A DNA stretch of 63,628 nt, filler included, from Olpidium bornovanus S191 (Eukaryota; Fungi; Olpidiomycota): assembly GCA_017911155.1 (NCBI GenBank). It is 26 parts of 26 records of this genome, joined end to end, with 100 filler letters (N's around TTAATTAATTAA, not from the genome) between each part and the next. Parts side by side here need not be neighbours in the genome. Positions count along the whole stretch, not along the records: positions 21,513 to 23,113 come from JAEFCI010013157.1; 25 more parts are not named here. One strand, written 5' to 3'. Position 1 is the stretch's first letter. Each line of letters opens with the position of its first letter. Positions 1-63,628 of this stretch are shown here, one piece after another. The translations under genes and the position numbers were made by a program. The notes below the pieces were generated by a model that saw nothing but the letters and a program-made list of their open reading frames with translations, did not search any database and was not told where the DNA came from.

Positions 1-12291: not shown

Positions 12292-13644
12292 ATTTTCACT
12301 CATTTGGACGTGCGGTCTCTGCTTTCGTTCTCGGCGACGTGCCGTTACGTGTACACGACGCTCCATTCGACCGTGCAGAACTGGCACAGGTGCGATTTCA
12401 CGGCTCTGGCCGGACTGGTCGATGCCAGCCTGGAGGCTTTCCTTTCGCTGGCGGACTCGCGCCGGACGGCACGCGGCGCGCAGGACGAGCGGCGGCCGGA
12501 AGATGCGGGACGGGAGGGCGATCGCGAGCGGGGGGCCCGCCCGGCGGAGAGCGCGGACGGGGCGTTCGACGGAGAGGAAGGAGAAGACCCGGCGGGAAGA
12601 CGGCGGGCGCGGGACACCGCCCAAGATTCGCTGCTGGCCCGGACCTCCCGGAGCCCGCCCCTGCCGGTGCCGGTGCCGCTCCAGCAGTTCGTTTTCGCGG
12701 CGGCGATCCGGTCGGTCGTCGTCGATTCCACGCTCGTGACCCACCACATACTGGCCCTGGTGCTGCCGCGGCTGCCCAGCTTGGAGCACCTCAGCGCCCG
12801 GCGCTGCCCGCGGATCGACATCATGCGCCTGGCGGTGGCCGCCCTGGTCCTGGTGCTCGACCAGGAGAGGTGGTGGTTCCCGCCGCGGGAGGACAGGCCG
12901 GACGACGGCCAGGCCGAAGTGATCAGCAGCGGGGCGGCCGCCGGCCGCCGGCAGGCCCGCGTGAAATTCAAGCAGCTCAAGCTCAAATCGCTCTGGATCC
13001 GCGGCGCGGGGGCTTCCGACGAGACGCCGGGGTACGGAGACGACGTTGTTAAGTGGAACCCGGTGGAGGAGGAGGAGGAGGAGGAGGAGGAGGAGGAGGG
13101 CGACGCCGGCGCCGACGACGACGGCGACGGCGGCGGCGGCGGCGGCGGTCAAGAAGACGGAATAAGCCGCGAGGCCGGCACCCGTTGGAAACTCAGGGAC
13201 ATGATCACCAACGCCCGGGCTTCGAGGTTCCGCGCCAGTCACGGGGTCGGCGAGCCCGGCACGCTGCCGCGGCCGGGCGAAGTTTCCGCGCTCCGAGCGC
13301 TGGCGCGGGCGCTGTCCGCCCTGACCTCCCACGAGCGGCCGGTGGACCTCGACCTGTCCGCCTGCTCCACCTGCCAGGAGGCCGTCAGCGTCGTCAACGA
13401 CGACCAGCCGTGCATCCGCTGCGCGCTGCCCATCGTGAAGCACGCCCTCGGCCGCGTGTGCGAGCGGTGCTGCAGGGCCCAGAGAAAGTGCGGCGCGTGC
13501 TGGAGCGTCGTCCTCTGCGAGGAGTGTTCCCGGCGCGGACGCGAAGGGACGCGGCGGCCGCTCCGCCAAGGCCGCGCCGCGGGCCGGGCGGCGGCCGCAA
13601 AGCCCGACCCGATAGTTTGCTTCGGGTGCAAGGGACGAACCTAG
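12292..13644 (+). CDS. F-box protein with Cys-rich C-terminus, last exon (5'-truncated)
   Basis: After acceptor CAG at 12289-12291: IFTHLDVRSLLSFSATCRYVY (second half of an F-box), an LRR-like LPSLEHLSARRCPRID, and several CxxC pairs near the C-terminus. Confidence 0.7.
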   Translation: MFTHLDVRSLLSFSATCRYVYTTLHSTVQNWHRCDFTALAGLVDASLEAFLSLADSRRTARGAQDERRPEDAGREGDRERGARPAESADGAFDGEEGEDPAGRRRARDTAQDSLLARTSRSPPLPVPVPLQQFVFAAAIRSVVVDSTLVTHHILALVLPRLPSLEHLSARRCPRIDIMRLAVAALVLVLDQERWWFPPREDRPDDGQAEVISSGAAAGRRQARVKFKQLKLKSLWIRGAGASDETPGYGDDVVKWNPVEEEEEEEEEEEGDAGADDDGDGGGGGGGQEDGISREAGTRWKLRDMITNARASRFRASHGVGEPGTLPRPGEVSALRALARALSALTSHERPVDLDLSACSTCQEAVSVVNDDQPCIRCALPIVKHALGRVCERCCRAQRKCGACWSVVLCEECSRRGREGTRRPLRQGRAAGRAAAAKPDPIVCFGCKGRT

Positions 13645-13719
13645 AGGGAGATGATTCGGAACGGCCTGAAGGCGAATTGGACGAACCTTCCCGCGCCAAA
13701 AAGCAAAGAGGGCGTGCCG

Positions 13720-13756
<37 letters not shown>

Positions 13757-14593
13757 AGGCGTTCGAATCCCGTCCGCGCTCCCTGAGCCGTCTGCGTACA
13801 ACGCCGCAAAATACATCCCATGCTCGGACGCAGGGCCGAACGCACGACACGTATGTAGCTCCTCGCAGGTGGCTCCGAACATCCCTGCTTAAATTTTTTT
13901 CGATTTCGAACGAACCAGACGGACGGTTCTAACCCCTACGGGGTGCGCATATTTCATGCAAGTGGAAGACCGTTTACTTGTCCCGAACACGTTTGGCAAC
14001 CTGCCGCAGCTGGTCCCGCGTGATATCTCACGGGAAGGGAGGGGAGGGGCGGGGGGTGATTTGCTTCACCGCAGAGGAAATTTGCATGCCACCGACGAGA
14101 GGAAGTGGGAGGGCGGAAAGGGAAGCCGAAGTAGCGGCGCCTGCATTCGAGCCCTTTTTTGCAAGCCGCCTAGCCGCAGGACCAGCGCATGCGTTACACG
14201 GGCTTGCTGGCGGCGTATCTCTTCAGCCGCAAAAAAAAAAAATATTTATCAGAGGCGCCCCACCGGTCGTTCAAATCAAGTCCTCATGAGTAGATCAAAC
14301 CCCCCCCCCTCCCCCCCCCCAAATTTGATCACATCCCGAGAAGCAGATTTACGTTTGGTTTCTGAAACAAGTACTCAGGGAAACCCTCCTGTCCGCGGTT
14401 CCACGAACCCGGTCAAGCAGGCGTCTGAAAGGCTTGCCCTCGAGTCCTGTTAAGATCCGCACGGGGGCGTTTAACAAATGTGGACATTCGAAAAAAGGGG
14501 GTTTTCGCGTGACCCTCAATTGGATGCGAGTTTGCGGGCCGATTTCCCCGCGGCGAAAGAGAATAAACGGGCGAGAAGAGCCCGAAACAAAAG

Positions 14594-16232
14594 CTACGCG
14601 GCCGCGTTCCTGCAGACCTCCCGCACGGCGTCGAGCATCTCCTCGGAGACGAACGCGTGCTCGTCGGAGATTCTCCGGAGAACCTTGACGTGGGCGGCCT
14701 TCCCGCTCCGCTCTGCCGGCGGGCCCTCGACTTTCTCCCTCCTGAACACGTACGTTCGGCCGTCGTCCGGGACGTTCTCGACGAGGAACTCGAGCGCCTG
14801 CTCGATCTTCGCGAAAAGCGCGGCCTTCGCCTCCTCCGCGACGTCGATGTCGCCGGGAGAGACGGCGTCCATGTCGTCGACGACGTCGGAGCCGACGGAG
14901 GAGCGGTAGCCGTAGACGATGAGGTCGACCCCGGAGAGGCGCGACTGCAGCCAGTGCCTCCTGCGCTCCGCAGCCTTCGGCCTCTTCCCGGCGCATTTGA
15001 GTTCCACCGCCAACAGCGCTTCTACCGGGATCTGGGACGGGTCTTCCTCCGGGGACAGCCGGGAGAGTATGGACGATGGTGGGTTCGACGAAGGCGGCAG
15101 GTCCGGGGGCGCGGCGCAAACGGCGTCGACCTCCGACTCGAGCAATATCCGGAGCCGGCCGATCTTGCCGACGGTGACCAGGAGGAACGAGCTGAAGTCG
15201 GGATCCCTATAATCAGGGTCTCCGAGGCCGGAAAGGCTGGTGGCCCGGGGCGGCCGGTGGTGGCCTGTCGGCGGTGCGGCCGATGCGGCCGCCACGCTTG
15301 GTTCGCCCGGGCGGGGCGGACAACACGCCCGCTCGAACTGGCGATTGCGAAAACGATTCAGGGATGCGGAAAAGGAGGGACACTTGTCGTTAGATCTCTC
15401 TGTTAGAGCGGGAGAGGTGCGACGGACGCGACTAACGGGGCCAAACTTTCGGTGGACTCGCCTGGGAGCCGATCACGTTGACGTCGACGCCGGAGCGTTT
15501 GACGTACCGCCGCAGAAACAGCACGCCGCCGATCTTCTGCGCGCCAACGGCCCACCATTGGTCGTCCAGCGCGACCTTGTTAAGGTTTCCCCGCTGGGTG
15601 ACGATGTCGACTCCCGTCCACATCGGCCCGCCCCCGTCGCCGCCGCCGGCGGCCTCGCCGGCGGCCGCCGCACGCGTCGGGCTCTCCGGCCGCGGCGCGC
15701 CCCGCCTCCGCTTTTTCTCCGCCGCCGTCTCCGCGGCGACGAGCATCGGCACCAGCGACAGCGGCCCGTAGCGGAAGGACTTTGGGGGCAGCTTGGAGTC
15801 CAGCGCGAGCGGCAGCCGCGGAGGGCGGAACGCCGGCGGCGGGGTGTCGGCAGGCTGGAGCAGCGTGGACGCGAGCGTGCGCACGTCCTTGGGGTCGTAC
15901 TCGTTCACGGCCGCCTGCCGGATCGTGAAGGAGGCCACCCTCGCCGGGACGTACTCCTGCACCGCGCGCCGCGCGCCGGCGAGGCGCTCCAGCGCGTCCA
16001 GCCGCGTCCAGCGGTCGCGGCCCGCGGCGTCGGGCGAGGGAGGGCAGCCGCGGGATTCGCGCGAGGAACGCGTCGGGTCTCCCCCGCCGCCGCCGTCGGA
16101 CGTCTCCGCGCCGGCCTCCGCTTCCGCGGGGCCGCCCCTCGTCTTCCTCCGTTCCTCGCACCATCCTTCCAGCGTCGCCACGGCCGGCCCCGTGTGAGCG
16201 TCCGGGCTGTTGACGGTCAGCACCCTCGGCAT
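14594..16232 (-). CDS. DXO/Rai1-family decapping/deNADding nuclease (PD-(D/E)XK fold), 2 exons
   Basis: ATG 16232, exon 16232-15462, GC-AG intron 15461-15338 (CAG|GCGAGT...CTAAC...CAG), exon 15337-14594. Motifs in DXO order: DIVTQRGNLNK, WAVGAQKIGGVLFLRR, GSQ|FE, SEVD, VELK, WLQSRLSGVDLIVYGYR. Confidence 0.82.
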
Positions 16233-16899
16233 TGCGCGGCGTCGGGAAGATCTGGCGCCCGCGTCGGGCCCTTCGCCCGCACACGTGACCGCATTTCCGG
16301 GCGGTGTGTGTCACGGGGGCGGTTTTACGGCCCAACCGCGGCAAAAAACGGTCGCGGGCGAGCCGTGCCCGTTCAACGGCGCAGGCGCGCCCGGCTCTGA
16401 CGGATGAGGCCGGGGAAAGCTCTGCCGCGTGCTCTCCGGCAGGAAGACGCGTCAGCCGCTGCAGGAGAAGATGGCCCTCGACCGGGCTGGCCCCTGCCCC
16501 GCCTCTCCATCATCCTGATTCTCGATGGTCCTGCCGGGCACCCGGGGCGGAGCGCCCGCATGNNNNNNNNNNNNNNNNNNNNNNNNNNNNNNNNNNNNNN
16601 NNNNNNTTAATTAATTAANNNNNNNNNNNNNNNNNNNNNNNNNNNNNNNNNNNNNNNNNNNNCCTCGCACAATCCCGATAAAACCTCGATCCGACCGTCA
16701 AAACCACCTTACGGGCCCGATCCCTCCCAATATGGAGTTTTCGACCTGCGTCGGTAGGGGTGAGATATTGCGGAATATCGCCGAGCCCAACGGCAGTACC
16801 GGAGCCGCAATACTGGATATTGCGCACCGGTATGGCAGGGCGCACCGGCACGCGGCACTGCGCACCGGCGGTACGTGCAACACTATCAAGATCCCACAC

Positions 16900-17113
16900 T
16901 GTACGGCGTAACGGCGCAGGCATTAGGCCGCGCCTATATAAAGCGCCACGCCCGATGAACCTTACAGGTAGATCGTGCAGAATATCTCATTTTAGCATAT
17001 ATTTGAGCTTCAAAAGCATTACTTCCAGATCCTGACCCAGATCCTAGAGCCAGACTCGTGTAGAGATTATCTCCAGATAGCGCACAGCGCAAATAAATAT
17101 TACACTTGTTACA
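16900..17113 (+). mobile_element. Putative LTR right end (TATA box, AATAAA, terminal TGTTACA)
   Basis: CCTATATAAAG ~16933-16943, AAATAAAT ~17091, and TTGTTACA ending at 17113, exactly where the neighbouring Gypsy pol homology stops. The left boundary is uncertain and no TSD was found. Confidence 0.4.
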
Positions 17114-17420
17114 ACGAGAAAGACTTAGCCCTGGTGCCGGGTTCCAAGTTGATCTCATGCTCGGCGGTCGAAGACAGCTGCGCTACGGGCGGCAGCATGT
17201 CCGGCATGACGGGGGTGAAGCGCAGAAGTTCTTCAAAGCGCTTGCAGAGGGGCCCCCGCAGCTCGCCAAGCTTGGACTTTATACGCGCCGCCGTGTCGGT
17301 GGCGGCGCGGTTGGTGTCGAAGTAAACGAGGGGGTTTTGGGTTTCCCCCTCGTTACGGGTCGGGTCGGTCTCGGCCTCGACGGCCCAGAGCTTAATGGTC
17401 CGGGGGTTCAATATGAACCT
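17112..17420 (-). mobile_element. Ty3/Gypsy pol relic (protease-RT linker)
   Basis: KLGELRGPLCKRFEELLRFTPVMPDMLPPVAQLSSTAEHEINLEPGTRAKSF; closely similar at DNA level to the copy at 43940-44120. Confidence 0.85.
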
Positions 17421-18681
17421 CCACTAGTCGGGTTGCCGCAGAGCGCAGTGAGCTTGTTTGGCCGAGATTGAATTGACTTTGGCCCCGGGTCCTGACGAAT
17501 GGAGGTAAGGCCAGTCTGGGGTCTCCATCGTCGACGCGACGGCCAGCCGCGTTGTCCGGTCGAGCATCGGCTGCGCAGCTGTCGGCTGCAAGCCGGAACA
17601 GGTCGCGTTAAGCTCCGCGCTTGTCGGGCGCGGGCTGGTCGGGTCAGGCATCTGCTGCGCGGTCGTCGACCGCGCGCCGGAACGGGTCAGGTTAAGCTTC
17701 GACTGCGCGGTTGTCGGCCGCGCTGTTGTGAAGCGAGAAGCTCAAGGCGACTACGGATAAAAGATTGGGCTGAACGTGAGGCTGCGGAAGAAGAAGGATT
17801 ACGCGTTGTGACTCGAGACGCGTGTGGTTCCTCCCAAAAAAATTTTCTTCTCCCGCCCCGCCCTCTAAAAATTTCGGGAACGCCCCCCCCCCCCGATCGC
17901 CCACGCGCGGCGAAAACTCTCGCAGAATAGAACGAACGCGTCCTCGAGTAGCGTTAGAGTTGTAGAACGAACGAACCCCAGAGCGAGTAGGAGAGGGAAA
18001 GAGAAAGGGAGACGGAGAGAACACTCGCGAGAACTGGAATTTAGAGGCTGGGTTTTGGAGTTTTGAGTGCAAGAGCTGGAACAACGACTTTCCACAAGGC
18101 CCGGCGCCGCCTGTCCTCAACTGTGCTGTAGCACGGCTCTCAAACCGCCCGTCGACCGACGCCACGGAAGGCAGGCGGCGGGCGAAGGCGGGCGCAGGGC
18201 AAAGAGCGGCAGGGCAAAGGGCGGCGGAAGAAAGGCGCAGAGCAAAGGGCGAGAGGCGGTCGAAAGGCGGAAGCGGCGGCGGGGTCGAGGGCAGGGCGGG
18301 CCCCGAACCCGGGGGGCGACCAANNNNNNNNNNNNNNNNNNNNNNNNNNNNNNNNNNNNNNNNNNNNTTAATTAATTAANNNNNNNNNNNNNNNNNNNNN
18401 NNNNNNNNNNNNNNNNNNNNNNNCCGCCCGCCCCGCCCCGCCCCGCAAACCCCGTGCTCCCGGACGAGAGCGCAGCCCTTCTGCGGGGCGTTGTTCAGAC
18501 CTCCCCGTCCGCGCCGACCCGGCAGAGCGCGCGCCCCCCCCGGCCGGCCTCCTGGTTCCTACGCTCGCCGGCAGGCCGCAGCCGCGACCTCGCGCGGGCC
18601 GCCGAACACGAGGAATGAGACGGCCCGGGACGACGAACGAGAGACTCCGCCGATTCGCCGTTGCTGCCGGCGTAGTACGCC

Positions 18682-19806
18682 ATGCTCCTGTCACGATCGA
18701 GAACCGCGCCTGAGGCCTGGCCAACGGCCTTCTCCTCTCCCGACAGGGTCGCCGCCGGCGACGGCGACGCCGCACCGAAGGGGCCGCCGAGGGACGACGA
18801 GCTGGTGGAGGCGCTCATGGCCAGGCTGAGCGAGAAGGAAGCCGACGCGGCCCTCGCCGCCGAAGTGGGGCAGGAGCTCCTGAAGGAGGTCACCGTTCTC
18901 AAGAGGCGGCTGGCCGATCTGGAGAGCGCCGCCAGCGGAGGCCTTGCCCCGGAAGGCGCGGGTGCTGGCGGCGCTTTCCCGCGTTTGGCGGCCTGCTTCC
19001 TGGTGACCGGGGCCGAAGGCGTACCGGCGACTCCCGATGAGAACGCGCCCCCGCCCGCTGTTCGCGACCTGCCGTTGACCCTCGAACGGCAGCACAGTGA
19101 CCTGCGGCCCGCACTCGCGAACATGCGCCCGGTCTCCGCTGTCGCCGCCGGCTCTCGGCACCGGACGCCGGCGAGTCCGGTGCGGCGTATCCAGATGCGC
19201 CAGCTGGTAGCCGCAAGCCCTTCGTACAACGTAAAGAATAACGCGTCGCTGTGCACCGTCTGGGGCAACTCCGGCACCCCTTCTTTGTTGTCGCCCTTAA
19301 TGGCGGAAGAAGAGGAGGAGAACCAAACGTCCATCTCCGAAATGAAGCCGAACTCGCCCAAGGGCGGTGCCGATGCCGACGTGCCTGATCAATCTGTGAG
19401 GTTTCCCTTGCGGGACTTAACGGACCCGTTCCAGGATCGTGATGGCGAAGGCGGCGTCAAACACAATGCGGCCGCCGAATCTCAGATGTTCCAGTCCGTA
19501 GTCAAATCCCTCAGCTTGAGGATCGCGATCCTGGAGCGAGAAAAAGGCGAGATCCAGGAGCGAGTGATGGACGCGGAGAGGGAGGGAAACGCCGCAAAGC
19601 GAGCTTTAGCTCGAAAGGAAGAAAACGAAGGTGTTTGGCACTTCCGCCGGTTTCGCGGCGCGTGAATAAGTTGCGCCCCCCCTGATCCATGATGCTAACG
19701 TGAACACCGGGGTGGCGATCGGAACCTCTCGGCCACACGCAGCCAAATCTCAGGAACGCATCTGGACTTTGGAGCTGCAGCTGCAGGAGTACCGGGACCA
19801 ACTGGA
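18682..19806 (+). CDS. Coiled-coil protein with a HAP1_N/BICD/Spindly-like CC1 box, 3'-truncated
   Basis: RLSEKEADAALAAEVGQELLKEVTVLKRRLADLE matches the L-x-EKE-x-DL-x-LAA-x-x-G-x-x-LL pattern. A later coiled coil (LSLRIAILEREKGEIQERV) continues after intron 19631-19742 as AKSQERIWTLELQLQEYRDQL. Confidence 0.6.
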
Positions 19807-19906
19807 NNNNNNNNNNNNNNNNNNNNNNNNNNNNNNNNNNNNNNNNNNNNTTAATTAATTAANNNNNNNNNNNNNNNNNNNNNNNNNNNNNNNNNNNNNN
19901 NNNNNN

Positions 19907-20898
19907 CATGCCAAACAAATCTGGACAGTAACCTCGTGGGAATGGCCGCCGAATCGCGCTCACGCGAACCGCGTGGATCACATACCGCAAATACGACAGT
20001 GGTGCTTTCGACGGAATGCCGTGAAGGAGCTAGAACACTCGTAGCACTCCTTGCAGTTGTCATCCCGCATCCAGTATTCCCTTCGCACCGGTTCCCCCCC
20101 GCGAAGCCGGTTAATAACTTTGCTTATCGAATTGCTTTTCCTTAGCGGAGCGCCGTCTGATGGCGCCAGGGAGTTCGCGTTACTAATATTCTCTTTCCTT
20201 CCGCCGGGGGAATTTCCGTCGGCCGATTCCGCAGACAGCGGCGGTGGCGCCGAAAGCAGCTCCAGTATGCGGATGGCCGGTTCGTCGCCGAACTTCCGAT
20301 CATCCTTGGCGCGAACTATCTCGACGGCCTCTTTCGGAGTCGCTTGGCTGCCGCCGCCGATTGAAGTGGAAGGAGAGGAAGCTGCTGAACCACGAAAAGC
20401 TTCGGCGTTTGCTGGACCCAGCACGTCGAGAATAGGAGCTGGAGGCCTTTGGAGCCGCCAAATCGGGTGGGAACCATCGCCGTAAGGATGAGGATGCTGG
20501 CGGGGATGCCGGTGCTGAAAGTGGTGCGTGGAAGGGTGAGAGTGGGAAGCGGTTCCGTCGGCCGACGTGTCTGTCGTTAACCTGGAACCGACGTCGGCGT
20601 TCGCCGTTGCCAAGCTTGGGGCGAGGGCGGAGGCCAGGCCACTTCCCGTCAGTGCGGTCGCGGTGGTGCCAACCGCAAACTTGACTTTCTTGAGCAGATT
20701 GGAAAAAACTCCCGAGGGCGAGGGCGCGTCGCTGTCCAGCGCCGGCGGCGCGGCGTCAGTCGAGCTGAAGCTGGTTAAGGTGGGAGGCGGACGCGATCTT
20801 CCTCCACCGCTGGCTTGGTCGGTCCATACACCGGCCCTTTCGTCGGTAACCGTCCCGAGCTCCGCGCGCTCGTGATTGCCGTCCTCTGTCGGTGTCAT
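19907..20898 (-). CDS. FAB1: PI3P 5-kinase Fab1/PIKfyve, N-terminal exon with first half of FYVE
   Basis: ATG 20898; [33 protein letters not shown] followed by a GTATGT donor. Confidence 0.88.
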
Positions 20899-21512
20899 CC
20901 CGTCATGCTCCTATGCCACATGCCAACTTACGACAAGGGCCCCGACCGCCTGGGCCACAGCTTGGCCCTGTCGCGCGCAGTTCCGCGAGCCGGCCGGAAT
21001 GGAGCGCAGCGGCAACCGTTTCGTGCAAACCCCGTGGAAAACAGGTCGCGAAGAAGCCGCGCGTCCGGACCCGCCCGAAACTTAAAGGGAGCGGCAACCT
21101 TGCACAGCAAGCGCTGGCAGCCAGTTGCGGGTGCTCTCTCGCGTTGCTCGGCTCTGGTTTCTTTCAAAACCGAGTTTCCAATTGACCGATGTGGTTGAAG
21201 GGCGGTCCTCAAATTCACAGCCCCAACTCGCACCAGCGTGATAACACGCCACGTAATATACTGTTCCGTTCTATTTCACGGCGGTGTATAATTGGTATAT
21301 CAATTATTATATATTTTAACATGCCCGCAATTGCCCGGCTTATTCACTCATTCCCTCAGGTTGCATCAACGCCATGTATTTGTCAAACTTCTGGAAGGAT
21401 GTATGGAGGACANNNNNNNNNNNNNNNNNNNNNNNNNNNNNNNNNNNNNNNNNNNNTTAATTAATTAANNNNNNNNNNNNNNNNNNNNNNNNNNNNNNNN
21501 NNNNNNNNNNNN

Positions 21513-22793
21513 CAGTCTGGCTGAGAGCTACACGCCCGGCGCCGTTCTTGACGAGATTGCCGGAAACCCAAACGTTCCACTGATTGTCGCGTGGTGAGCG
21601 GCGGCCGCCTGGCGAGATAAAGGGAAAAACATGAGCGACCAAGAAAAACAAAAAGGGAGGCCCGCCCCCGCGATACTCGAGGCCGGCCCACCTTCGCTGC
21701 CTACGACGATGAAGCTGTGAGCTTCGCCGCTCTCATCCTTCAGAGTGAAGAAATTGGCAGCTTCGAAGTTGCGCCCAAAACTCGCGATCCACCCCTTTCC
21801 GGAAGAATCGTCCGCGCTCGTCGGCTTTTCGCGCTTGGGCGAAAAGAGAGGTCCCTTGTACTTCCATTCGAGCCCGTCGTCGCTGGCGTACAAAAGAACC
21901 CGACCGCCCTTTTTCCTCTTGCTGCTGCTGATCACCATGTACTGCGTGGGCGGGGCGTCGTCCGGAACGTCGAAAAGGCGGTCAATTTCGCGGCTCGTGA
22001 AGAGGTACGGGCCGCGCCAACCGCGAACGGAAAGTTCCATCGGAGGTCCGTCGATCAAAGCGGTCGGGTGCTTGTCCCACGTCCGGCCGCCGTCCGACGA
22101 CGTGGCCATCATGATCTTCTCGACGCCGCGGGGGTACTTTTTTTTCCAGGTGGGATGGCCGCTGGCGGCAGTGTAGTAGGCGGTCGGCAAGTTGTCGTGC
22201 CCGGAAGCCAGGACATAACCAGAGAACACTCCTTCGCGGTCCTCGAGATCTTCACTCCCCTCAATGGCAAGGGGCATGTCAGTCCACCTGATCATGTCTT
22301 TGGAAACGGCATGGCCCCTGCAGGAAAATCAAACAAGAAGGAGGCGGGCGTGAGCCCAAGACGTTCGTGATTCGAGAAAAATTTTCGTTCGGCCAACAGC
22401 AGGAGCGAGAAGCCGACCAGGTCATTTTGGCCCTGCCACTGCCGTGGGGGTTGTATTGGAAAAAGACGTGATAGTCGTCGGAGTTCGGATCGTAGTACGA
22501 ACCGGCCGGGACTACGGCGCGCGCGCGACGACAAGGGGCGTGATGCAGCGCGGTGAGAAGAAACTGCGGAGCAGCGCCGCGGCCAGACGCGTTCGAAGTA
22601 ATCGACCGCACAAACAGAACGCACTGCTCATCCAGTTGGTCTCGGGGTGGAAGTGGTAGTTGGGCCTGAACCTGTCGAACTCGAACTTCTCCGCCTCCTC
22701 ATCGGCGAGCGAAGCGGCGGAGGCGACCGCGGCCGCGACGCCGGAGACGACGACGGCCGCGGCGGCGGCGAAGCGGGGGCGCGACAAGCGCAT
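21513..22793 (-). CDS. Secreted GH32 (invertase/fructanase family) beta-propeller, predicted catalytically defective; 3'-truncated
   Basis: ATG 22793 and a signal-peptide-like N-terminus. FRPNYHFHPETNWMS|IPAGSYYDP...HVFFQYNP...TW|GHAVSKDMIRW; GVFSG; WRGPY; FGRNFEAANFF; VGSEG. Introns 22624-22512 and ~22418-22319. Confidence 0.92.
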
Positions 22794-23900
22794 CTCGGCA
22801 GGGCGGGGAGCGGGGCGGGCGCGGCGCGCAACGCGGCCACGGCCAGAACGGCGCGGGTGTTTGGAGGGCGGGCGGGGCGGTCGGCGGTCGGCGGCGGTCC
22901 GCGCATTGCGGCAAGTTAAGTACCACAGGCACCCCGCGCGGGGGGCCCCTCTCCCCCACCCCCCCACCCCCCCCCCCCCCCCCCCCCCCCCCCTTTCCCC
23001 CCCCCCCCCCCCGGGGGGGGCGGGGGGGGGGGCGGGAGGGGGGGGGGGAGGGGGGGGGGGGTGGGGGGGTGGGGGAGAGGGGCCCCCCGCGCGGGGTGCC
23101 TGTGGTACTTAACNNNNNNNNNNNNNNNNNNNNNNNNNNNNNNNNNNNNNNNNNNNNTTAATTAATTAANNNNNNNNNNNNNNNNNNNNNNNNNNNNNNN
23201 NNNNNNNNNNNNNCATGCTGACACGCCGCGCTCACGCAAGAAACTCTAACTACGAACCGTCAAGAGGGCGCGGGCGACACGCCAACGTGCCTATAAGAGA
23301 CCCAGAACCTCGTAGTTCCAGATAGAGCCCCAGAGCCAAAACTCACACCTCGATCCCGATCCCGATCCCGTCCTCGAACCTCGAGCTAGACTTACTCTTT
23401 GCCCCACCATTTCTCGTCCCGATCGCGCCGAAGCGCACGACAATTAAAGACTTTGTTACACGCACCGACCCTCCTCCCCCTTTATTTCTTTCGCCCGTGC
23501 ATTTCCTAGGGGACCGCCATATAAAACAGGGCTGACGTAGCTAATAGCCCCAAAACAAAATAACGAAAAGCTTTCCGTACGCTTTCACGTCTCTTTGGCG
23601 CCTCCGTGTTTTCGCCCGCCTGCTGCCCAAAAATACAACACCCCTCATTTCCACAGTACAGTAAGTAACGGTGGGCCCGTCCTTCCCCGGTGGGTTGGGC
23701 CCCACCGCTCGGCTCCGGCCCCTTTTTCTCCCATTCCCCTCTCCCTTCCCCTCCCCGTCCGCCCGCTTGTCAGCCTCCTGTATGTACATTCTTCTCTCGC
23801 GCGCCCCCCTCCCTGCTTTCCCCCTCCCCCCGCCCCACGGAGGAATGGAAGGGGGGGGGGGGGGGGGGAGGGGGGGGCCCCCCCCGGGGGCCCCCCCCCC

Positions 23901-23955
<55 letters not shown>

Positions 23956-24212
23956 CCCCCCCCCGCCCCCCGCCCCCCGGGGGGAAGGGAGGGGGGGGGG
24001 GGGACGGGAAGGGAGGGCCCCGCACGTGGGCGCCGCCCCTCGGCGTCCACCCCCGCCACCCCGCCCCCTTTTTCTTTCCCTTTCTCCCCCTTAACTCCCC
24101 ACCCCCACGCGGGGCCCAGTCCGATAAAACATGGGCTCCCGTCGCGGCGGCTTGCAACGGCCTTCCACTCCGCCAAACCAGAAACAAGCCTGCCGACGCC
24201 ACAGCCCGACTG

Positions 24213-25374
24213 ATGACCGCCGCAGCAGTGTCCCCGCTCGCAGGAGCGGAGCTCGCCCGGGAGCACGTCGCCGTCGTCGCGCCGTTGCTGCCCGCCCCCG
24301 AGGGCCTGCCGGGGTTCGAGGTGAGGACGATGTGCCGCCTTTGCTTCCTGGCTTGTTTTTATTTCTTGTGGGGAGGGGGCGAAGGGCACTCCGCAGTTCG
24401 GCTCGCTGTGTACGGAGGGGCGGTGAAGAGGCGGCGCGATCGGCGTGGAGAGTCTGTGTCGCCTTCCGCCTCCGGAGCGCCGTGACCCGTCCTTCGTCTC
24501 GCGGTTTTGGAGGCGTGCCGACGATTGGCCCCCTGCCCCCTATCGGCTCACATCTCGCGTCCACGCTCTAGGCATTCAGGTCCAGAGTTTTTCGTGAGCC
24601 TGCCCTCCAGGGAGAAGTTATTCCTGCAGACTTCTGGTTGGTGAAGTTTTACGACGGATACGCGGAGGAAGCACTGGACGCTTTGATCCGGACGGTGGTG
24701 AGTGCGCCCAAGGCATTCTTTTGCTGCGATCCGTCGCGTTGCTTGTGAAGAAGCCTTTTGTTGCCAGTTTGATCGCCGAAACTTTCTCCCTGCAGCAATG
24801 GCGGAAGGAGTACGGCTACTATAACCTCAAGGACGAAGGCGCGAAGTTTGCCGACGACGTGGCCTCCGACAAGCTGATATACTATGCTTACGACAAGACA
24901 GGCTACCCGATCCTTCTTTGGAGGGTCGCCCTGCACTTCGCAGACGCAAAGCAGATCGAACATACTGTGCGGTTCGTCGTCTGGCAGATTGAGCGCGGCA
25001 TCCGCCTTGGGTACGTTACATATGCGGCGAGTCGCGTCGTTTGGAGTTGGCAGGGAGTCTTCTTTTTTCCACGAGCTTAATATCCATACATCGCACAGGT
25101 TGATTACGGATCGTGTCAGTTTCTTCCTTGATCGTGCCGGATCGTCGACGAAGAACGTTGAAAGCGCTGCTGTAAGTGGCGGAGTCGCACAATTTTGTAC
25201 CAGCTTTGCTGAGGTTGTTGTATTTCGTTTTCTAATCCGTCCGTCATTTTACTTTGATCGATTAGTTCTTCAAGCTTCTGATATCTCTACTGCAGACGCA
25301 CTTCCCTGAGGTGAAGATCTTCCGGTTTAATTTTGGCAAGCTTGCCATCGTAAGAAACGAAGAACTGACATGCG
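24213..25374 (+). CDS. CRAL-TRIO/Sec14-like lipid-binding protein, multi-exon, 3'-truncated
   Basis: DFWLVKFYDGYAEEALDALIRTV|QWRKEYG (CRAL_TRIO_N-like); YAYDKTGYPILLWRVALH; TVRFVVWQIE; later LLQTHFPE. The start codon assignment is tentative. Confidence 0.8.
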
Positions 25375-25474
25375 NNNNNNNNNNNNNNNNNNNNNNNNNN
25401 NNNNNNNNNNNNNNNNNNTTAATTAATTAANNNNNNNNNNNNNNNNNNNNNNNNNNNNNNNNNNNNNNNNNNNN

Positions 25475-27636
25475 CGAGTGACAGAAAGGGTGCGGTGGGC
25501 CTTACATTGGACAAGCGAATCTGGATTTTACGGTGCGAGAAGGGGTTTGAGAGGGGAAGGGCGGGGGAAGGCAAAAGAGGCGATCAGCAAACATGGTAAA
25601 CGGAGTAGACGCACTCTTCCTTGCCGGGAAGAACTCACCGATCCAATCAAGGAGGCAAACCAAGCACATGGCGCAGAAAACTGCGCAGCCATTATCAGTG
25701 TCGCTCGCTATGCCTCTGACAATAGCCTTCGCCGTCCTGAGCACCGCGATAATAAGAGAGCCGAGACAGATGCTCCCAAACGACGTGGTCGTCGCCCGCT
25801 TGAGCGAGCCAAGAGCCGGCGACGACGGCATGCCTTGCGGAGAACCCTCTAGGAAGTAATAGGCGGCAAAAACGCCAGAATTCGTCACGTGAACAACGGA
25901 CTTGATGACCTGGCTAACCCAGTAGTAGCTGCGCGGAGTATCCGAATTAAAATCTATTGTAGTCTCTCGTCGGCAACAGCACGCAAACGCGCCGTCGGCA
26001 GTCGCCAGCGCTTACCTGAAAAGAGCAAATAACGTAAGCGCAAAGCGCTTGGTGTTGCTCGGGCACTCTTCACGCGTTCCTTTATTGGTCTGCACAATTC
26101 TGCAGGTCGACGGAGGGTCTTCGGTGTATAAGACAATTCCCGCAAACTGCTCCGTCGCAAACAAACAAAACAAAACAACCAACAAAACATGCGCAAGGGT
26201 TTCAGCTTCCTGCGAAGTCGGGTTCAAGTCTGAAAACAACCAATTTTCAGAGACGGTACCGTGAAGCCGAAATAAACGCTGTAAGCGATCTCCAGGACAA
26301 GTCCGAGTATAGCGACGCCGAACATCCCCTTGTACTTCTTGCTCACGCTGGTGACCGTCTCCAGAATGATCGTCGCAAACGGGATCCTCGACCGCCACCA
26401 GAACCAGCACATGAGGTATAGTCCGGCGAACGCGAGAGAAACGATTCCACCAATAAGGGCCCCGGTGGCAATCAGAAGCAGAGCAAAGACGAAATTGATC
26501 GTGATGGAAACAATAAACGTGGCTTTAATCATAACGGCCGCGTGCCTTTTTTTATGGTCGTTCGGGGTGTGGTTGAGCGCAAAGAGATAAGACGAGTAAG
26601 CGGAGATGTGAGAGATGGGATGAGCAAGCGCGGGAGCGGGACGTATGAGCGACGCACAAAAACCAAAAGAGGATAAAAAGAACAACAAAAAAAAGGTTGG
26701 GAAACCCCCGCCCCGTGTCAAAAAAACCCCTCCCTCATGCCCGCTTCCCTTCCCTCCCCGGGGCACAGAAAAAAAAACCCGAAAGGGAAAGCCCCCACCG
26801 TCTGGTCGTCAAAAATACCTGCCCTCTCCATCTCTTCCCGCCGCCACCACCACCCACAAAGCTCACCTCTCTATCAGGAGGAAATACGCCGCGCTCAGGA
26901 CAAACCCGATGATGGCCGAGAAGAGAAGGACGACGATGACGGCCGTGTCCGCGAACAGCGCGGCACCATTCTGGCGCGTGGAGCCATTCTTGAGCGCGCC
27001 GAGGCCTAGGTACGACACGTAGGCGAAGGCGACGAGGTGCACGACGAACAGGACCGCCGCCCACACGTCGTTGTACTTGGGCTTCGGGTTAAACTTCTCC
27101 GGGTGGAAGCCTCCTCTCGAGTGGCCATCCTGGCGCAGCGTTGGCGGAGCAAACCAAGCAAAAAAAAAAAAAAAAAAAAAAAAAAGGAAGAGCGGGGCAC
27201 GAACGAGGCTGAACGTCAGGTACGTTGTGCGGGGAAGGGCGGAGGGACGGGGAGGGGGGCCAAAAGGGCAAGCGTCTTTTTTGTTTCCTACGCCGGGGGA
27301 CGCCACACCTCCCACGTCGCCCGGTTTTTCTGTTTATGCGCCCCAGGCCACACGCACGTTAAGCCGGGTGTCGGAAGCGCCTCCCGCGAAGGCCGCGCCG
27401 TACCCCGGCGCAGGCGGCCCGGGGTCGAAGGGAGGCGAGGAGGGCTGCTTAGTCGGCGAGTGCAGGTGGGGGAACGGGGGCGGCTGGGAGGGATAACCCG
27501 GCTGCTGCTGCTGCTGTGGCGGGTACCATTGCTGGGAGGGGGGAGGGTAGCCGCCGCCCTGCTGATAGTTTTGCGGAGGGTACACCGGCGACTGCGGAGG
27601 GTATACCGGCGGCTGGTTGCCGCCGTAGTAGGCCAT
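25475..27636 (-). CDS. PNS1: Pns1 / choline transporter-like (CTL) membrane protein, 3'-truncated
   Basis: Pro/Gln/Tyr-rich N-terminus (ATG 27636); KPKYNDVWAAVLF; WRSRIPFATIILETV; YWVSQVIKSVVHVTNSGVFAAYYF; SLKRATTTSFGSICLGSLIIA. Confidence 0.93.
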
Positions 27637-27994
27637 TCTGCTGCTGGGCTCCAACGAACTCCTGCCGGTCGGTCGGTCGTGCTGCCGCTCGCTCCTAGCT
27701 GGGCCGCAAGGATGAGAGAACAGGGTTTCGGTCGGCGGGAGGGACGGAGAGAGAGAGAAAGGGGGGGAGAGGGGGGGGGAGAAGAGGAAGGAGAGGCGAG
27801 ATAGAGAGGACGAGAGGGAGATGAGAGGGGAAGAGCGGCTAGGGGCGGGCGTAGGGAGACAGGAAGCAGGCGCGCACGCACCTTCTTTACTCTCTCTCTC
27901 TCTCTCGCTCTCTCCTTTTCGTTCTTTTCCACGCGGTTTTCTCTCTGGCTTTCTCCTTTCTCTTGTTTTTTCTCGCTGGGCGGCCGGGCGACAA

Positions 27995-28030
27995 AAGAAA
28001 AGAAAAGAAAAGAAAAGAAAAGAAAAGAAA
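27995..28030. repeat. (AAAAG)n microsatellite
   Basis: About seven tandem AAAAG units. Confidence 0.85.
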
Positions 28031-28200
28031 AGGGAACAGTTTGGTGGTGCTCCGGCTCGTGTCTCGCATGCAGACCCGGGCCTGACGAGCGCCTTGCCGN
28101 NNNNNNNNNNNNNNNNNNNNNNNNNNNNNNNNNNNNNNNNNNNTTAATTAATTAANNNNNNNNNNNNNNNNNNNNNNNNNNNNNNNNNNNNNNNNNNNNC

Positions 28201-29051
28201 ATGATGGAATCGCTCTCGATCGACGTCAATGACAATTACACCGCTCCGGAATCGTGGAAGAAACGATACGCCGAGATCATCGGCAGTCTTCTCTACCTTG
28301 CCACGCACAGCAGGCCGGACATCTCCTTTGCAGTCAGCTTCCTCTCGCGCTATGCTCACAAGCCGACTGAGAAGCACCTGGCTGCTGCTAAGCTCATAAT
28401 TCGGTATCTCAAGGGAACTCGCTCTCTCAGAATCTACCTTCCCGGCGCGGAAATCTACCAAGGTCAACCTACCGCTCCCGCCGTCGGCCTACACGGCTGG
28501 GCCGATTCGGACTGGGGGGGTGCTGTCAGACACGCTCGTCAACCACGGGCTATGTGATCTTCTTTTACGGCGCAATCATCAGCTGGCGATCGAGCCGGCA
28601 GACTTGTGTCGCGACCAGCTCAACTGAAGCCGAGTTCATCGCGGCGTCCGCGGCCGCGCAGGAAATCTGCTGGCTGTGATTGTTGCTGGTCTACCTGGAC
28701 CGCCACTTCGTCAAAGATCCTATGCCTCTTGAGATCGACAATGCCGGTGCTGTAGCACTCGCCGGAGGACACCTTGGCCGCCGCTCGAAGCACATCGACC
28801 TCAGGTTCCATCACATCAGGAACCTTGTCGCAGACGGAACCATTGCCGTCAGGCAGGTGGGGACCGCCAACAACATTGCCGACACCTTTACCAAGCCGCT
28901 CTCAAAAATCAAGTTCGTTCACGCCATCAACAAGCTTGGGATGCATCAGGCAGACGCCTCGGACGCAATGGCACAGGCAGTAATGGAGTCAGGCGACGCA
29001 GACGATGAAGGAGAAGGACTACGGCGCCGCTTCAGCGTGACGCTGATTTAA
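28201..29051 (+). mobile_element. Ty1/Copia RT C-terminus + RNase H, decayed
   Basis: YAEIIGSLLYLATHSRPDISFAVSFLSR; YLKGT; GWADSDWG; SSTEAEFIA; IDNAGA; RSKHIDLRFHHIR; NIADTFTKPL. Frameshift near 28526 and in-frame TGA at ~28677. A possible PPT (GAGGTGGGGGG) lies at 29223-29233. Confidence 0.95.
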
Positions 29052-29454
29052 GGCTCACGGCCGAAAATGGTTGTTTAGCACGTTCTTCCTTTCCCGCACA
29101 TTTCTTTCTTTGTCACTTCCACCAGAATTTTCCACCAAGTCAATTTCTACTATATATGCACGTTTTCTACAGGTTTCTCTCTTTTTCTTCTTGGGATTTC
29201 CTTGGTTTCCAGGGATTTCCTCGAGGTGGGGGGTCGTCATATATGGCCTGTAATCGAGGACAACGAGAAAACCCCAGGGGAGCGGAAAATACAAGACAAG
29301 AGGCGGAAAACCAAACGATAGGATTTTGAAAAACCGCGCGGACCTCAGCACGACCATTTATTTATACTGTGTTTTTTATACTGATATATTTTACTACTAA
29401 TCAGTAACTACAGCATGCTATGAATGTATATAACATAGAAAGAATCTAGTCTTC

Positions 29455-29940
29455 CTCACGTAACCACCTGTGTGACTTAAACTTCCGCCTGTCACGATCT
29501 TTTTTTGCTGCTGTGATTCCATCTTCTCTTTGCGCATACATACATCTCAATGTACCGCCATGACGTTCTTGCATGCTTGCGGATCTCCTTTATGCTGACA
29601 CCATCCAAGATTCCAGGGAGACGGTCAAGAGCGAGGTAAAGTTATAATCACATTCTTCTCTCGCCCTCCGCTTGGCTGCTCCCCAGAATCGCTCGATGAA
29701 GTTGCACTCGCAGTGGAACTTCGGATAGAACTCAGCAATGTGCCCAGCCTTTTCAACTTCAGACTTTAAGGCAGTCTCCTGCTCCTTAAAGTCTGGCTGG
29801 GCGATCAAAGTGTGGCGCCAGCAGCAGTCACTTGCCGGGGTGACACTTTCACTCTTGCAGTCGAGATTCCATTTATTGTTTGGCGATGGTTCAATTCCTT
29901 TTTCCTTAAGAATCTGTGTCCAAGCAATTGTTATTCGTTA
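29455..29940 (-). mobile_element. IS630/Tc1/mariner-superfamily DDE transposase C-terminal relic
   Basis: CCWRHTLIAQPDFKEQETAL...GHIAEFYPKFHCECNFIERFWGAAKR, then after frameshifts RKHARTSWRYIEMY and KFKSHR. Confidence 0.85.
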
Positions 29941-30247
29941 GCATCTGTGGCGCTCGGGTCCGGACACGCCGGACGACGGGACGGGCGTCGTCCCGCGGTC
30001 ACTTTCTCGCGCGGCGAGGCCGGCCCGCCAGCGAACTCGGGCCTCACGCGATGAGAAGTTGCGCGCACACGCTTTCGGGGGGGGGCGCTCGACCGGTTCT
30101 CCCGTTTGTAAGAATCATTACGCAGGCCCCGCGGAGGCAGGCGCCGTTTCGTTTTCGCGGCATATCCGGCCCCGACCGGGCGGCGTCAGGGTTCACGAGG
30201 GCGCCCTCCCCCCACCCCGTGTCTGCCCCCCGTCCGGGTCCGGCAAA

Positions 30248-30278
<31 letters not shown>
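30248..30278. repeat. (AAT)n microsatellite
   Basis: About ten AAT units. Confidence 0.9.
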
Positions 30279-31102
30279 TTCCGGCGACCGGCAGCGCCTC
30301 GAAGGTACCCACAGCGTCTGCTCTTCACAGCCGCCCCGAAACGGCGTCTTTTGAGCCCGCCGCGCGAAATCTTGCAGACGTGGCAAACGCCAGGTCCGGT
30401 CGCGGTCGTGGATGCCAACCGGGAGCGCGGGAACCGGCGACCTCAACGTGATTGCTCGACGTCCGCGTTTCGTCAGTAGTGCTCGCAGTAAACTGGGCGC
30501 CTCCGACTGCAAACCCTTCTCGAGGCGGGGCGTGCCGACCGGCTTTGCGCCCGACCTTCCGTGCTTTTCCAGGAGCCGCATCACTGAGTGCTTTTGGTCC
30601 AGGGGTCCTTGATCCTTCGATGGACGTCACTCGGAAGACGAGGATGATTTCTAAGACGCTCTTTTCGAGCGTCTTAGACTTGCGTTCGAGGTGTCCTTCG
30701 CACTCACCTGCGAGGCCTTCGTCGGGGCCCCGTCAGAAGGGAATTTGCCACCGACGTTAAACCGCACTCGCGAGCGGGGGGGCGTTTCTCGGGTTCGCCG
30801 TCCCCCATCGGCTAGCGATTCCCTCTGAAACACGCAGACGCGGAGTTCCGTCGTCGGCAGTTGCGCCAACCCCGGTTTCACGAGCCCATCGTGCAGCCTG
30901 ACGCGTCCACTTCGGTTGAGTGGTGGCGGAGGGGGGGGGGGGGGGGGGGGGCGCGCGCCGCCGCGGGGTCCGGCCGTGCAACTGCCTAGCGCCAGATGCT
31001 TCNNNNNNNNNNNNNNNNNNNNNNNNNNNNNNNNNNNNNNNNNNNNTTAATTAATTAANNNNNNNNNNNNNNNNNNNNNNNNNNNNNNNNNNNNNNNNNN
31101 NN

Positions 31103-31146
<44 letters not shown>

Positions 31147-31154
31147 AAAAGTCA

Positions 31155-33100
31155 ATGTCCGACGTCGAGGACCTGGCCGCCGCCCACGGCGCAGAAGTCG
31201 CGTCGTTTCGGCCCTCGCTCCGCGCGGCTGCGCGAGCGCCGGCGCGCGCCCGGGTCCGCGTCGCCCGCGCGCCGCCTCGCCGAGTACGACGATATCTACG
31301 ACGAGGTCACGGCGGGCCACTACAACGCGATCGTGAAGGGCCGGCTGCAGGAAGAGGACTTCGTCGTCGACGACGACGTGCGCGGCTACGCGGAGAACGG
31401 CCTCGAAGAATGGGACGACGTCCGCGAGGACGAGTACTCCACCGGAAGCGAGGCCGAAGTCGAAAAAAAAGCGGAGGTCGGATCGTCCGCGAAGGCGGTT
31501 TTTCCCCTGGTGCTCCCCGGAAACGCGGAAACGCGCGCGCGGGGTGGGGGGGGTTCTTTGTTCTCCGCAATGTGTCGCCGCGCGTGCTCGACGCGAAGGG
31601 ACGATTTCCGGGCATCTGAACTCGATTCGCTGCTTGCTCACTGACAGTACAGACAGTACAGACAGAAAAGGAAGGAAGCGAAAACCCGAGTGTTAAGCCC
31701 GGCAACCAGATCCAAAGCTATTTCCGACGCCAGACCCAGTTGACGGGCCAAAGGAAGGTTTGTCCTCCGCGGTCGTTTTGCCCGCGGCTTTGGGTCTTTT
31801 GCGCTGACAGGCAGTCGTTTGTTGCAGCCGCAGGCTACGTCGCAACAGGAAGACCAATTAATGAGCGAAATCTTTGAAGGGCTTGACGAGGAAGAGGAGC
31901 CTATTTTGAAAAGGCCCAAGAATTTCGGAGCTGGAGGCAGCCACATGGAAAACGGGCTTTTTTTCAGGCCGTTGTCACAGCCTCCACGGCCGAGCGTTGT
32001 TCGGCGGTGCCCGATGACCTTGTCGAGCCCAAAAAACCGGTGTGGTCCTGCGTTCTGCTATCGAATTGTCAAAGGTGGATCAAATGGCTGATTACTTCTG
32101 TGGCCCCAGTTGGACGTGGCTGTGGATTCGACTGCCACAGCGCCGGAACTTGTCGATGTTGCAAATGACCTCGTGAATAATCTTGGTGCCGAAGATTCGG
32201 AGCCGTTCAATGCGAACGCTGATGACGACGTGTTTGCCCCGATGCAAGATGCCCGAGCGGTGCCGCCCGCCGAGGTGGCGGGCAAGGCGGGACCTAACGA
32301 ACTGGTCGGGCTGAAATTAGAAGTGCGGGACGTGAGACCGGGTACCGTGAAATCGAAGGCGTCTGGAGGGTACCTGCTGCGACCTGCGGTAATGGAGGCT
32401 CCGGCTGTGAAAAGAAGAGCCGCAGCCGGAAGCGGTGAATTGGCCTTCGAACACCTTTCTCCCTGAGGAAGTGAAAACCGTTTCTCCTCAGTCTGAAGAC
32501 ACGGCGGTGCCTGCCGGCGGAAAGTTGGCGGACAGTGTGTTCGAAGAGGACGGTTCTCTGCGGATGTACTGGATCGATGTTACTGGGACAGGCAGGGCAC
32601 AGTACCCCTGTTCGGCAAGGTATCGCTGCCGACGCCCGCTGCCGCGAGTTCGAACGTGCATCGGCCGTTTGCGGCGGAGCGCTTAACGGCCGCCGCGGAA
32701 TTATGTGACAGGTCCTCAACCGCGCGACGAAAAGCTACGTCAGTTGTTGCGCTGTCGTGCAGAATGTCGAGCGTAACGTCTTCGCACTGCCCCGGAAGCA
32801 TAAAGTTGACGGTCCGTAGTGTTGAGGAAACTTCCTCTTGAACGAGTGAAAGAAATTTTTTTGCCAGAAATTCCTATGCCGGTTCCGAGATCTGCAGGCG
32901 GAAGAGAACGCACAAGCGGGTTCTGCCAAGAAAGTACAACCGAGGAGTTCAAACGCCCGGCCGCGTGTATATCGGATTTGACAGAGTCCGGTAAACTGCA
33001 GGCCTGCAAGCGCGGTCTCCATCCAGAGTTTTGTCGCGACCTGCCGGTCACGAAGGTTGACGACTTTTTGACACGGCCGGTTCGCGAGGTCGTAAAAACC
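31155..33100 (+). CDS. POL1: DNA polymerase alpha catalytic subunit, N-terminal part (truncated; 5' end frame-disrupted)
   Basis: RLAEYDDIYDEVTAGHYNAIVKGRLQEEDFVVDDDVRGYAENGLEEWDD (DNA_pol_alpha_N-like); DGSLRMYWID; GTVPLFGK; VVQNVERNVFALPR. The 3' extent is approximate. Confidence 0.9.
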
Positions 33101-33349
33101 TGACGAGATCATGGCGCGGGTTTTGGGCCTCAACTTGCGGTGCATTTGGACGTCCGGCCCGGAGCTTGATACGTTCTTGAGGTGATACCGATCCGCTGGC
33201 AAAGTCGGCTTTTTGTTTTTTTTTTTGTCNNNNNNNNNNNNNNNNNNNNNNNNNNNNNNNNNNNNNNNNNNNNTTAATTAATTAANNNNNNNNNNNNNNN
33301 NNNNNNNNNNNNNNNNNNNNNNNNNNNNNCGGACCACGGCCTCCGCTAC

Positions 33350-33937
33350 AGTGACGACGGAGCAGAAAAATCGGCCGGACTGATGGCGTGGTCAGACTCT
33401 GATTGGGCGTGCGCCGCCGCCGACCGCAAGTCGATCAGCGGCTGGGTCGTACAGCACGCAGGCAACACAGTCGCGTGGAAAAGCAGTGAACAAACAATAA
33501 TCGCGCACTCGTCAACGGAGGCGGAAGTAGTTGCAGCATCCGAAGCCAGCAGGGAACTGGCATGGTTACAACAACCGTACAGTGACATCACTGGGGATAC
33601 GCGCCCAACAGTATTGCACATAGACAATCGCGGTGCAATAGAGATCGCGACTGAACAGCGCCGACTCTCAAAGCGAAGCAAGCATATGGAGATAAGGCAC
33701 CTCTACGTCCGGGATTGTGTTGCAGCGAACAGAATAACAGTTAGATTCACACCTTCAGCAGAGAACTTAGCGGATGGCTTCACAAAAAGGCTGCCGAACC
33801 CAGCCTTCCGCGCCTTCTGCGACCACCTGGGACTCTGCCCCGTCCCCGCGCCTGACACTCCTCGTCTCCCTCACCACACGCATCTGCCGAGCAAGAAGCC
33901 GAGCAAGGCGAGGGCATCGGGCAATGAAGTCACGTGA
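33350..33937 (+). mobile_element. Ty1/Copia RNase H domain (second family, open frame)
   Basis: AWSDSDWA...RKSISGW...WKSSEQTIIAHSSTEAE...IDNRGA...KRSKHMEIRHLYVRD...ENLADGFTKRL. Confidence 0.95.
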
Positions 33938-34220
33938 AGGAAGACCAGTGGAAAAACGCACGTGGCAAGTCCACTTTATTTTTCATAGCTTCCATTTCTT
34001 TCTTTCCTACGGATGCAGCATTGGGGAACTGACAGTTCCAAACTCCCAAAGCATGTTCTCTTTCAGCCTCCCGTTAACCCGTTTTGCTTACGAACTGTTA
34101 CTTCCTGTTTCCGAACATCGTTTTCCGTTGTCCTTTTCGTCTGTACCACACCCCGACCTCCCTGACCTTTTCCAATATTTTTGTTTTCTCTGTTTTCCCT
34201 TTCACCACCGTTCGCCGCTC

Positions 34221-34591
34221 GAGGGGGGGTGTCGCTAGTATTTCCCGAGCGCCTGTACCCGTAGTCCGAACCCCGAACAAAAATAAAACAAAAACCAAGA
34301 ACGCCGTAACCATCTACAGCCGAGGGCGGGTGGGCTCGAACCGTTTGTTTATTATTCTTTCGGGAGATTTTTTGCAAGGAAGAGCAACGGAGTGCTCTGT
34401 TGTTGTTTTTCGGGGGGGGGGGGGGGGGGGGGTGTTGGAAAAGGTTTTTCCCTGTCCCCCCGGGCCCAGCAGGGTGGGGGCCCTGCCGTAAAAAACCCCC
34501 CCCCCCCCAACAACAACAACAACAGAGCACTCCATCGCTTTTCCTTGCGCATAAAACTCCCAAATAAATAATAAACAAACGGTTCGAACCC
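34221..34591 (+). mobile_element. Polypurine tract and start of the 3' LTR of the Copia element
   Basis: GAGGGGGGG (34221-34229) directly followed by TGTCGCTAG at 34230, about 290 bp after the pol stop; runs into the gap. Confidence 0.7.
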
Positions 34592-35012
34592 NNNNNNNNN
34601 NNNNNNNNNNNNNNNNNNNNNNNNNNNNNNNNNNNTTAATTAATTAANNNNNNNNNNNNNNNNNNNNNNNNNNNNNNNNNNNNNNNNNNNNCATGCTTGT
34701 TAGATTAGGGTAATTTGATGACTGGATATCGAGTAAAGGGCGTTTGCGAAACTTGTGGAAGAACCGGCGGGCTGTAGTAAATAGGTGAGGGTATAGTCGC
34801 CTACGGCGCCAGGTGTCGAGGTATTCAGAAATGTACGCCGAGGAAATACAAAATAAAAACAATCGAAAATCAATTGTGAAGCGAGAGTAAGGCGGAGGAG
34901 GAGAAGGAGGAGAGGAGGAGGAGGAGAGGGGAAGAGGGGGGGGGTGTGTGGGTGAAACGTGTAATGCGGTGGGATTGCAAAAACAAGTACAGACCAGGAT
35001 CAATTAATTTAA

Positions 35013-37600
35013 TCACCACGCCAAAGGGCCGACCAGCTTCCGCCGCGTCCGCTCACGAGCCATCGCGGCCTGAAAGCCGTCGGTGACCACATCGCAATCG
35101 GACGTGCCGAGGAGCACCCTCCGCCGCCTTCCTTCTTCGTCTTGACCGGCGGGTGGCTGCCGTAGTCGGCCGGGGGCGGTCCGCTGCGCCGCGCGCCCGC
35201 CTGCCGCTACCCGGGTGCCCGGCTCGCGGTCCCGAGGTCGACTCTGCCGGCGTCCCTGACGCTGCCGGCATCCTCCTCTTCCTCCTCGCAGAGTCTTTCC
35301 GAAAGCGGCGCCCGTTCCCGGCCCGTGGCACACGTCTCCTCCTCGCGCCCGGTCCCCGCGCGGTTACTCCGGGAGCGACCCGCCGCGCTCGCTCGGCGTG
35401 CGGCGCGAAATCAGCGGCGCTGCGCGGACGCCGGCGGCCGAGGACGCGTCCGATTCCGGGTCCGCGGCCAGGTAAGGCGAGGCCCGGCCGACCAGAGGCG
35501 GGAGTGAGGACGACGGCGAAGGCGGCACGGCGCAGGAGGAGGAAGAGAGGTTTTCGGACGCGATGGACCGGAAAATGCGCATCCAGCGGACGAAGTCCGC
35601 GGCGGTCTCGGCGCGGAGGACGACGCTCGTCGCGGCGGGGCAACCGTCGGCGAGGTCGACGAACACCAGGCTCATGACGTGTCTCTCCACGGGGTGGCTT
35701 TCGTCGTGCAAGACCGGCGTCGTGACCCGCGCGAGCGCCGAAGTATCGAAGGACTCAACGTGGCCGCGTTCCTTTTTTTCGCGAATTGGACGTGAGATGA
35801 CTCTCCTCCCTCGTCCGCAGACCGTTCGGATATGAAAAATCTCACCTTCTCGTTCTTGTGGCACTCCAGCTTCCCCTTGCTGAGCACGAACCACCTCCGC
35901 TTCCAGGACACAGCGCGGGCAACATCCCCGTGACGCCCACCGCGATGTAACCTCAGCAAATGTCCTTCGGCGTAGTTGTCTCCCAGATGGCCTCTCGCGT
36001 ACGAGACACGGACGAATCGCCGGCGGAGTTGCAGCTCAAGAATGTCTACTGTTGGGTCTAGGTGGTAGGACGCAAGCGTGCGGGACTCGTCGAGCCAGTG
36101 GCCCTGCACGTTTTTTTTTTGTTCAGAGCAGTGTTAAAGGCCGCTTTGCGTTGAAAACGCCAAACCTGGCAAATGGATCCCACCTACAGCGTTCACCCAG
36201 AATATGGCGGACTCTTCTCTAAGTTTCGCCATTTTCTGGTCCGTGTCCCCAGGGCGCGGAGAAGAGCTGTCACTTGCATCCGGTGCCGTGATATGTGCTC
36301 TCCTGAGCGAGCACAGAACCGATTGGAGGCCCTTCCAGGGCTTTGTAGTCGGAGACGGCAATCCGGCCACTGTCACGCTTGTTCGAGCGGGCTTCGGCTG
36401 CTTTTGGCGGGTTAGAAAAGCGGTCAAACCTAACTGCCGGCGGTAGGGACGCGGTGGTGCCGGCAGGCCGTTTGGCTTATCTCACCGAATGCTCCTCCTT
36501 GCCCACATGCGGCGGCTCGTGCCGCGCAAACGCCGGCAGCGGTGGTGCGTTTAACGCCGGGGCCGGCGGCGCGATCGTCATAAACCATGAGTGCCGCCTT
36601 CGATGCCGGCCGGCCCCGTCCGTCCTCGGCTCGCGGTCGTTTGCCTCCGCGTCGGCACGCGTGCGTCCGCCGACGCAAAGCTGGTCGTCGTCACACCTCG
36701 CCACCGCGGTCTCCACGAGCTTGCACACGCGGCAGGAGCGCGGCACGGTGGCGGTGACCCAGCAACCACGTGCAACGTGTCTGATGCGAAACGAGACCAG
36801 GTCCTCAGGTGGCGGAGGTGACGACGGCGTCCGTTCGGCTTCAGGACGCTCCCCGGATTCGCTACACCCCTCCCCGGCACGAAAAGTGCGCCGGGACGCG
36901 CGTTCGCTGTTGTCGTCGCCGCCGTCGCCGTCATCGTTCTGGTCCTGCTCCGCCGCGTCGTCCTTCACCCGTTTCCACCACGACGTCAGCATGGCGGAAC
37001 GGAAGGGCCGTCACCGGGGCTCGCCTGATTTGGTCTTCCGCACCTCGCCCTCTGGACGCTGCCGCGCATGCCCCTTCCGTGCGGCGGCCCACGGGAAAGT
37101 CAGGCGGAGCAGGGAAGGGGACTTTCCCCAACTGCGCCCCGGGCGTTCCGCAGGACCGACCGGTGTGCACAGGGATCGGCGCGACGGCCATGCTTGGCGG
37201 GCCATTCCAAGGGAACTCGCCAAGCCGCGATTGACGCAGGCCCCACCTCCGTCCCAATACCGCAGCGAGACGCCTGCCGGCAGGATCCCGCCGTGCTGCC
37301 CTCATGTTTTTGAGTTAGAAATCCGCACGCGAAGCCGCCAGCAAGTGGCGCAAATCCGGCCAGTGTTTCACGAAGCATCGAGGAAAAGGGCCCCCCGCGT
37401 CCGCCACAATCAAGCCCCGTGGCTACGGGGAACCCTGGCTGCTGTTCTAGGCTTTGAGTGCCGTAACGACGTAACAACCAATTGGCCGGTCACAGCCTCA
37501 GGGGACGCTCATACGGGTTGGACGCTTTCTCCGCGGACTTCTGCGAAGCCCTTCGGCAAGTCTGGCGCACACTGTATCGGCACTTCCACGCGCCATCCGA
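35013..37600 (-). CDS. Multi-exon protein with ubiquitin-like/RA-like segments and a PH domain
   Basis: GHWLDESRTLASYHL...LELQ (UBL C-terminal pattern); WKRRWFVLSKGKLECHK (PH beta1-2); VVLRAETAADFVRWMRIFRSI (PH C-terminal helix). Boundaries are approximate. Confidence 0.55.
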
Positions 37601-38242
37601 AACGCAAGGATTGGCAGCTCGTTGCAGCTGCGTCGCTAATAACGTGACAACGGACAATGACGACGGTGAGGGTTGTTGCAACTCCCTGGCGTGGCACCGA
37701 TTCCGCAGCCTCGGTTGTCAGAGTAGCGCGCGGCGTTCTGCTCCAACGTCGGCGCATATTCGAGACCGTCAGGAGCGCGGCTGAGGAGTTCAACAACCAG
37801 ACGACACCAACGTCACGGGCAGCACCAGAGGCGGCTGTTGCATTCGAAGTTTGCTGTGAGCAGCGATGAGTGCCCCCCCCCCTTCCCCGCCTCCCGCCGT
37901 CCGTGGGCATTGCCGTCGCAAAGGCTTTCCCTTCATCTTTTCGCAGTGCGAACATGGGCGGGCAGGAGAAGCAGAAGGGCGGAAAGGAACCTCGTTAACC
38001 TGGCGTAAACTGGGGTGCCCGGACGGAGGAAAAAAAAAAATCTCTGGCGGGGAAATCCCCCCCCCCCTGTCCCCCACCCCCCTTCCCGGGGCTTCGTTCC
38101 CTTCCCCCCCGCCCGCACACAACAAAACGCCCAAGCCACACGCGCATCCGACACCGCACAACACCCGAGCCCACCCGCCGTCGCGCCGGCCGAGCAACCC
38201 GCGCGCGCACGCTCCTCCGACGCAATCTTCTCTGGCGCTGGA

Positions 38243-38243
<1 letters not shown>

Positions 38244-38282
<39 letters not shown>

Positions 38283-38284
38283 GT
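38244..38284. repeat. (GT)n microsatellite in the intergenic region upstream of MAP1
   Basis: Tandem GT dinucleotides. Confidence 0.9.
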
Positions 38285-38633
38285 GGTCCCCCCCAACCTC
38301 TCCCCTTCCCACCTCGGCGGAACGGAGGGGGAGTGAAAGTTGTTGGCAAACGCCCTTGCAGCCACGCTGTTCTTTCGGCGTCGGACGTGGCTGGAGATGG
38401 GTGGCTGCGCGGAAGCCAATGGAGCTGCTGGCGGACGTTAATCCTCGCCTTTTTGATTTCTTTCCATCTATTCAAACTGTCGGCGGGCTTACCCCTCTTC
38501 ATTTGGCGGCGGCGCGTTTTTCCAACCTCGCATCTCCCCCCGTGCTCACCGGCGGCGGAATGCCTGCCGCTGCGTCTCTTGCGCCGCTCTTGTGGCTCCT
38601 ATGCGCACGCACCAGAAAGCGAAACAGAAAACT

Positions 38634-39635
38634 ATGCTCGAGACGGAGAAGGCAGAGCATCATTTGTGCCAGGGATTGGATTGCGAGAAGCGCGCGACGC
38701 TGCACTGTCCGACTTGCCTCAAGCTCGGCATCAGCGGGTCGTACTTCTGCTCCCAGGACTGCTTCAAGACGAACTGGGCGACGCACAAGCTTGTTCACCG
38801 TTCTAAGCAACCGGATATTGATCCGTTCCGTCACTTCGCGTACACGGGGCCGCTGAGAGCGCAGTACCCGCTGTCTCCGATGCGGACCGTTCCGGACAGG
38901 ATCCAGCGACCAGACTACGCAGAGGACAGAACCCCGCATTCCGAGGAGGCCATAAAGGGGAATAGGCTGATTGAAGTGCTCAACGAAGGGGATATCGAGA
39001 AGATGCGGACTGTTTGCCGGGTAAGGCAACCTCCTATTCAGGGGCTGAGGACAACGAGACGCGCGCGGAGCACGTGCAAGCTGAACGCGAACGGAACGCG
39101 CTGTCGCCACTAGGGATCCTGAGGCATTCAACAAAGAGCCTGCCCCCGCCGAAAATTTGTTGCTGACTTGTTTCTCCATGTTCTGCCTCGCAGCTTGCGC
39201 GTGAAGTTTTGGATATCGCTGCTGCCGCGGTGAAGCCCGGCGTGACTACTGACGAAATTGGCAAGTATGACATCCACCAATGGCTGGAGAAGACCATCGG
39301 GGACAGGGCTCGCAAAAGAAGCAGCCTTTACCATCTGCGACATGACGTTTTACGATGCGGATTTTTGCTTACCGCCCGCTTTGATTATCTTCTAGATCGC
39401 ATCGTTCACGAAGCATGCATTGAACGTGACTCCTACCCGTCACCACTGAACTATTGGGGTTTCCCGAAATCCTGTTGCACGTGGGTTCTCCCTCCCCTAC
39501 TCTCCTTGCAGGCGTCGGCTTTCGAAGTGATCCACTTCCTCTATCCTCCCCAATTGTCACACTCCGTCCGATCCTGATCTCTTGTCGTTTTTGGCTACTA
39601 CGGGAGCAGGTCCGTCAATGAGGTCATTTGCCATG
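38634..39635 (+). CDS. MAP1: Methionine aminopeptidase 1, 5' part (truncated)
   Basis: Zn finger CQGLDC...CPTCLK...[15 protein letters not shown]; YTGPLR; RPDYA; [22 protein letters not shown]|[29 protein letters not shown]|SVNEVICH. Confidence 0.97.
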
Positions 39636-39752
39636 NNNNNNNNNNNNNNNNNNNNNNNNNNNNNNNNNNNNNNNNNNNNTTAATTAATTAANNNNNNNNN
39701 NNNNNNNNNNNNNNNNNNNNNNNNNNNNNNNNNNNATCTCCCCCCCTTTCCC

Positions 39753-39787
<35 letters not shown>

Positions 39788-39923
39788 GTCCAGCATCCCC
39801 TGTCGTCGGTTCTTTCCCAGCAAACTTTTTCTTCCCCTCCCCTCCCCCCTCCCCTCCTTCTCCTCCCATCCTCGCTCAGATTATTTTTTTGTTTTTTTGT
39901 TGTTTTTTTTTTTTCGCGCGTAC

Positions 39924-40067
39924 CTTCAACTCGTGGTAATCAAGGAGTTCGTCTTTGTCGAGGTCAAACAGATCGAACGCCTCGCGGACCTCCTGCTTCT
40001 GCAGATCGGTAAGCTCGGGCCGCGCGGCGCGGTTGTTCGGCCGGCGCGTCCTGCTCGCGAAGTTCAT
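39924..40067 (-). CDS. CDC31: Centrin-3/Cdc31, first exon
   Basis: ATG 40067; ELTDLQKQEVREAFDLFDLDKDELLDYHELK followed by a GTACGC donor. DYHELK is typical of the centrin-3 type. Confidence 0.9.
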
Positions 40068-41692
40068 CTTCGGTGTCTGGCGGGTTGAGGGGCTGGGCGG
40101 AAAAGGAGGAAAGAGGGGCGCGGGGTTCTGTGGGGCATTCAGAGGGAGCGCGGGCGTACGAACGCGCCGCCCGCGCCACTCCGTTTCCCCCACCCCCACC
40201 CCACCCCATTTATGATGTTTTCAGCCTCTCGTGCGGTATTTCCTTGTCGCAAAATGATGCGGTGTTCAGTCTAGTTACATGATTCTTTGAAATCACGAAC
40301 CTTGCCAGGAATGCAATTAATCGCCATTCGCAAAGGGCCCGCTCATGTACGTCAACTGATTTCCAAATCTCTGAACTTGTCAGGCTTCTTCTCTTGTTTG
40401 CAATGAACACCCTGCGTTTATTAACGGAGAGGTCTATGACAAAAGCAAAATGCCAAGCTAATTGTCGGTTTATCAGCAAGGTGCACGATAACTTTTATAA
40501 ATGCTTTAACTTATGCCGTAAAGGTTCAACGTTTCGTAGCTTCAAGATGTTCGGCATGGCGGAATTGGATCCAGATTTCGTGTGCTTTACAGAAGTACCC
40601 ACTTATTGAGAGTCGCTTTGCTGAAAGTCTCTCGCACGCGTGTATTTTGAACTTATTGAGTTGTATTGTACTAAGGACTGCGTGATGTTCCAATAATTTT
40701 ATCCCCTGAATATGAAAGTGATACTGGTAATTTGGTCCAAGCATGAAATTAGCAATTAACTGAAAGCCATTTTCCACTGCGCGTTTCTGCTAGAATCGGA
40801 AGAGTGCATTGCCAAAGATGCCTCGGAAGGCGACACTGCAGCTATGACCTTCAAGGTGAAGNNNNNNNNNNNNNNNNNNNNNNNNNNNNNNNNNNNNNNN
40901 NNNNNTTAATTAATTAANNNNNNNNNNNNNNNNNNNNNNNNNNNNNNNNNNNNNNNNNNNNACAGCTGTGCTTGAGAGGGTTTTCTGGCGGCCTTTTCGC
41001 TCGCCGACAGTCAAATCAATTGCGGGTTTCCTAGGTGGAGGGGTGGGCGTATGGCCCCGTGCAGACGCGGGTAAGAACCATGTGCGTATGCTGAGTAAAA
41101 TTCCAGCAAGATCAACCGGGTTCGGAATGACGCTTCCTGCTGTGCAAAGAGCCGCATACCAACGGGGGAAAGTTTGAGAGCGGCCGAGTTAGCGGCGGCG
41201 GTTGGCCATCACGCCCCGCCTGGTAGGAGTCGGGCCTGCTGCTGACGAGGCAGCAGCGGAAGGGCTGGCGAGGCCGCAGAGGAAGGCCGATTGTAATCGA
41301 GCAAGAGTGGAACGCGAAATGCTACAGCGTTTCGGCTCTCCTTTCTCTTCCTCCCGCTCTGCCTCCCTCCCGCTCTGCCTCCCTCCCTCCCATAACCCCT
41401 ATATTTCACAAGGCGGCCCGTGCCGGCGCTGCACTTCGCCGTCACAGCGCACCGCTGCTAAGAAGGCGCGAGCGTGCCGCAGTCTGAAATTCACGCGCGG
41501 GAAAACCGGCGAGTTTGGACCGACAGTCCACGTGCCGCCACCCGACCTCACAAAACGAGAAGGCTCCTCTTATGCGAAAGGATGCGAAACAGTGCCCAAG
41601 GGTGGGCGGGCGGCCGCGTGACCAACGAATTTTGGGATCGATTGCCATACGGGAGAACTTGGTGTAAAATTTCGGCATTGTGCTGGAACATC

Positions 41693-42575
41693 CTACGGCA
41701 TGCTCTCCCGCGTTCCGCCCCACCACCGCAGGATGTTATCCCTTCCTCGGGCGTGCTTTCCGTAGATTTCTAACGTGACATATGGCGAAGGCAACTTGCT
41801 GATCGAGGGGATTCTACCGCTTCCGGTGACTCCTTCGCCAGTCGGCTCCTCCCCTCCCGCTTCCTGGTCGTCATCCTTTGTCTCCTCTTTCCGGGCGCCC
41901 CTTGCATCCTTGCTTGCCACTCCGAGGTACTTGTACCCGCGGACGTTTTTCCACAGCCAACCAATGTCCTGCATGGTTGTCCGAGGGTAGGGGCTTTTCT
42001 CAACGGGCGTCAGCTTTTTGGCCACACGAAGGATGTCGTAAGCCATCAACAAATTTGTCGTGGCCTCGTCGGGCAGTGCGGGCAGCACGGGTTCGTTGGC
42101 GTTGAAGCGGTCCGCTGGAAGTTGGTATTTTCGAAACCGGGGATCAAACGTCTTTTTCGGTGCAGGCCGACCTGCTCCTCCGTTCGCAGGGTTCGCCTGC
42201 TGAAGAGCGGGCAATTTCGGGGCGGACTGGGACGGCTTATCCTGCGGTACCCCCGGAGTGCAAACAACTTAGGCTCGCGCGCTCACGCGGATAACATTTC
42301 CCACCGGATGAGAATTGGGGAAAAGTGAGAAGTACAGCATGACGGTTTATCTCCGTATTACCTCGTAAAGGGTATCTTTCATGAAGCCCCAATTGCTCTC
42401 CCAAGTCTTCGCCGTTATTTCCTCGTATTGAATCGTTTGCCGCCTAGGTACGAAGCACAAAACTCGCTGGCATGAGCGCTAATGACCCTAGCCGGGGAGC
42501 AATCGTGCGCCGCCCCACCTACCATATCGCGTCGTCGAAAACGACGTTCCTAACTCTCGGCGCTGCCTTGGCCAT
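41693..42575 (-). CDS. Ciliary microtubule inner protein CIMIP1/C20orf85 (LLC1)-like, complete, 3 exons
   Basis: Exons 42575-42523, 42443-42362, 42241-41693 splice in frame: NVVFDDAIW|RQTIQYEEITAKTWESNWGFM ... TPVEKSPYPRTTMQDIGW ... LEIYGKHARG. This matches my recollection of the family pattern (DxIW...NWxxxWGF...TPVEK...PxTTxxxIGW). Confidence 0.78.
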
Positions 42576-42995
42576 GGCGCCGCGTCCAGGTGAACTGGCG
42601 GTTTCGAAAAAAAAGGGCCGTAGGCGAACAAGGTGCTGCAATTCTGGGGGTCTTCGCCTAAAACGTCCCCGCTCGGTCCGCCGGGCAGGTCACAAAACGA
42701 ACAGCCCCGGCCGGCGTGAGGATAACGTCAGAACGACTGAGGGAGCTGCGAGAGGGCGGGAGTTGGCGTGCGCGGTAGCTGCCAGTTCGCGACAGAGATT
42801 GAAATAAACGATAACGCGGCCGGGCGCCGAATCGACAATTCACCGCCGTATCCAAAATGTATTGAGCGGCTCGTTCGTTACAAGCCGAGTTTGGGNNNNN
42901 NNNNNNNNNNNNNNNNNNNNNNNNNNNNNNNNNNNNNNNTTAATTAATTAANNNNNNNNNNNNNNNNNNNNNNNNNNNNNNNNNNNNNNNNNNNN

Positions 42996-43722
42996 CCGGA
43001 GGAGCGAGCCGTCCTGACTTTTGGGAAACACACCAAAAAAAAAGTCACCGAGATTTTTAAAAGATACCGGAGAAGCGAGCCGTCCTGACTTTTGGGAAAC
43101 ACACCAAAAAAAAAGTTAAAAGATACCGGAGGAGCGAGCCGTCCTGACTTTTGGGAAACACACCAAAAAAAAAAGTCAGGACGGCTTAGAGGCTTCAGAC
43201 TCCGAAAGCTGGAAAAGGCAAGTGCCGGCCACGAGGCGCGTAGCGCATCAACGTGACCACATGGCCCCGCCGGCGAGATTTTTAAAAGATACCGGAGGAG
43301 CAAGCCGTCCTGACTTTTGGGAAACACACCAAAAAAAAAGTCACCGCGATTTTTAAAAGATACCGAGGAGCGAGCCGTCCTGACTTTTGGGAAACACACC
43401 AAAAAAAAAAGTCACCGAGATTTTTAAAAGATACCCGAGGCCTCCGGTATTTTTTAAAAATCTCGGTGACTTTTTTTTTTGGTGTGTTTCCCAAAAGTCA
43501 GAATCGCGGTGACTTTTTTTTTGGTGTGTTTCCCAAAAGTCAGGACGGCTCGCTCCTCCGGTATCTTTTAAAAATCGCGGTATCTTTTAAAAATCTCGGT
43601 GACTTTTTTTTTGGTGTGTTTCCCAAAAGTCAGGACGGCTCGACCGAGATTTTTAAAAGATACCGGAGGAGCGAGCCGTCCTGACTTTTGGAAAACACAC
43701 CAAAAAAAAGTCACCGAGATTT
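42996..43722. repeat. ~71-bp tandem repeat with partial units and orientation switches
   Basis: Unit CCGGAGGAGCGAGCCGTCCTGACTTTTGGGAAACACACCAAAAAAAAAGTCACCGAGATTTTTAAAAGATA. Direct 42996-43440, inverted ~43441-43642, direct 43643-43722; unique insert ~43187-43275. Confidence 0.92.
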
Positions 43723-43749
43723 GAGCGATCAGTCCAGTCGGTTACAGTG

Positions 43750-44150
43750 CACGGTTGGGAGGAAGCCTCGATTTTGAGGTAACGGAAGTCCATGCACATG
43801 CGGAGCTTGCCGTTGGCCTTTCGAACGAAGAGGACGGGCGCCCCCCACGGAAACTTGCTGTAGCGTACGTGCCCGGCGCGCAGGGATTCGGTCAGTTGTT
43901 GCTTCATCTCCCCGAGTTCCAGCTCCGAGAGATGGTACAGCGGGAAAGACTTAGCCCTGGCGCCGGGTTCCAAGTTGATCTCATGCTCGGCGGGCGAAGA
44001 CAGCTGCGCTACGGGCGGCAGCTTGTTTGGCATGACGGGGGCGAAGCGCAGAAAAAGTTCTTCGAAGCGCTTGCGGAGGGGCCCCCACAGCTCGCCGAGC
44101 TTGGCCTTTATACGCTGTCGGGCAATTTCTTGCCCTGGGGGCCGGGGCGC
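43750..44150 (-). mobile_element. Ty3/Gypsy RT N-terminal relic
   Basis: LPPVAQLSSPAEHEINLEPGARAKSFPLYHLSELELGEMKQQLTESLRAGHVRYSKFPWGAPVLFVRKANGKLRMCMDFRYL, then truncated. Confidence 0.93.
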
Positions 44151-44560
44151 CCGCACAGAGCCCTTTTGTCCCCCCCCCCTCCTCTCGTTAACAAAATAAC
44201 CCCCCTGACCGGATGTAAACAAACCCCCAAAATAATTTGCTCACTCGCTCATACCTAATAGACAAAGAACCCTTCGGAGCGGAACGACGTGGAGACGGAC
44301 GCCGTGCGACCGTGACCCTCTACGGTGGAGGGTTGGCGGGCTCCTCGGGCCCAAGAACTCCGGCGTCGAGGGCCGTACGATCGAGGACTTCTTCGATGAC
44401 CGGTGAGCGGGGCACGCACCCAACAGCGAGAAAAGCCCTTACCGCCTTGCAGTAGTAGAGNNNNNNNNNNNNNNNNNNNNNNNNNNNNNNNNNNNNNNNN
44501 NNNNTTAATTAATTAANNNNNNNNNNNNNNNNNNNNNNNNNNNNNNNNNNNNNNNNNNNN

Positions 44561-44615
<55 letters not shown>

Positions 44616-44616
44616 G

Positions 44617-44650
<34 letters not shown>

Positions 44651-44871
44651 ACCCCCCCCCGCTGGCCAAACCCGCCGCGGAGGAAAAAGGAAGGAAAAGG
44701 AACGGAAAAGGGGACACGGAGGGAAAAAACCAGGGCGGGCGAAGGGGAAGAAGACAAAAACACAAAAAGAAGGACGCCTCTCACTCCTCCCTTCCCTTCC
44801 CCCACACACACTCGCACTCCCGCACACACGGCACCCACGCACACCTAGCCGTTTTGGGGGCCGGTGCTGTC

Positions 44872-50020
<5,149 letters not shown>

Positions 50021-51736
50021 TTTCTTTCCCCAACGCCCCGACGAGTATACCCAACCCTCGCCCCTCTTTTTTTTTTTTTTTTTTCTTTTTTTTTTCTTCT
50101 TCCCCCTTCCGCCTAGACCGTATAATAGTTTTTTTTTCATACCCCCTGTTCACCTCAGAATAGAATGCTTTATTTTTTTTTTCGTCCCCCCCCTTACTCC
50201 CCCCTATCTCCCCCGCCGGCAGCTCGCTTCTGCCCCGCCTGGCACGGACATATAAATTGCAAAATAGAACAAAAGCAGCCGTCTTTTCCGGCAAAAAATA
50301 GAACAGAGCAAGCCCGTCTTTTCGGTCCGTGCCTGCTGCGCATTTCCTTCGGGGTGTTGGGGGGCCGGGCCCTTTCCGCGTTCGTTCTTTTCGCGTTGTA
50401 CCCCACCCCGCACACTGCCAGGGAAAATTCTGAAGAAAAAAAAAAATAAATAAAGAAAAATAAATAAAAAAAATCAAATTAAAAAAGAAACAAAAATAGC
50501 ACACGGTTGGCGCCGGCCCGCCGGAATCAAGCGGGTCTGTGTTTCAAAAAGAACGAGGGCGGGGCGTTTTTCATTTCGTTATTTCTTCCCCCCCCAGGGG
50601 GGGGGGACAAAGGCCTTGTTACCGCTATATATGTCCCCATGATTTCCTCGGCGGCAATCATACCTTTTCCCGCATCCGAGTGATTCAACGATTACCAACC
50701 CGCTCTCCCCGCAATAGGGAAAAGCGGCTGTTATCCGCGCAAACGGGTACTGGCCNNNNNNNNNNNNNNNNNNNNNNNNNNNNNNNNNNNNNNNNNNNNT
50801 TAATTAATTAANNNNNNNNNNNNNNNNNNNNNNNNNNNNNNNNNNNNNNNNNNNNAAAAAAAAAAAAAAAAAAAAAAAAGAAAAAAGAAACGCAGGCTTT
50901 TTTCCGCAAACCGCCGAGCCTCTCCAGCCTAACCTGGTGCCCCTCCTGCCTCCAAGAAACCCCTCCCTCCCCCACCAAAAAAAAAAACTTTGGGTTCCCC
51001 CCCGACACTCCTTCCCCCGTCGCCCTCGTTGTATCGCTCTTTCTTTCCCGTGAAGGTCACTGTTATCCCGTTCATCCCGCTGCGGCGCAGAGTCCACCCC
51101 TCGCTCGCTTTTTTTACCCTTCGCCCTTCCCCTCCCGCCTTGCCCTTCCCCCCCCCCTTCCTCTTCCCTTCCCTTCCCCCCCTTCCCAAGCCGGAAGTGC
51201 ACAGCTCCTGCCCCTCCTTCGTCTGACCGTCCTTCCTGCGCAGCAGCGATCCTTCGCGACCCTCACCGACGAACGAGCGAAGGAACGTCCGGCCGAGTTT
51301 AAGTTCGCCCAGCAGCCGGTGTAACCGCCAGGAGCCGTGTCTCAAGTCGTCTCCGCCAAATTCGACGAGCAAGAGCGGAGCGAAAGCCGTGCTTCCGAGC
51401 CCCTCTTCCTCGCACGAGTTTGTCTTAGCGACAGTTTTTCTTCCTGCGAAGGCACGGAAGTCAGAAAGAATAGAAACGGAAAAGGAAAAAAAAAGGAAAA
51501 TTGCAATAGAAAGAAAGCCGAGGCGACGGAAAAGCAGAGAGAGAAGCGGAGGAAACAAAACCAAAAAAAAAAGTCACGATATCAGCTGTGTTCCGCTTCC
51601 TCCTCTTTGGTGTCAACGGTTTTTTGTTGGCAGTGTTTTGGTTGGTGGTATTTTGCCGTAGAGTTCCTTTTGGTTGAAGCCTGCCAAACCAGGCGAACAT
51701 CCCCACGAGGCCACTGGATCCACAAGAAGCGTAAAC

Positions 51737-52788
51737 ATGTATGTTTATCATGTCTTTTATAGGCGGCTCATGTCGTCGCCGAGAGGATCGGAGTCGTCGT
51801 CGCTCGCGGAGCATTTGCGTTTCCGGCGCCCGTGCAATGCTGTTTGTCGTTTTGGCGTTATTTCCCGTCCGACATAGTTCCTTCCCAAAGCGGCTCGGTG
51901 CTTGCTGCCGTTTTGGCGTAATCTGACATATTCCGTGCAAAACCTTTTTGGGCGGTGTCTCATAACTTGCCGATTATTCTTGGTGTCACCCTACAGGAGC
52001 GTCTTCTACAAATTTGCCTCGCAAAAGGAGCACGATGTCTGCAAGGTTGACGGGCCTAACATATCCGTTTTCGAGCTGAAACGCGAGATCATAATTGCGA
52101 AGCGGCTTGGGAAAGGCACCGATTTCGACCTTGCACTGTACAACGCACAGACCAACGAAGGTCCGCATTGATTCCACTGCTGCTCGCATATCTTGTCTTT
52201 GTCCCGCTGGCCCTGTATTTACGACGTCCTTGAGCGCCTACTTGTAGAATATGCGAGCGACACGCAAAGCATACCACGCGGTACGTCAATCATCGTCCGC
52301 AGAATGCCTGCCTCCCGGCCGGGAAAAGGCACCGCGCAGAGGTATTTGGAAGGTGGAGGCATACCCATGGTGTCCGGCCGTTCTGGCGGCGGTCGCTCGG
52401 AGTATCTGAAGGACGGTGGACACAAGGGTCGTGGACATATGTCGGTGTCCTTTGTCGAGAAGGTAGAGAAATTCGGAGGGGCGTGCACGTGCTCTTTGCT
52501 ATTAGATGTGCTGCCGCTTTCAGAGTGTTAAGAATGGAAAGTCGGGCCTTGCTGGCCTCCGGTGTTGCGTGATGCGGGCACTAAACTACCGTTCGTATAT
52601 CTCAACAGGCACATAACTCCGTTCAACAGGCGCATAATGCCGCTCCCCAGCCGTTTGCGGAATCGAACATGTTGCCGCTCAACCCAGCCGACGATTCGGA
52701 AGAGGCGAGAATCGCCGCTATGTTCAAGCAAACGCAGGAGCTATGGAACAAGCAACAGGAGCAGATGGCGCAGTATGTAGGATCTTCG
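51737..52788 (+). CDS. MPE1: Mpe1/RBBP6-like DWNN-domain polyadenylation factor, 5' part
   Basis: SVFYKFASQK...ISVFELKREII...KGTDFDLALYNAQTNE|EYASDTQSIPRGTSIIVRRMPA...KGTAQRY; later EEARIAAMFKQTQELW. Confidence 0.93.
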
Positions 52789-53444
52789 NNNNNNNNNNNN
52801 NNNNNNNNNNNNNNNNNNNNNNNNNNNNNNNNTTAATTAATTAANNNNNNNNNNNNNNNNNNNNNNNNNNNNNNNNNNNNNNNNNNNNCATGGGGCGACG
52901 GGAAAAAGAAGGGGTCCAGGGAAAGGAAAATGGGGAGATCGGGCAAATTCAAACTGCTCCTCCCGCGCTTTCTCTCGCTCCCTCTGGGCCTCACCGGCTT
53001 TTCTTTTCCAGCATTCCAGGAAACACGTCGCTGTGAATTTTGCCCGGCGGCCGCTTTACTCGATCATTCAAAAAACACTTCGACGCCCGCCCGCCCACGG
53101 CCACCCCCCTTAGCGCGCGCGCTTACCCCACGCGCACATGAACAGAGAGAAGAAAGGGGTCACGTCGTTATCGAAAACGACGGCGAAGCGGGACGAGCTC
53201 AGGAGCCCCGGCTCTCGCGGGCCGGGTTGCCCCAGCTTGCGCGAAATATCCTGCTTCATTTTCGCCAGCGGATGAGGCAGCATCGCGCTCGGAGCTGACC
53301 TGCCCGCGGGGGGAGGGGAGGGGGGAATTAGCTTGCGGAATGCGCACCGCGCGTCGGGATGCGTTCGCATTCGAGTCGAAACAGTCGACAAAAGAAGGGG
53401 GAAGTGGGCAGAGAGTGGGCGCGGCGGCGTTCGTGTTTCTGTAC

Positions 53445-55573
53445 CCGTAAATTTCGAGAAGCCCGTATACAAACACGGATAATCCGGCGAGAGACGCTAT
53501 AACAAGCCAGGTGTTATAATATCCTGGAACACCCTCAAGTCAGGCAACGTCGCGGCCGGCCGTTAAAAAAGGGATTCGTTGCGTGACGCGACGGGTCGCA
53601 CCTAGCCAAGCTGCACGCAATGCAGACCGGTATGCGTTAGCGAACGATCCGAGCTCAAGTTTTTTTCTTTTCTTTTCTTTTCGTTTCTTTTCTTTCTCTC
53701 TCTCTTTCCTTTTTTTTTTTTTTTTTTTGCGGCCGGTTTCGCCGCGGCAGAAAAACTCTTTACCAAAGTACAGCGCGACGTGCTCCCCAAAATAATGCCT
53801 CATCAGCGCGATAGGCTGCCTCCCCCTGATAAGGTTGTCGCGGTACAACCTGAGAAGCAGGGCCCGCTCGCAGACGGCGTTCCCCTCTTTCAGCAGGCAA
53901 TCCGCGTTGCCGTCGTGGAGGGCGAACGCCGACTTGTAGGCGCCCTCGTCGACGAGCTGAGCCAGGCCGAAGCTGTGCCTCGCGCCGGGAGTGGACGAGA
54001 ACTTGCCTGGGATGTGCCCCGGCTTCCCCGTCGGGCGGATGAGGATGTCGTACACCAGCGAGGCCCGCGCGGCGCTGGAGAAAAAGTCGAGGATCGCCGG
54101 GTCGAACCCCTGCGCCGGCGGCCCGTCCGCCGGGACCGGGCTCTCGTACCCCGGCAGGCTCGTGAAGGGGATGTACGAGTAGATCTGGCTAGTGCGAAAG
54201 CGCGACGACTCCACGTTCTTGGGCATCGTGTGGCCGAAAACGCTGTCCAGGGCGCGGACCAGGAAGCACGGCGTGTTTTCCGCCACCTCGGTTATCGGCT
54301 GTCGGAAATGGGGGGGGGGGAAGGGAGGGAAAGGGGAAAGCGCGCGCGCTCCCCTCCCGGGACGTAAGGGACCGGGACCGGGAAAACGAAAGTTTTCGGT
54401 CGTCTCCTGCTTTTTTCCTCTCCTCTTTTTGGTTTCTTTTTGCGGAAGATTCCCGGGCAAATCTCTTTCTCCCCCGGTTTTCCACACCTTCAGCCTCGCC
54501 TTGAGCTTCGTCATTTCGGCGGCGGCGCACAGGAAGTCGAACGGGGCGAGGATCTTGACGTATATGTTGCCGCCGTAGAGCGAGGGGTCCCGCTCCAGCA
54601 TCAACCCCTTTTCGAGAAGCGACCGCTCGAACAGGGCCCGGCAGCGGCTGGCCCTGGCCGATTCATCGCCGGCGTCGAAGGTCAACACGTAGTCGAACGT
54701 AGGCGGACCATATGCCAGCTTCACGAGGGCGTCGCCGTTCGGATACATCCCTTCACCGGCCGCGTTAGGACCGGGACCGGATCGGCCGAAATCCCGCCTC
54801 CATCCCCCCCACCGGAGGCTGCGCGAGGTGGCTGTCTTACCCCATTCCGCAAGGGCGCTGCTCAATTCGTATTGCTCCTTCGCATCGCATATCCTTTTGT
54901 AGCGATGCCAGTTTCAGACGAACGCACGCACACGCGCACAACCCCCCCCCTTTCCCCCTTCTCTAATTTCCAAAATGCTTCCGCGCCGTTTTCCACCGCC
55001 TTGCCTGTCAAAAATCTCAATGTCCGCGGGGCGGAGCAACAGCACCCATCGCCGTGCGAATTTCCTGATAGAGACGTCGGGATGTATTGAGGCCGCCATC
55101 GCGTGGTCAAAATTGGCACGCTCCAGGAGCACCTCCGCCTCGAGGTCCGGCTTCTCGTCGGCGGGGGACTGGGCAGCCGGCGTTAGCGGGGTCAGGGGCA
55201 GGGGTCTCCCGCGGCTGCGCGACGCCGCCGGCGCCCCGCCCGCGCGCTCCGCACCCGCGGCTCCCGCGTGCTGCTCGACGTCGGACGGGTCAAAAACCCC
55301 GATGCAGCCGCCGCCGCCGCCGCCGCCGGGCCCGAACTGTCCGAGGACCGCCTCGGGAAAATACGTCGAGGTCGTGCCGACCGCGGCGGCGGATCTCCGG
55401 CGATGGGCGCCGGCGTTCCCGCCCGCGCCCTGGCCGGACGCCCGGGCGCCGGCGGCGGGCGCCGGCGTTCCCGCCGCCGCGCCTGAGTTGAGAGACAAGC
55501 TCGGCTTGCTCCTCCGTTTCCTCGACGGCGGCGGCCCTGCGGACCCCGCACGACGGTCCGTTGCACGGTCCAT
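53445..55573 (-). CDS. Anoctamin/TMEM16, N-terminal part with dimerisation-type domain through TM1 (truncated)
   Basis: FDYVL...FERSLLEKGLMLE...YVKILAPFDFLCAAAEMTKLK; FFSSAARASLVYDIL; FGLAQLVDEGAYKSAFALHDG; QPIALMRHYFGEHVALYF|AWL|GYYNTWL...VFVYG. Confidence 0.92.
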
Positions 55574-56775
55574 TTTTTTTTTTTTTTTTTGTTGTCCGCC
55601 CTGATCAGGGGTGGGAAGAGGGGGGTGTGCGCGTGGGGGGGAAGCTGTTGAGGAAGGGGAGGGGGGGGGAAGGAACGCGCGCGCGGGCGCGCACCCGGCA
55701 ACGGAGGACGAGGGTGACTGCGACCAAAACCCAGAGAGCGCAACAAAAAATTATATAAGTTTAAAATTGAGATTCCTCCTCACCCCCCCCCCACACACAC
55801 ACACACTCGTGCGCGTTCCCGACAACGCGACAGAAAACGCGGGCTGGGAACGTCCCCACCCGCCCCCCTCCGCCGTTCCTGTTTCGCGGACCAATCAAAC
55901 TTCTTCGCTCCCGAAACAAAGGCCGCGGTATAACTCCCATTGTGTACGTGCGCTGGAGTCCTAGAAGGGGCTCGCAAACGCCCGGTGCTCCCTCCTTGCC
56001 GGCCGCGTGATCGCCCGCGAGCGGCGCGCCCCGGAAATTCTAGAAAGCGGCTTTCCGGGGAAGGGGAAGGGGTGGGGGGAGGTGCTTCCCCACTCCTTTT
56101 TTCCGTGGGAATGCGGTAACCCATCAGTTTTGATGGCAGGGAAAGAGTGGAGGAGCGTCGGAGACAAAGACAAGGAAACTTACCAGGGAGGTGCCGGGTG
56201 AATGGTAAGGGTCTCCCGTTCCATTATTCATTTTCGGAGGAGTGGTTGATGCGCGTCTCCCCGCTTGGGATCCCACTAACCATAGATGCCCTCCTCAACT
56301 GCACTTTAATTGTGACTGCCGACACTTTCGAGCAAGCGGCGGTACGGTTCAGTACATGGCCAGCTCGCTTGAAGCTTGGCACAACCGGCGCGCCGCCCGT
56401 GTTCGTACGTGGAATCGAAAGCGTCTGTCGCACCAACGGGCGAAGGTGAATTTCTGCTGAGAACTTTCGTAGTCTCGAATGATTAAACAACATCCCACAC
56501 GGTGAAGTTGGTGTTTCAGATCCGCCGCGGAGCCGGAGAATGCGGTAAAGCGTACCACAAAACTTCCCCCTCCCTTCCTCCCTCACGCCGCGTGCAAGTA
56601 CTGCGAGTTCATTGCCCCGCGGTAGGGACAGACGGGCGCAATCAACGGGCGAAACGACGATTAGCGCTTAACATGNNNNNNNNNNNNNNNNNNNNNNNNN
56701 NNNNNNNNNNNNNNNNNNNTTAATTAATTAANNNNNNNNNNNNNNNNNNNNNNNNNNNNNNNNNNNNNNNNNNNN

Positions 56776-58028
56776 AACGGGAGTCGCATCCGTTGCTTCA
56801 AGGCGGGCATGGCGTGCGGAGATCTGGGTGTTGACCATCTCGAGTCGGCCGGACAGGTGCATGAGCCTGCGGAATGAGGCTAACCGCGCGTCCATTGCCT
56901 GGTAGAAGCCCGACAGCTCCCGGACGAGCTCGGGCACGGTCATGAGGTATCCGGCGTGGAGCAGTAAAGGGGCACGCACCCACTCGAGGAGCTGAGCGGC
57001 CCGGTTCGGCCGCCGCTGAAACCGCGTCACGATCTCCCGAAGCAAAGGGACGACATACTGCGGGGGAAGCCGCCGCACGCTTGACCGGATCACCTCCGGG
57101 TTCGTATGGGTCAGGCACAACTCCAAGAGCTGATGGTCGGCCGAGTGAAGCGCCTGCACCAGTGCCGTCGACAGCGAGCTGGCCTTGGGCGCCCCACCAG
57201 GCACCACCTTCTCACACGCCACCACCCCGTTCGAGGCGCCGCAGACCGGCTTCGCGCCGTCTTCCGCAACTGCGAGATCGTGAAGTCTCTCCTCCAGCGT
57301 CTGCTCGACAGTTCCGTTGATCCCTGCAGATGGGAGGCCAAAATCCGTTGAGTCCAGGATGGTTGTTTTTGTTTCATCATAATTTCTTTTCGTTGCGGCC
57401 TGCAAAGCGCGCCCGCAAGTACCAGAAATCAATAACAGATCGCAAAAATCTCCTATTACTTTGCAAAAAACGAGTACACACATATCTACTTGCTGCAGCG
57501 AATCCGCTGTCCACCAGCAGATTTGTCGCTGGCGGACGCACGAGCCTGATATCTGGTAACAGTGTGCCATTCTCATTGATGTAGTTCTGTTGAAGGGCAA
57601 ACACAGCAAGCAGCTTTTAAGTCTGTGTTTCCCGCAGACAGCCGTTCCAGGTACGTTCCCGGCACACATACCACTCTCTCGAAGACCAGCTTGAGCGCAC
57701 TGCCGCGCGCGACCATCACCTGGCTGTCACCCACGAACGTGGCAGCAAAAATCTGCTGAATATCCGCAGCAAGCACACCATCCTCCGTAGCCTCTTCGCC
57801 CGCGTTATACACTACCAGGGATGCATCCGGTTGTCGAGTCGACGACTTCTTCTTGCTCTTGGCTACCGAAGGCTTTGTCGGGTTCCGCCAAAGCTTCACA
57901 ACTCCCTCGTCCGTGACACAGAGCAGGTCAAAGTCCCCTGCGACCGTGCTTCTTGCAGCAACGGATAGCACGTTCGTATCGACCGTCAGCGCTGAAGACG
58001 CAAAACGCAGGGATAACACAGGGACCAA
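56776..58028 (-). CDS. UTP5: Utp5/WDR43 (Utp12 domain) U3 processome component, internal fragment
   Basis: SLSTALVQALHSADHQLLELCL...IRSSVRRLP...LLEWVR...LLHAGYLMTVP...LMHLSGRLEMV; upstream WD-like exon. Confidence 0.85.
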
Positions 58029-58559
58029 AAAAAAACGCTAAACTGTGAGCGAAGACAGCAACTGACAGGCTGGCGGATGTGACAAAAAGTAATCACCTAT
58101 CGCATCCCCTTGGGTCTCTTGTGCGACGTTCCAAAGATTAATAAATCGGTCTTGATCTGCACTAGTAATACAGAAATCGTCTTCCTCGGAGAATANNNNN
58201 NNNNNNNNNNNNNNNNNNNNNNNNNNNNNNNNNNNNNNNTTAATTAATTAANNNNNNNNNNNNNNNNNNNNNNNNNNNNNNNNNNNNNNNNNNNNCATGC
58301 CAATTTCCGTCTACTTAAGTAAACTGTCATAAATGCACGGCAGTTTAAGGACTGGGCGCTCCACTTCGCATCTTTTACGTGCCCCTTTTTGAAGGCATCA
58401 CTAGGACCTTGCAACACAAACCATTGGACGGGGTGCATATGTGCGGGTGTTTTTACGCAGCCAAACCCCCCAGATATCTCGTTGATATATTGGTAGTCAC
58501 CAACGCGACATCACCGGAAGATATTGCACGACGGTCAACGCGAGCTCCTGCAAAAATAA

Positions 58560-58632
58560 ATCGATGTCGCGCAACGTCGATAAAACGATGTCGCGCGACG
58601 TCGAGGGCACAACGTCGCGCGACGTCGAGGGC
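58560..58632. repeat. Short CpG-rich imperfect tandem repeat (GTCGCGCGACGTCGAGGGC-like)
   Basis: Three to four degenerate copies; a second degenerate repeat (GGTGTTGCAGGCGTACGGAGGG-like) lies at ~58950-59030. Confidence 0.65.
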
Positions 58633-61600
58633 AGTTTGTTTTGGCTTCGGTTTGCTTTAACGTCGAGGAAAGTTTTTATTTGGCGTCGGCGTGGCCGTCC
58701 GCCGGCGCACATCTGCCGCGCGGATTCCGTCACGGCTTTCCCGCCAAAGCTTGCGCACGCAACTTTTCGCGTGACACACTTTTCCCGACGCACTTTTTTT
58801 GACACTTTTCCCGACACGTTTCCGCGCACAACTTCCCGGCACACCTTTTACCACCATACTTTTTCCGTCCCAACTCCGCACGATATCTTTCCGGTCACGA
58901 TTTTCTGGCACAACTTCTTTTCACGACTTTCCGTTCCGGAAAGTGGGGTGGGGGTGTTGCAGGCGCACTGAGGGGGGTGTTGCAGGCGTACGGAGGGGGG
59001 GCGGTGTTGCTGGCGTACGGAGGGCGGTGTCGTACGCGTACGGATATCACGAAGATACGGGCGCGCACATACAAGAGTGTGTTGACGGACACACGGCGGC
59101 CGGTGTGGCCGGTGTGGCCGGTGCCCCTTTCCCGTGTGACACGCACACGCGCCCGGCCCGGCCTGGCTCCACCGGCTCCACCGGCCCCACAGGCTCCACA
59201 GGCTCCACCGGATCCACCGGCACGCTTCGGCTCTAAAGCCAACGCAGAAGAGGATTGCGCCTACGCTGGTGAGTCCGGCTTCCTCGCGCGGGCTCCGTCT
59301 ACCACCGCCTTGTCGCCTGCCGCCGCGACAAGCTCCTCTGCCAGCCCGGCTTCAAAGCCACCGGAGAAGAGGATTGCGCCCACGCAAGTGAGTCAGGTCA
59401 TCACTCGCACGGCCTCGAAGACCCCGAGGACCTTCGAATGAGACCAAAAAATGTATTAGTCAGGGAGGGACAATGGAACGACAATGAAATGACGACATGN
59501 NNNNNNNNNNNNNNNNNNNNNNNNNNNNNNNNNNNNNNNNNNNTTAATTAATTAANNNNNNNNNNNNNNNNNNNNNNNNNNNNNNNNNNNNNNNNNNNNC
59601 AAACGACAAGTCTTCTCAAAAGGTCTCCTTCAGGTGCTGAAAAGTCCGTTCGCGTGATGTTCTTCGAGCGCGTCAAAATGCCGGAAAAATAGTCTTCGCC
59701 GGGCGGTACGGAAACGCATGTGTTCTTTCCGCGATCAAAGAAGCGCGGAACGTCGTCCAAACTAACCTCGACTGGCAACACGCATGCGTGGCCCGCGCGT
59801 CGCGCGTCTCATACTGGGGCGCCAGACGCGTTTCCGTGATGTCCCACGGTGCCCTGCCCTTCGCTGGCCACCGGGCGCGCACCCGAGCCGACGAACTTCG
59901 CCCTCGACGATTTCCCAGTCTCCATAGGGCGAGCGCCAACCCCCCCCCCCCCCAAAATTTTGCGAAAATACGCCCGCGCCGGCCGCCGTTCGTTTATTTC
60001 GAGCTCTGGTGCGTAAGGTAAAATTTTCTCAACCGGGGCGTCCGCAAAAAAAAAAACATCGCGCGATGCAAGATGAAGCCTGAAATGAAAACAAATAAAA
60101 AGTCTTCCTTCACGCAGAACTAATTGGGCGGCAAGTTTAGTTCGTGCTGCTCGCAAAACAGCTTCCGACAACACGAAGGCGCGGTCGTTTGTGTAGTCTA
60201 CAAGATTGCAGGTCAAACCCAACATGCAGGATCTAGCTTACCTGGAAGGGCCTGCTCCCTGATCCTAAAGCCTAAGAGGCTCGGCACAAAGGCCGGATCA
60301 TCTTTTCTGCGCTTTCCATCCGCCGCTCATCTCACCGGGCTTGGGAATAGGGCCTTGCCTTCTAGAGCCGCGTGTGCGTCTATGCTCGGCTGGTGCGCGA
60401 CCCGTGCGCTTTCTCAAACGGACGCGAGCTTGCTCCTCACCAGGAGCTCCTTCGGGACGGCGGCAGGAGGGTTGGCGCAAAGGCGGGTTGACCGTCGGTT
60501 CTTGTTTCAAACGGTTTCTGCGCGGACTCTTTCAGGACGCTAGCGGACGGGTTCCGTCCGGTACTGTCAAACCACTGAGTGGCATCTTGCCGAACAAATT
60601 GGGAGGCGGCGGAGACTCGCCGAAAAATGCTCGCCGCGCAATGGCCAATTAAGGAGAAAGTACGGAATCGGATCGCATAAAAAAGAAGAACGTGCACGAC
60701 GAGGGGGCGATCGACGTCCTGCAGCTCACTCTCGCCTGCGACTGCTCGCAAGTCACCCGCTATGCGGCGGTAGAGTTCTACGACGGTTCATGGATAGTCT
60801 TCTCCTGCGCGGTTTCTCCGCAGTTCCACGACCTCTTGCGAATTTATGCTTGTTGTTATTTTGAAAAGCCAAAAAAGCACGGACATCTATTGGAAGTCGT
60901 CGCTACAAAAGGCGTCGTCTTTGAGCCGATAGCCAGGGTTACGAAAAATTAGGCTACACATTCGCCTTTCTGTTTGTCAGTGGCCGTACAAATGTTTAAA
61001 GCCAGCATGGTTTTTTCGACTGTAAAATGCAAACGTGGTTGCATTTAAGCGTGGGGTTCCCGCGGATCGTGTGGTGGATAAAGTCTTAAAAGTTGCACCT
61101 GTCCTTTGCTGCAGTAGTTGCAGGCGCCCCATACGCCTTGCAAGGAGGTTGTGGGGCAAGTCGGGGACGAAAACGATGGCGTGCCGGCCGCGACGGCGTC
61201 AGTGTTCCGGCAGAGCGGCGGAGAGCGTCGGTATGGCGGGTGAGGCGGAGAGGGGGCGAAGACAGCTCCGATGGCGGGGAGGATGATGGCGCTCCCCAGT
61301 TCGCCGGGGGGGACCAACTGTGCCGAAAGCGGCGCCGATGATGGTCGCGCAGGGGCGACGGCGGGGACGAGGCTGCGGCAGCGGCCTGCAGGTTGCGTTA
61401 GCGGCTCTCCGGATTGACGGGGCGAGAGAGGCGGAGAGCGGCAGCGGCGGCGGCGGAGCCGTTTCTCAAATACAACTTGGGCTCATAACCTGTTCGTTTT
61501 GGTTGTTTTCCGCAGGGTTGCGGAACGCGTAACATTACGCAACTACAGCTACATACTGTATAACATTCAGGGTTTCCGACCGCTGACCATGGCGAACGAC

Positions 61601-62867
61601 AGCTGTCAGGAGAAGGTCCTGGTCAGCTCGCCGTTTCCGCCGGGCCCTATTCGCCCCGGGATTTCAGGGGCGGTTTCGCCTGGCTCGGATGATTCGCGCG
61701 CGGTTCCNNNNNNNNNNNNNNNNNNNNNNNNNNNNNNNNNNNNNNNNNNNNTTAATTAATTAANNNNNNNNNNNNNNNNNNNNNNNNNNNNNNNNNNNNN
61801 NNNNNNNAAGGGTGGTTGGTTTGGTTTTGTTGCATCTGTTGCTAAGCGCGGGCTGTCCCCCGTTCACTCCATCTGCACATTTCAAGGTCGCATACTATTA
61901 AAAGGAGACAATATTACTCTCATCATGTCTCTTGGATGAATGGCTGGACGGCCCACGTTAATTCTTAGCTGCATAAACTGGGTCGCGCCTCACGACCTTC
62001 CTGGTATATCCAATGAAAACCGACATCCGAAAAAGGAAAGAAAAACAAAAAGAAAAAAAAAAAAAGCAAACAAAGACTAAAAAGGAAAACCGCGCGTCAC
62101 TCGGCGCGCCCCGCCGGAATGAGCGTTTTGCAGTTTTGGGCGCCGTGCTACGCGCCATGCGACGGAGCAGGACGGCGTATTAGGCGACCCGGCCGCCTCC
62201 CTGCGGGTTCGCAGGCCGGGTCGTCGGGCGCAAGCAGCGCGGACAGACGAGGGGGCGTGGCGGTACCGAGTGCCCGCGCGGCAGAGATGCCCCCGGGGTG
62301 CTCTGCAACACACGGAGCGGGGCGCTGCTCGAAGTATGTCAAACGGGCATTCCGACCACGTAGTCCGGCTGCCCATAACCTACGGCACGAGTGACGTCGT
62401 CTGACAGCGGAGACGGCTGGATTGAGGGAAGGCGAACGCCGCACTCGGGGACGCACAGGGGGCGGAAGGGGTGTGCGTGCCAGTTGAGAGAACTGTCACT
62501 CGACAGCGCATGACCCGCCGTGATTTGGAAACCAAAAAGTAACCAGGGCGGACGGCGAGATTTTTTGGGGTGTACTGGTTGTACTCCTTTGTGGAGTGTA
62601 TCAGTTGTAAACCTATGACACGACATCCAGTGCCTACAAAAAAATGAAAACTAAGACATCCAGTGCCTACAAAAAAAATAAAACAAGAAACATGCTTGTG
62701 GGCTTCTAAAAAAGCGTGACTGAAGGGAGTTTCCCAGGGGACGGAATGGGATAAAAAAAAAATCAAAAAAAGAAACATGATGTTTGCGGGTTTCTGAAAA
62801 AGCGTTTGAAGGGAGTTTCCCAGGGGACAGAGGGCGGGTGGGATCAAGGATTTTCGTTGGCGCCGTC

Positions 62868-63628
62868 CTAGCAGTCTATGCCGAGGTCGCGGCTGCCGTG
62901 GACGCCTTCCTTCACGGCGCGGTCGACGTGGAAGCGCTTGAGCTCGTCCTTGACGTCGTCGGCGGCGTCCTCGAACGTATCCTCAATGTCGTCGCGGATG
63001 CCGTCAACCGTCTCGCCGGCGGCGTCATCGAACGTATCCTCAATGGCCGGAGATCCTCACGGTGCGGCGGCGGCCGAAGCGCTTGCGCTTGTCCTTGGCC
63101 TCCTCCTCATTGGCGGCCTCCTCCTCATTGGCGGCCTCCTCCTCCTCGGCGGACTCCTCGGCGCCGTCGCCGGCGGGGTCGCCCTCCAACGTACCCTCAA
63201 TGTCTTCGCGGATGCCGTCAACCGTCTCTTTGGCGGTGTCGTCAACCGTATCGTTAATGTTGTCGCGGATGCCGTCAGCCGTCTTGTCGGCGGCGTCATC
63301 GATCGTATCGCCAATGCGGCGAAAGCCGTCAACCGTCTTGTCGGCGGCGTCAACGATCGTTTCCCCAACGTTCTCGCCGAAGTTCTCTACCTTCTCGCCG
63401 ACCTTCTCGAGCTCGTCTTTGGCCTTTTTGAAACTCTCGAACGCATCGAAGAGGCCGCGGCGGCGGAGGCGGCCGTGTGTGGTGACGTGGTCGCGGATGG
63501 TGTCCTTCATGGTGACGGCGCCGTCCCAGTACTCGTCGGCGATGTCCTTGGTGGCCTGGCCGATGTCCGGGAAGACGTCGCGGAAGCGGCCGGCCTTGAC
63601 GTCGTCGTAGACGGTCACGAAGCCGTCG
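62868..63628 (-). CDS. Acidic amphipathic-repeat (LEA/apolipoprotein-like) protein, 3' part; start is outside the window
   Basis: 18-19-aa repeats TVDGIRDDIEDTFEDAADD. One frame break near 63040-63060 separates repeat 3 from repeat 4 and the C-terminus, which ends at TAG 62868-62870. Confidence 0.65.

Follow-up and report, generated by a model that had tools for sequence, protein, structure and literature searches.

A spliced GH32 gene in Olpidium bornovanus

The window is a stretch of 63,628 nucleotides, filler included, from the Olpidium bornovanus S191 assembly, and the piece analysed here covers positions 21513-23113 (JAEFCI010013157.1). It carries, on the minus strand, the front half of a GH32 gene that comprises at least four exons and is cut by the piece edge at 21513, after codon 328. 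The 5' untranslated region (22794..22855), which is C-rich and without an ATG, is delimited by the reach of an RNA contig denoted X2. Exon 1 (22625..22793) opens with the ATG at 22793 and encodes the signal-peptide-like residues 1 to ~29, the segment FRPNYHFHPETNWMS and the first base of the Ile57 codon. Intron 1 (22512..22624; 113 nt) begins with the donor GTGCGT at 22624 and ends with the acceptor TAG at 22514-22512, with exon 2 beginning at 22511, and the split codon formed by A at 22625 and TC at 22511-22510 reads ATC (Ile57), yielding N-W-M-S-I-P-A-G-S-Y-Y-D-P (NWMSIPAGSYYDP). Exon 2 (22418..22511) encodes (I)PAGSYYDPNSDDYHVFFQYNPHGSGRAKMT(W), with the codon of Arg83 (22434-22432) at the place where the Trp of a WGN motif is expected. 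Exon 3 (21692..22317), flanked by intron 2 (22318..22417; 100 nt, GT..AG) and intron 3 (21609..21691; 83 nt, GT..AG), encodes WGHAVS, VFSG, WRGPY (Gly190, GGC at 22013-22011) and NFEAANFF (Glu273, GAA at 21764-21762), and exon 4 (21513..21608), which encodes (G)GRRSPRDNQWNVWVSGNLVKNGAGRVALSQT, runs into the piece edge.

The joined exons amount to 985 nt, that is, 328 codons with no stop, with a GC content of 0.61 (GC3 0.78), and the chance of 328 stop-free codons at this base composition is ~5e-5. An earlier note on this DNA had spoken of an otherwise intact open frame, a claim that holds over the 328 visible codons and so for the N-terminal half only. The motifs that the same note had listed as kept, namely QYNP, WGHAVS, FSG and the acid/base Glu of NFEA, are all found in the translated exons (as FFQYNP, WGHAVS, VFSG and NFEAANFF), as is the signal-peptide-like N-terminus, a term that we apply on the strength of two features, charged residues at the start followed by a hydrophobic segment (residues 8-27).

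Several other features of the piece deserve mention. Opposite the gene run two long antisense frames, at 21717-22370 (+; 217 aa) and 22660-23112 (+; 150 aa); such frames are expected at this GC-richness and are not supported as genes. Upstream, an out-of-frame ATG at 22906 (-) opens a 92-codon frame; it lies 5' of the end of the RNA contig at 22855 and, given that end, is probably outside the mRNA. Further out, positions 22915-23113 form a fold-back of mostly poly-C and then poly-G, with 98-nt arms that are 94% complementary and separated by 3 nt. The fold-back ends at the piece edge, begins ~60 nt further upstream than the RNA contig (5' end at 22855) and is found in neither of the two contigs described below; an assembly artefact of a contig end or a homopolymer is the probable explanation, the alternative being a real hairpin.

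Transcript evidence

Eight sequencing runs from two studies, presumed to be RNA, contain 0.65 of the sampled words, a value that fits a spliced message. For comparison with the window, we used contigs from one run per study (X2, 2241 nt, and X6, 1982 nt; studies of 2022 and 2025). Both contigs skip exactly 22512-22624, 22318-22417 and 21609-21691, joining 22511 to 22625 unambiguously, 22316/7 to 22417/8 and 21607/8 to 21691/2 (CT..AC ends on the plus strand), with zero indels and zero letters between the exon sides. The splice between 22624 and 22512 that gives W-M-S-I-P-A-G, as postulated in the earlier note, is accordingly the exact junction present in the RNA of two studies, and across 22625/22511 there are no extra letters and no micro-exon is seen. 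The GGC codon of WRGPY at 22013-22011, another element of that note, is identical in both contigs. [quoted passage not shown] The sole difference between the window and the RNA contigs is at position 22133, where the window has G and both contigs have T (plus strand); the change converts Pro150 (CCC) to Thr (ACC), the residue conserved among the relatives (YTRG), and the base in the window is to be explained by a variant private to the strain or by an erroneous base.

Alternative splice models for intron 1 were enumerated as well and were rejected: among 11 in-frame, stop-free GT/GC-AG splices around this intron, none (0/11) yields an Asp before P-A-G.

Could the unusual residues at positions 57 and 190 then result from an assembly or base-calling error at two codons, or from a splice model that hides an N-D micro-exon? 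The poly-C/poly-G fold-back at the piece end, which is typical of a poor contig end, and the base at 22133 that differs from both RNA contigs would be compatible with such an artefact. However, two independent RNA assemblies have the same two codons and the same junction as the window, and nothing is inserted between their exons, even if RNA contigs may miss rare isoforms, and no alternative GT/GC-AG splice restores the Asp. An artefact has been largely refuted by the RNA contigs already, and we consider it hardly credible.

Family membership and the fate of the active site

Exon 3 alone scores 59.3 bits against Pfam PF00251 (Glyco_hydro_32N), well above the cut-off of 22.1, which places the protein in GH32; the representative library yields 472 matches at E<=1e-3, and GH32 structures are among the solved-structure matches. 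An HMM alignment to GH32, suggested in the earlier note as a check, maps the key residues on solved enzymes. In HMMER searches, the solved structures closest to exon 3 are the extracellular invertase of Aspergillus kawachii (5XH8; E = 1e-18) and the fructosyltransferase of Aspergillus japonicus (3LF7/3LDK; E = 5e-11), with which the window protein shares the GVF-x-G, YTRG-type, (F/W)R-x-PY and NFE-x-x-N blocks. Each of the two is catalytically active and has the complete Asp/Asp/Glu triad, and their identity to the window protein is only ~35-40%. In the HMMER alignments with these Aspergillus structures, WRGPYLF falls on FRDPYVF and NFEAANFF on NFETGNVF. The segment FRPNYHFHPETNWMS of exon 1 aligns with FKPNYHFFPITGWMN of the Thermotoga invertase, NWMS lying on GWMN, so that Ser56 is matched with the Asn and Ile57 with the nucleophile Asp of WMND. 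The N-terminal block of the closest relative of the window protein, P0001 (see below), aligns unambiguously to the Arabidopsis cell-wall invertase 2AC1, in which D23 corresponds to the Asp of WINDP and W47 to the Trp of WGN in P0001; in the same two columns, the window protein has Ile57 and Arg83.

Three of the four functional sites that we checked for an active GH32 beta-fructofuranosidase or fructosyltransferase are missing. The column of the nucleophile Asp is occupied by Ile57 (ATC across the RNA-confirmed junction), that of the transition-state-stabilising Asp of RDP by Gly190, and that of the WG(N) Trp, which binds the -1 fructose, by Arg83 (W47 of AtcwINV1). The acid/base Glu is present, Glu273 of NFEAAN lying on the Glu of NFETGN, and the RDP Arg is also retained (Arg189). 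Three of the four named fructosyl contacts are hence replaced, in addition to the Asn that precedes the nucleophile (Ser56). The joint loss of the NDP and RDP aspartates, the central claim of the earlier note, is real at the RNA level and is seen in the alignments; Arg83 in place of the WGN Trp and Ser56 in place of the Asn are, in the same alignments, two further losses.

The weight of these replacements can be gauged from enzymes of known mechanism. In AtcwINV1, D23 is the nucleophile, D149 forms hydrogen bonds with O3' and O4' of fructose, E203 is the acid/base catalyst and W47 forms a hydrogen bond with O6' (PMC3360783). The W47L substitution raises the Km 600-fold, the equivalent W79L in KcINU1 abolishes activity, and single changes at substrate-binding residues of the yeast exo-inulinase, including the WG Trp and the RDP Arg, leave no detectable activity (PMC7545266). 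An endo-levanase in which the acid/base Glu was replaced lost activity ~4,000-fold (PMC6560043). Given that the nucleophile, the stabiliser and the Trp are all absent, it is highly probable, as judged from the aligned residues, that the window protein is not a beta-fructofuranosidase.

Might it still be an enzyme, with altered chemistry that employs another carboxylate or substrate assistance and acts on a different, perhaps charged, substrate? The retention of Glu273 and Arg189 would be compatible with such a scenario, and so would the directional character of the pocket changes, with two acids lost and Arg83 and Lys85 gained; moreover, some pseudoenzymes are described with migrated catalytic residues (PMC10211241). 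Nevertheless, GH32 enzymes follow a retaining mechanism for which the Asp nucleophile is required and in which the RDP Asp assists (PMC3360783; PMC6560043), activity drops thousands-fold or below detection when the acid/base Glu or a single binding residue is changed (PMC6560043; PMC7545266), and no candidate replacement acid is evident beside position 57. Altered chemistry is, in our opinion, very unlikely.

Relatives and the rarity of the losses

An exhaustive HMMER search produced only two matches below 1e-30, the best of which is P0001, a protein of 650 aa that is 53% identical to the window protein over 325 residues and comes from a single Logan transcript contig (SRR26555696, locus L001 34-1986). 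All the motifs at issue are intact in P0001 (WINDPCAPYYD, WGN, WRDPY, NFEVANFF). At its C-terminus, P0001 has a hydrophobic tail (…AGLLCALSAAALAFVPKL) after a Ser/Ala-rich stretch, which looks like a GPI-anchor or membrane-anchor signal and suggests that this active relative may be held at the cell surface.

A search of 5.8 billion proteins, with P0001 and with exon 3 as queries, found none closer than P0001; the exon-3 reading frame (codons 21693-22295) had no exact match in a protein collection, and no contigs encoding the full 255-aa ORF (21531-22295) were found. Two metagenome scans returned relatives of <=36% identity only, and a search of the ESM Atlas returned generic bacterial GH32 clusters only, such that the protein and metagenome collections searched contain no orthologue or fragment of the window gene.

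In the maximum-likelihood tree, the window protein and P0001 are sisters (SH-aLRT 99), and the clade next to them comprises GH32 proteins of plant-parasitic oomycetes (Albugo, Peronospora/Hyaloperonospora and Phytophthora; SH-aLRT 93). P0001 and these oomycete proteins (Albugo candida CCI44403.1, Peronospora matthiolae, Hyaloperonospora, Phytophthora) are the closest systems for comparison. The window protein shares with them the signal-peptide-like start, the motif spacing, with a 10-residue loop after the WMNDP block, the NFE(V/A)ANFFTLKDE block and a GC-rich codon usage (RSCU r = 0.81). Where P0001 and the oomycete proteins have WINDPC or WMNDPC, WGN and WRDP, however, the window protein has WMSIPA, RAK and WRGP.

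How unusual are these replacements in the family at large? In an alignment of 172 homologues pooled from the searches, the nucleophile column is filled in 135 rows, 130 of them with Asp, the RDP column contains Asp in 160 of 171 rows and the acid/base column contains Glu in 167 of 173 aligned rows, a count that includes the window protein. Ile at the nucleophile position and Gly at the RDP position occur, among the 172 homologues, in the window protein only. The other exceptions are mostly truncated or misaligned rows, although two proteins, P0096 and P0108, could genuinely deviate at the first motif. The literature searched, one library, contained no paper on a GH32 protein with a dismantled triad, and nothing specific on plasmodiophorid GH32 or on GH32 pseudoenzymes.

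Decay or maintenance?

The most serious alternative to a maintained protein is that the gene has become a pseudogene that is still spliced and transcribed, or has begun to decay: following a duplication, or once its function was no longer needed, the active site would have been struck first by chance, and no useful protein would be made. The rate of change could be read in this manner. The terminal branch of the window protein is 0.68, compared to 0.36 for P0001 (~1.9x), and Tajima-type counts of private changes give 36-39 for the window protein vs 16-24 for P0001 with six of seven outgroups; with the seventh, P0152, the counts are 26 and 21, which is not significant (p = 0.47), and over the full set of seven, p lies between 0.002 and 0.47. 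The longer branch fits relaxation as well as new function. Decay would also accommodate the facts that the changes are not seen conserved in any orthologue, none having been found in the collections searched, and that the C-terminal half lies outside the piece and may be broken. Two large raw RNA-seq runs (X22 and X16) contain no reads of the gene, which is not a valid test.

Against decay stand the frame that is open over 328 codons in four exons with perfect splice sites, and the transcripts of 2241 and 1982 nt, lengths that fit a full-length mRNA (the transcript of the 650-aa relative P0001 has 2074 nt). The pairwise dN/dS against the CDS of P0001 is 0.35 (NG86) or 0.13 (maximum likelihood), values that average both lineages and are limited by a dS of ~1-2.4, near saturation; they too speak against a gene in decay.

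The distribution of the substitutions is more telling. Defining as strongly conserved the 76 sites at which at least six of the seven outgroups agree, we find that the window protein keeps 64 and P0001 keeps 67. Eight of the losses are private to the window protein (N56S, D57I, P61S, Y74F, W83R, G84A, N85K and D190G), and these lineage-specific losses are concentrated in the active-site motifs (WMNDPxxP, WGN and RDP), where they affect 7 of 13 conserved positions vs 1 of 63 elsewhere. By Fisher's exact test, p is 6e-6 for this extended motif set, which was partly picked after seeing the data, and 0.05 when only the classical WMNDP/RDP/E motifs are counted. With seven of the eight private losses in active-site motifs and 64 of the 76 conserved sites kept, the fold has been conserved and the active site selectively taken apart, a pattern that suits a maintained pseudoenzyme better than a decaying pseudogene. 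Decay is therefore unlikely in our assessment, even if it has to be taken seriously.

A probable GH32 pseudoenzyme

The hypothesis that, in our view, probably holds is that the gene encodes a maintained GH32 pseudoenzyme whose N-terminus is signal-peptide-like and which works through binding, not catalysis. Under this hypothesis, the gene would encode a five-bladed-propeller GH32 protein for which the double-displacement beta-fructofuranosidase reaction of the family would no longer be possible, the nucleophile Asp having given way to Ile57, the RDP Asp to Gly190, the WGN Trp to Arg83 and the Asn before the nucleophile to Ser56. Glu273, Arg189 and nearly all fold-defining residues are preserved, and the pocket has lost two carboxylates and gained Arg83 and Lys85. 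That the protein is maintained by constraint we infer from a gene that is expressed and precisely spliced, from its open frame and from the way in which conservation is distributed; the earlier note had proposed a maintained non-catalytic protein, and this part of its interpretation gains indirect backing from the same observations.

What might such a protein bind? The earlier note had considered a binder of sucrose or fructans, an idea that is weakened by the further replacement of the WGN Trp (W47 of AtcwINV1) by Arg83. The loss of two carboxylates and the gain of Arg83 and Lys85 suggest that canonical fructosyl binding was probably lost together with catalysis, and with the pocket charge changed and the Trp gone, ordinary binding of sucrose or fructan at the -1 site seems unlikely. 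A protein-binding role or a different ligand would be at least as likely as ordinary sucrose or fructan binding. Two roles come to mind, each a tentative candidate to which we would give rather less than an even chance: the protein may engage an active GH32 enzyme or a GH32-directed inhibitor, as a partner, regulator or decoy, or it may bind another carbohydrate, possibly an anionic one. Residual binding of sucrose or fructan would rank below both.

Functions of this general type have precedents in other families, which we cite as analogies only. Beetle polygalacturonase pseudoenzymes are described as having a glycosidase fold, lost catalytic residues and a protein-binding action or proposal (PMC8213348), and the Arabidopsis pseudo-beta-amylase BAM9 as binding and enhancing AMY3 (PMC11326238). 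These proteins belong to other families and folds.

Closer to home, to our knowledge, the plant defective invertases are the only well-known non-catalytic members of GH32. These proteins, for example tobacco Nin88, do not split sucrose and are thought to be non-catalytic; Nin88 indirectly activates active cell-wall invertases (PMC3713406). The plant defective invertases originated from cell-wall invertases by loss of the Asp/Lys couple, the triad never being affected (PMC3713406), whereas the window protein lacks two triad residues and groups in the tree with oomycete and early-fungal-type GH32 proteins. Both the type of loss and the clade are different here.

Under a more specific and quite improbable scenario, which applies if the organism is a plant biotroph, the protein would be a secreted dead invertase with a decoy or regulatory role at the sugar interface between host and parasite; it might, for example, titrate the invertase inhibitors of the host or form pairs with the parasite's active invertase. 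It would then also be the first GH32 pseudoenzyme on record whose catalytic triad has been dismantled. The scenario takes its cue from the nearest named relatives of the clade, the GH32 proteins of plant-parasitic oomycetes.

GH32 enzymes determine access to sucrose and fructans. At present, the window protein is a well-supported curiosity rather than a mechanism. If it is indeed non-catalytic, it would represent a clean example of a glycosidase scaffold that was given a new use while the fold was kept and, along with its intact sister P0001, it would make a tractable pair for asking what a dead invertase does.
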